From IMG/VR virus record IMGVR_UViG_3300025392_000640, positions 1 through 37,213 of that record: a DNA stretch of 37,213 nucleotides. One strand, given 5' to 3'. The position numbers and the translations under genes are program-made. How positions within the stretch are numbered: position 1 is the stretch's first letter; each line of letters opens with the position of its first letter. The notes beneath the pieces were generated by a model that saw only the letters and a program-made list of their open reading frames with translations, ran no database searches and was not told the origin of the DNA. The stretch is from a virus. Its lineage: Duplodnaviria > Heunggongvirae > Uroviricota > Caudoviricetes. Below, in pieces: positions 1 to 37,213 of this stretch.

Positions 1-404
1 CCACCAAATCCATGTGGTCCGTAATATGATGTTATAACATTTCCATTCAAAGAAAAATCTACACCATCATCACCATCAATTCCAAATATGTATGTTCCGG
101 TTTCTTTTGCAACAAAATATCCAGTTACTTTGATACCGGTATAATTGGCCCCATTGGGAAGTCCTGATGGTTGCCAACTACCATTGAAATATAATGTTTT
201 TGCAGCTGTTGATGTTCCACTTGTATAAACAGTTGCGCCCTTAGTAATATCAAACATATTAACAAAATCATTTGAATTATTAGCATATTGACCGGCACCA
301 TTACTAATAATATTATAGACAGTATAATTCAAATAACCCACTCCGGTTTGAGAGTAGGTTATTGAACTAATTAATAAAAATAATATTAGAAGTAATTTCT
401 TCAT
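1..404 (-). CDS. Secreted PA14-domain protein (partial; runs off the window start)
   Basis: Manual translation from ATG at 404 (overlaps stop of 404..2080): MKKLLLILFLLISSITYSQ signal peptide, then GYFVAKETGTYIFGIDGDDGVDFSLNGNVITSYYGPHG, matching the PA14 G-x-Y-x-F...DDG...NG pattern. Not in the ORF track. Confidence 0.75.
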   Translation of the reverse strand, partial: MKKLLLILFLLISSITYSQTGVGYLNYTVYNIISNGAGQYANNSNDFVNMFDITKGATVYTSGTSTAAKTLYFNGSWQPSGLPNGANYTGIKVTGYFVAKETGTYIFGIDGDDGVDFSLNGNVITSYYGPHGFG

Positions 405-2080
405 TATTGTACAACAAGGTTAATTTTGTTACCACCCGCATCAACTGCATCAGCCAATACGAAGAAGAACAAACCTGCTGTATTTTGTAAAGGAACTTTT
501 GGTGTAAATGTTAATGTATAAGGAGTTCCTGTTTTAATTCTAGCAGTTTTGATTTGGTCAATTGAACCAAATGTTAATCTTCCGTTATTGTGAGTTGAGA
601 AGTTTGTTATATCACTACCAGCATCAAATGTAACATTATCTAAACTTACTTTAGTAGAATCATAATTCATAATAACTTGTAAACCTGCCAAGTTTTGTTT
701 TGTTAAATCAGCAGTTAGAATTACTTTACCATTTACAATTGATGAATTGATGTTTAAGTTTGCAGTATCCAATGGAGCTGGTGTATAAGCCAATGTTGAA
801 TTAGATGCTATTGAGAATGATTTAATTGTAGCTGATGGTGTTGGTATTGCTTTTTCAGAATTTGTGTAAACACCATTGTTAATACTTACTCCAATTTGTG
901 CAGGTGATGGAGATTCATTAAATGCCATATCACCACCCCAAGCGTAAACTGCGTTTACAGTTTGATTCGGGTCAGTTACATAAACTCTATAAGTAGGTGT
1001 ACCATCTAACCAACTTTGATTTAATAATCCACTATGCCATGCTATATTTGTTGCAGTTGATGTTGGAATATTTGCTACTGAGCTCATATCTTGCCCCATT
1101 ACATGTGCAAATAAATAATAAGGGTCTTTTTCAGTAAATGTAGTATCACCTTTACCAACCATACCAATCATTTTTTCCAATTTAGGATATGTCCAATAAG
1201 TTTGATTACCTGTAATATCAACTTGCGAAACACCTAAAAATGCTTTATATGCATCTGCAACAGTCACAATATTATCCATAAATGTTTTTTGATAAGCCGG
1301 TGTTATGAATACACCAACACTATCACCCACTTTAATACCCGATGTGAATGTTACCATACCACTTGCATCCAATGAACCTACTTTAATTGGTTGTTGAGTC
1401 CAATCAATACTACCATCTGCTTTAATGTGCATTAATTGAACATTGTGTTGATTGATGTTTGTATATGTTGATGGATATAACACTTTAATAGTGAATGAAG
1501 AAGTTGCTCCAGTTACAGTTCCTAATGAAAGTGTAGATTGTGTTGTTGTTACACTTGATATAGTTGTACCAGCAGCACTATCTAAAGCGTATGCTAAATC
1601 TAATTTGTGAACATTTGCATAAGAAGCAACATCTTTTAATACAAATTTTTGAGTTGCTAATGTACCACTAATTGATTTATCAGTTCTTTGTACAGTTAAT
1701 TGTCCAACATTGTTTCCAGTTGTTGATACATAATTCCAAGGAGTATGTCCGTATTGTCCATACAAATCAGTTGTTGCTGAGTTTGTGTTTGGGTTGAATA
1801 CATAGTTTGTCCACTCATAAAAATATGTTTGAGTAGAACTACCTTGTCCAAATGTAGTACTATTAGATACCATACTCATTGCTGCTGCATTGTATTGATA
1901 TCTCAACCACACATATCTTGCTTTAGATAAACCACTAACATTATAGCTAACAGTAATGGTATCACCAACTTTAAGATTTGTTGATGGTGAATAACTTTGA
2001 TTTATTACCAATTGAGCTTCAGCTTTAAATGATAATAGGGATATGATTATAATCCCTAAAAATGTTAATAATTTTTTCAT
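404..2080 (-). CDS. Secreted beta-rich protein with cohesin-like domains and a degenerate dockerin-like middle segment
   Basis: Signal peptide (..SFKAEA|Q). C-terminal LAGLQVIMNYDSTKVSL...DAVDAGGNKINL resembles cohesin; N-terminal KVGDTITVSY...LRYQYN is similar; IVTVADAYKAFL is dockerin-like. Confidence 0.55.
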   Translation of the reverse strand: MKKLLTFLGIIIISLLSFKAEAQLVINQSYSPSTNLKVGDTITVSYNVSGLSKARYVWLRYQYNAAAMSMVSNSTTFGQGSSTQTYFYEWTNYVFNPNTNSATTDLYGQYGHTPWNYVSTTGNNVGQLTVQRTDKSISGTLATQKFVLKDVASYANVHKLDLAYALDSAAGTTISSVTTTQSTLSLGTVTGATSSFTIKVLYPSTYTNINQHNVQLMHIKADGSIDWTQQPIKVGSLDASGMVTFTSGIKVGDSVGVFITPAYQKTFMDNIVTVADAYKAFLGVSQVDITGNQTYWTYPKLEKMIGMVGKGDTTFTEKDPYYLFAHVMGQDMSSVANIPTSTATNIAWHSGLLNQSWLDGTPTYRVYVTDPNQTVNAVYAWGGDMAFNESPSPAQIGVSINNGVYTNSEKAIPTPSATIKSFSIASNSTLAYTPAPLDTANLNINSSIVNGKVILTADLTKQNLAGLQVIMNYDSTKVSLDNVTFDAGSDITNFSTHNNGRLTFGSIDQIKTARIKTGTPYTLTFTPKVPLQNTAGLFFFVLADAVDAGGNKINLVVQ

Positions 2081-2081
2081 C

Positions 2082-2732
2082 TTATTTCTTTCCTAACAAT
2101 TTTGTTATTAGCTTGTCAGAAGCTTTCTTAAGAGCGTTGCTTAAAGATGTTTGATTAAATTTACCACCTTCATCAACTATTAATGTAGACATTGAGATTT
2201 CTGATGATGATTCTTCAACCACCACTTCTTTCTCCTTCTTTCCATCTTTATATAGAATACCTTGCAATCTAACTACCACTTCTTCTTCCCCTTTATGGAA
2301 TACTGAAATGTTAGATTTAGTTGAAAGTACATCCAAATAAACAATATTTACTTTTAATTTGTATGGAGCATCTTGAGAAAGGTCATATCCCTTTTCCTGA
2401 ACATATTCTTCCAAAATGTTCTTTACTCCAAATGCAAGATTACGATTTCCTGCTAATTTACCAATTTTAACTTGGTTTTCTACCGATTCAACCCAAATGT
2501 GGTCTTCGGCATTATACCAAATATTACCAGGTGAGTTTTTAAATGTACCATCGATTTTCCAATCAATTTGATTTACGATGTTTTGTTCCATCCCTTCCGG
2601 TCCCCAGAAGTGAACTGCTAACATTGCCATTTGAAATAGAAATGCTGCTAATACGAATACCAATAGAGATTTAACAATTAATAATCCTAATTGCTCTCTC
2701 CAATTTGCTACAAACGATTTAATGTAAGACAT
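2082..2732 (-). CDS. Membrane-anchored protein, CsgG/lipoprotein-like alpha-beta fold
   Basis: N-terminal hydrophobic segment; GNRNLAFGVKNILEEYVQEKGYDL and a C-terminal LSNALKKASDKL helix resemble CsgG-like proteins. Confidence 0.4.
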   Translation of the reverse strand: MSYIKSFVANWREQLGLLIVKSLLVFVLAAFLFQMAMLAVHFWGPEGMEQNIVNQIDWKIDGTFKNSPGNIWYNAEDHIWVESVENQVKIGKLAGNRNLAFGVKNILEEYVQEKGYDLSQDAPYKLKVNIVYLDVLSTKSNISVFHKGEEEVVVRLQGILYKDGKKEKEVVVEESSSEISMSTLIVDEGGKFNQTSLSNALKKASDKLITKLLGKK

Positions 2733-2834
2733 AATTTTTACCTTTTAGTTATTACTATAACCAATTGCGGTAACTAATTAACGAAATCTATTGAAAAAAC
2801 CTATTGTGGGGGTGATATCCTTCTTTTTTAAGAA

Positions 2835-2873
2835 TAAAAAAGGGGATTCAATGATAAATATCACCAAATCCCC
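2835..2873 (-). terminator. Rho-independent terminator
   Basis: GGGGATT (2842-2848)/AATCCCC (2867-2873) stem with a T-run on the - strand, downstream of 2899..3270. Confidence 0.6.
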
Positions 2874-2898
2874 AATTCCGATTATATTTTGTGTTAAA

Positions 2899-3270
2899 TT
2901 ATTGTAAGTTCACCAATTTATATTTCGTAGAATATAATAGTTCAGAAACATTATCTAATTGATTTTGAATCCAGCTATCTTGTAAATTCTCAGCTTTTCT
3001 TTCGTTTTCTAAGAATTTTATCAATAAATCAAAATATCTAAGTATGTTTTCTGCTGAACAATCGTTATCAATTCCGTTTACTGGTTTAAATTCAATCAAA
3101 CCATATTTTCCTTGATATGATTCTACTAAACCATCGATTAAATCTACAATCTCATCGTAATATTCGTTTAATGCTTTATGAGCTGCGTAAGCTCCTGGTC
3201 CTTTCACTCCCAAATGGAATCTATGTACTTGTGTACGGCTGTGAAAGAACATTGATGCGATATTTTCCAT
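2899..3270 (-). CDS. Ferritin-like four-helix phage protein (DUF5856-like)
   Basis: HSRTQVHRFHL...AHKALNEYYDEIVDLIDGLVESYQG. Start moved to MENIAS (3270) to avoid overlap with the upstream gene; ATATTTAT motif lies 23 nt upstream. Confidence 0.65.
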   Translation of the reverse strand: MENIASMFFHSRTQVHRFHLGVKGPGAYAAHKALNEYYDEIVDLIDGLVESYQGKYGLIEFKPVNGIDNDCSAENILRYFDLLIKFLENERKAENLQDSWIQNQLDNVSELLYSTKYKLVNLQ

Positions 3271-3275
3271 AATTA

Positions 3276-4013
3276 TTAGTCTTCTTGTTCTAATAAATAT
3301 TGTTCTTCCCAAAAATCGTTACTTTTGGATGTAACAATTCCATGGTCTAAATAATCGTTTAGCATTTTTGTTTGATGTTTCTTCATCTCATTAACTACCT
3401 TTGTAATATAATGAGTTTTACAATCTGTCATTTCTCTAATAAGAAGATATAGATGTTTCTTATTAAAGTTTTCTATAAATTTACTTCTGCGGAATAATTC
3501 TAATACTGCATCTGCAATCTGAATATCTCTTTTCTTTGTGAATACTCTTGTCAAATTTAAATCCCAATATTTTAACATTAGTTCTTTAAATTCATTTAGT
3601 TCTTCACCAAATTCTTCTTCTCTAAAATCATTTTCAGGATTCCAACTTTCAGGCATTTCTGAGATAGGAGTGGTTTTTTTGAATCTTTTGTAGTTACCAT
3701 TATTTTTAAGAATTAAATGGTTTTTAGCTACAATACTAAAATAGGAGAAGGCTTTACCCTTTCCTTCTTGAAACATATGTATTTTTTCTATTAGTGTAGA
3801 TACAACTTCCATTTGAATATCCGATTTAGGAACATCAAAATAAGAAAATTTAAAAGTGTTTAAAACATTTTCTGCAAGCTTTTCAAATGGATATTGAATG
3901 CTTTCAACATAAATTCTATTTCTTTCTCTTTGGTCAGTTGTTTTGTTATATAAAATAATTGCGTTTTCAGTATCTTGACTGAAGTAGATTTTGTTCTTCC
4001 TTTTGCGAGGCAT
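3276..4013 (-). CDS. Phage sigma-factor-like protein (gp55-like late sigma candidate)
   Basis: Sigma region-2-like segment DIQMEVVSTLIEKIHMFQEGKGKAFSYFSIVAKNHLI; helical, basic protein. Confidence 0.55.
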   Translation of the reverse strand: MPRKRKNKIYFSQDTENAIILYNKTTDQRERNRIYVESIQYPFEKLAENVLNTFKFSYFDVPKSDIQMEVVSTLIEKIHMFQEGKGKAFSYFSIVAKNHLILKNNGNYKRFKKTTPISEMPESWNPENDFREEEFGEELNEFKELMLKYWDLNLTRVFTKKRDIQIADAVLELFRRSKFIENFNKKHLYLLIREMTDCKTHYITKVVNEMKKHQTKMLNDYLDHGIVTSKSNDFWEEQYLLEQED

Positions 4014-4015
4014 TT

Positions 4016-4291
4016 TTAAATTTCATTTTTGTAGGTTTCAATCAGATTAATAATTTCTTTATAAGCTCCACCAACCTCATCATCGGCTTCAAAAGCTCCT
4101 TTTAAATCATAATCTCTCATAGTCTCTAATAATGTCTCCAATTTATCTAAAGTATTTTCTCTTTCAATTTCCATAGCATCAGTATATTCGTTTAACTCAT
4201 CGTTAGCACGAATATATTGTAAACCCCTTCTTAAAAGAAAAATATTTAATATAATTGAAGCTGTTATTAGTAATATTAATACTGTAATCAT
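4016..4291 (-). CDS. Hypothetical protein with N-terminal TM helix and coiled coil
   Basis: Start moved to MITVLILL (4291) because a consensus promoter at 4311-4342 lies inside the track's longer N-terminus. Confidence 0.7.
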   Translation of the reverse strand: MITVLILLITASIILNIFLLRRGLQYIRANDELNEYTDAMEIERENTLDKLETLLETMRDYDLKGAFEADDEVGGAYKEIINLIETYKNEI

Positions 4292-4310
4292 GTTATTGTA
4301 ATTTATTATA

Positions 4311-4342
4311 CAAATATACAACTTTTTTATGAAACTACCAAA
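4311..4342 (-). promoter_or_regulatory. Bacteroidota primary-sigma promoter
   Basis: TTTG-N20-TATATTTG on the - strand. Confidence 0.75.
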
Positions 4343-4343
4343 T

Positions 4344-4580
4344 TTATGCTTCACCCATTTGGTTTCCGAACATTTTACCCTTTAAATAATCGGCTTGGAC
4401 TTCTTCTCTTGCTTTATCTAATTGTTCTTGGGCCCATTGCATTTTAGCTTGGAATCTTAAATCTAATTTATCTTCTTTGACCTTTTTAGTTTCTATTAAC
4501 TCATCTACTAAAGATTCTAATAACATTTGTAATACCAATATCTTTTCGTTTTGCTTTTGAATTAAATCATATGGTGTCAT
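4344..4580 (-). CDS. Hypothetical coiled-coil protein
   Basis: 78-aa ORF, tightly packed with its neighbours. Confidence 0.7.
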   Translation of the reverse strand: MTPYDLIQKQNEKILVLQMLLESLVDELIETKKVKEDKLDLRFQAKMQWAQEQLDKAREEVQADYLKGKMFGNQMGEA

Positions 4581-4822
4581 TATTTGGTATTTTTAAATTG
4601 TTCTTCAAGAAATGATTTTAATTCTTCTATATCTTTTTTAGAATCACCATATTCATCTTCAAATGCTTTTTTAATACTTTCATCAGTATATCCCATAGCT
4701 CCTGCCATTCTCATACAAATTCTCTTATATTCCCAAATATCTAAATCATTAGGTACATCAAATGATATTTTAGAAGCTTCTCTATTTTCGGTTTCATCTA
4801 TTGTAAATGTAAAGTTTGCCAT
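4580..4822 (-). CDS. Hypothetical protein
   Basis: 80-aa ORF with start/stop coupling to its neighbours. Confidence 0.7.
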   Translation of the reverse strand: MANFTFTIDETENREASKISFDVPNDLDIWEYKRICMRMAGAMGYTDESIKKAFEDEYGDSKKDIEELKSFLEEQFKNTK

Positions 4823-4824
4823 AA

Positions 4825-5397
4825 TTAAACAATTTGATATCCTTTAACTAAATAAGAATCTACTTTCTTACTTTTTACAAATTCCATTTCACCATTAGGT
4901 CCTTGCAACATTACTCTTTCGTTTCTACCAGGTTCTTTATCCTTAGTAATGGTTTCTGAGTATGCTCTATTCTTATCGGTAATATCAATACCATCAATAG
5001 CATCTATCAATCTTTGAACTAATACTGCTTCTAATAATCCTTCATCTCCAAAGAACTCATCAGCCGTATTCCACTCATCTTTTGATGCTTTAAACTCAAC
5101 TTTACCCAAATTGTCAGTATCAACTACAACATATGGAAAACGGATAGTTTTTCTAACCTTTTCTTTATGTGAATCTTTTTCAAAATAAACTAAAGGTTGA
5201 CTTGATGTTTTTGATATTTTTGGATTTACTAATGTTAGTTCATCTTCAATATTTCCTAAACGAATGGTAATAATTCTTTTATCCATATTAACATCCGATG
5301 CGGTAAACATAAAACCTTTTAGTTTAGATACAGCTTCCTTATAATTTGTTACATCATCTGCTGTAATTGATGACTGTTCAATTTTGAGTACTTTCAT
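4825..5397 (-). CDS. Peptide deformylase homolog, degenerate active site
   Basis: PDF scaffold recognisable (ASDVNMDKRII, LVNPKI, KTIRFPYVVV, EGLLEAVLVQRLIDAIDG), but the EGCLS and HExxH motifs are absent. Confidence 0.7.
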   Translation of the reverse strand: MKVLKIEQSSITADDVTNYKEAVSKLKGFMFTASDVNMDKRIITIRLGNIEDELTLVNPKISKTSSQPLVYFEKDSHKEKVRKTIRFPYVVVDTDNLGKVEFKASKDEWNTADEFFGDEGLLEAVLVQRLIDAIDGIDITDKNRAYSETITKDKEPGRNERVMLQGPNGEMEFVKSKKVDSYLVKGYQIV

Positions 5398-5415
5398 AAC
5401 CTTTATTTGTGTATA

Positions 5416-6087
5416 TTATTTAAATTTAATTCCCGTTAATTTTGTGATATCTGCTACATTTACTTTGTGAGATTCTAAACCAGTTTGTTTTTGGTCTTTG
5501 TTATCAAATAAGAAAGCTAACCACTCTTTAGTTTTTACTATATAAACTACTTTCCAACATTGTGTAGGAATAGCCATATTATCTGGTCCTAAAACTTCTG
5601 CTTTACCAATGTTACCACACCATACATGTACTGAATCATTTGCTATTGACCATTGTCTTTCTGCTGTTTCCAATGATTTCCAATCACCTGCGTTTAATGC
5701 ATGGTATTGAGGAGCCATGTTTGAGAAGTAGAAACATTCAGTTTGAACTTGTGGAGTTTGGCAAAGGTTATCAGCCGCTGGACACATATGCCCTCTATCG
5801 AATCCCTTTAAACCTTTTGCTTTATGAGCTTGATTTGCTGCATCATAATCAGCTTGGATTTTAGTATCTGCTACATCTAATGGGTCTGGTGCAAATTGGT
5901 CTTTTCTTGCCATTGGAGAAGCACAACCTACTTTTGCTTTCGTATCCCACCATTCTACTAATGTAGGGTACTTTAAAGATTTAGAATAAGTTGCTGTGTA
6001 GTTTGTGTGTTTTAAAACTACCAAATCTTGCGAAAATGTTACCATTACTATTAATAAGGTAACAAAAGTTAAGAACATTTTTTTCAT
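5416..6087 (-). CDS. Secreted DNA/RNA non-specific endonuclease (NucA/EndG-type His-Me finger)
   Basis: DRGHMCPAAD catalytic motif, FYFSNMAPQ, LNAGDWKSLE; signal peptide ending TFS|Q. Confidence 0.9.
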   Translation of the reverse strand: MKKMFLTFVTLLIVMVTFSQDLVVLKHTNYTATYSKSLKYPTLVEWWDTKAKVGCASPMARKDQFAPDPLDVADTKIQADYDAANQAHKAKGLKGFDRGHMCPAADNLCQTPQVQTECFYFSNMAPQYHALNAGDWKSLETAERQWSIANDSVHVWCGNIGKAEVLGPDNMAIPTQCWKVVYIVKTKEWLAFLFDNKDQKQTGLESHKVNVADITKLTGIKFK

Positions 6088-6118
6088 AATATTTGTTTTT
6101 TTGTTTGTATATAAATAT

Positions 6119-6298
6119 TTACTTTTTATCTTTAATAGACTCTAAGTATTTCTCTATTTGCTCAGTTAAATAATCTATTGAACCTTCCGGTCCTTCATAA
6201 CCCTCATACTTCATATATGTTTTTATTTTTTGAGGATTTTCTTTTAATTCCTTTTCCAATTCCTCTTTAGTTGGTAAGTGGGCTGTTATATATGTCAT
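6119..6298 (-). CDS. Small hypothetical protein (59 aa)
   Basis: Manual translation MTYITAHLPTKEELEKELKENPQKIKTYMKYEGYEG...; ATG overlaps the stop of 6298..6684. Below the track cutoff. Confidence 0.65.
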   Translation of the reverse strand: MTYITAHLPTKEELEKELKENPQKIKTYMKYEGYEGPEGSIDYLTEQIEKYLESIKDKK

Positions 6299-6684
6299 TA
6301 TTCTAAATCGCTTGGTTGGTTTCTATAAATTCTATAACTATCATCATCAAAATGCTGAGTACTAACTTCAAATACAGTTGCTTCATCCGTTAGTGCAGTT
6401 AATTGATGTGGTAATCCTTTTTTAATTTCAACTACATCTCCTTTTTGTAATTGAGTATAACATCTTTCTCCATTTTCAGTATCAATCCAATCAAATTGAA
6501 ATGCTCCATTTTGGATATACCAAGTTTCATCTTTAATCATATGATAATGCATTGAGAATTTATTACCAGCATTAGAAAATACTAATAACTTACCACAATA
6601 ATCAGTATCATTATGTATCCATAATTCATATCCCCACTTTTTATCAACTCTTTTTGGAGCTTGTATTTTTACATCGTATATCAT
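6298..6684 (-). CDS. Cupin-domain protein (mannose-6-P isomerase/sugar isomerase-like)
   Basis: KKWGYELWI, SMHYHMIKDETWYI, GLPHQL cupin motifs. Confidence 0.8.
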   Translation of the reverse strand: MIYDVKIQAPKRVDKKWGYELWIHNDTDYCGKLLVFSNAGNKFSMHYHMIKDETWYIQNGAFQFDWIDTENGERCYTQLQKGDVVEIKKGLPHQLTALTDEATVFEVSTQHFDDDSYRIYRNQPSDLE

Positions 6685-6685
6685 A

Positions 6686-7303
6686 TTATAATTCTAAATA
6701 AGTTAATCCCTTTACACTTCCAATTTTTCCTTTAAAAAATGAATTAAAAGCTAAACTAATACGAGTTTCATTTCCCTTAACTGGTGGTACTGTATGATAT
6801 GTATTTGATGGAAATAGTATTAATTCATATTTTCCAACTTTAAATACAACTTCTTTAGTATTAAAGTCATTTAAATTTTTAGATTCCAATTCAAATACTA
6901 TATTTTCATTTTTTATAAACATAATTTCATCAATATTTTTATCTGCATTTATATAAAAAACTCCACTTACAATACTATTTGGATGATAATGATTATGATG
7001 AAATTCAGTTGGTTTTGTAAAATTTAACCAAGATTGCGTAATTGCTAATTTAATATCATCTATATTATTGGGTGATATAACTTCTTTTAAATAAATTTGT
7101 AATGCTTTTTCAGCAAATTCTTTTATATCTTTCATAGAAACATCATTCAATATAAATGAATTTTTACTAGTATCATTACCATGATTTCTATAACAATCTT
7201 TTTTAGTTTTTTTAAAAAATTCTAATTCGTTATCGTTAAATTCTCTATCAAATTTAAATTTTAAAACAGGAGTTGGAAATATTAAATATTCTTTATAATC
7301 CAT
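6686..7303 (-). CDS. 2OG-Fe(II) oxygenase (TIGR02466-like phage family)
   Basis: LIFPTPV, QSWLN, HxH...SGVFYI, LILFPSNTYHTV, RISLAFN. Confidence 0.85.
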   Translation of the reverse strand: MDYKEYLIFPTPVLKFKFDREFNDNELEFFKKTKKDCYRNHGNDTSKNSFILNDVSMKDIKEFAEKALQIYLKEVISPNNIDDIKLAITQSWLNFTKPTEFHHNHYHPNSIVSGVFYINADKNIDEIMFIKNENIVFELESKNLNDFNTKEVVFKVGKYELILFPSNTYHTVPPVKGNETRISLAFNSFFKGKIGSVKGLTYLEL

Positions 7304-7305
7304 AA

Positions 7306-8469
7306 TTAATTACTTAAAGGAGCTTTAATTGTTGGATGACAATGTTCGTTATAATAATGTAACTTAATTGAATCCGGTGTATATGTTTCTAATGTACCAT
7401 CTAATACTAAGTCATCACCATCACCTTTACCAGGCAATAAGAAGTGTGAACGAGTTATTTGTTCTTTAGCTTGCTCAATATGATTTAGGTACAAATGAGT
7501 ATCACCTAAATTAGCAATCAAATCATCTGCTTTCATATTAACTTCCTTTGCTATAATTCTTAATAACAAAGCGTATGAGGTAATGTTAAATGGCAATCCT
7601 AAGAATGTATCAACACTTCTTTGATTCCACATAAGAGATAATCCTCTCGTTGGTGCATCGCACATATCCAATATATCTGATTGTGTATGATAATCTTTAA
7701 TATCCAATTCTTTATCAGAATATCTTTTATGTTTTCTCATACTTTTTTCCCAATTATCAACATGTCCATCAATTAACCCAACCATACCTGCTCTTTCCTG
7801 ATTTGATAATTCTCTAGTGTACAATTGAAATCCATAATGACATGGTGGAAGTACCATTTGGTCTAATTCACCTACATTGTAGGCATTAACCATTAAACGT
7901 CTGCTGTCTGGATTTGTTTTAAGTTCTGAGATTAGGTTTGCGATTTGGTCTATTTGATTATACATTATCGAAGGTCCATTATCTACACTATTGAAAGTTG
8001 TTGTATTAAATACTCCTGTATTTCCGATACCAATTGGTTTTTTCCAACTTCTCCATTGCTTGCCATAGATTGGTCCTAAATCACCCCAATATTTTGCGAA
8101 GGCATCATCGGTTTTAATTCTTTCAATAAAATCTTTTTGTGATACTGGAATATAATATTGAGAATGAGTTTCTGCTAAAGTATCTACATAATTTTTATAA
8201 GCATCTCCGTTCCAAATGTTACAACCATTTTGGACAAGATACTGAATATTAGTATCACCTCGTAAAAACCAAAGTAACTCAGTCACAATTGTTTTGAAAG
8301 GCATTTTCTTTGTTGTAAGTATTGGAAAGTAATGCTCAACATCAGTAAACCTTAAGTTATATCCAAATATTGATTTAGTTCCAGTTCCAGTTCTATCTTT
8401 TTTTTCTATACCAAAATCTAAAATTGTTTGTAAAAGTGTTTGGTATTGTTTATCTACTTGATTTTCCAT
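7306..8469 (-). CDS. thyA: Thymidylate synthase
   Basis: DRTGTGT, ELLWFLRGDTN, LPPCH, NQRSVDTFLGLPFN, GDTHLYLNH. Confidence 0.95.
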   Translation of the reverse strand: MENQVDKQYQTLLQTILDFGIEKKDRTGTGTKSIFGYNLRFTDVEHYFPILTTKKMPFKTIVTELLWFLRGDTNIQYLVQNGCNIWNGDAYKNYVDTLAETHSQYYIPVSQKDFIERIKTDDAFAKYWGDLGPIYGKQWRSWKKPIGIGNTGVFNTTTFNSVDNGPSIMYNQIDQIANLISELKTNPDSRRLMVNAYNVGELDQMVLPPCHYGFQLYTRELSNQERAGMVGLIDGHVDNWEKSMRKHKRYSDKELDIKDYHTQSDILDMCDAPTRGLSLMWNQRSVDTFLGLPFNITSYALLLRIIAKEVNMKADDLIANLGDTHLYLNHIEQAKEQITRSHFLLPGKGDGDDLVLDGTLETYTPDSIKLHYYNEHCHPTIKAPLSN

Positions 8470-8470
8470 A

Positions 8471-9346
8471 TTATTTTATAAAAGGTAATATTGCTAATTC
8501 TTTTGCTTTTGCTTCAACCATTATATCAACATCAAAACCATATGTGTTTGGTAATTGTTTAATATAATCACTATGAGCTTGTGGTTTGTTTCCTTCTTTA
8601 CTTTCTGAATAGTGTACAACCGGTCTTATATTCCAAGGCCAAGTTGATGCTGCCATTTCTAATGCTTCATCTTCGGTTAATACACCTTTACAAAATTGAT
8701 AATGATGATAATCGAATACAATAGGAATTTTAATTCTTTCGTGAATATACATCAAATCACATACTGAATACATTGATGCTTTATCATCATTTTCTACTGT
8801 CAATCTACTTTGTACTGATTTAGATAATCTTTTGAAATTCTTACAAAATCTATCCATTGCTGATTTTTTATCTCCATAAACTCCGTTACAATGTATGTTG
8901 ATTTTGTTATAAGGAGTTTTAGATAAACCCATCATATCAAATACCTTACCATGCAATTCCAAATCAGCAATAGAATTTTTAATAACTTCTTCTTTTGGTG
9001 AAGTTAATACAACAAATGGACCGGGATGTGATGTAATACGAATACCCCAAAACTTTGCAAAATCACCAGCTTTTTTTAATTCACTTTTAATTTCTTTGTA
9101 ATCTTTTAATTGAGTTAAATCAATATGGTCACCCCAAGGAATAAGGGCAGATGATAAACGAAAGAATTTAATTCCGTTCATTCTATTCCATTCTAAAATC
9201 TTAATGATATCTTTTGCATTGAGTAATGCAAGTTCAGAAACATAATCCAAACCTTTTTGTTGGAAAGTTCTCTTAACCATAGTTCGGTTAGTACTAACTT
9301 TCTTACCCATACTCATATTGATACAAGCATATCCTAAATTACCCAT
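8471..9346 (-). CDS. uvsE: UV damage endonuclease
   Basis: LGYACIN, FFRLSS, HPGPFVVLTSP, INIHCNG, LTVENDD, VFDYHH, HSDYI, VEAKAKE. Confidence 0.92.
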   Translation of the reverse strand: MGNLGYACINMSMGKKVSTNRTMVKRTFQQKGLDYVSELALLNAKDIIKILEWNRMNGIKFFRLSSALIPWGDHIDLTQLKDYKEIKSELKKAGDFAKFWGIRITSHPGPFVVLTSPKEEVIKNSIADLELHGKVFDMMGLSKTPYNKINIHCNGVYGDKKSAMDRFCKNFKRLSKSVQSRLTVENDDKASMYSVCDLMYIHERIKIPIVFDYHHYQFCKGVLTEDEALEMAASTWPWNIRPVVHYSESKEGNKPQAHSDYIKQLPNTYGFDVDIMVEAKAKELAILPFIK

Positions 9347-9368
9347 TTCTATATAGTTTGTTGTTATA

Positions 9369-9400
9369 CAAATATACGAAATTTATAGGAATTTACCAAA
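9369..9400 (-). promoter_or_regulatory. Bacteroidota primary-sigma promoter for uvsE-thyA
   Basis: TTTG-N20-TATATTTG. Confidence 0.8.
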
Positions 9401-9402
9401 TA

Positions 9403-10722
9403 TTAATAAGATTTGCCTGAAAAATCATCAGGATATTGTTGAGGTCTTACAAATTTAATCCAATAATTAACCGCATTTTGGTCATTTATCCAATTTTTAC
9501 GGTCAGTCCAATCAAATGTTGGTTGTGCATAATAAGGAATGTAATCTCTTATTACCTGTGCTCTATTTGGATGAGCTGTAATGGTATCTATTAAACCATC
9601 TCCGTTTGTATCGTATCCATCTATTGTACCATCACCATCATAATCTATTGCTCTAGTAGAATAATCGGGTTGCAAACTAGCCAATTCCGCATCCATAACA
9701 GGTTTTGGGGTTTCTTCTATGATTTCTTGATTATATTCTTCTACAGCCTCTTTTAATGCTTCATTTGGTTCAGTTGAGTTATTTATAGCTTCTACAAACA
9801 CTTCCGCATCCTTTTCAGATGCTATTATAGGAGTTTCTTCGGGTTTATCACCATATACCTCATAATTCTTATAGTTTTCCTCCATTAAATCATCTAAACC
9901 ACGTAATTCATCATCAGTCATACCGGCTTCATAATCTTTTGCTTCAGCTTGTTGACCTAATGCGATTGGACCAGGAAAATGTTTAATTTTTTCATCTTTT
10001 TTAGCAATTAATCCATTAAATGCGATAATTAGAGCGATTGCAAGAGGGTCAAACACAATTACAATCAAAAATATGAAGAATTTTACTACTTTTTTCAATT
10101 CTACACCAAAAGCTTCGGCAACAAACCTAAATCCACCTACTTCTTTCTCCAAATCTAAGTTTTTTATCTTAATTTTGTTGATTTCTTCGTTATTTTTAGC
10201 GTTTTCATCCTGCAAATTAGCAATTTTAGTGTTAATTTGAGCACTTTGCTTATCTTTACTATCAATTGAGCGTAAAAGTCGGTTATTTACCTTACCTTTA
10301 TTCAAAATTTCACTTTGTGTTGAGGATAAATTGCCTAATTGAGTGTTTAATTGAGTAATTTGAGCGGTATTTTGCTCAATTTTAGTGTTATAAACAGCAA
10401 TTTCTCTATCTACTTGCTGTAATTTAAGGTTTTGTTGTTGAAAAGCGTTAGAAAGGTATCCAAAAATACCTGCTGATGTAATAAGCATCAATAATCCTAC
10501 TGCTAAAGTAAGATACCATTTGTTAAAACCCTTAATTTCATCCCAAGTTTGCTTCAAATATGTTGCAGCAACCAATTTAGCAAACTCTAATGAGCCTGCC
10601 ATCACCATTACAGCCGTAGATGCTCCACTAAAAAGTACACCCAACCCAGTTACTGAAAAGAATGCAGCACATCCGGCAATAATTAAAGCTGAAATTCCAA
10701 CTAAGTATTTTAACCAATTCAT
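9403..10722 (-). CDS. Multi-pass membrane protein with coiled coil and acidic tail
   Basis: Three N-terminal TM segments, long coiled coil, fourth TM (IVIVFDPLAIALII), then DYDGDG and DTNGDG motifs. Confidence 0.75.
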   Translation of the reverse strand: MNWLKYLVGISALIIAGCAAFFSVTGLGVLFSGASTAVMVMAGSLEFAKLVAATYLKQTWDEIKGFNKWYLTLAVGLLMLITSAGIFGYLSNAFQQQNLKLQQVDREIAVYNTKIEQNTAQITQLNTQLGNLSSTQSEILNKGKVNNRLLRSIDSKDKQSAQINTKIANLQDENAKNNEEINKIKIKNLDLEKEVGGFRFVAEAFGVELKKVVKFFIFLIVIVFDPLAIALIIAFNGLIAKKDEKIKHFPGPIALGQQAEAKDYEAGMTDDELRGLDDLMEENYKNYEVYGDKPEETPIIASEKDAEVFVEAINNSTEPNEALKEAVEEYNQEIIEETPKPVMDAELASLQPDYSTRAIDYDGDGTIDGYDTNGDGLIDTITAHPNRAQVIRDYIPYYAQPTFDWTDRKNWINDQNAVNYWIKFVRPQQYPDDFSGKSY

Positions 10723-10723
10723 A

Positions 10724-10903
10724 TTAAGATACGTCTACAATATTTGTAGTTAATTCAATCAATCTTTCAATTTCTTTTACTAATCTAATTGCTTCTTCTT
10801 GATTAGCAGGTCTTTCACCATTTAGCATTTCTCCAATAACTTTAGCTCTTTTATTAATTGCTTCTAAGTTTTCTTGAGCTCTTTGTTTGTATTCAGGTTT
10901 CAT
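10724..10903 (-). CDS. Small hypothetical protein (59 aa)
   Basis: Start moved to MKPEYKQ (10903); the track's longer start crosses a terminator and a promoter motif. Confidence 0.65.
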   Translation of the reverse strand: MKPEYKQRAQENLEAINKRAKVIGEMLNGERPANQEEAIRLVKEIERLIELTTNIVDVS

Positions 10904-10940
10904 AATTTGTTTTTTATATTGTATATATAAATATATTGAA

Positions 10941-10972
10941 AATAAGAAAAGGGTGATTTTAGTCACCCTTCT
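10941..10972 (-). terminator. Rho-independent terminator after hsp20
   Basis: AAGGGTGA/TCACCCTT stem (10949-10970) with a T-rich tail on the - strand. Confidence 0.75.
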
Positions 10973-11001
10973 CATATTGTTAGTTTGTTATGTTTTTTAA
11001 A

Positions 11002-11481
11002 TTAGCCAATTGAAATTGTTCGTTTCTTTGGTTTTTCAGGCTCTCTCTTTGGTATTTGTAACTCCAATACACCATCTTCAAATGATGCTTTTACACTATC
11101 TAAATCAAAGATTTTAGAATCTGCTGTAAAACTTCTTACAAATGAAGAACGTTTAACTTCTCTACGAAGATATACACCACCTTCTTTCTCTTGTGATTTA
11201 CTTGCTTTCTCTCCTTTTAGTGTAATGACATCACCATCTACATCAATGGTAATTTGTTCTTTAGTTAAACCTGGAACTTCTGCTACAATCTCAATACGGT
11301 CATCAAAGTTAATGATGTCACATTTTGGATAAGCTGCTTGTTGAAATGCGTTAATACCAATTTCCTTTGATAATTCAGGAAATGATTCTGAAAATACTTT
11401 ATCGAATAAAGTATCTAATGGTGAGAAGAACTCGTCCCTAAATTGAGGAATAGGTAAATTCCTTTGAATTTGATTTTTCAT
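11002..11481 (-). CDS. Small heat shock protein (Hsp20/alpha-crystallin)
   Basis: YPKCDII, AEVPGL, REVKRSSFVRSF, ASFEDGVLELQIPK. Confidence 0.92.
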   Translation of the reverse strand: MKNQIQRNLPIPQFRDEFFSPLDTLFDKVFSESFPELSKEIGINAFQQAAYPKCDIINFDDRIEIVAEVPGLTKEQITIDVDGDVITLKGEKASKSQEKEGGVYLRREVKRSSFVRSFTADSKIFDLDSVKASFEDGVLELQIPKREPEKPKKRTISIG

Positions 11482-11574
11482 TTTTTTACCTTTTTTAAGC
11501 GTTAAATTTGTATCTCCTTTTGGATAATACGGCGATATGCTGGCCAGCTCTATCGTTATATAAATATAATGGTA

Positions 11575-12240
11575 TTAAAATTTAAGACCATTTTTATATT
11601 CAGAATTTTCTATTCGGCAACTCATATGGTCTGCCCAATGTAATAAGTAAGGTAACTCCGTTTTCAATTGGAAGTTTTCATCATAAGAAATAAAATACTT
11701 TTCATTTCCTTTATTATACAATCCATCTGCTAACATAATACCCAACATTTCTTTTTGTGTGAATTGTATTCCATAATGTTGTAAAGTCCAAAGAGCTCTA
11801 TGAGTAACATCCATATAATGAATTTCTGGGTTTTGTTTAAACAATGAACCCTGATTCTTACGATGCCAATCACTCTCTTGCTCTACATAATATGGCTTAC
11901 CCAAATCACCTAATTTTCCTAAGTCGTGATGTAATGCTGCAAATAATAATTCTTCAACTTCAAAATCTATAATTCCGCCATTCTCTTTGAATTGCTTCAT
12001 TTGCCCAATTGCATTTTTACATACATTCATAACGTGGTCAATATAACCACCATTATAAGCGGAATGAAAATGAGCTTTACCACTTGCTGGCGCCATTAAT
12101 AACTCCATTCCTAATTCATCTTCCGAATACATATGCAATAACTTCTCCAATCTTTCAGGTTGGTTAGCAAATGCTTTTTTAACAAAGGATATAAACTTAT
12201 CGTAGTTTTCCTTTAATTGTTGTTCACTATAATTTCTCAT
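11575..12240 (-). CDS. HD-domain phosphohydrolase
   Basis: H...GGYIDHV, LHHDLGK, HWAD metal-ligand pattern. Confidence 0.8.
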   Translation of the reverse strand: MRNYSEQQLKENYDKFISFVKKAFANQPERLEKLLHMYSEDELGMELLMAPASGKAHFHSAYNGGYIDHVMNVCKNAIGQMKQFKENGGIIDFEVEELLFAALHHDLGKLGDLGKPYYVEQESDWHRKNQGSLFKQNPEIHYMDVTHRALWTLQHYGIQFTQKEMLGIMLADGLYNKGNEKYFISYDENFQLKTELPYLLHWADHMSCRIENSEYKNGLKF

Positions 12241-12244
12241 AATA

Positions 12245-12276
12245 CAAATTTACGATTTTATTTTGATTTTACCAAA
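12245..12276 (-). promoter_or_regulatory. Bacteroidota primary-sigma promoter
   Basis: TTTG-N20-TAAATTTG directly upstream of the HD gene. Confidence 0.7.
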
Positions 12277-12695
12277 TTTTCTTCTATCTCCCTCTTTGTA
12301 AGAGCTCTATAAAGTATTTCTAATTCTTCTTCCGAGGTACACATTCCCAACCCATTCATATCCAATAACTCAACAAAAAATGTATCAGGTTTTAATCCCA
12401 TATCTTTTATAAGAGCTGTTTCATCTGAAGCATTTGATACTAACATTGGTGCAAATTTTTCATCATCATCTTTTGGTAAAGGTAATGAATAAAAAAATGG
12501 TGCGTTTTCATCTTCATCACTTTCAAATGATTCTGTTTCTTCTTCATCTTCTTTATACATCCCACCACCTAAGAATCCTTCATCAAATCCAAACTCACCA
12601 ATAGGGTCACCTACTTTGTTTTTCTTCCAACCTTGTCTGATAAATGTTTCTTCGGTAATTGGAGTTAGTGGTAATTTAATTTCTTTTTTTCTCAT
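12258..12695 (-). CDS. Acidic hypothetical protein
   Basis: 145-aa ORF coupled to the upstream gene. Confidence 0.7.
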   Translation of the reverse strand: MRKKEIKLPLTPITEETFIRQGWKKNKVGDPIGEFGFDEGFLGGGMYKEDEEETESFESDEDENAPFFYSLPLPKDDDEKFAPMLVSNASDETALIKDMGLKPDTFFVELLDMNGLGMCTSEEELEILYRALTKREIEENLVKSK

Positions 12696-13240
12696 TATTC
12701 TAAAACTATTTTTGTATATATTATTTGATTTGATAAACTATGTGTTGCTTTTACAATCATCGTATCTCCTCTCATTTGTTGAATAGGAGCAATCATAATA
12801 TTAATTTCACCTTTATTACCACTTATAGAAGTTGTATTAATTGTTGGAACTAATTGCTTAGATGTATTAATTAATGGTGGTAATTTTACTATTGTATATT
12901 GACCCGTAAAATAATTAATATAAGTTTTTGTAATATTAGCTATTGTATCACCAGGTTGTAATACCCAATATAAATTACTTTCCCAATCTATTTGTTGTGG
13001 TGGTGTTGGTTCACTTTCATTCATTAAAATTCTACCAGTAATTCTAGTAGGTATCTGACCTATTGTATCGCCTGCAGGCATTTTTAAGTGATAATATCCA
13101 TTTACATCTTTTGGTAATGAATTAGTACCTTTTTGATTTAATACAGAATCAATTGATAATGTAAATTTTTGTGTTGGTACGCTTATATCTTTTTTAGAAC
13201 AAGCTACAAATAGGATTAAAATAGGGATTAATTTTTTCAT
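12695..13240 (-). CDS. Putative lipoprotein
   Basis: MKKLIPILILFVA|C lipobox. Confidence 0.65.
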   Translation of the reverse strand: MKKLIPILILFVACSKKDISVPTQKFTLSIDSVLNQKGTNSLPKDVNGYYHLKMPAGDTIGQIPTRITGRILMNESEPTPPQQIDWESNLYWVLQPGDTIANITKTYINYFTGQYTIVKLPPLINTSKQLVPTINTTSISGNKGEINIMIAPIQQMRGDTMIVKATHSLSNQIIYTKIVLE

Positions 13241-13263
13241 ATTCTTATTAGTTATTTACTATG

Positions 13264-13295
13264 TAAAGATACGAAAAATACCTCAATTTACCAAA
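13264..13295 (-). promoter_or_regulatory. Bacteroidota primary-sigma promoter
   Basis: TTTG-N20-TATCTTTA. Confidence 0.7.
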
Positions 13296-13308
13296 AAAAT
13301 GACAAAAA

Positions 13309-13335
13309 ATAACCCGTTGAAAATCAACAGGTTAT
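13309..13335. promoter_or_regulatory. Palindromic operator-like site
   Basis: ATAACC-C-GTTGA-AAA-TCAAC-A-GGTTAT inverted repeat; related half-sites at 33655, 33681 and 36075. Confidence 0.5.
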
Positions 13336-13355
13336 AATTTATTTTTTGTTATATA

Positions 13356-14189
13356 TTAATTTTCTATAATATGTACCCCCTCCACAAGCTCACCTTCGGA
13401 ATAAGTATCTAAATTAAGTTCATATGGATTACTTTCACCTAATATAATTTCTTCTTCTAATTCGTATCTTTCCAATACTCTTTTAACAATACCAGAACGA
13501 ATACAATCTTCTGCTGTAAATTCTATTTGATAAGCTCCTTTCATTCCTGCTAATCTTTTCCACACATCATAGAATCCACTTTTTTGATAAGCTGGTACTC
13601 CATTGGGTCTATACTTATCACATTGAGAAAGGTCACCTTCTATGATTAATTTACTATCATCCGAAATACGAGTGATTAAAGTTTTTAATTGTAATGGTGA
13701 TGCGTTTTGTGCTTCATCTAAAATAATATATGCTTTTTCAAAATTAATACCTCTTAAAAAGTTCAATACTCTAAATTCTATTTTACCAATTGATATTAAT
13801 TTCTTAACATTTGCCTCACCAATTATTTTATTAAGAATAAATAAAGATGATTCATTATGTACTTCAATTTTTTCCATTAAATCTCCTGGTAAATGTCCTA
13901 ACTTATCTTCATTACCAACATCAACAGTTGGATTAATAATAATTAATTTTTCTATTGGACTTCCTTTGTGTAATAATAGCTCTAATCCTTTTTGTATCGA
14001 TATGAATGTTTTTCCTGCTCCGGCTAATGCATGTGCCATTATAATATTATGGCCTTCGTTTTCAATTGCTTTGTAAAATCTTTTTTGGTTTCTTGTTTTA
14101 AATTTAATTCGTTTAACAATTTTTGGTAATGAATGTGTAACTTCTTTTTCTTCTTCCACCACAATTTGTGGTTTTTCTTTTCTTGCCAT
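13356..14189 (-). CDS. phoH: PhoH-family ATPase
   Basis: ALAGAGKT Walker A, LGHLPGD, FLRGINF, IILDEAQN, IIEGDLSQCD, RSGIVK. Confidence 0.9.
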   Translation of the reverse strand: MARKEKPQIVVEEEKEVTHSLPKIVKRIKFKTRNQKRFYKAIENEGHNIIMAHALAGAGKTFISIQKGLELLLHKGSPIEKLIIINPTVDVGNEDKLGHLPGDLMEKIEVHNESSLFILNKIIGEANVKKLISIGKIEFRVLNFLRGINFEKAYIILDEAQNASPLQLKTLITRISDDSKLIIEGDLSQCDKYRPNGVPAYQKSGFYDVWKRLAGMKGAYQIEFTAEDCIRSGIVKRVLERYELEEEIILGESNPYELNLDTYSEGELVEGVHIIEN

Positions 14190-14206
14190 GTTCCTTTATT
14201 TGTTTA

Positions 14207-14572
14207 TTAAGAACTTATAACTAAAGATGGAGTTTTTTTAACTCTACCTCTTTTTTTACTTTTCAGTAAGTTTATTCCATTATATATTTCTCTACACAAC
14301 TCATATTTTTCCAAATTAATACACAATTGAAGAAGATATTCTAAGGCAAGTAAATAATGTTTGCTTTCAATTGTTGAAACAATTCCAGATTGTTTGAAAC
14401 GGATTAAAATGATTTGTGATTTTTTTGATTGGTATGCTGAGAGTATTCGCTGAAATGTTTGGATGATAAATTCATCACCTAATAATGATAGATATTCTTT
14501 AACAATTGTTGTATTGCTATCTAAATATCTTTTCCAGCTCACAGTTGATTGTACTCTAGCCATTCGAAACAT
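14207..14572 (-). CDS. Hypothetical protein
   Basis: 121-aa ORF; ATACTTAT motif 11 nt upstream. Confidence 0.65.
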   Translation of the reverse strand: MFRMARVQSTVSWKRYLDSNTTIVKEYLSLLGDEFIIQTFQRILSAYQSKKSQIILIRFKQSGIVSTIESKHYLLALEYLLQLCINLEKYELCREIYNGINLLKSKKRGRVKKTPSLVISS

Positions 14573-14611
14573 TTAATTACTTATAAGTATTATCGAATGA
14601 TTTAAATCAGT

Positions 14612-16078
14612 TTATATCTTTGGTATAGTTGGAATATTTTTTGTTAAATTTCCTACAGCGGATGCTGCTGCGCTTTGTGCCGATGCTACCGCTCCAGCTG
14701 CTGCGCTTTGTGCCGATGCTACCGCTCCAGCTGCTGCGCTTTGTGCCGATGCTACCGCACTTTGTGCTTGATTAGCTGCATTTTGTGCTTGAGATATTAC
14801 AGATGTTGATGCATTTTGTAAACTACTAACTGAACCTTGTGCATCTTTTAAAGCCGTTGCTAATTCTGCTTTTTTAAATTTCTTTGGTTTTTTTGGTTTT
14901 TTCAAAGAAAGTTTAGGAAGTTCAGGGAATTTTAAACTTGGTAATTTAGGTATTTTTGGAATAGCTGGAACGGCTGCTAATGCTGCACTTTTTAGTGCTC
15001 CTAAATTTGGTGTTGCTGGTAACTTAGGTAATGATGTAGGTATTTGATTAGCTAAGTTTTTAATACTACCTATATTAGAATTTAATTGATTTGCTAATTG
15101 AGAAGCTTGTGCAATTCCACTTTGTACATTTCCAACCGTAGATGATACATTTGATATTTGAGTATTTAAAGTATCTATATTCGTTTGTAATTTTGTTTGT
15201 GTTGCTTTTAATTCATTAACTTTTGCTGTTAATTGTTTTACTAAATCATTTGTTCTAGCAACCTGATTTCCTTTCTCACCATTAGTTATTGTTGATGTGA
15301 ATGTAAAACCCGCTACATTTACCGTTGCATTAGTTGGTGAATATCTAAAATTAACTTTAGTAGTTATTTCATTTTGAATTGCTGTTATTTTAGATAATAC
15401 ATCATTTAATTGAGATTGATTATCTTTTAAATCGGTTTGTGCGGTTGATAATGAACCCGTATCGAATGAAGCAGATGGACTACTATTTCCTTTAATTGTT
15501 TGTTTAACTTGTCCAGTTAATGGGTCTATATCCAAATAATTCCAATTAGCTATTGTTGTTGCATCCAATACACCACCACTATCAGTATCTAAAGGATTAA
15601 CAGCACCAACACACCAATCAATATAATAAACTAAATTATCAAAATCAATAGAACCAGATGAATTAACAAAAATGTTTTCATTCATTTGTACAGCAGAGCC
15701 GGTTTCTAAATTTGTCATTTTTTGCCAAGTTGTAAGTACATCTGAATAATAGTAATTTACTACATAATTAGGGTCAAAACTTGGTATTACAAAATATGGA
15801 TTGTTTTCAATATTAGCAGATTGCAAATCTTTGTAATATTTTTCAGAAGTATATAATAATGGATTTGTATCCAATGTATCTTTAGCTATGGATAATATAA
15901 ATCTAAATGTTGTACCGGGTACATATTTTAATGTATCCAATGTAGGTATTGAAAATTCTATATGGTTTTTATCAGCATAAATACCTTTTAATACATCTGT
16001 ATTATTAACACTTCCAGATTGATATGCTGTAATGTTAGGGTATTGATTATCTAATGCTGTCAGTCTTTTATATTCCAT
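14612..16078 (-). CDS. Hypothetical protein with coiled coil, Pro/Lys linker and Ala/Ser/Gln repeat tail (possibly structural)
   Basis: 488-aa ORF with ATATTTAT immediately upstream. Confidence 0.7.
   Translation of the reverse strand: MEYKRLTALDNQYPNITAYQSGSVNNTDVLKGIYADKNHIEFSIPTLDTLKYVPGTTFRFILSIAKDTLDTNPLLYTSEKYYKDLQSANIENNPYFVIPSFDPNYVVNYYYSDVLTTWQKMTNLETGSAVQMNENIFVNSSGSIDFDNLVYYIDWCVGAVNPLDTDSGGVLDATTIANWNYLDIDPLTGQVKQTIKGNSSPSASFDTGSLSTAQTDLKDNQSQLNDVLSKITAIQNEITTKVNFRYSPTNATVNVAGFTFTSTITNGEKGNQVARTNDLVKQLTAKVNELKATQTKLQTNIDTLNTQISNVSSTVGNVQSGIAQASQLANQLNSNIGSIKNLANQIPTSLPKLPATPNLGALKSAALAAVPAIPKIPKLPSLKFPELPKLSLKKPKKPKKFKKAELATALKDAQGSVSSLQNASTSVISQAQNAANQAQSAVASAQSAAAGAVASAQSAAAGAVASAQSAAASAVGNLTKNIPTIPKI
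14664..14758. repeat. Perfect 33-bp tandem repeat, about 2.9 copies
   Basis: gctgctgcgctttgtgccgatgctaccgctcca at 14664, 14697 and 14730 (partial); encodes GAVASAQSAAA. Confidence 0.95.
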
Positions 16079-16092
16079 ATAGATAAATATAC

Positions 16093-16452
16093 CTATACTA
16101 AATTCTCTAAATTGTAGATTTTTCGATTAAGGTAAAATGCGGCTTTCTTTAAATCTTCTAATTCCTTTTGAGGGTCTTTTTTGCCTGCTCTTGCTATGTA
16201 TTTAGCTACATTGAATAGGTACGCATCTTTATCTAAACCCCATGCTTCACATACCTTTATTACTTCATATGGGTTATCAACACCACCATAATAGGCTGGG
16301 TTCTTTACTGCTTCTATTTTAACTGCTGATTTTTCTACTAACTCTTGAGCAATTCTCAAACATACGTCTGCACCTCTTATTTTTTGTCTTTCAATTTCTT
16401 TTTCAGTTGCTTGATTAAATTCATCTTTTCTTATCTTTGGTTTAGCGGGCAT
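16093..16452 (-). CDS. DUF3310-family phage protein
   Basis: VKNPAYYGG, YEVIKV, NVAKYIARAGKK, EDLKKAAFYL. Confidence 0.85.
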   Translation of the reverse strand: MPAKPKIRKDEFNQATEKEIERQKIRGADVCLRIAQELVEKSAVKIEAVKNPAYYGGVDNPYEVIKVCEAWGLDKDAYLFNVAKYIARAGKKDPQKELEDLKKAAFYLNRKIYNLENLV

Positions 16453-16479
16453 ATTGTGTAAATATTTTTATTCGTTTCA

Positions 16480-16511
16480 CAAATATACAACAAATATTTG
16501 ATTCTACCAAA
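16480..16511 (-). promoter_or_regulatory. Bacteroidota primary-sigma promoter
   Basis: TTTG-N20-TATATTTG. Confidence 0.7.
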
Positions 16512-16642
16512 AATAAAAAAAGTTATCCACATTTTTAGCTTTTACTAAGCTTTCACGATATATATTTACGCACTGTATAGCTGGGGAATAGGAAGCAGTT
16601 TAAATAAAGACTTAGACAATAGCAAGGAACTGGGACACTGTA

Positions 16643-16876
16643 TTAAGCATCTTGGAAAGTTCCATCTTCATTTTTAATTACAACTTTATAAATTCTTTGA
16701 GTAGGGTCATTTGCAAATAAAGTAGCTGCATGTGCTTGAGCATCTTGAATCGTATCAAATTCGTTAATAGTATCTTCTGAATTTAATCTTAATACCCAAA
16801 TTTGTCTTTGAGCCCAATGTGGGTCACCTGCATTAACATCGGTAGGTATTAATTGTTTATGTATAAAATAAGACAT
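16643..16876 (-). CDS. Hypothetical protein
   Basis: 77-aa ORF. Confidence 0.7.
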   Translation of the reverse strand: MSYFIHKQLIPTDVNAGDPHWAQRQIWVLRLNSEDTINEFDTIQDAQAHAATLFANDPTQRIYKVVIKNEDGTFQDA

Positions 16877-17041
16877 TTATATTAATTTTTTAAATAATTT
16901 CTTTTTAATCCAAGGGCTTTTTAAACCCACCCATTGATAATATCTATATTTCCATTTTTGATTTAAAATAGAAAAACTAATAAACCCAACCACCAATAGT
17001 ATCAAATTAATAAATTTCGATATGGTGATTGGAGCATACAT
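16877..17041 (-). CDS. Small membrane protein (54 aa)
   Basis: Manual translation MYAPITISKFINLILLVVGFISFSILNQKWKYRYYQW...; stop abuts the next ATG. Confidence 0.5.
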   Translation of the reverse strand: MYAPITISKFINLILLVVGFISFSILNQKWKYRYYQWVGLKSPWIKKKLFKKLI

Positions 17042-17104
17042 ATTATCTCCAATCCGATTTAAAAGGTTTAAATAAGATTTTCATACCAATAAATATAATG
17101 TAGG

Positions 17105-18511
17105 TTAGATTCCGATATCCTTAAGACGTAGGATTTCTTTTTGAATGTGGCGATTGTATCCATTCCATGTAATATTTTCCAATAACCATTTACGATACCA
17201 TGCAGGAATTGATTTAATATCTTTTCCTTTATATTTTCCAAATGTCATTATAACAGGTCCAATAACATTAGCCATATCTTGTGGTGATGGCTTACCTTCT
17301 ATATGTAACCCAATTTCATCCAAAGGAATACCTGTTAATTGTTTTTTACCCTCTCCATATAACTTCCAATCAAATGGAAAATGTGTTTCATCTTTTTTGA
17401 AATATAGCTCCTCTACTTTACCAAAACGTGGAACACTACCCACAAAATCAACTACTAATCCATCTTTCTTATTAGGATGAATACGAGTAACCCTTCCTAC
17501 AAACTGATACCACCAGCTTAACGATGCGGTGGGTCTGCCTGTTATTATACAATCTAATTCCGGATGGTCAAACCCTACTGATAGAATAGTAACTTGTACA
17601 ACTATCCTCAATCGTAGGTTTTTAAAATCATCAATAATACGCTCTCTATCACTATCAGCCATACCACTATATACTGCTTCACAACTTGGTAACTTAGTGG
17701 ATAACTCAATAGCGGCTTCAACGGATGGTACAGCTACTAATATTGATTTTCTATTAGGTAAATCTCCAATCTTCTTAATTATCTTTCCACTAATATCTTG
17801 CTGTTTGTATGCTCTTTGTATTGAATCTTCCGTATAATCCGCATAAGATGAATTATAAACCAATCCACCAGTTTCAAAATCATAAGATTCATAAACCAAT
17901 GGTGACCAATATCCATTTTGTACCATATCTTCGATTTGAGCCACATGTATCACTTCCTTAAAGAAGTTACCCTTTTTAGATTTTGAGGTGAGCATGACCA
18001 GCTTAGAATAAGACCTACCCACTTCATTAAGGTTTGTTTGTAATTTTAACGGAGTTGCGGTTAATCCTAATACGTGAGTGATTTTAGCGCCTGTCAAAAA
18101 TCTTCTTAACATTCCACCCGGCTCTCTTGGAAATCTATCACACTCATCTATAATAACCTTCTTAATACCCAATGTATGAAATTTATGGGCTATTTTGACA
18201 ATAGAACCAATTGTAGCATATGTAACATGCCCAATTTCCTTTTCTCCCATTGCTGCTGAATATATTTTAGCTTCACCACCTAAACTAACAAATTTGTTGT
18301 AATTCTGCTCTAATAATTCTTTTGATGGCTGAATAACTAACAATCGTTCATTAAGTTGATGTGCTATTTGAGCAATAACAATTGATTTACCGAAAGCAGT
18401 TGGTGCCACAATAATTGATGGTACTGCTTTTTTCTGATTAAAAAATTCTACTCCTTTTTTAACAGGTTCTATTTGATTTTTCCTTAATTCCAAAGTTTTT
18501 ACAATTTTCAA
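17105..18511 (-). CDS. Superfamily 2 helicase (RadD/YejH-like) with C-terminal FGKYKG domain
   Basis: APTAFGKS, DECD, TAT, GFD, QFVGR motifs; TTG start. Confidence 0.88.
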   Translation of the reverse strand: MKIVKTLELRKNQIEPVKKGVEFFNQKKAVPSIIVAPTAFGKSIVIAQIAHQLNERLLVIQPSKELLEQNYNKFVSLGGEAKIYSAAMGEKEIGHVTYATIGSIVKIAHKFHTLGIKKVIIDECDRFPREPGGMLRRFLTGAKITHVLGLTATPLKLQTNLNEVGRSYSKLVMLTSKSKKGNFFKEVIHVAQIEDMVQNGYWSPLVYESYDFETGGLVYNSSYADYTEDSIQRAYKQQDISGKIIKKIGDLPNRKSILVAVPSVEAAIELSTKLPSCEAVYSGMADSDRERIIDDFKNLRLRIVVQVTILSVGFDHPELDCIITGRPTASLSWWYQFVGRVTRIHPNKKDGLVVDFVGSVPRFGKVEELYFKKDETHFPFDWKLYGEGKKQLTGIPLDEIGLHIEGKPSPQDMANVIGPVIMTFGKYKGKDIKSIPAWYRKWLLENITWNGYNRHIQKEILRLKDIGI

Positions 18512-18514
18512 TTG

Positions 18515-18546
18515 TAAAGGTACGAAAAAAATCTGACATTTCCAAA
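18515..18546 (-). promoter_or_regulatory. Bacteroidota primary-sigma promoter for the helicase
   Basis: TTTG-N20-TACCTTTA. Confidence 0.7.
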
Positions 18547-18586
18547 TATTTATTTTAAGTGCATAGATTAATTAATTGTTAATTCA

Positions 18587-18618
18587 TTTGGTAATGTGAA
18601 AAAAATTTCGTATATTTG
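18587..18618 (+). promoter_or_regulatory. Bacteroidota primary-sigma promoter for the TonB-dependent receptor (divergent from the helicase promoter)
   Basis: TTTG-N20-TATATTTG on the + strand. Confidence 0.8.
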
Positions 18619-18670
18619 TGAGATATTTAACAAAATCTTAATAGTTATTCAAAGAAACCAACATAAGTCT

Positions 18671-18769
18671 ATGATTAGAAAAAATACAAATATATTGGTA
18701 TATACATATAAAAATAATTCAGCCATTTTAGCAAACGGAATGGGTGTATCAAACGAAGGTGTGGAGTAA
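18671..18769 (+). CDS. Putative leader peptide (32 aa)
   Basis: MIRKNTNILVYTYKNNSAILANGMGVSNEGVE*; the stop codon lies in the loop of the following terminator hairpin. Confidence 0.45.
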   Translation: MIRKNTNILVYTYKNNSAILANGMGVSNEGVE

Positions 18770-18788
18770 TTCGCACCTTTTTTATTTT
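18756..18788 (+). terminator. Intrinsic terminator in the receptor 5' leader (attenuator candidate)
   Basis: AAGGTGTGGA-GTAA-TTCGCACCTT followed by a T-run, 30 nt before the ATG at 18819. Confidence 0.7.
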
Positions 18789-18818
18789 AACAATTAAACA
18801 AACAAAACAAAAAACAGT

Positions 18819-21800
18819 ATGAAAAATCTGAAAAAACTATTGTTACTTACGATGATGTTCGCATTATCTTTTGTAGCAAAAGCGCAGGAAACTACATCTG
18901 AAATTCAAGGAAATGTTTTGGCAAGTAAACACGGATTAGCAGGTGCTACAATCACAGCTATCCATTTACCTTCTGGTACGAAGTATGTAACAACATCTCG
19001 TGCTGATGGTAGATATAACTTACCAAACCTTAAAATTGGAGGACCTTATGTAGTAACGGTATCTTATGTGGGATATAAATCCGAAGCACAAAGTGATATC
19101 TCATTAGTATTAGGACAAACTTTTAAAGCAAATTTTGTATTAGATGACAAAGTTACAAATTTAAAAGAAGTGGTTGTAACATCTACCAAACAAGACAAAG
19201 TGATGAACAATGGTAGAACTGGTTCGCAAGACGTATTTAATAGAACACAAATTACAGGATTACCAACTGTATCTCGTTCTTACAAAGATGTATTGAAATT
19301 AGTTCCTACTAACAATAACTTTTCTTTTGGTGGTATGAGTTCACAATTGAATAATATCACAATAGATGGAGCTAACTTTAATAACTCCTTCGGATTAGCA
19401 AGTGATATTGGTGGACAAACGGGAGCACAAGCTATCTCTTTAGACGCTATTGAACAATTGCAAGTAAACACTTCACCTTTCGATGTTAGACAAGGTGGTT
19501 TTGCAGGTGCAGCAGTTAATTCAGTAACTAGAAGTGGTAACAATCAGGGATTTGGTTCAGTTTATCAATACTTTAAAAGTAAAGATTTACAGGGATACAA
19601 TGTTAATGGTGTTGTAGTACCTAAGCAAGATTACAATTATGATTTGAAAGGTTTCACAGTTGGTGGAGCAATAATCAAAAATAAATTGTTCTACTTTGTA
19701 AATGGTGAGCAAGAGAGTAAAACAACTCCGGGTACATTATTTGTAGCTAACGATGCTACTCACACAGCAAATGGTACAACAGTATCTAATGCATCAGCAG
19801 CTCAGTTAGACCAATTGGCTCAATTCTTAAAAGATAAATACGGATATGACCCTGGTCCTTATCAAGGTTATTCTTACAAATCTCAATCTAAGAGATTAAC
19901 AACAAAGATTGATTGGAACATTAACGATGCAAACAAATTTACTTTAAAGTATAATATGTTGCGTTCTTCATCCGATATCCCACCATCTAATAGTGGTTCG
20001 GTTAATAGTTCATATGGTAGAACAGCAGGTCAATACGCAATGCCTTTCTATGGTGCTGGTTATCAAATCTATAACAACGCAGATGTATTTACCGCAGAAT
20101 TGAATACTAAATTCTCTAATTCAATCAGTAACAAATTCCAATTAGGATATACAATGTTGAGAGATTATAGAAATCCTTTGACTTCTAAACCTTTCCCATT
20201 AGTTGATATCTTAGATGGTAACGGACAACCTTTTACATCTTTTGGATATGAGCAATACACTTATGGTAACAAATTGAATACCGATATTTACCAATTGAAT
20301 GATATCCTTTCTATTTACAAAGGAGCACATGAAATTACATTAGGTACTCAATCTTCTTACAAAGAATATAAGAATGGTTTCTCTCCATCTTACGAAGGTG
20401 TTTATCGTTTTAATAGCTTAGCTGATTTTTACGCATCTGTGGCAGGAACTAAAGCAGCAGCTAGATACGATTTATCATACACTTTAGGTAGTGGTGATTT
20501 CCCATTAGTAGGACCAAAAGATTTAGAATTAGGTTTCTTCATTCAGGACAAATATAGAGCAACTGATAAATTAACTCTTACTTATGGTTTAAGAGCTGAT
20601 TACACTAAGTTCTCTAATACATTCCTTTACAATCCAGTAGTAGATACATTAACTCGTTTCTACAATGGTATTCATGCTAACACAGGTGTAGCACCTAACA
20701 CAGCAATTCAATTATCACCAAGAGCTGGTTTCAACTATGATGTATTTGGTGACCAAACATTGCAAGTGAGAGGTGGTACTGGTTTATTCGCAGGCCCTCC
20801 ACCATTTGTTTGGATTTCTAACCAAGCTTCTAATAGTGGTATGGCATTGTTCGGAAGTATTTCTAACGGACAAGGTTATATGTTTAACCCAGACCCTAAC
20901 GCTTATAGACCAACAGCTACTGGTACTTTAAGTAAATCTTACTCAATCAATGTAACTGACCCTAACTATAAATTCCCTCAGGTTTGGAAATCAACTTTAG
21001 CAGTTGATAAGAAATTAGAAGGTGGATTCATCGTAACTGCGGAAGGTACTTATAGTAAGAATATTAACGCTTCAGTATTTGAAAACATCGCTTTACCTTC
21101 AACTGGTTTAATTACCTTATCTGATGGTAGAGTTCGTTTCCCTTATACTTCCGTTTACCCACAACCTGGTATTGTAAACTCAGCTAACAATCCATCAATT
21201 GGTAACGCTATTTATATGACTAACGCAAATGTTGGTTATGTATGGACAGGTACTTTACAAATTCAAAAAGTATCTAAGAACTTAGTAACTACATTAGCTT
21301 ACACTAGACAAGTTGCTAAAGATGCTACAATCAATGGTTCTACTGCATCAACAATGTGGGGAGCTAAGCCGGTTGTAGGTAATTCAAATGATTTCCAAGT
21401 TGGTTATTCTAACAACTATTTACCTCATAGAATCATAGGTTCTGTTGTATATGGTAAAGAATTTGTTAAACATACAAAGACTTCAGTTGGTTTAATCTAC
21501 GAAGCATCTCCTAACAATGTTCAATCTTCATTATCGTACATTTACAATGGTGACTTGAACAATGATGGTTATTCAAATGATTTAATGTTCATCCCTAAAG
21601 ATGCATCTCAAATCAAATTAACTAACGCAGCACCTGTAAGTGGTGTGGCTGATAATAGAACACAAGCTCAATTATGGCAACAATTAGATGCTTTCATTTC
21701 TAACAACCCTTATTTATCTAAACATAGAGGAGAGTTTGCAGAAAGACAAGCATTAGTATTACCTTGGACTCATAGAGTTGATTTAAACTTCACACAAGAT

Positions 21801-22082
21801 GTTTATTTTGTAACTAAAGGAAACAAACATACATTGAGATTTACAGCAGATATCTACAACTTAACAAACTTAATAAGCAACCAATTAGGTGTTTACAAAA
21901 TACCTACAACAACTGCTCCTTTAACTTTTGTTAAATTGGATACTGATGGTAAGACTCCAATCTTCTCATTCCCTTATTTAGATGGTAAGAATCAAGTTCC
22001 TTACACTAACTCATTTAAAGATGATGTAAGTGCTGCATCTCGTTTCCAAATACAATTGGGAGTTAGATATTTATTTAACTAA
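18819..22082 (+). CDS. TonB-dependent outer-membrane receptor (Oar-like, N-terminal carboxypeptidase-regulatory-like domain)
   Basis: Signal peptide, LPNLKIGGPY domain, plug motifs (ITIDGANFNNSFG, DVRQGGFAGAAVNSVTRSG), SPRAGFNYD, C-terminal QLGVRYLFN; 1087 aa, uninterrupted. Confidence 0.93.
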   Translation: MKNLKKLLLLTMMFALSFVAKAQETTSEIQGNVLASKHGLAGATITAIHLPSGTKYVTTSRADGRYNLPNLKIGGPYVVTVSYVGYKSEAQSDISLVLGQTFKANFVLDDKVTNLKEVVVTSTKQDKVMNNGRTGSQDVFNRTQITGLPTVSRSYKDVLKLVPTNNNFSFGGMSSQLNNITIDGANFNNSFGLASDIGGQTGAQAISLDAIEQLQVNTSPFDVRQGGFAGAAVNSVTRSGNNQGFGSVYQYFKSKDLQGYNVNGVVVPKQDYNYDLKGFTVGGAIIKNKLFYFVNGEQESKTTPGTLFVANDATHTANGTTVSNASAAQLDQLAQFLKDKYGYDPGPYQGYSYKSQSKRLTTKIDWNINDANKFTLKYNMLRSSSDIPPSNSGSVNSSYGRTAGQYAMPFYGAGYQIYNNADVFTAELNTKFSNSISNKFQLGYTMLRDYRNPLTSKPFPLVDILDGNGQPFTSFGYEQYTYGNKLNTDIYQLNDILSIYKGAHEITLGTQSSYKEYKNGFSPSYEGVYRFNSLADFYASVAGTKAAARYDLSYTLGSGDFPLVGPKDLELGFFIQDKYRATDKLTLTYGLRADYTKFSNTFLYNPVVDTLTRFYNGIHANTGVAPNTAIQLSPRAGFNYDVFGDQTLQVRGGTGLFAGPPPFVWISNQASNSGMALFGSISNGQGYMFNPDPNAYRPTATGTLSKSYSINVTDPNYKFPQVWKSTLAVDKKLEGGFIVTAEGTYSKNINASVFENIALPSTGLITLSDGRVRFPYTSVYPQPGIVNSANNPSIGNAIYMTNANVGYVWTGTLQIQKVSKNLVTTLAYTRQVAKDATINGSTASTMWGAKPVVGNSNDFQVGYSNNYLPHRIIGSVVYGKEFVKHTKTSVGLIYEASPNNVQSSLSYIYNGDLNNDGYSNDLMFIPKDASQIKLTNAAPVSGVADNRTQAQLWQQLDAFISNNPYLSKHRGEFAERQALVLPWTHRVDLNFTQDVYFVTKGNKHTLRFTADIYNLTNLISNQLGVYKIPTTTAPLTFVKLDTDGKTPIFSFPYLDGKNQVPYTNSFKDDVSAASRFQIQLGVRYLFN

Positions 22083-22115
22083 TTCATACGCCAATATGAA
22101 TTGCCACTCATGGGC

Positions 22116-22146
22116 AAAACCCTCAACGAAAGTTGGGGGTTTTTTA
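22116..22146 (+). terminator. Rho-independent terminator after the receptor gene
   Basis: AAAACCCTCAAC-GAAA-GTTGGGGGTTTT followed by Ts. Confidence 0.85.
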
Positions 22147-22281
22147 TTGCTTTTATTTTTTTCTATATATTTATATATGAAACCTTGTGGTTAATCCTTT
22201 AGTGTTCTTAGAAACATTTGAGTTGAAAATAAAACCCTCAACGAATAAAGGCTTAAATAAACAAACAAAAACAAGACAATT

Positions 22282-23106
22282 ATGTACAACATTACAAACA
22301 TGTGGTCTGCTTTAAAAAGACCAGAAGCCTTCATTACAAAAGGCAAAAAAAGAATCAAACAATTTGATGGACAAGTATATCTCTCCGATGGGGATGAATA
22401 CGAAATTGAGCTATTCAATACTACACAAGACGTATTATTAGCAAAAATTAAAATAGATGGGGATTATATTGCCGGCGGTGGTATAGTTCTTAGAAGGGGT
22501 GAAAGAGTGTTTTTAGAACGCTTTTTAGACTCGCCTAACAAGTTTAAATACTCAACCTATGTAGTTAATGGAAACAATACAGAGGTTCAGGATGCGATTA
22601 GAAATAACGGATATGTGGAAATTGAGTTCTATTCAGAATATATACCAAACATCCCAAATAGAACCATTTATACAGGTCCTAATTACACATACTCAAGCGG
22701 TACATTTAATATAAGTCCAGTAACATTTACTACAAGTGGTGTTAATAGTGTTAATATGAATTTAACATCAGGTACTACAAGCACATCAACCGCATATTAT
22801 AATGCTAGTTTAGCTTCAACAAATACTTTTACAGGTCCTAATGTTAGAACATTTGCATCCCCTTTGAGAAGTAATAAGATTGAAACAGGAACAACTGAAA
22901 TGGGTAGTAGTTCTGACCAAACATTCCAACATACAAACAAAACTTTCAGTGAGTTTTCTTTTTGGAATGTGGCTTGGCAAATTCTACCATTATCACAAAA
23001 ACAATATACAGCAGAAGAAGTAGGTACTAACTATTGTGTAAATTGTGGAGCTAAAAGAAAGAAATCATCTTTTAAGTTCTGCCCACAATGCGGAACTAAA
23101 TTCTAA
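22282..23106 (+). CDS. Hypothetical phage protein with C-terminal zinc ribbon
   Basis: CVNCG...CPQCG at the C-terminus; ATATTTAT at 22167-22174 upstream. Confidence 0.75.
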   Translation: MYNITNMWSALKRPEAFITKGKKRIKQFDGQVYLSDGDEYEIELFNTTQDVLLAKIKIDGDYIAGGGIVLRRGERVFLERFLDSPNKFKYSTYVVNGNNTEVQDAIRNNGYVEIEFYSEYIPNIPNRTIYTGPNYTYSSGTFNISPVTFTTSGVNSVNMNLTSGTTSTSTAYYNASLASTNTFTGPNVRTFASPLRSNKIETGTTEMGSSSDQTFQHTNKTFSEFSFWNVAWQILPLSQKQYTAEEVGTNYCVNCGAKRKKSSFKFCPQCGTKF

Positions 23107-23133
23107 TAAGTTATAATAAATCACAAGGTATTC

Positions 23134-23174
23134 AAAAGAAAAAGGGAAGTGTAATTACTTCCCTTTCTTTTTTT
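23134..23174. terminator. Bidirectional terminator between convergent genes
   Basis: AAAGGGAAGT/ACTTCCCTTT stem flanked by A-rich and T-rich runs. Confidence 0.85.
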
Positions 23175-23502
23175 AGTTATTTAAATGTTCTTCCAATAAT
23201 TTATGTAATTGAGTTTTTTCTTTTTCTTTGTAGATTATTTTCTCTCTTTCAATAAATTCAGGTCTTAATCTCTGAAAATCTGCTTTGTTAAAAATAACAA
23301 TTACCTTATCACCTTTTACGATAACTCTTTCAGGCTTTGGATGGAATGGAAAATGATGTGGACCAAATTCAGGTCTTTGATGGAACTCACCTCTCATTTC
23401 ATTTCTTCTTTCAAATTGAGGTCTTTCCCTTTGTTCAGGTTGTTGTGAGAATGCAGCGATAGATGTAATCATCAATAACGATGCGAATAGTATTTTTTTC
23501 AT
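23173..23502 (-). CDS. Secreted hypothetical protein
   Basis: Start moved to MKKILFASLL (signal peptide ending AFS|Q); GTATTTAT motif just upstream. Confidence 0.65.
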   Translation of the reverse strand: MKKILFASLLMITSIAAFSQQPEQRERPQFERRNEMRGEFHQRPEFGPHHFPFHPKPERVIVKGDKVIVIFNKADFQRLRPEFIEREKIIYKEKEKTQLHKLLEEHLNN

Positions 23503-23581
23503 ATCGGTTTGTTTTATATAAATACCTTTATGAAATAAGAATGAAAACACAAATTCCCCTATTTTAAACCGCTTGTGTAAA

Positions 23582-24307
23582 TTATATGTTTGGATTTAAA
23601 TAAATAGGATTCTCATAATTTAACTCATCATAATCACCAGCGTTAATTGGGTCATAAGAAGAATCCTCATCCGAAATATCTAATATCTTTGGGTCTAACA
23701 TTGATTCACCACTCTTACCTATATCAGTAGAAAGATTTTTTATAGCTTGACCTTTGTAATCATAACCTACACCTCTAGAAGATTCATATCCCGTAAATTC
23801 TTTTAATACTGATTCATTTGATGCCAATTTTTCTTTAGCAAATTTATTAAAATCAGAAGAACGCATGAATGTTTTTAATTCATCCATAACTATATTTAAT
23901 TCATTTTGCTGAATCTTATAATTTTTTACTAAATTAGTAACTGATGGTGATTTCATTAATTTATCAGTTATTTCTTTAACTTCCGAATAATTCAATCCTT
24001 TATCTCCTTTATGTATAGAATTTAATATATTTGCGAAATCTTTAGTAACTTCTTTACTTTTATGCAATTCAGTTACAAATCTTCCAACTCTTGATAAGTT
24101 GAATTTTATATCATCATAAGTTTTACCTAACTTAGATGCTATATCTTTCATTACATTTTTAAATCCTCTTTCTGCAATATATTTTAAAGTAAATATAGTA
24201 AGTGGTAACATAACAGAAGCAAGAATACTTTCTTTTATGTTTTTCTTTTTAACTGGTTTAAATTCAGAATCCCAGTTCTCACTCATTATATTTTTTAAAC
24301 TAATCAT
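23582..24307 (-). CDS. Hypothetical protein (possible virion-associated)
   Basis: 241-aa ORF; N-terminus MISLKNIMSE. Confidence 0.7.
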   Translation of the reverse strand: MISLKNIMSENWDSEFKPVKKKNIKESILASVMLPLTIFTLKYIAERGFKNVMKDIASKLGKTYDDIKFNLSRVGRFVTELHKSKEVTKDFANILNSIHKGDKGLNYSEVKEITDKLMKSPSVTNLVKNYKIQQNELNIVMDELKTFMRSSDFNKFAKEKLASNESVLKEFTGYESSRGVGYDYKGQAIKNLSTDIGKSGESMLDPKILDISDEDSSYDPINAGDYDELNYENPIYLNPNI

Positions 24308-24621
24308 TAGAACGCTGAATCTACTTGTTTAGCTGCATCAGCTCCGTATTTAGATTTAACTTTATCCACCAATCCTTTTAATATATTTTCTCTATATTTA
24401 GAAATTTCGGATGGCATTGAACCTTCTACATTATGTATTTGTTGAACGGCTTGTAATAATTTAACAGCCTTTGTATCGTGTAAGAATGTAGCCAATTCTA
24501 AAACCGAACCAGTATGGTCGTTTCTATCAGTTAATTTAGCTATCTTATCAACTATTGGTTGAATATCTAAAGATTCATTTACTTTAGGTTTTCCTGTTAC
24601 AATACCCATCATTTTAATCAT
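24307..24621 (-). CDS. Hypothetical protein
   Basis: 104-aa ORF; ATATTTAT 20 nt upstream. Confidence 0.7.
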   Translation of the reverse strand: MIKMMGIVTGKPKVNESLDIQPIVDKIAKLTDRNDHTGSVLELATFLHDTKAVKLLQAVQQIHNVEGSMPSEISKYRENILKGLVDKVKSKYGADAAKQVDSAF

Positions 24622-24650
24622 ACTATAAAGTTTTACCCCTATAAATATAA

Positions 24651-24923
24651 TTATTTCAGTTTATCGTATCTTTCCCTATTTCTTTTACTTTCAAACTCGA
24701 TTTCCACTGCAACCCATTTACCACGTGGACAAGCTCCTATCTTTGGTGAATAAATCTTTTTACTTAATACACAACCACATTCTCCGCAATGGATATATGG
24801 TTTATCTTTCTTAGAATCACAAGTATCGCATATTTCCATACGCTTAATTGCCAATCCACTTTCTAAATCATTTGGATTATAGGATATCTTCCAAGCTTTG
24901 AAAATTTCTTGAATTTTGTTCAT
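24651..24923 (-). CDS. Small Cys-rich (zinc-binding) protein
   Basis: CDTC...CGECGC...CPRGKW. Confidence 0.7.
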   Translation of the reverse strand: MNKIQEIFKAWKISYNPNDLESGLAIKRMEICDTCDSKKDKPYIHCGECGCVLSKKIYSPKIGACPRGKWVAVEIEFESKRNRERYDKLK

Positions 24924-24943
24924 ATAACATTACTTTCATATAA

Positions 24944-25255
24944 CTATAATGAGTTTAAATAATGTACTAAAGATTCTCCAAATAATTCCATATCTTCTAA
25001 TGTAGCTCTATAAACAATATCTTGTATTATATTACCATTTCCTTTACCATCTTCTACCAATGATATATCGTATATTATTTCATTGAAATCATCATCCATT
25101 TTAGGTTCTCTCATAATAATTAATGTTACACTTTGTCTACTGTTTATATTCCATACTTGCATAGCATAACACTCGTTGAGTTCTTCCATTTTACCAACTT
25201 GCCAATCTCCAAAATATTGGTTTCTAATTTTTTTATAATTCTTTATTACTAACAT
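24944..25255 (-). CDS. MLTIKN-family paralog
   Basis: MLVIKNYKKI...GDWQV...YAMQV...IMR...YDI. Confidence 0.8.
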   Translation of the reverse strand: MLVIKNYKKIRNQYFGDWQVGKMEELNECYAMQVWNINSRQSVTLIIMREPKMDDDFNEIIYDISLVEDGKGNGNIIQDIVYRATLEDMELFGESLVHYLNSL

Positions 25256-25256
25256 A

Positions 25257-25562
25257 TTATTGTCCTACTTCTATATGATGTCTAGTTATCACATCAATTA
25301 TTGCTTCATAAACTGCATTAACATCTTTTAATTCCCTCTTACTTAACCAATAAGATGCCTCACCACATAACATTAAATATTCGTTCCTATGTACATGATT
25401 TGGTTGTGGTGGAGTTACTCTACTTAATGTAATTACATAACTTCCACCAGTAGGTAAATGCGGATAATAGTAATTTATTATGTAATGAGTATCTTCCTCA
25501 ACTATCTTCAATTCACTTCTAAAAGATTTAATAAGTTTGCCCCAATTTTTTATTGTTATCAT
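25257..25562 (-). CDS. MLTIKN-family paralog
   Basis: MITIKNWGKL...YIINY...TLSR...YLM...ELKD. Confidence 0.78.
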   Translation of the reverse strand: MITIKNWGKLIKSFRSELKIVEEDTHYIINYYYPHLPTGGSYVITLSRVTPPQPNHVHRNEYLMLCGEASYWLSKRELKDVNAVYEAIIDVITRHHIEVGQ

Positions 25563-25571
25563 AATTTATAA

Positions 25572-25877
25572 TTAAAAAGGTAATCCATACTCATCATCAA
25601 TAATAGATTCTATTAAATTATAGAACCCACTTTTATTGAAATGGTAAGTAGGTAAATGAACAGATTTTCTCCACTGGCCTTTCATATCTTGAATGAATAC
25701 TTCATGATAACCATCATCACTAACTTCTCTATTTATTAAAACATATACTCTCTTTCCTTCCTTTCTATGTTCAAACTCAAAGGAATAAAATCCTTCATCT
25801 TCCAAAGCATACTTCATATCCCAATTATAGAATACACCAGTATTCATATCACCACCATAATTCTTTATTGTTAGCAT
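25572..25877 (-). CDS. MLTIKN-family paralog
   Basis: MLTIKNY...NWDM...YSFEF...LINR...YHEV. Confidence 0.8.
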   Translation of the reverse strand: MLTIKNYGGDMNTGVFYNWDMKYALEDEGFYSFEFEHRKEGKRVYVLINREVSDDGYHEVFIQDMKGQWRKSVHLPTYHFNKSGFYNLIESIIDDEYGLPF

Positions 25878-26206
25878 TAGAAATATATTTTTCTTATTGA
25901 ATAAAATTGTCCGTTATCTGATGTAAATGTATTTATCAAATAAGTTTCAGCTTCACTCATCGTTTCAAATTTCATTATTTGTTCTGGGTTTACTTTATTT
26001 CCATAATCAACTAATACTGTTTCACTTTGAGTATCTATAACTTCTATTTGAGGTAAGTTTGGATTATAGTTGTAATTTTGATTAATTGTAATTGCATGTT
26101 TAGTTCCTATACTCTTTGTATGATAGTTCCTATCTTTCATCCAACCAATTCCTTTAAGTAACCATTCGTTATTTGAACACTCATATATTGCGTAATATCC
26201 TTTCAT
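25877..26206 (-). CDS. Hypothetical protein (not an array-family member)
   Basis: 109-aa ORF lacking the family N-terminus. Confidence 0.7.
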   Translation of the reverse strand: MKGYYAIYECSNNEWLLKGIGWMKDRNYHTKSIGTKHAITINQNYNYNPNLPQIEVIDTQSETVLVDYGNKVNPEQIMKFETMSEAETYLINTFTSDNGQFYSIRKIYF

Positions 26207-26745
26207 TATTTTGAATTAAGTTTATCCATTTGTTCTTGTAAATCTTTTAATGCTTGTAGTGAAGCCCTTTGTATATTTGTTAAAGGTATTGATACTGAAC
26301 CACTCTTAGGTAACGTACCAATTCCATTTTGAGGTGCTATACTATATGTAACAGCTGTACCTGCATGATGGACTCTACTAATAATTCCTATACTACCACT
26401 ATTAATATTTCTAGTTACGTTCTTTACATAAGATTGTCTTTGTTCTAAAATATCATCAACCAACATTTCATACTCTGCTATAAATTTTTGTAAACTATCA
26501 ATATTAGTTTTTGTTAAATGTGATTTAGCTAATAGGTCTTGAGTTGCATTATCCCTAATACGAAATGCAATTACACCTTTAACTGCGGTTGCTATTAATT
26601 CAATATCCCACTTTGGCATTGTGTGTGTGTTTATGTTTATTATAGTTGCATAATAAACTTCTTCACTTGCATTGTGTATCGGATTAACAATTGAATAACC
26701 TTTGTAAGTCCAACCTGATATTTTATCCCATCCTTTTATTTTCAT
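26206..26745 (-). CDS. MLTIKN-family paralog with C-terminal extension
   Basis: MKIKGWDKISG...GYSI...YYATI, plus about 75 extra residues. Confidence 0.65.
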   Translation of the reverse strand: MKIKGWDKISGWTYKGYSIVNPIHNASEEVYYATIININTHTMPKWDIELIATAVKGVIAFRIRDNATQDLLAKSHLTKTNIDSLQKFIAEYEMLVDDILEQRQSYVKNVTRNINSGSIGIISRVHHAGTAVTYSIAPQNGIGTLPKSGSVSIPLTNIQRASLQALKDLQEQMDKLNSK

Positions 26746-26764
26746 TACGAAATTGTTTTATCAG

Positions 26765-26796
26765 TAAAGGTACGAAATTTTCCGCACTTTACCAAA
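26765..26796 (-). promoter_or_regulatory. Internal primary-sigma promoter within the paralog array
   Basis: TTTG-N20-TACCTTTA, 20 nt upstream of 26745. Confidence 0.7.
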
Positions 26797-26797
26797 T

Positions 26798-27103
26798 TTA
26801 TAAATGTCTCTTAAGTGCCAGCCCAAATGTTTCCATTACATTCTTCCAATCACTAAACCAATCAGCAGATATTTCATGCTGACCACATCTCTGATAATTT
26901 AAACGATAAAACCATTTGTTATCTATCTTATTATAATGTCCAATCTTACTTACTTCAACCCAATGAATTAAAGAAGAAACTTTATCATCATCAAATTGAA
27001 AACGATAATTAGTTTCAGTTTCGTGGACTTGTAGACACTGAAATCTTCCATCCCAAAATTCACAACCAACAATTCTATCTGCGTTTTTTATTTTTAATAT
27101 CAT
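26798..27103 (-). CDS. MLTIKN-family paralog
   Basis: MILKIKNADRIVG...GRFQ...YRFQF...ADWFSD. Confidence 0.78.
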   Translation of the reverse strand: MILKIKNADRIVGCEFWDGRFQCLQVHETETNYRFQFDDDKVSSLIHWVEVSKIGHYNKIDNKWFYRLNYQRCGQHEISADWFSDWKNVMETFGLALKRHL

Positions 27104-27104
27104 C

Positions 27105-27446
27105 TTAGAATGAATTTAATTTTTTATTTAAAACTATTAAAGCCATATTAAACACAATACTTTCTTTTAAATGATTTAACTCCAATGCTTCTTCATATAA
27201 AATATTTGTGTATGAATTATAACATATACTAACCGAATACCTTCCACTTTCGTTTGGATTTCTAGCTATCATAATTGCGGCACTTGCTATCTTAGTACCT
27301 CTGATATCGTGATAGATGGGAGTTAATTTTAGTACATAACAATCAGTATCAATTACTTTATTGAATTGTTCTTTAACTTTTGATACTTTATAAGTACTAC
27401 CAACCATCTTACCTTTAACTAAATCTATATTTGCTATTGTCAACAT
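27105..27446 (-). CDS. MLTIKN-family paralog
   Basis: MLTIANIDLVKG...GSTYKV...YVLKL...MIAR...YSVSI. Confidence 0.8.
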   Translation of the reverse strand: MLTIANIDLVKGKMVGSTYKVSKVKEQFNKVIDTDCYVLKLTPIYHDIRGTKIASAAIMIARNPNESGRYSVSICYNSYTNILYEEALELNHLKESIVFNMALIVLNKKLNSF

Positions 27447-28099
27447 TATACATCAAATTTATCTGGAAATTCATAAACTACTTTATCCAATAGTAATTGT
27501 GGGTCTTTACATACACTAACATCCAAGCGTGCTACTCTACCTTTACAAAATACACTAACTTGGTGAGAGTCCCACATAATATCATAGATACAAAATGTAA
27601 TAGTATGATGTGTACTTCTACTTTCTAAAACACATTCATATCCACTTCCAGTATGCATAGCTTGTACAACAAACCAACTTCTACCCAATACATCTACCTT
27701 AAACCCAGTTATTCTATCCCAATTTTGTATTGTTAGGGGTTTACCTATATGACTAATTGGTGGTGGTACATTTAATGAGGATGTACTAAATGCTTTTGGG
27801 TATGGTTTCATAGCTGTTAATCTTCCATAACTACCAGCGTACGCTATTCTAGCAGCCGGTGGTGGTGCTGATGTTGCAAATAATGGTGATTGTTTAGCTT
27901 TCTTCTTCTCACCAAATAATTGTTTCCATCCCCATCCCATTGGTGTATCATCCCAAAGATGTTTTCTTAGATTTAAGTTTTTAAACCAATCTTCATTGTA
28001 ATTAACTTTTATATATGATACTAACCAATATAGTAAAGCAGCACCACCAATGGTAATTAACAAGAAGAGAGCAAATCCAATTATCGAATCGTATTTCAT
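27446..28099 (-). CDS. TM anchor plus Pro/Ala linker fused to an MLTIKN-family domain
   Basis: N-terminal TM helix; internal PLTIQNWDRITG begins the family domain. Confidence 0.75.
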   Translation of the reverse strand: MKYDSIIGFALFLLITIGGAALLYWLVSYIKVNYNEDWFKNLNLRKHLWDDTPMGWGWKQLFGEKKKAKQSPLFATSAPPPAARIAYAGSYGRLTAMKPYPKAFSTSSLNVPPPISHIGKPLTIQNWDRITGFKVDVLGRSWFVVQAMHTGSGYECVLESRSTHHTITFCIYDIMWDSHQVSVFCKGRVARLDVSVCKDPQLLLDKVVYEFPDKFDV

Positions 28100-28105
28100 T
28101 TTATT

Positions 28106-28438
28106 TTATTTTAAGTTTAACATATAATCAATTAATTGTAATAGGGGAGTGGCACCCAATCTCAAATCCCTAACACTCAACATCCTTCGTATCGGTCTTT
28201 GACGTAATGGGTCTCGTCCATTATCCCACCACCATAACTCATATTCATAATCTCCTTTACCACCGGTAGGCATTCTCTCAATGTTAATTCTATTGAATGC
28301 GTTACCTTCTTTATCAATAATGAAAATGTGATATTGAGTACGGGTTTCTTCAATACCACTTACCCACCAACCTTTAGTATGAGCTCCAATAGGCCCTTTA
28401 CCAATTAATTTTTTATGAAAGTTTTCTATTGTTAGCAT
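28106..28438 (-). CDS. MLTIKN-family paralog
   Basis: MLTIENFHKKLIG...GWWV...YHIFI...NIER...YEL. Confidence 0.82.
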   Translation of the reverse strand: MLTIENFHKKLIGKGPIGAHTKGWWVSGIEETRTQYHIFIIDKEGNAFNRINIERMPTGGKGDYEYELWWWDNGRDPLRQRPIRRMLSVRDLRLGATPLLQLIDYMLNLK

Positions 28439-28439
28439 A

Positions 28440-28799
28440 TTAATAATTTTTCATATTTTCGGTAGCTTCGGTATCCCACCAATGTTTTGATTTAGATAAT
28501 GTTTGGGATATTAGATAAGCCAACGATTCCATACTTTTTAAATCATCGGGTCTAACCAATACCGTAGTTGATATCTTCAATCCCATAACAAATAATTCAT
28601 AACCACCTTTGCTTGAATGTATATTTCTAATCAATCGTACTTCGGTTTCTTTGTTATATCCTTTACCATTTTGAATTGCTTTGAAACGAATTGAATAATA
28701 TGGTTCACTTGTTACGGTTTTGTTTTCAGTTACTAACCATACTTGCCTACCTTGGCACATAACATCTTGTAACTTTAGGATTCCTTTTATTGTTAGCAT
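28440..28799 (-). CDS. MLTIKN-family paralog
   Basis: MLTIKGILKL...YSIRF...RLIR...YELFV...DDLKS. Confidence 0.82.
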   Translation of the reverse strand: MLTIKGILKLQDVMCQGRQVWLVTENKTVTSEPYYSIRFKAIQNGKGYNKETEVRLIRNIHSSKGGYELFVMGLKISTTVLVRPDDLKSMESLAYLISQTLSKSKHWWDTEATENMKNY

Positions 28800-29092
28800 T
28801 TTATTTTTATTGGTTTTCTATGTTTAATAATTAAATCAGCCATATCTTCTAATAGAATAACTTTATCTTTGATTTCATAATCAAGCAGATTAAAGAACTT
28901 TGATGGTGAATATCGTAATTGATACGAACCATGAAGTCCACGCTTCTTCATCAAATCAATTCGGAAATATCTCATATCATCCGTATCTAATACTGCGAAT
29001 GAATATGATTCACTAAAATCTTTTACTGAATGTATTTTATATCTACCATACTCCATTCCTATTATACTATCTATATTTTTTATCACTAACAT
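28793..29092 (-). CDS. MLTIKN-family paralog
   Basis: MLVIKNIDSIIG...GRYKI...YSFAV...YQL...EIKD. Confidence 0.82.
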   Translation of the reverse strand: MLVIKNIDSIIGMEYGRYKIHSVKDFSESYSFAVLDTDDMRYFRIDLMKKRGLHGSYQLRYSPSKFFNLLDYEIKDKVILLEDMADLIIKHRKPIKIKC

Positions 29093-29409
29093 AATTCTTC
29101 TATTATTTTATTAAATACATATCTTACATGTCCTACACTTTTAAATTGTTCGTAACGGACATGATATATGTTACTATATCTTCCATCAACATTTTTACCT
29201 CTTATTATATACTTACCCAATGTGCTTGGGTATCGGGTGATAAGAATACTTAATTTTTCATTAATAAACCCATCACAAAATTTATAAGCATATCCACCAC
29301 CATATCTTCCAGCGTCAATAAAGGCACTTTCTATATGTAATCCATTACGATAAGGCCATTTCATTATAGAATCGGAAGTATCCCAATTTGTTATTGATAA
29401 TAGTTTCAT
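29086..29409 (-). CDS. MLTIKN-family paralog, subfamily B
   Basis: LSITNW...PY...IESAF...ITRY...IIEELC; clearly related to 31786..32124. Confidence 0.75.
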   Translation of the reverse strand: MKLLSITNWDTSDSIMKWPYRNGLHIESAFIDAGRYGGGYAYKFCDGFINEKLSILITRYPSTLGKYIIRGKNVDGRYSNIYHVRYEQFKSVGHVRYVFNKIIEELC

Positions 29410-29744
29410 TATTGTTTGTTATGATATTTTTTAATTATGTATTCCATTTGTCCAATGAAGTTATCCATATCACCCAACCACTCCGAAGAACCACATACAT
29501 TGGTCACCTCTCCATTGTAGTTAAAGAAGTAAGTAATTACATTCCCCTTTCCAACATCATGCGTTACCATACCAATTCGGTTTAATGATATCGTACATCT
29601 ATCTATGGTATTTCCCACCGGTCCCAAACAATGTACATCAAACATATATTTGTTTTGTGTAGGGTGGAGATTAATATTCCTAACTACCCAACCACCAAAT
29701 ATCCTTCTACTACCTATTTTTGTTACACCATTTATTGTTAGCAT
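29409..29744 (-). CDS. MLTIKN-family paralog
   Basis: MLTINGVTKI...GGWVV...YMFDV...SLNR...EWLGDMDNF. Confidence 0.82.
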   Translation of the reverse strand: MLTINGVTKIGSRRIFGGWVVRNINLHPTQNKYMFDVHCLGPVGNTIDRCTISLNRIGMVTHDVGKGNVITYFFNYNGEVTNVCGSSEWLGDMDNFIGQMEYIIKKYHNKQ

Positions 29745-29844
29745 ATATTCAGTTTATCTCCAACTCCACTTCGGGTCGAATTTTTAAATTTTTTATTTTG
29801 TTTTGATTGATAGTTCTAGCCAAGCTCACTCCTCTTTAGGTTAT

Positions 29845-30186
29845 TTATTTAGGCCTTTGTCTTTTATAATATTCCGTATTAATCTTATTAAGTACCATAC
29901 CTAAGAACGCATCCTTCCTTCCGATTTGTTCCTTAATATAATAACCTTTGTGTATTTCGTTATCCCACGACTCATACACTATTTGTACACTATACCAACC
30001 TGCCGTTTCCCCTTCGTTTCTACTTATGAATACGGCGGCTCCATCTCCGATAGCACCACTTCTTAGCGTTATTACATATCTCCCACCCATACCCTGTCTA
30101 AAAAAATCATCAGTAGTAGCTTGATTGATTACCCAATCTCCTACGGTTTCACCTACCAATTTATCAAAGTTTTTTATCACTAACAT
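29845..30186 (-). CDS. MLTIKN-family paralog
   Basis: MLVIKNFDKLVG...GDWVI...YVITL...FISR...YSVQI. Confidence 0.82.
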   Translation of the reverse strand: MLVIKNFDKLVGETVGDWVINQATTDDFFRQGMGGRYVITLRSGAIGDGAAVFISRNEGETAGWYSVQIVYESWDNEIHKGYYIKEQIGRKDAFLGMVLNKINTEYYKRQRPK

Positions 30187-30198
30187 CTTTTATCGTTT

Positions 30199-30525
30199 TT
30201 ATTTTCTTAAATCGTATTCTCTATCTATATACCCCATTAAATGCGTTATGAATACATCTTTATCCATTAGAGCTTGTTTGGTTAATCCACATTCGTATAT
30301 CACATCCGTAAAATCGTTGTAACATATATAGATGTGATATTGTTTGGTTAATAGGTTTATGTTCCTATCTATTAGGATTGCTGCTCCTCTACCATCCCTA
30401 TCGAATGATATAGAATAGTGTTCACAAAGTAGCCATCTTTTTGGATTAGATTCTATAGCCTCTATTACTTCCCACTTACCAAATACCTTATTGTTTAGTT
30501 TCTCTATGTTCTTTATTGTTAGCAT
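30199..30525 (-). CDS. MLTIKN-family paralog
   Basis: MLTIKNIEKL...GKWEV...YSISF...LIDR...YHIYI...DKDVF. Confidence 0.85.
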   Translation of the reverse strand: MLTIKNIEKLNNKVFGKWEVIEAIESNPKRWLLCEHYSISFDRDGRGAAILIDRNINLLTKQYHIYICYNDFTDVIYECGLTKQALMDKDVFITHLMGYIDREYDLRK

Positions 30526-30526
30526 C

Positions 30527-30862
30527 CTATTTGTTTATTTCTTTATAAAGTATATTAGCCATAAAACTTAATAAACCATTTCTCTTACGAAGTGTATCTC
30601 TATCCAATCTATCACTCCATATTATATTATCCGTAGTACCATAGAATAACTTACAGGGATATTTTCCTTCCGGCGATACATCTGCTTCAATAGTTAAAAC
30701 CGCAGGTTGGGCTTTACCAATAGGTTCAGTCTTATTAAATTGGATTTGATAATGTGGGTGCCTTACTAAATCAGAACCATTAACTAAAAAATCGCAATAT
30801 GAAAGTTTAAACTCACCACATAACATTCCATTAAGTTCTCTTATGTTTTCTATCTTTAACAT
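30527..30862 (-). CDS. MLTIKN-family paralog
   Basis: MLKIENIRELNG...GEFKL...YQIQF...YPCKL. Confidence 0.8.
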   Translation of the reverse strand: MLKIENIRELNGMLCGEFKLSYCDFLVNGSDLVRHPHYQIQFNKTEPIGKAQPAVLTIEADVSPEGKYPCKLFYGTTDNIIWSDRLDRDTLRKRNGLLSFMANILYKEINK

Positions 30863-30863
30863 C

Positions 30864-31169
30864 TTACTTTGTTTTTAAATAATTTTCTATTATCCCTTTA
30901 AAGTTTTTCTTATCTCTTAAATAGTCAGCAGTGAATAGGGCACCACTAAATTTATATGCCATTGTATCTTTCCCTCTTACTTTATGGAGTTTACCCACTC
31001 TATACAATGTCATATCTTCGTATTGCCCGTGGCCCTGTCCAACTTGTTTATAAAATTGAAACTTATAGGTATCATCCATAAGCATTTCGGATATGCCTAT
31101 TAGAGTCCATTGGTCTATCACTCCGTACTTTGTGTTTAAAATACTCTTTATGTTTTCTATTGTTAGCAT
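30864..31169 (-). CDS. MLTIKN-family paralog
   Basis: MLTIENIKSI...QWTL...YKFQF...TLYR...DYLRDKKNF. Confidence 0.85.
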   Translation of the reverse strand: MLTIENIKSILNTKYGVIDQWTLIGISEMLMDDTYKFQFYKQVGQGHGQYEDMTLYRVGKLHKVRGKDTMAYKFSGALFTADYLRDKKNFKGIIENYLKTK

Positions 31170-31468
31170 GCTTCTCTCAATTTACTAATGAATATATTCA
31201 TATCTTTTATCTCATCCAACTTCAAATATAAATTGTTTGTATTACTACTCAATCTATAATTCCAATTATCCGTCCAACCTATCGGCTCTCTATGTAAGAA
31301 AATTGTTTTTGAATACTGCTTATTTGTTACATCAATTTGGTATCTATAATTGTGCATATTATATCCCTTTGGGTCCAAATCAAATATATCACATATCCTA
31401 TCTACATAAAAGTTACTACTCCCCAATCGTTTGTATCTTAATCGTTGTATGTTTTGTATTGTTAGCAT
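31163..31468 (-). CDS. MLTIKN-family paralog
   Basis: MLTIQNIQRL...NFYV...YRYQI...FLHR...YRL...EIKDMNIF. Confidence 0.85.
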   Translation of the reverse strand: MLTIQNIQRLRYKRLGSSNFYVDRICDIFDLDPKGYNMHNYRYQIDVTNKQYSKTIFLHREPIGWTDNWNYRLSSNTNNLYLKLDEIKDMNIFISKLREAC

Positions 31469-31474
31469 AATTAA

Positions 31475-31792
31475 CTATAAATTTTCTTTATTAAGTAAGA
31501 TGTATGCTAATTTATTAATCATATTATCTTTATCCACCAACCAATCTGCGGAGGCACTTATATTAGTTCTCATTGAATTGTATATAAAGAAATATGAAAA
31601 GCCAGGCTGTCCAAATATTTTATGACCGGTTCTCTCCAACATAATCTTACATCTTTTGGTAGTAGATTGACGATGATTTGCTAATTCAAATACATAGGTA
31701 TCATTTTGGTTACCTTCATATATTAGTGTAACATCCCACCCATCCCATATCGGTTGGTTTTGTAATTTCAATATGTTCTTAATTGTTAGCAT
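31475..31792 (-). CDS. MLTIKN-family paralog
   Basis: MLTIKNILKL...GWDV...YVFEL...MLER...DWLVDKDNM. Confidence 0.85.
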   Translation of the reverse strand: MLTIKNILKLQNQPIWDGWDVTLIYEGNQNDTYVFELANHRQSTTKRCKIMLERTGHKIFGQPGFSYFFIYNSMRTNISASADWLVDKDNMINKLAYILLNKENL

Positions 31793-32124
31793 AATTCTTT
31801 TATTATTTCTCCAAAATAGTATTTAATCCAATTTACATCCTTTACCGCACTCAATGATAACTTCTTAGGTACAGATGTAACTCCTGTCTTATATGAATAC
31901 CCCCACAATTGATAGTAGTAGTTTCCGTTTTTGGATTTAGTTTTGTAACGATTGATACATATCCTCATTACCTCTTTGTTCTTATCCTTCCAACGAAAAC
32001 GATAATCATATACAGCCATCGTATCAAATGCGGAATGTATATAATAGTTTGATTGGTAGGGGGAATCCATTAAATCACTATGTGTACACCAATTACTAAT
32101 ATTCAATCGTTTTTGTTTTAACAT
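31786..32124 (-). CDS. MLTIKN-family paralog, subfamily B
   Basis: LNISNW...PY...IHSAF...INRY...IIKELC. Confidence 0.75.
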   Translation of the reverse strand: MLKQKRLNISNWCTHSDLMDSPYQSNYYIHSAFDTMAVYDYRFRWKDKNKEVMRICINRYKTKSKNGNYYYQLWGYSYKTGVTSVPKKLSLSAVKDVNWIKYYFGEIIKELC

Positions 32125-32125
32125 A

Positions 32126-32365
32126 CTATAATGTAGGGTTTAATAAAGAAACAATTGAATGAACGATACTATCACCCTTAGTAGGTTTTGAAAAATCATA
32201 TTGGTTATTCAAATCGTTAGCTCGAATGATACCAGTCCTATCTTCGTAAGACTGGGATACATTCAACTCCTTAGCCCAATTCTGAAACTTAGGGTCGTTC
32301 ATTGTGTTTGCTCTATCCAATTCTAATTGTTCGTACTTTTGTAAATCTAAATTTTGTAAATTCAT
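32126..32365 (-). CDS. Hypothetical protein (not an array-family member)
   Basis: 79-aa ORF. Confidence 0.7.
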   Translation of the reverse strand: MNLQNLDLQKYEQLELDRANTMNDPKFQNWAKELNVSQSYEDRTGIIRANDLNNQYDFSKPTKGDSIVHSIVSLLNPTL

Positions 32366-32386
32366 AACTTATTGTTTTTATTTTTA

Positions 32387-32746
32387 TTATTTAAATGTTA
32401 TCTTACATCCATCGTGTCCACTAAAATCTCCGTTATCCGCTAACCTCAATATCCCATTAAGGAAATGTGAGAACTTAGTAGGAGAACTCATATCCGCTTT
32501 CCATATACTCATAGGATACGATTTGTTTTTATCCATATCCCATAACCATACTAAAAAGTTATCCGCATCACTATCTTTCAGTATAGCCAATTTATAATGT
32601 CTATTCGCTCTATTACCAATATCAGATATAGAATCAACTCCTATTACATACTTATCATCCATATCGGTACAATACTTAATGTTAAAGCGTTCAGATTCCA
32701 TATCCATAACCGCCTTAGTAAAGTTCTTAATGTTTAATCGTTTCAT
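32387..32746 (-). CDS. MLTIKN-family paralog (divergent)
   Basis: RLNIKNFTK...RFNI...YVIGV...DMSSPTKF. Confidence 0.65.
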   Translation of the reverse strand: MKRLNIKNFTKAVMDMESERFNIKYCTDMDDKYVIGVDSISDIGNRANRHYKLAILKDSDADNFLVWLWDMDKNKSYPMSIWKADMSSPTKFSHFLNGILRLADNGDFSGHDGCKITFK

Positions 32747-32747
32747 A

Positions 32748-33068
32748 TTACTTTGTATTTAATTGGGGTTTATACTTCTTAATCAATTCCATCTCTCTTT
32801 TGTGTACTTCCTCTTTACCTCTTACCACATCTAACACCGATATGTCGTAAACAATTTCTAAATCATCAATATACTTACTCATATCCTTATACAATGCCCA
32901 ATCCCAAGCTTCCTTTCGAGCTCTACTAAAGTGTTTTTGTAAACGAACCTTAACACTCTTTCGGAAAGCCCTACCAATAGATGCGGTAATACCAATATAC
33001 TCCTTTCCATTTTTGGTATTCGTAATAAGGTATATAATGTGATTCCTATCGCTTCTCTTTTTTCTCAT
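32748..33068 (-). CDS. Stand-alone GIY-YIG nuclease domain protein
   Basis: IIYLITNTKNGKEYIGIT, R...H, E (KREMELI) and terminal N (PQLN) of the GIY-YIG core. Confidence 0.85.
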   Translation of the reverse strand: MRKKRSDRNHIIYLITNTKNGKEYIGITASIGRAFRKSVKVRLQKHFSRARKEAWDWALYKDMSKYIDDLEIVYDISVLDVVRGKEEVHKREMELIKKYKPQLNTK

Positions 33069-33204
33069 ATTCTTTCAGTATATTAATAGTTTGTAATTCA
33101 GTATTCAAATGTGCTATCTTCATCATAGTAGAGTAAGTAATACCATTGATTAGAATGATATCCCCACTCTTACTAAGAATCTCTATATCGTAATAGGTTC
33201 TCAT
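33046..33204 (-). CDS. Small hypothetical protein (52 aa)
   Basis: Manual translation MRTYYDIEILSKSGDIILINGITYSTMMK...; fills the gap and overlaps the GIY-YIG start. Confidence 0.55.
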   Translation of the reverse strand: MRTYYDIEILSKSGDIILINGITYSTMMKIAHLNTELQTINILKEYEKKEKR

Positions 33205-33210
33205 ATAGTA

Positions 33211-33570
33211 TTAATAGTTTATAGTTGAATACTCTCTACTGCCTGTTCTCATAGTAAACCAATTCCAATTCTCACTACTAACGAACCTATCCCAATTAGT
33301 ACCCTTAACCATACACCTTTTAGTACTATCGTAATAACATACCCCAATTTCCTTTAAACATCTTCTAACTGATGAATAGTAAGAGGATGGGATACAACCT
33401 TTAGGATTATCACCTAACATCCTTCTCATAATACCACTCCATGTAGGAGCCGGTTTGTTATTCATTGAATCCACTAAATACTCATATACCCTAATAAGGT
33501 ACTTTTTATTTAATGAATCATACCCAATTTTCTCATTAAACAAATCCGAATCAAATTTCACTACATTCAT
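33211..33570 (-). CDS. Hypothetical protein, possibly winged-helix DNA-binding
   Basis: TWSGIMRRML...YYSSVRRCLKEIGVCYY pattern; first gene after the 33593-33624 promoter. Confidence 0.6.
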   Translation of the reverse strand: MNVVKFDSDLFNEKIGYDSLNKKYLIRVYEYLVDSMNNKPAPTWSGIMRRMLGDNPKGCIPSSYYSSVRRCLKEIGVCYYDSTKRCMVKGTNWDRFVSSENWNWFTMRTGSREYSTINY

Positions 33571-33592
33571 ATACTTAAATTTTTATTATACC

Positions 33593-33624
33593 CAAAGATA
33601 CAACAATAGCTCGAAATACCCAAA
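33593..33624 (-). promoter_or_regulatory. Primary-sigma promoter heading the paralog-array operon
   Basis: TTTG-N20-TATCTTTG. Confidence 0.8.
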
Positions 33625-34245
33625 TATCCATCAAAAAACTTTAAAAATTGTTCATTGAGAATCAACACGTTAGCCGGGCCTGATAATCAATGGCTTACAT
33701 ATAACAATTTTTTACATATGTTCATTAGAGGGGTTTCCTGAGGGGCTACCCAAAAATAACCCTATTATACCACCCGAATACCCATCCTTAAAAATCGAAG
33801 GGGAAAATAGGGGTCTTTTTAAGGGGCTTTTGGATACTCAAGCTCCCAACCCATCCCATATAGTAAAAAAATGTAATATATCCCCAACCCATCCTTAGTA
33901 TTATAAAAAAAGCTAATACGTTCACCATACCTTTGATATATCCAAAATAGCTAATATGATAGGGTTATCCCCTAAGAAAGCTAAAAGTACTACTTTACCC
34001 TATAAAAATCCTATACGGTAAAAAACCGGGCTCGGGGCGTAAACAGGTGGGCGTGGTATTATAAAAAAAAATTATCTGTTGGATTGCAAGAAACCAGTCC
34101 CCCCTGGCCCCTGCAACCCTTTGCCAGCCACGCTTTCCCGAAAGGCCTCCGAAACACTTGCTACCACACGCTTCCAGCCCGTTCGAAATTCCAAAAGAAC
34201 TTATCCACATACACATCACATCCACAGGCGGGTGGGCATAGGAAA

Positions 34246-34270
34246 GGGGACCGGCTATTCACAGGTCCCC
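34246..34270 (-). terminator. GC-rich hairpin downstream of 34304..34642 (possible terminator)
   Basis: GGGGACC/GGTCCCC stem with a weak T tail. Confidence 0.45.
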
Positions 34271-34303
34271 TATACTATACGATTTAGCTATATATATTTT
34301 AGC

Positions 34304-34642
34304 TTAGTAATCCATAGGTACATTCGGGTGAAACCAATTCAGGTGCTCTACTTCCGTATAGTTTTTGAACCATCCGTTTATAGTCCTATACTTCAGTCCA
34401 TCACCATACTTGTCATAGTCCGTATAATCAGGACCAGCTATACTCTTTACATACTTATACAGTTCGTACCCATCTTCTCTATGTACTGCGATAAGGGCAT
34501 GTATCTTAGCTTTGATACTTTTTTCTACTTCTAGTCCAGCAGCCCATACATTATGGTCATCACTCATTACATAGGACCAGTCGTGTTTCTGAACAAGGTT
34601 ATACAGGTCCGATTGAATTGTTTCTACTACATTAATACTCAT
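34304..34642 (-). CDS. Hypothetical protein
   Basis: 112-aa ORF. Confidence 0.7.
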   Translation of the reverse strand: MSINVVETIQSDLYNLVQKHDWSYVMSDDHNVWAAGLEVEKSIKAKIHALIAVHREDGYELYKYVKSIAGPDYTDYDKYGDGLKYRTINGWFKNYTEVEHLNWFHPNVPMDY

Positions 34643-34643
34643 A

Positions 34644-34820
34644 TTATTTATTTTGCATTTTTAATTCTAATCCCATTAATTCATATTCTCTTTCCTTTAT
34701 CTGACGTTCCAAATCTTTAATTTGCTTTTCTTTATTAGCCGGCAATGATTTGATTTTGTTTTGAGTCCATTTAATCTCATGTTTTAATTGTCTTATTTTG
34801 AACTCGTTACTAATACTCAT
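34644..34820 (-). CDS. Small coiled-coil protein (58 aa)
   Basis: Manual translation MSISNEFKIRQLKHEIKWTQNKIKSLPANKEKQIKDLERQIKEREYELMGLELKMQNK*. Confidence 0.65.
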   Translation of the reverse strand: MSISNEFKIRQLKHEIKWTQNKIKSLPANKEKQIKDLERQIKEREYELMGLELKMQNK

Positions 34821-34853
34821 ATACTTAGTTTTTAATTTTAATTTGGTTATCGT

Positions 34854-35027
34854 TCTTTATAGTAGGATTCAAACCTACAAGTGGGTTACTATTGGTACTA
34901 GCGAGGGGTTAATTACTTCCCTCTCCCGTTTTCACCTATCCTTTGGGCCATCAGCTTGGGAGGCAGCCCTTTCCGAAAAAATTTATTTCATCCCAATTCG
35001 GTGCGTGTGTCACTCCGCCATATAAAG
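34854..35027 (-). ncRNA. tRNA-like structured RNA with expanded anticodon-position loop and 94-nt variable region
   Basis: Acceptor CTTTATA/TATAAAG; T8-G9; D stem GCG/CGC; stem CCGAA/TTCGG; T arm GTAGG-TTTGAAT-CCTAC directly followed by the acceptor 3' strand. Confidence 0.7.
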
Positions 35028-35038
35028 AACGATTTCTG

Positions 35039-35081
35039 TACTATGGGTAGGATTCGAACCTACCTATATACCATACATAGT
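35039..35081 (-). ncRNA. tRNA minihelix-like element (acceptor-like stem plus canonical T arm, no D or anticodon arm)
   Basis: ACTATG...GTAGG-TTCGAAT-CCTAC-CCATAGT-A. Confidence 0.45.
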
Positions 35082-35083
35082 TA

Positions 35084-35341
35084 TTAGTACATTGATTCGT
35101 ACATCACCTCACAAGCTTTCTCATAAGCTATCCCGCCACTACCTTCTACCGGTATCATCACCTCAGCGTTTAGATAGTTAGATAGTAGTAAAGCATCCAC
35201 TATCTTATTAAATGCCACAGTCTCTATACCAGTGGACCTCTTTTGTTTTTTCTTTGTATTGATATACCCAGCCATGCCGGTCATTAGAGCACTTAACTCA
35301 TCTTGCGAAAACACACCTACTAATTGTTCGTTACTATTCAT
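35084..35341 (-). CDS. Hypothetical protein
   Basis: 85-aa ORF. Confidence 0.65.
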   Translation of the reverse strand: MNSNEQLVGVFSQDELSALMTGMAGYINTKKKQKRSTGIETVAFNKIVDALLLSNYLNAEVMIPVEGSGGIAYEKACEVMYESMY

Positions 35342-35342
35342 A

Positions 35343-35606
35343 TTACTTAGATTTTTTGTTAGCTAATTTATTAAAAGCACTATAGTCACGTCCAGCGTTC
35401 AATACATAATCTCTAGCTTCGTCCAACTTCTTACACTCATCGTATAATGCCGTTTGTAACTTATCACACAAATCCTTTGCTTTCTCAGCCGTTTGTACAA
35501 AATACGATGTATTCATATCCTTAGCATTCTGCTCAGCATCGATTCTATACTTAGTCATACCGTAGTACAACTCATTCAATTCCAATAAACTTAATTCCAA
35601 TTTCAT
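35343..35606 (-). CDS. Hypothetical protein
   Basis: 87-aa helical ORF. Confidence 0.65.
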   Translation of the reverse strand: MKLELSLLELNELYYGMTKYRIDAEQNAKDMNTSYFVQTAEKAKDLCDKLQTALYDECKKLDEARDYVLNAGRDYSAFNKLANKKSK

Positions 35607-35625
35607 ATATATAATTTTTAATTTA

Positions 35626-35651
35626 AAAAGAAAGTACCCATATAGGGTACT
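35626..35651 (-). terminator. Hairpin/terminator
   Basis: AGTACCC-ATATA-GGGTACT with TTCTTTTT on the - strand. Confidence 0.55.
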
Positions 35652-35656
35652 ATTGA

Positions 35657-35956
35657 TTACTTCACTAAATAATTAGCTACAGTAGAGAAACCAGCAGCCG
35701 ATAATTCAGCTTTGATTTCTTTGTGGTACTTCTTAGGGAAACCACCCTTAACGATAGGGTACTCTGCTAAGATAGTATTAATCTTAGTAGATTCAGCCTT
35801 AAACATCTTTAAGAACTCCGAAGCCTTTTTAACGGCCGGCCTGTTCTTACACACGATATTGTGTGTTTTACCTAAGAAGTCCGTAAACGATACGATAACT
35901 TCGAATTTAGGGTTATTACTTAATTTACTAGCGGCGAAATTGTTGTACTGAGTCAT
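35657..35956 (-). CDS. Hypothetical basic protein
   Basis: 99-aa ORF downstream of the 36012-36043 promoter. Confidence 0.7.
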   Translation of the reverse strand: MTQYNNFAASKLSNNPKFEVIVSFTDFLGKTHNIVCKNRPAVKKASEFLKMFKAESTKINTILAEYPIVKGGFPKKYHKEIKAELSAAGFSTVANYLVK

Positions 35957-36011
35957 ATTATAAATTTTTATTATGTGGTGGGGTTATCCCCTTATCATTT
36001 CCTTTACTACA

Positions 36012-36043
36012 TAAAGATAGGGTCATTTAGCTTATCCGCCAAA
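36012..36043 (-). promoter_or_regulatory. Bacteroidota primary-sigma promoter
   Basis: TTTG-N20-TATCTTTA. Confidence 0.7.
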
Positions 36044-36288
36044 TATTAGGGTAAAAATCTTTAGAAATTGTTTCTTGAGAATCAATAGGTTACATATATG
36101 TTTTTTTGTTATATGTAACAGCCTCATACCCAGTATAGGAGTAAACTAACAAAAAGGGGGTTTTGTTAGTATTGGATATAACTTATAGTTTAGGGGCTAA
36201 TCTATTAGTTATTTTTGTTATATGTTGAATAAACTATAAGTTAGTATAATAAACTATAAGAAAAACGGGTCCATCTTCCTTCACCAGT

Positions 36289-36373
36289 GGAACATCTGGT
36301 ACATCTGGAACAAGTGGTACTAATTGTAGGAACATGAGGAACATGAGGAACATTGGGTACAACTGGGACCGGC
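36289..36373. repeat. Degenerate 9-bp tandem repeat (GGWACAnnn), non-coding
   Basis: ggaacatct ggtacatct ggaacaagt ggtactaat ... ggaacatga ggaacatga ggaacattg ggtacaact gggaccggc. Confidence 0.75.
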
Positions 36374-36375
36374 AT

Positions 36376-36407
36376 AAAAAAAGGATACCCAATGTGGATA
36401 TCCTCTT
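36376..36407 (-). terminator. Rho-independent terminator after the small lipoprotein
   Basis: - strand AGGATATCC-ACATT-GGGTATCCT followed by a T-run. Confidence 0.75.
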
Positions 36408-36433
36408 AATAAATTTACTAACCTTCTAAAAGA

Positions 36434-36592
36434 TTACTTAGTAGCTGTTGTATCAACTGCTGCTTTAGCCGTATCAGCTTTAGCTGTTGTATCAGTTGTT
36501 ACTGCTGTTGAATCAGCTTTAGGAGCTGTACTAGCACCACCACAAGCCACTAATGATGTAGCGATAGCTACAATTGCGATTACTTTCTTCAT
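36434..36592 (-). CDS. Small Bacteroidota-style lipoprotein (52 aa)
   Basis: Start moved to MKKVIAIVAIATSLVA|CGG (lipobox); low-complexity Thr/Ala/Asp tail. Confidence 0.75.
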   Translation of the reverse strand: MKKVIAIVAIATSLVACGGASTAPKADSTAVTTDTTAKADTAKAAVDTTATK

Positions 36593-36667
36593 CTGTCTAT
36601 TGTTTTGTTTAATTAAATACTTTGTTATAACCTTACTTAAATATAAGGATTGAGAAAAATTGGTATT

Positions 36668-36704
36668 AGGACCGGCCGGGCAGGCCAATGCTATAGCCGG
36701 TCCT
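36668..36704. other. GC-rich intergenic inverted repeat
   Basis: AGGACCGGC (36668-36676)/GCCGGTCCT (36696-36704). Confidence 0.6.
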
Positions 36705-36716
36705 TTACCGATTATC

Positions 36717-36911
36717 TTATCCTAACCACTCTTTCTTAATCGCCTTAGCTGCTCTTAAGCTAGTTGCGTATTGTGAATACAATTCACCATCTTCACTCAC
36801 ACGTACTCTATACGATACAGTGCCTGATGGACGAGTGATTTTTTGAATGTTTGCTGCTACTGTTTCATAAACATTCGTTCTTTGTGCTGCTTTACGTTGG
36901 TTCTTAGCCAT
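36717..36911 (-). CDS. Small basic protein, possible AP2/integrase-arm-like DNA-binding domain
   Basis: Start probably MAKNQRK (36911); SYRVRVSEDGELYSQYATSLRAAKAIKKEW beta-beta-alpha pattern. Confidence 0.55.
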   Translation of the reverse strand: MAKNQRKAAQRTNVYETVAANIQKITRPSGTVSYRVRVSEDGELYSQYATSLRAAKAIKKEWLG

Positions 36912-37008
36912 TTTATTTGTGTTAGTTATTATCCCACTAACGAGGGGTTTTAATGAATTGGGACCACTTAATAAGGGAGGGTCTCCATACATAATCCCTG
37001 TAAGAATG

Positions 37009-37040
37009 TAAAGATACGAAATTAATTCGAATCCACCAAA
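37009..37040 (-). promoter_or_regulatory. Bacteroidota primary-sigma promoter
   Basis: TTTG-N20-TATCTTTA. Confidence 0.75.
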
Positions 37041-37048
37041 TTTATTTT

Positions 37049-37213
37049 TTAATCTTCATTTTCAGCCGGCTCTAAGGGCACAATACCGTTAGCATCCAAC
37101 TCTTTAATGATTGATTTCTCACCTTTAGCGATAGTACCTTCAGCCACATATACATCTAAGGTAGCAATACACTTCTCTCTATTGATATACTTTTTACCTA
37201 TAATATCCTCAAA
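37049..37213 (-). CDS. Hypothetical protein (partial; start beyond the window)
   Basis: Open frame FEDIIGKKYINREKCIATLDVYVAEG...PAENED*. Confidence 0.6.
   Translation of the reverse strand, partial: FEDIIGKKYINREKCIATLDVYVAEGTIAKGEKSIIKELDANGIVPLEPAENED

Follow-up and report, generated by a model that had tools for sequence, protein, structure and literature searches.

A phage array of divergent small-protein genes that varies by whole-gene cassettes between relatives

How a phage comes to carry a long row of small, barely similar genes, and what their products might do, is the question raised by the locus described here. The window, which is the whole 37,213-nt stretch analysed, belongs to a 101-kb contig of a large, uncultured phage that probably infects Bacteroidota, and between positions 24944 and 32746 it holds 22 ORFs, all on the minus strand. 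Leave-one-out HMMs, profile–profile alignment (hhalign) and two AlphaFold models place 20 of the 22 in a single family, in agreement with the preliminary description, which understated the family's extent: the contig carries at least 37 copies, comprising these 20, a second array at 42687–47676 and two singletons, and family genes fill over 10% of the contig. The second array, the two singletons and a start box at the nucleotide level had gone unmentioned.

A jackhmmer search of all ORFs of the genome, seeded with the protein of 30199–30525, converges at 34 proteins, 17 of them inside the block; 32 of the 34 are recovered by leave-one-out HMMs at E<1e-3, with the best reversed or shuffled sequence at about 0.03. 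Three further members (27446–28099, 31786–32124 and 29086–29409) are added by leave-one-out HMM, pairwise phmmer and hhalign (E 5e-8 to 7e-8, probability 95%), and the weakest members are 26206–26745 and 32387–32746 (hhalign E 4e-5 to 5e-5, probability 68–69%). The ORFs at 25877–26206 and 32126–32365 were rejected as members, with hhalign probabilities of 0.5% and 0.6%, respectively, as for unrelated controls. When the first 12 residues are cut off, 21 of the 34 proteins are still detected at E<1e-3 and 29 at E≤0.03; hence, the similarity extends well beyond the first ~8 residues. Simultaneously, the scores fall once this segment is removed, and the N-terminus is by far the best conserved part of the protein.

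The downstream motifs proposed earlier correspond to real alignment columns across the whole domain: W18/V20, the invariant Y37 with I39/F41, L52/R54, G61/Y63 and, in the C-terminal helix, F92/L96/L100. Indels gather mostly in the loops, which vary in length and sequence as the preliminary description held. The AlphaFold model of the 108-residue protein of 30199–30525 (pLDDT 92.5, pTM 0.83) contains five strands and two helices, a short one and a long one at the C-terminus, and the model of the divergent 179-residue protein of 26206–26745 has the family topology again (pLDDT 85–95 over residues 11–110), bearing out a single small α/β scaffold. The gene product is predicted to be a cytoplasmic α/β domain of about 100 residues, membrane-anchored in one copy. 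The members range in pI from 4.5 to 10.2, with wide variation in surface charge, and the data support hypervariability of the loops and the surface around a conserved core. Furthermore, some members carry modular fusions, namely a transmembrane anchor, a CxxC module and coiled-coil-like tails, which fit a portable binding domain.

The most conserved positions include, beyond the hydrophobic core, the polar or aromatic residues N6, Y37, R54 and Y63. These could form one common active or ligand site, and thus a shared activity rather than many targets. Together with the MLTIKN segment, they might also constitute a face that docks all members on one shared hub of the phage or the host, e.g., a protease, a polymerase or a membrane complex, while the variable surface recruits different substrates. 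F-box or BTB families in large eukaryotic viruses act as such adaptors. The dominant conservation of the N-terminus accords with this arrangement, and the anchor and tail fusions are consistent with tethering; however, strand periodicity and secondary structure would place the four residues on the hydrophobic-core face, where they may merely cap the fold, and no hub candidate was identified, so an adaptor family is considered unlikely.

A strongly conserved N-terminus of about 10 residues on otherwise fast-evolving small proteins is also found in the polymorphic internal proteins of T4 and other T-even phages, described as a diverse anti-restriction set that shares only its capsid-targeting sequence and contains at least one anti-restriction factor (PMC3012670). 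The array proteins would, by analogy, be packaged in the virion and injected with the DNA. Yet their bodies are homologous and the whole fold is shared, the N-terminal segment is modelled with high confidence as part of that fold, and residue 5 is K, E or Q, which leaves no fixed protease site and counts against such a leader. In addition, nothing indicates packaging, 37 packaged species would be improbably many, and host-type promoters precede the genes, which lie beside replication genes rather than in a head module. Virion-packaged internal proteins are therefore highly improbable.

The family has no sequence match in Pfam, PHROG, PADLOC or the PDB, consistent with its not having been recognised in the preliminary description, and a profile search of metagenomes returns 621 representative clusters, every one unnamed; the multigene family is previously undescribed. 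No clear fold relative was found with a search tool that is meaningful only from Z 8, every family match being below this value. The best, weak neighbours are type III secretion chaperones, RWD/UEV domains, the AcrIF24 N-terminal domain and the TriTu immunity protein. The chaperone/YbjN-like and RWD/UEV sandwiches (DR_1245, 4h5b; ExsC, 3kxy; Spc24/25, 3vza), which are small protein-binding modules, resemble the array fold in having an antiparallel sheet with a long C-terminal helix against one of its faces and a short helix at the N-terminus, but the best match (Z 6.6 over 90 residues, 3.0 Å, 12% identity) is within the tool's range for unrelated models and carries no sequence signal. These protein-binding α+β neighbours are generic matches below that level, and they give no more than an impression of a binding module.

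Leftward transcription of the array apparently starts at a host-type Bacteroidota −33/−7 promoter (33593–33624, minus strand, TTTG-N20-TAtcTTTG), which matches exactly the pattern TTTG-N20-TAnnTTTG, found 10 times in the window where 1.8 would be expected. On direct reading of the sequence, an internal promoter-like site on the same strand (26765–26796, TTTG-N20-TAccTTTA), conserved in the related contig L007, is a near match ending in TTTA, so that of the two host-type promoters claimed earlier, the first holds in full and the second approximately. Early expression would be suggested by the promoter type, but replication genes carry the same type, which is therefore no proof of early timing. 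A long unit seems to begin with the array and to run on through further small genes to an intrinsic-terminator-like hairpin (23139–23168, minus strand), the only one downstream, where transcription probably ends.

The array is adjoined by a GIY-YIG (SegE-like) homing-endonuclease gene (32748–33068, minus strand; Pfam PF01541, E 2e-6), which also occurs in L033 and G005 and is missing from L031. The first array gene (32387–32746, 119 aa, MKRLNIKNF) is a divergent member (leave-one-out E 7e-5, hhalign E 5e-5) and travels in relatives with the 79-aa non-member at 32126–32365; the two are paired in L031 and L033, and the latter also has a homolog in G005. The divergent ISNW/ITNW subfamily is represented by 31786–32124 (112 aa, leave-one-out E ~1e-5), from which jackhmmer reaches the canonical member at 43557–43889, and by 29086–29409 (107 aa), which matches it by phmmer at 2e-9; this subfamily aligns with the core family at hhalign E 5e-8.

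The members assigned by leave-one-out HMM are, further leftward, 31475–31792 (105 aa, orthologs 56–73% identical), 31163–31468 (101 aa, exact start box, C-terminal Cys via box overlap, 61% ortholog in G006), 30864–31169 (101 aa, exact start box), 30527–30862 (111 aa), 29845–30186 (113 aa, set off by a 100-nt gap), 29409–29744 (111 aa, exact start box, orthologs 74–75%), 28793–29092 (99 aa), 28440–28799 (119 aa) and 28106–28438 (110 aa); the AlphaFold-modelled 30199–30525 lies among them, with orthologs of 75–81%. The box search gives exact start boxes for 28106–28438 and 28440–28799 as well as 30864–31169, and the protein of 28793–29092 ends in Cys, its TAA stop being within the ATGCTAA of the following gene. 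The membrane-anchored member (27446–28099, 217 aa; hhalign E 7e-8; orthologs 56–61%) consists of an N-terminal transmembrane helix, a Pro-rich linker and the family domain at residues 122–207. It is followed by 27105–27446 (113 aa, leave-one-out HMM), which has no ortholog in L031 or L033, and 26798–27103 (101 aa, MILKIKN, leave-one-out E 3e-9, orthologs 52–59% in L031, L033 and G005). Beyond the internal promoter-like site, the divergent 26206–26745 (hhalign E 4e-5) contains the family domain at residues 1–115, then a disordered linker and a C-terminal helix, and the non-member cassette 25877–26206 (109 aa), which has a 69-aa version in L031, is joined by TAATG overlaps to the members on both sides. 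The last three genes are 25572–25877 (101 aa, leave-one-out HMM, exact start box ATGCTAACAATA, orthologs 66–69%), 25257–25562 (101 aa, MITIKN, leave-one-out E 2e-5, orthologs 63–70%) and 24944–25255 (103 aa, MLVIKN, jackhmmer and leave-one-out E 6e-10, orthologs 58–59% in L007 and L031).

Most members begin with the consensus ATG CTA ACA ATA RAR AAY ATA, and their initial 12–21 bases are conserved at synonymous sites. The box is matched 9 times in the window against 0.63 expected, every time at a member start. CTA is used in 17 of 26 cases, as against 8% of Leu codons genome-wide, ACA in 20 of 20 and ATA in 26 of 27, and the codon choice is identical in seven other phage contigs. Such a box might be retained because it helps to initiate translation in a host that lacks Shine-Dalgarno sequences, recombination being a mere by-product.

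The same boxes lie at the breakpoints between related arrays. A precise one-gene indel of 336 nt distinguishes the window from L007, which has no counterpart of 26213–25878 (gene 25877–26206). In the window, L031 and L033, the flanking genes are common and the downstream half of the array is syntenic, while in the upstream half genes have been gained, lost and put in another order; between L033 and L031, successive aligned blocks overlap at boxes (L033 5743–5755 and 6079–6111). G003 and G005 differ by one two-gene and one one-gene indel, with ends at boxes or gene starts. In a complete 274-kb relative whose core proteins are 78–80% identical to those of this phage, the positionally homologous array has 10 members against 20 here, a two-fold difference between close relatives. 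The array is thus not invariant, and the diversity is generated by cassette exchange at the DNA start box, which was absent from the earlier interpretation. Many members have orthologs of 45–81% identity in other phages, whereas in-genome pairs reach at most 36%; the repertoire is therefore old and maintained rather than recently amplified, and the term lineage-specific expansion is misleading.

Easy copying and moving by the box might by itself sustain the family, which would then persist mainly by spread, with little benefit to the phage. The two-fold copy-number variation is compatible with such largely neutral or selfish churn, as are the unrelated cassettes carried along (25877–26206 and a 505-aa gene in L033) and the omega of members, 0.2–0.5 against 0.04–0.2 in flanking genes, indicating relaxed purifying selection; T4 hyperplastic regions have been interpreted similarly (PMC2839356). 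However, reading frames are intact in every copy seen, omega is 0–0.5 for nearly all ortholog pairs, subfamilies are kept across the phages with only 78–80% core identity, and useless genes over a tenth of the contig would burden a packaged genome heavily, which makes this explanation very unlikely. No arms-race signature was detected at the whole-gene level, omega being below 1 in all ortholog pairs but one; dS is also raised in divergent alleles, which fits allele replacement.

With somewhat less than an even chance, we favour an old cassette family shuffled by box recombination, whose products serve as a host-directed repertoire of target-specific binders. Direct support exists for the family, the modelled fold, the start box, the breakpoints, purifying selection and the promoter motif, and the binding role of the products is an inference. 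The block is one of two cassette arrays of a phage multigene family, with a core of the N-terminal segment, one face of the five-stranded sheet and the C-terminal helix conserved, and the loops, probably also the open sheet face, hypervariable. Box-to-box recombination would delete, insert and reorder whole genes, and related phages would thereby carry differing sets of genes taken from old subfamilies. It is plausible that the products form the proposed library of binders to host targets; they would act on host factors, either to counter defences or to take over the host, with reshuffling of the repertoire as hosts change. The preliminary interpretation is partly supported: the scaffold, variable loops, missing domain match, host-type promoters and non-invariant array stand, the lineage-specific expansion does not, and early expression and binding to defence sensors are conjectural.

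Bacteroidales orphan-immunity arrays suggest a protective use, in which members would exclude superinfecting or competing phages, or would confer immunity to incoming toxins, whether contact-dependent or phage-borne. The documented rAID-1 arrays lie on bacterial mobile elements and have integron-like intergenic repeats, an XerD-like tyrosine recombinase and many unrelated immunity families (bioRxiv 10.1101/471110). Long co-oriented arrays of small genes, here for divergent cytoplasmic α+β proteins, junction repeats that point to active uptake of cassettes, and the Bacteroidota setting are common to both, and the family has a weak structural likeness to TriTu (Z 5.0; TM 0.52–0.57). But that likeness is at background level, no Pfam immunity family matches in sequence, no recombinase is present among the neighbours scanned, and the array has an intragenic box and a single family in a lytic-type phage genome. 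An immunity repertoire is accordingly rated as distinctly unlikely.

Among large DNA viruses, the ASFV multigene families MGF110/360/505 and the poxvirus host-range families and 'genomic accordions' are likewise tandem paralog arrays that vary in copy number among related viruses and are thought to act on the host. An accordion consists of recent near-identical duplicates, whereas the array pairs of this bacteriophage are at most 36% identical and its subfamilies are shared across phages. In T4-type phages, the PeSL, an intergenic early promoter with a terminator stem-loop, flanks unrelated ORFans in hyperplastic regions (Arbiol et al. 2010, PMC2839356; Comeau et al. 2014, PMC4122927). In both systems, short repeated DNA motifs surround small non-essential genes of unknown function, and insertions, deletions and replacements in close relatives break at these motifs. 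Compared with the PeSL, the repeat of the array is the first 12–21 coding bases, without promoter or hairpin, and most of its cassettes encode homologous proteins of a single family.

The block at 24944-32746 contains 22 tightly packed ORFs on the minus strand within 7.8 kb, and it follows from pairwise searches, which connect only a few of them, that the family is very divergent. A jackhmmer search started from 30199-30525 against every ORF of 50 aa or longer in G000, the 101,213-bp contig whose bases 1-37213 are the window, converges at 34 proteins of this contig. When each member is taken out, the HMM rebuilt and the database searched with reversed and shuffled decoys added, 32 of the 34 members are recovered at E<1e-3, and the best decoys reach 0.03-0.4. 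The leave-one-out HMMs also add 27446-28099 and 31786-32124 (E about 1e-5), the latter of which brings in 29086-29409 (phmmer, 2e-9); independently of their inclusion, all three are matched by hhalign profile-profile comparison at E 5e-8 to 7e-8. Two ORFs of the block, 25877-26206 and 32126-32365, give no family signal by hhalign and are indistinguishable from unrelated controls. The count of 20 family ORFs among the 22, as in the preliminary description, is thereby reproduced by jackhmmer, leave-one-out HMMs and hhalign. Without their first 12 residues, 21 of the 34 members still score E<1e-3 and 29 score E<=0.03; therefore, the similarity spans the whole domain, as had been claimed for the part beyond the first approximately eight residues, and a similarity limited to the N-terminus is ruled out. 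Elsewhere in G000, there are a second array (42687-47676) and two singletons (60029-60337 and 91859-92461), and the family totals at least 37 copies, covering more than one tenth of the contig.

Scans of the members with Pfam, PHROGs and PADLOC return sub-threshold noise only. For none of 33 members is there a Pfam match at E<=0.01, the TriTu immunity model PF24689 included, and no model of a known anti-defence or defence family in PADLOC, PDB or PHROGs is matched in sequence. The family profile finds nothing below E 0.4 among PDB sequences, Foldseek against PDB, BFVD, AFDB clusters and Swiss-Prot gives no match at E<=1e-3, and the array has no megablast match among GenBank phages. The family had been put forward as unrecognised, and these searches agree. 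Moreover, the searchable literature contains none of its N-terminal peptide strings. When 1.84 billion representatives are searched with the profile, 621 clusters (50% identity) are retrieved at E<=1e-3, nearly all of 90-115 residues, matched end to end and situated mostly on short metagenome contigs; wherever the matches carry a name, it is 'hypothetical protein'. The flanking 241-aa protein has no relative in the metagenome scan. This phage gene family is real, large and undescribed, and since it has no Pfam or PHROGs entry, defining it would annotate many phage genes now called hypothetical.

An AlphaFold2 model built from an alignment of 33 paralogs is confident (pLDDT 92.5, pTM 0.83) and combines five antiparallel strands with a short helix (residues 7-10), a helical turn and, at the C-terminus, a long helix (residues 89-107). 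The divergent 179-residue member 26206-26745 is modelled with the same topology over residues 1-115, which upholds the earlier proposal of a single small alpha/beta scaffold; the rest of this protein is a disordered linker plus one more helix at the C-terminus. Conserved positions occur alternately along the strands (W18/V20, Y37/I39/F41, I50/L52/R54 and Y63/L65), aligned with F92/L96/L100 in the helix and L2/I4/N6 at the N-terminus, while insertions are concentrated in the loops after positions 16, 32, 42, 56 and 62. This strand periodicity suggests a helix-covered face and an N-terminal cap made up of the conserved residues, with the variation in the loops and on the open face. The invariant N6, Y37, R54 and Y63 would suit one of the main rivals to a repertoire of target-specific binders, namely a family of adaptors sharing a common partner. 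Virion-packaged internal proteins are the least likely explanation, because the bodies of the members are homologous and their N-terminus is part of the fold. The isoelectric points range from 4.5 to 10.2, ruling out a uniformly acidic DNA-mimic family. A secreted family is likewise ruled out, since no signal peptide occurs and the sole hydrophobic segment is the N-terminal membrane anchor of 27446-28099, whose flanking charges suggest that the family domain of this member is cytoplasmic. Some other members bear CxxC modules or helical tails. The singleton 91859-92461 of G000 and a member on another contig (L028, 13058-13669) carry the same N-terminal CxxC module of approximately 40 residues (MKE..C.YCGK...) before the family domain, and this module has no Pfam match.

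Structural comparison by a wide VIA-align search yields a best Z of 6.6 (DR_1245, 4h5b_B), and the stated background reaches 7-8. Next come type III secretion chaperones, RWD/UEV domains, the AcrIF24 N-terminal domain and the TriTu immunity protein, at Z 5-6 within the background; several type III secretion chaperones lie at 4.6-5.2, also under it. An immunity-type protective repertoire is another main rival, and the TriTu immunity protein 7zhm_D itself reaches Z 5.0 against that background, with a TM of 0.52/0.57 for an Atlas cluster. The ESM Atlas feature search returns unnamed viral clusters only, at 0.81, under the lead threshold.

No pair of paralogs within the genome exceeds 36% identity, and many members have counterparts of 45-81% identity in other phages; therefore, the repertoire is judged from these sequences to be old and retained rather than the product of a recent burst. 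With a top in-genome identity of 36% and no near-identical tandem duplicates, a recent-duplication 'accordion' is ruled out. The omega values of orthologs are 0-0.5, with one pair at 1.2, and those of the flanking genes are 0.02-0.2. The members compared within a single genome pair include identical ones and ones of 70-86% identity; dS is also raised in the more divergent ones, an indication that divergent alleles were swapped in and that faster mutation is not the sole cause.

The array is not invariant among related phages, in line with what had been expected of it; whole-gene indels, permutations and changes in copy number are seen in L007, L031, L033 and G005. In the related contig L007, proteins on the array flanks are about 90% identical to those of the window and the four covered array genes 59-66%, and 25877-26206 is a precise one-gene indel. 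L031 and L033 have the same flanking genes as the window. Synteny with the window holds in their downstream half, which runs from the 28440-28799 homolog to the 24944-25255 homolog, apart from the loss of 27105-27446, the shortening or absence of 25877-26206 and the gain of a 505-residue gene in L033. The upstream half is permuted in both: in L033, the 30199-30525 homolog and the gene beside it precede the 32387-32746 homolog, and in L031, five genes not found at that position in L033 lie between the homologs of 29409-29744 and 28440-28799. Two short metagenome contigs show yet another gene order. The positionally homologous array holds 20 members in the window, against about 17 in L031, 12 or more in L033 (a cut contig) and 10 in G005, a 273,997-bp IMG/VR record; family matches number 17-22 per record in G003, G005 and G006. 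A divergent member, 32387-32746, and the 79-aa ORF 32126-32365, a non-member, remain a pair in L031 and L033, even where they are moved, and a homolog of 32126-32365 is also first in the homologous array of G005. A GIY-YIG (SegE-like) homing-endonuclease gene at 32748-33068 on the minus strand adjoins the first array gene; being present in the window, L033 and G005 and absent from L031, it appears as a mobile double-strand-break nuclease at the array border. Near-neutral churn of gene cassettes is the remaining main rival to target-specific binders for an array that turns over in this manner.

Most members open with the start box, ATG CTA ACA ATA RAR AAY ATA, at whose synonymous sites one codon prevails far more than codon usage would predict: CTA encodes Leu 2 in 17 of 26 cases (8% of Leu codons genome-wide, P 7e-13), ACA encodes Thr 3 in 20 of 20 (43% of Thr codons, P 5e-8) and ATA encodes Ile 4 in 26 of 27 (38% of Ile codons, P 2e-10). 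The 12-mer ATGCTAACAATA occurs nine times in the window with at most one mismatch, against 0.63 expected, and always at a member start. Seven other phage contigs use the same box codons, and their protein bodies are below 35% identical. Between L033 and L031, successive collinear blocks overlap on start boxes (L033 5743-5755 and 6079-6111), the trace expected of box-to-box recombination. G003 and G005 form a closer pair, in which two boxes flank an insertion of two genes and another insertion, of one gene, sits exactly between adjacent genes. Genes overlap by seven bases at 28793-28799, 29086-29092, 31163-31169 and 31786-31792, where the upstream ORF ends in Cys-stop within the ATGCTAA (read as TGC TAA) or ATGTTAG of the next gene; this accounts for the Cys ends of several members and suggests translational coupling. 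A role in starting translation, in a host that lacks Shine-Dalgarno sequences, may account for the conservation of the box as much as recombination, for which only the position of the breakpoints is shown. Outside the family, the 66-aa non-member gene at 10347-10547 of contig L008 starts MLTIKS... and its L009 homolog MQVKES..., and this unrelated gene may have captured the start box. Two ENA contigs (L036 and L037) of a different phage background (2OG-Fe(II) oxygenase, NlpC/P60 and DUF2452) have eight members in 16 kb, some sharing the start box, with unrelated small genes interspersed. Overall, there is good support for a picture in which many old subfamilies share one scaffold and exchange takes place at a box embedded in the coding sequence.

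The pattern TTTG-N18-21-TAnnTTTG, which we take to be the Bacteroidota -33/-7 consensus, occurs 10 times in the window against 1.8 expected, mostly before genes. Host-type promoters had been assigned to two sites of the array, of which 33593-33624 matches the pattern exactly and 26765-26796 is a near match only. About 25 genes are served by these two promoter-like sites, with no terminator hairpin within the array and only one terminator-like hairpin downstream (23139-23168), suggesting one long leftward transcription unit with an internal booster. Early expression is conceivable, and its timing stays conjectural because the same promoter type precedes replication genes. The sole sizeable gap within the array, 29745-29844 (100 nt), has no match to the promoter pattern. 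An extended consensus, TTTGGTA-N17-CGTAtATTTG, stands before genes at 4311-4342, 9369-9400, 12245-12276, 16480-16511, 18587-18618 and 33593-33624. The site at 18587-18618 belongs to the plus-strand gene 18819-22082, which encodes a 1087-aa TonB-dependent-receptor-like, SusC-like outer-membrane protein (CarboxypepD_reg, Plug and beta-barrel), 82% identical in L007 and syntenic in L031. The nearest helicases are those of Bacteroides, Cellulophaga and gut phages, and the host is probably a member of the Bacteroidota in view of the promoter pattern, the helicase kin and the SusC-like receptor. The helicase and PhoH of G000 are 78% and 80% identical to those of G005 (CheckV 100% complete) and in the same order, and both arrays are syntenic with it; G000 is probably about one third of a jumbo phage of ~270 kb. 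The family is widespread, in 621 clusters and a 274-kb jumbo phage.

The favoured reading, put at somewhat below an even chance, is a repertoire of target-specific binders acting on host factors. It is reached by analogy, from a hypervariable surface around a constant core, fusions of the domain to anchors and tails, accessory genes that turn over fast behind host-type promoters, and weak fold neighbours that are binding modules. If the members are such binders, they would constitute one of the largest single-family repertoires in phages and a ready supply of novel inhibitors for the defence or housekeeping proteins of Bacteroidota. A bolder version, to which a low probability is given, would make the jumbo-phage arrays a recombinase-free, integron-like counter-defence library, in which the 21-base box is start, N-terminus and recombination site at once, and populations assemble individual repertoires from hundreds of one-scaffold binder subfamilies, each against a different host defence or factor. 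Whatever the function, the start box shows a way for a phage to maintain modularity in a gene family, one 21-base sequence both encoding a structural N-terminus and providing the homology for cassette exchange.

Compared with known systems, T4 internal proteins, which enter the virion and are cleaved by the prohead protease, share an N-terminal leader only and have unrelated bodies, whereas the bodies here are homologous by the truncation test. Genomic accordions consist of near-identical tandem duplicates, unlike these diverged paralogs. Integrons and rAID-1 (Bacteroidales orphan-immunity) arrays have an adjacent tyrosine recombinase; here, Pfam and PHROGs scans of the larger window genes and the array flanks identify GIY-YIG, helicase, PhoH and others, with no integrase or tyrosine recombinase among them. 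Viral multigene families are similar in having tandem paralogs whose number and content vary among related viruses. The PeSL cassettes of T4 hyperplastic regions likewise have a repeated short DNA motif bordering small accessory genes, with the indel and rearrangement breakpoints between close relatives on the motif; PeSL recombination from motif to motif also yields excised mini-circles. However, the PeSL motif is intergenic, combining a sigma-70 early promoter with a terminator stem-loop, whereas the start box lies inside the ORF and takes the PeSL idea from intergenic regulatory cassettes into coding sequence.

What the first reader, a model, noticed from the sequence alone, without database searches (positions are those of the whole stretch)
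25255..31792. Conserved DNA start motif ATGCTAACAAT acts as a plug-and-play junction between array genes
Seen: the exact 11-mer ATGCTAACAAT begins eight genes (starts 25877, 28438, 28799, 29744, 30525, 31169, 31468, 31792), each using CTA for Leu. Variants begin the genes at 29092 and 30186 (ATGTTAGTGATAAAAAA), 25255, 25562 and 27446. The rest of each gene shows no obvious DNA similarity. At four junctions (28793/28799, 29086/29092, 31163/31169, 31786/31792) the upstream gene has no separate stop codon; it ends in Cys-stop read from the downstream A-TGC-TAA or A-TGT-TAG. Inference: the motif is under DNA-level constraint. It could be a microhomology or site-specific crossover point allowing whole-gene duplication, deletion or swapping (a gene accordion) while keeping translational coupling.
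Basis: partly seen in the sequence, partly recalled or inferred. Interest (0 to 1): 0.7.

Follow-up and report, generated by a model that had tools for sequence, protein, structure and literature searches.

The report
Conserved start box in phage gene array
A large uncultivated phage carries rows of about 100-residue sister genes that all open with the same 11 DNA letters; the spelling is largely fixed by a conserved protein start, avoidance of a restriction site and an easily opened ribosome landing site, and the repeated box is also where related phages have gained, lost or swapped whole genes.

Summary
ATGCTAACAAT occurs 8 times in the window (0.07 expected) and 17 times in the 101-kb phage record. 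Every copy is the start of a member of an undescribed paralog family of about 37 genes (MLTI[K/E/Q]N...). The four Cys-stop overlaps are real.

The DNA-level constraint is real, but most of it has ordinary causes:
- The peptide MLTI is conserved.
- ATG-TTA-ACN would create GTTAAC, which is absent from this genome (19-32 expected). Relatives that tolerate GTTAAC start the same genes with ATGTTAACAAT.
- Of the 60 GTTAAC-free spellings of Leu-Thr-Ile, CTA-ACA-ATA gives the most open predicted start region. The genome lacks Shine-Dalgarno sites (Bacteroidota-type).

The "plug-and-play" reading is partly supported:
- One gene sits in another's slot in a near relative, and homology switches inside the 11-mer.
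- A complete relative differs from two others by a 4-gene indel with both ends inside the box.
- Gene-precise indels also occur without the box.
- No site-specific recombinase was found.
- Selection for recombination is not shown.

The closest known analogue is PeSL-mediated shuffling in T4-type phages. The scan had already reached the shuffling reading on the second array of this same genome (e1-1833027).

The parts
24944..32746 (-). Tandem array of about 20 paralogous genes of ~100 aa (MLTI[K/E/Q]N family) plus three non-family ORFs. Genes are packed at -7 to +21 nt, except for two gaps of 52 and 100 nt.
   Evidence: ORF list; iterated HMM finds 36 members in the genome; no Pfam or PHROG match; AF2 model with pLDDT 90.7
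31782..31792 (-). Exact start box ATGCTAACAAT of g31792. It also supplies the stop (A-TGC-TAA) of upstream gene 31786-32124.
31458..31468 (-). Exact start box of g31468
31159..31169 (-). Exact start box of g31169. It supplies the stop of 31163-31468.
30515..30525 (-). Exact start box of g30525
29734..29744 (-). Exact start box of g29744. This is the left junction of the cassette swap seen against L018/L019.
28789..28799 (-). Exact start box of g28799. It supplies the stop of 28793-29092.
28428..28438 (-). Exact start box of g28438
25867..25877 (-). Exact start box of g25877
30176..30186 (-). Variant box ATGTTAGTGAT (MLVI).
29082..29092 (-). Variant box ATGTTAGTGAT. It supplies the stop (A-TGT-TAG) of 29086-29409.
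30852..30862 (-). Variant box ATGTTAAAGAT (MLKI)
27436..27446 (-). Variant box ATGTTGACAAT (MLTI spelled with TTG, another GTTAAC-free choice)
25552..25562 (-). Variant box ATGATAACAAT (MITI)
25245..25255 (-). Variant box ATGTTAGTAAT (MLVI)
31475..31792 (-). g31792 cassette. It is 97% identical in DNA to the gene that occupies the slot of g29744 in L018/L019. The homology block runs exactly from the ATG to the stop.
29409..29744 (-). g29744 cassette. Its orthologs lie between g30862-like and g30525-like genes in L009, L012 and L015; here it sits after the 100-nt spacer. It is orthologous over its whole length, not a chimera.
29745..29844 (-). The only long (100 nt) non-coding spacer of the array. 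It is conserved upstream of the g31792-type gene in L009, L012, L015, L018 and L019.

Best explanation
The 11-mer is the DNA form of a conserved N-terminal peptide (Met-Leu-Thr-Ile) shared by a greatly expanded family of ~100-residue phage proteins. Two ordinary selective forces lock its synonymous sites.

1. The phage purges the palindrome GTTAAC, an HpaI-type restriction site. ATG-TTA-ACN is therefore forbidden, and Leu2 is spelled CTA whenever Thr follows.
2. The genome uses Shine-Dalgarno-less, Bacteroidota-type initiation, which depends on an unstructured, A-rich start region. CTA-ACA-ATA is the most open of the permitted spellings.

YTA followed by a purine also gives a +1-frame stop, which seven upstream genes use as their only stop.

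As a consequence, and not demonstrably as a purpose, every gene start carries the same 11-21 nt. General homologous or microhomology recombination between these direct repeats adds, deletes and moves whole genes while keeping start and stop intact. The complete relative G003 encodes a RecA/UvsX-type recombinase.

Shown: motif statistics, GTTAAC avoidance and its link to the TTA/CTA choice, absence of SD sites, and breakpoints in the box. Inferred: that accessibility is the selected trait, that a host R-M system drives the avoidance, and the recombination mechanism.
For: Family and motif:
- 8 copies in the window and 17 in the genome, all at family gene starts.
- Information content is high only from nt 0 to 11-17. 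Nothing is conserved upstream.

GTTAAC avoidance:
- 0 sites in 101 kb against 19 (Markov) or 32 (zero-order) expected.
- GATC is 0 against 288, GAATTC 0 against 29 and GTATAC 1 against 23.
- In NNG-Leu-ACN contexts TTA is 0 of 5 in non-family genes and 0 of 19 in family genes. It is about 60% where either the preceding codon does not end in G or the next codon is not ACN.
- MLV and MLK members do use TTA.

Across records:
- G003 (274 kb, complete) has 2 GTTAAC against 244 CAATTG. Its MLT starts are 9 CTA, 1 TTG, 1 CTC and 0 TTA.
- G001 has 10 against 75, and all 3 of its MLT starts are ATGTTAACAAT. G002 and G004 also use TTA.
- Loci with TTA starts hold 1.04 other GTTAAC per 10 kb; loci without hold 0.15.

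Start region:
- Only 9% of genes have an SD-like core, against 14% background. A peaks at -12 to -10 and at -3, as described for Bacteroidetes (PMC6847099).
- A-ending codons are 48% at codons 2-7 of non-family genes against 38% internally.
- Predicted opening energy of -15..+15 ranks TTA-ACA-ATA and CTA-ACA-ATA 1st and 2nd of 72 spellings in native flanks. The native spelling has mean rank 12 of 72.
- With shuffled flanks CTA-ACA-ATA is 4th of 72 and the best of all GTTAAC-free spellings.

+1-frame stop: 27 of 37 family genes carry it against 15 of 164 others. It is used at 7 family junctions and at none of the others.

Recombination:
- L018/L019 carry g31792 (97% identity) in the slot of g29744, and homology switches inside the 11-mer.
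- G003 differs from L039/L075 by a 1,295-bp, 4-gene indel with both ends inside ATGCTNACAATAGAAAA.
- Gene order and content differ among the window, L009, L012, L015 and L018.
- Per-gene identity to L018 steps 97/70/90/93/95/86/92/91%.
Against: - Predicted accessibility differences are small (0.15-1 kcal/mol) and untested.
- Accessibility does not explain why codon 3 is never ACT or ACC (0 of 150) while ACG occurs 8 times.
- Between orthologs, synonymous identity at codons 2-4 is only mildly above the rest of the gene (82% against 73%).
- No host, and no GTTAAC-specific R-M system, has been identified.
- Breakpoints at gene boundaries are also what selection for intact genes would leave. Gene-precise indels occur without a shared box: g27446, the 454-aa gene in L018 and the L037/G003 replacement.
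- The right junction of the g31792/g29744 swap has only about 4 shared letters.
Confidence: 0.6

Rival explanations
1. The box is maintained because it recombines. It would be a selected, integrase-free cassette junction (start codon, coupling stop and recombination homology in one), or it would be kept identical by the recombination itself through concerted evolution. Translation and restriction avoidance would be secondary.
For: - Breakpoints lie inside the box in two independent comparisons.
- Array content varies between relatives.
- Synonymous constraint that accessibility does not explain: 0 of 150 pyrimidines at nt 9.
- The box is kept in phages whose orthologs are only 34-36% identical.
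Against: - Selection for evolvability is second-order and weak.
- Between orthologs, synonymous sites of codons 2-4 change at nearly the normal rate.
- TTA and CTA lineages split exactly by GTTAAC tolerance, which a homology requirement does not predict.
- Indels occur without the box.
Confidence: 0.2
2. The motif plays no part in recombination. Junctions at gene starts only reflect survival of recombinants with intact genes after random illegitimate recombination, and the box is purely a coding and translation feature.
For: - Gene-precise indels occur at boundaries without a shared box.
- The right junction of the swap has about 4 nt of homology.
- First-order forces explain most of the spelling.
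Against: - The 4-gene indel has 17 nt of shared sequence at both ends.
- Direct repeats of this length are established substrates for deletion and duplication in phages (general knowledge).
- PeSL precedent (PMC2839356).
Confidence: 0.12
3. The 11-mer is an RNA operator. A phage or host RNA-binding factor, comparable to the T4 RegA translational repressor (recalled from general knowledge), would recognise AUGCUAACAAU and co-regulate the family.
For: - The constraint is confined to the initiation region.
- Purine-only at nt 9 is unexplained.
Against: - MLV, MLK and MIT variants with different letters are interspersed in the same arrays.
- TTA replaces CTA freely where GTTAAC is tolerated.
- No Rfam match.
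- No candidate regulator was identified.
Confidence: 0.05
4. A site-specific recombinase acts on the box, as in a shufflon or an integron.
For: A repeated short site lies at each cassette boundary.
Against: - No tyrosine or serine recombinase in the 101-kb record or in the complete 274-kb relative.
- The repeats are direct and lack inverted-repeat core structure.
Confidence: 0.03

Closest known systems
PeSL (promoter-early stem-loop) cassettes that mediate modular shuffling in hyperplastic regions of T4-type phages (Arbiol et al. 2010, PMC2839356; Comeau et al. 2014, PMC4122927)
   Same: - Short conserved sequences repeat at the boundaries of small, non-essential, fast-evolving genes of a large phage.
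- Indels and replacements between related phages have their ends in these repeats.
- Recombination at them yields viable whole-gene products.
   Different: - PeSLs are ~100-bp intergenic regulatory units with a sigma-70 promoter and a terminator hairpin.
- Here the repeat is 11-21 nt inside the coding sequence. Nothing is conserved upstream.
- Spacers are mostly -7 to +21 nt. There are no terminator-like sites and no excess of promoter-like sites.
- The genes are paralogs of one family rather than unrelated ORFans.
- Mini-circles have not been tested.
Restriction-site (palindrome) avoidance shaping local codon choice in phage genomes (reviewed in PMC8410138)
   Same: - A specific 6-bp palindrome is absent from the genome.
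- Synonymous codons are chosen so that it never forms.
- Relatives with weaker avoidance use the otherwise preferred codon.
   Different: Here the avoidance acts on a conserved N-terminal tripeptide repeated in dozens of paralogs. It therefore produces a striking invariant DNA motif rather than scattered codon shifts. The restricting host system is unknown.
Start-region accessibility and Kozak-like A-rich context in Bacteroidetes translation (Baez et al. 2019, PMC6847099)
   Same: - There are no SD sequences.
- A is enriched at -3 and further upstream.
- An unstructured initiation region is the main tuning feature.
   Different: That work concerns host genes and positions upstream of the start. 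Here the inference covers codons 2-4 of phage genes and rests on folding predictions only.
Gene accordions (tandem copy-number expansion and contraction under selection, e.g. poxvirus K3L; recalled from general knowledge)
   Same: A tandem array varies in copy number by recombination between repeats.
   Different: Accordion copies are near-identical and recombine over their whole length. Here the paralogs are about 16% identical, and only the first 11-21 nt can pair.

Membership tests
PeSL regulatory cassette | Intergenic location; conservation spread over ~100 bp | tested here: not met
   The box starts at the ATG and lies in the coding sequence. Information content upstream (-40..-1) is at most 0.6 bit. 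Spacers are mostly -7 to +21 nt.
PeSL regulatory cassette | Strong sigma-70-like early promoter | tested here: not met
   43 promoter-like sites against 52 expected in shuffles, none tied to the junctions. Bacteroidota-type promoters are not covered by this scan.
PeSL regulatory cassette | Stem-loop terminator or attenuator | tested here: not met
   0 terminator-like sites in 24800-32900, against 2.2 expected.
PeSL regulatory cassette | Indel or replacement breakpoints between related phages fall in the element | tested here: met
   Left junction of the L018/L019 swap lies inside the 11-mer. Both ends of the G003 against L039/L075 4-gene indel lie in the box.
PeSL regulatory cassette | Excised mini-circles joined at the element | not testable with these tools
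Restriction-site avoidance (GTTAAC) | Site count far below expectation genome-wide | tested here: met
   0 against 19-32 expected in G000. 2 against 244 for the CAATTG control in the complete relative G003.
Restriction-site avoidance (GTTAAC) | Synonymous codon shift exactly where the site would form | tested here: met
   TTA is 0 of 24 in NNG-Leu-ACN, against about 60% in flanking-context controls.
Restriction-site avoidance (GTTAAC) | Lineages with relaxed avoidance use the forbidden spelling | tested here: met
   G001, G002 and G004 start MLT genes with ATGTTAACAAT. TTA loci have 7-fold more other GTTAAC sites.
Restriction-site avoidance (GTTAAC) | Host carries a cognate R-M system | not testable with these tools
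   The host is unknown; the phage is an uncultivated metagenomic record.
Integron / shufflon-type site-specific cassette system | Dedicated tyrosine or serine recombinase | tested here: not met
   PF00589 and PF00239 are absent from G000 (40% complete) and from the complete relative G003.
Integron / shufflon-type site-specific cassette system | Structured recombination site (attC-like imperfect palindrome, or inverted sfx repeats) | tested here: not met
   The boxes are direct repeats without an internal palindrome.

The most novel reading that the evidence does not exclude
The start box is an evolved, self-contained cassette junction. It combines a start codon, a universal +1-frame stop for whatever gene lies upstream, an SD-independent re-initiation site and recombination homology. 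This would let a jumbo phage run an integrase-free, integron-like library of fast-evolving small effector genes, exchanged within and between phage lineages through excised circles or unequal crossover.
Probability: 0.2. Interest if true: 0.8.

Novelty: new variant of a known kind. Interest (0 to 1): 0.55.

Why it matters
- It shows how an apparently mysterious invariant DNA word can arise from three ordinary pressures acting on one conserved tripeptide: protein sequence, restriction-site avoidance and start-site accessibility.
- Once present in dozens of tandem paralogs, that word becomes the seam along which whole genes are shuffled.
- This extends the PeSL idea of targeted modular shuffling from intergenic regulatory cassettes of coliphages to an in-frame start box in uncultivated Bacteroidota-type jumbo phages.
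- It points to a large, undescribed and fast-diversifying protein family (about 37 copies in 40% of a genome) that is a plausible arms-race toolkit.
- It gives concrete, cheap tests: silent recoding, an HpaI-type restriction challenge and circle PCR.

Tried and rejected
**Searches for a known family, fold or RNA**
- Pfam and PHROGs on ten array proteins gave nothing above threshold.
- Fold searches of a confident model gave no Foldseek match at E <= 0.001 in PDB or BFVD.
- The VIA wide search gave only Z 4.5-6.2 to several type III secretion chaperones, below the level that means more than a common arrangement.
- The ESM Atlas search found one unnamed viral cluster at TM 0.72.
- Rfam gave no match in the array.

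**Searches for relatives and reads**
- blastn of the array against GenBank phages gave no match.
- The search for related loci with the family alignment failed because no stretch is conserved enough.
- With single proteins it found nothing or only distant relatives.
Population junctions and circles could therefore not be examined.

**Ideas tested and dropped**
- k-mer avoidance as the reason ACT, ACC or CTT are missing: no under-represented 4-6-mer other than GTTAAC and GATC touches any synonymous variant.
- An SD or other conserved upstream element: none.
- A PeSL-like promoter or terminator: none.
- Site-specific recombinase: none.
- Chimeric origin of g29744: rejected, since it is orthologous to the L012 gene from ATG to stop.
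- Recent import of g31792 alone: only suggestive, at 97.2% against 95.5% for the next best gene.
- Phage tRNAs as the cause of the codon choice: the phage encodes tRNA-Leu(UAG), Leu(UAA), Thr(UGU), Ile(GAU), three CAU tRNAs, Lys(UUU) and Asn(GUU). CTA is therefore decodable, but this does not discriminate TTA from CTA.

Full report
**1. Context**

The window is the first 37 kb of a 101,213-bp IMG/VR virus record, estimated 40% complete, with 31.7% G+C. About 194 of 201 crude ORFs lie on the minus strand. A complete relative, G003, is 274 kb.

Three features point to a Bacteroidota-type host:
- Only 9% of genes have an SD-like core, against 14% at random positions.
- A is enriched at -12 to -10 and at -3. 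This is the pattern reported for Bacteroidetes, where initiation is tuned by mRNA structure and upstream adenines (PMC6847099).
- The window encodes a SusC-like TonB-dependent receptor homolog at 18819-22082.

The record carries 25 tRNA genes, including Leu(UAG), Leu(UAA), Thr(UGU), Asn(GUU) and Lys(UUU).

**2. The observation**

ATGCTAACAAT occurs 8 times in the window against 0.07 expected and 17 times in the record. Every copy is on the minus strand and forms the first 11 nt of an ORF of about 100 aa.

An iterated HMM finds 36 family members in the record, 37 with the divergent g29409. They lie in two arrays, at 24.9-32.7 kb and 42.7-47.7 kb, with a few singletons.

Outside the N-terminus the paralogs have a median identity of 16%. 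The only DNA repeats in the array are the start boxes. Information content is high from nt 0 to about 17 and negligible upstream.

**3. Is there DNA-level constraint?**

Yes. Codon use at the conserved positions differs sharply from the genome:

| Codon | Genome-wide share | At the conserved position |
|---|---|---|
| CTA (Leu) | 8.9% | 17 of 30 at codon 2 |
| ACA (Thr) | 45% | 20 of 20 at codon 3 |
| ATA (Ile) | 40% | 29 of 32 at codon 4, 17 of 18 at codon 7 |

Other conserved Leu, Ile and Val columns of the same alignment show ordinary codon mixtures.

In 233 non-redundant family genes from all fetched loci, codon use is:
- Leu2 before Thr: CTA 106, CTT 9, TTA 8, TTG 6, CTC 2, CTG 1.
- Thr3: ACA 142, ACG 8, ACT 0, ACC 0.
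- Ile4: ATA 185 of 198.

This sample is partly biased by the pattern scan.

The box persists in phages whose orthologs are only 34-36% identical. Between orthologs, however, codons 2-4 are only mildly more conserved at synonymous sites than the rest of the gene (82% against 73% same codon).

**4. Why C at position 4**

ATG-TTA-ACN contains GTTAAC. This palindrome is absent from the 101-kb record, against 19 expected (Markov) or 32 (zero-order).

Other palindromes are purged as well:
- GATC: 0 against 288 expected.
- CGCG: 0 against 22.
- GAATTC: 0 against 29.
- GTATAC: 1 against 23.
- GGTACC: 0 against 14.

AATT, AATATT and CAATTG are at normal levels.

In NNG-Leu-ACN contexts TTA is never used: 0 of 5 in non-family genes and 0 of 19 in family genes. 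It makes up about 60% of Leu codons where either the preceding codon does not end in G or the next codon is not ACN. Family members with Val or Lys at codon 3 do use TTA.

The prediction that GTTAAC-tolerant relatives should use TTA holds:
- An IMG/VR scan with ATGYTAACAATANARAAYAT found 40 family genes, 35 with C and 5 with T.
- G003 (GTTAAC 2 against CAATTG 244) has 9 CTA, 1 TTG, 1 CTC and no TTA.
- G001 (10 against 75) starts all three of its MLT genes with ATGTTAACAAT. G002 and G004 do likewise.
- Loci with TTA starts carry 1.04 other GTTAAC sites per 10 kb, against 0.15 in the rest.
- Where the residue before Leu does not end in G, TTA-ACA appears, as in MVLTIQN spelled ATG GTC TTA ACA.

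**5. Why A at the wobble positions**

Non-family genes also prefer A-ending codons at codons 2-7 (A3 48% against 38% internally; ACA 63% against 44%), but less strongly than the family (64%).

I computed the energy needed to open -15..+15 for all 72 spellings of Leu-Thr-Ile in the 17 native contexts:
- TTA-ACA-ATA (3.85 kcal/mol) and CTA-ACA-ATA (3.86 kcal/mol) rank first and second.
- The native spelling has mean rank 12 of 72.
- The variants actually seen in relatives (CTT, ACG, ATT) come next.
- ACT, ACC and TTG score worse.

With shuffled flanks, which removes co-adaptation of the flanks, CTA-ACA-ATA is 4th of 72 and the best of the 60 GTTAAC-free spellings. Native flanks are also much more open than shuffled ones (3.9 against 6.2 kcal/mol).

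The box is therefore the most accessible permitted spelling of MLTI. The effect sizes are small, and the complete absence of ACT and ACC is not explained.

**6. The stop function**

YTA followed by a purine makes TAA or TAG in the +1 frame. 27 of 37 family genes carry such a stop at nt 5-7, against 15 of 164 other genes. Seven upstream genes use it as their only stop, and no non-family junction does.

The "NW" subfamily (g32124, g29409 and their orthologs) always terminates inside the next gene's box.

**7. Recombination at the box**

Gene order in L009, L012 and L015 is g30862 - g29744 - g30525 - g30186 - spacer - g31792 - g29409. In the window it is g32124 - g31792 - g31468 - g31169 - g30862 - g30525 - g30186 - spacer - g29744 - g29409.

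*Swap against L018/L019.* These near relatives carry a 97%-identical g31792 directly after the spacer.
- Their upstream sequence matches the window's g29744 upstream.
- Their downstream sequence matches g31792.
- The switch lies within ATGCTAACAAT.
- The homology block is exactly ATG to stop.
- The right junction lies at the stop codon with only about 4 shared letters, and g29744 is not a chimera.

*Indel in the G003 group.* L039 and L075 lack four genes (1,295 bp) that are present in G003. Both ends lie inside ATGCTNACAATAGAAAA, which is the signature of unequal recombination between direct repeats.

*Mosaicism.* Per-gene identity between the window and L018 steps 97/70/90/93/95/86/92/91%, indicating a gene-by-gene mosaic.

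*Counter-examples.* These show that the box is not required for gene-precise change:
- the g27446 indel;
- the 454-aa insertion in L018;
- the L037/G003 cassette replacement.

*Recombinases.* No tyrosine or serine recombinase exists in the record or in the complete relative. G003 has a RecA/UvsX-type gene.

**8. Comparison with known systems**

The closest analogue is PeSL-mediated modular shuffling (PMC2839356). The outcome is the same, namely targeted and viable whole-gene exchange. The box, however, fails the defining PeSL features: it is not intergenic, it is not ~100 bp long, and it has no promoter and no terminator.

The spelling of the box is a case of restriction-site avoidance acting on codon choice (PMC8410138).

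**9. The protein**

An AF2 model built from 56 sequences is confident (pLDDT 90.7). It has a short N-terminal helix, six strands and a C-terminal helix.

No significant fold match was found. Weak similarity to type III secretion chaperones (Z up to 6.2) is only a lead. Function is unknown. The copy number and divergence suggest an arms-race role, but that is inference.

**10. Verdict**

The motif is best read as a constrained coding and translation feature that has become the seam for whole-gene shuffling.

The present work agrees with it, using independent comparisons, and adds the GTTAAC and accessibility explanations.

Noticed in passing
window 32748-33068 (-): A 106-aa GIY-YIG nuclease ORF lies immediately upstream of the array (Pfam GIY-YIG 28.4 bits, above the cut-off; also SegE_GIY-YIG-like). 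It is absent from the syntenic spot in L009, L012 and L015. It looks like a free-standing homing-endonuclease insertion that could stimulate local recombination.
   Followed up: partly
whole record G000 (window included): Several palindromes are absent or nearly so: GATC 0 (288 expected), CGCG 0 (22), GAATTC 0 (29), GTTAAC 0 (19-32), GGTACC 0 (14), GTATAC 1 (23) and CTATAG 5 (19.5). Relatives differ: L009, L012 and L015 each have 6-7 GAATTC sites but no GTTAAC.
   Followed up: partly
window 18819-22082 (+): A phage-encoded 1087-aa SusC-like TonB-dependent receptor homolog (CarboxypepD_reg, Plug and OMP beta-barrel domains). It is conserved in L009 and L015, and sits on the opposite strand to nearly all other genes.
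   Followed up: no
window 31786-32124 and 29086-29409 (-): Two paralogous 'NW' genes (MLKQKRLNISNW..., MKLLSITNW...) both end ...ELC. Neither has a stop codon of its own: each terminates inside the start box of whichever family gene follows, as do their orthologs in L012 and L018.
   Followed up: partly
window 27446-28099 (-): A 217-aa protein with an N-terminal transmembrane segment fused to a family domain (KPLTIQNWDRITG... from about residue 120). It is conserved in L009, L012, L015 and L018.
   Followed up: no
window 29745-29844 (-): The only long spacer in the array (100 nt). Its 3' part (GACCCGA...GTGGAG...GATAAACTGAAT) is conserved in five relatives, always upstream of one array gene. 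It may be an internal promoter or regulatory site.
   Followed up: no
L018:3612-4976: A 454-aa gene with no counterpart in G000 is inserted between the orthologs of g27103 and g26745 in the closest relative.
   Followed up: no
family genes in all fetched loci: Codon 3 (Thr) is ACA 142 times, ACG 8, ACT 0 and ACC 0, although ACT plus ACC make up 43% of internal Thr codons in the same genes. Neither GTTAAC avoidance nor predicted accessibility explains this.
   Followed up: partly
model of window 31475-31792 (-): The confident AF2 model matches nine different type III secretion class I chaperones at Z 4.5-6.2 (VIA wide search). That is too weak to call, but the matches recur.
   Followed up: partly
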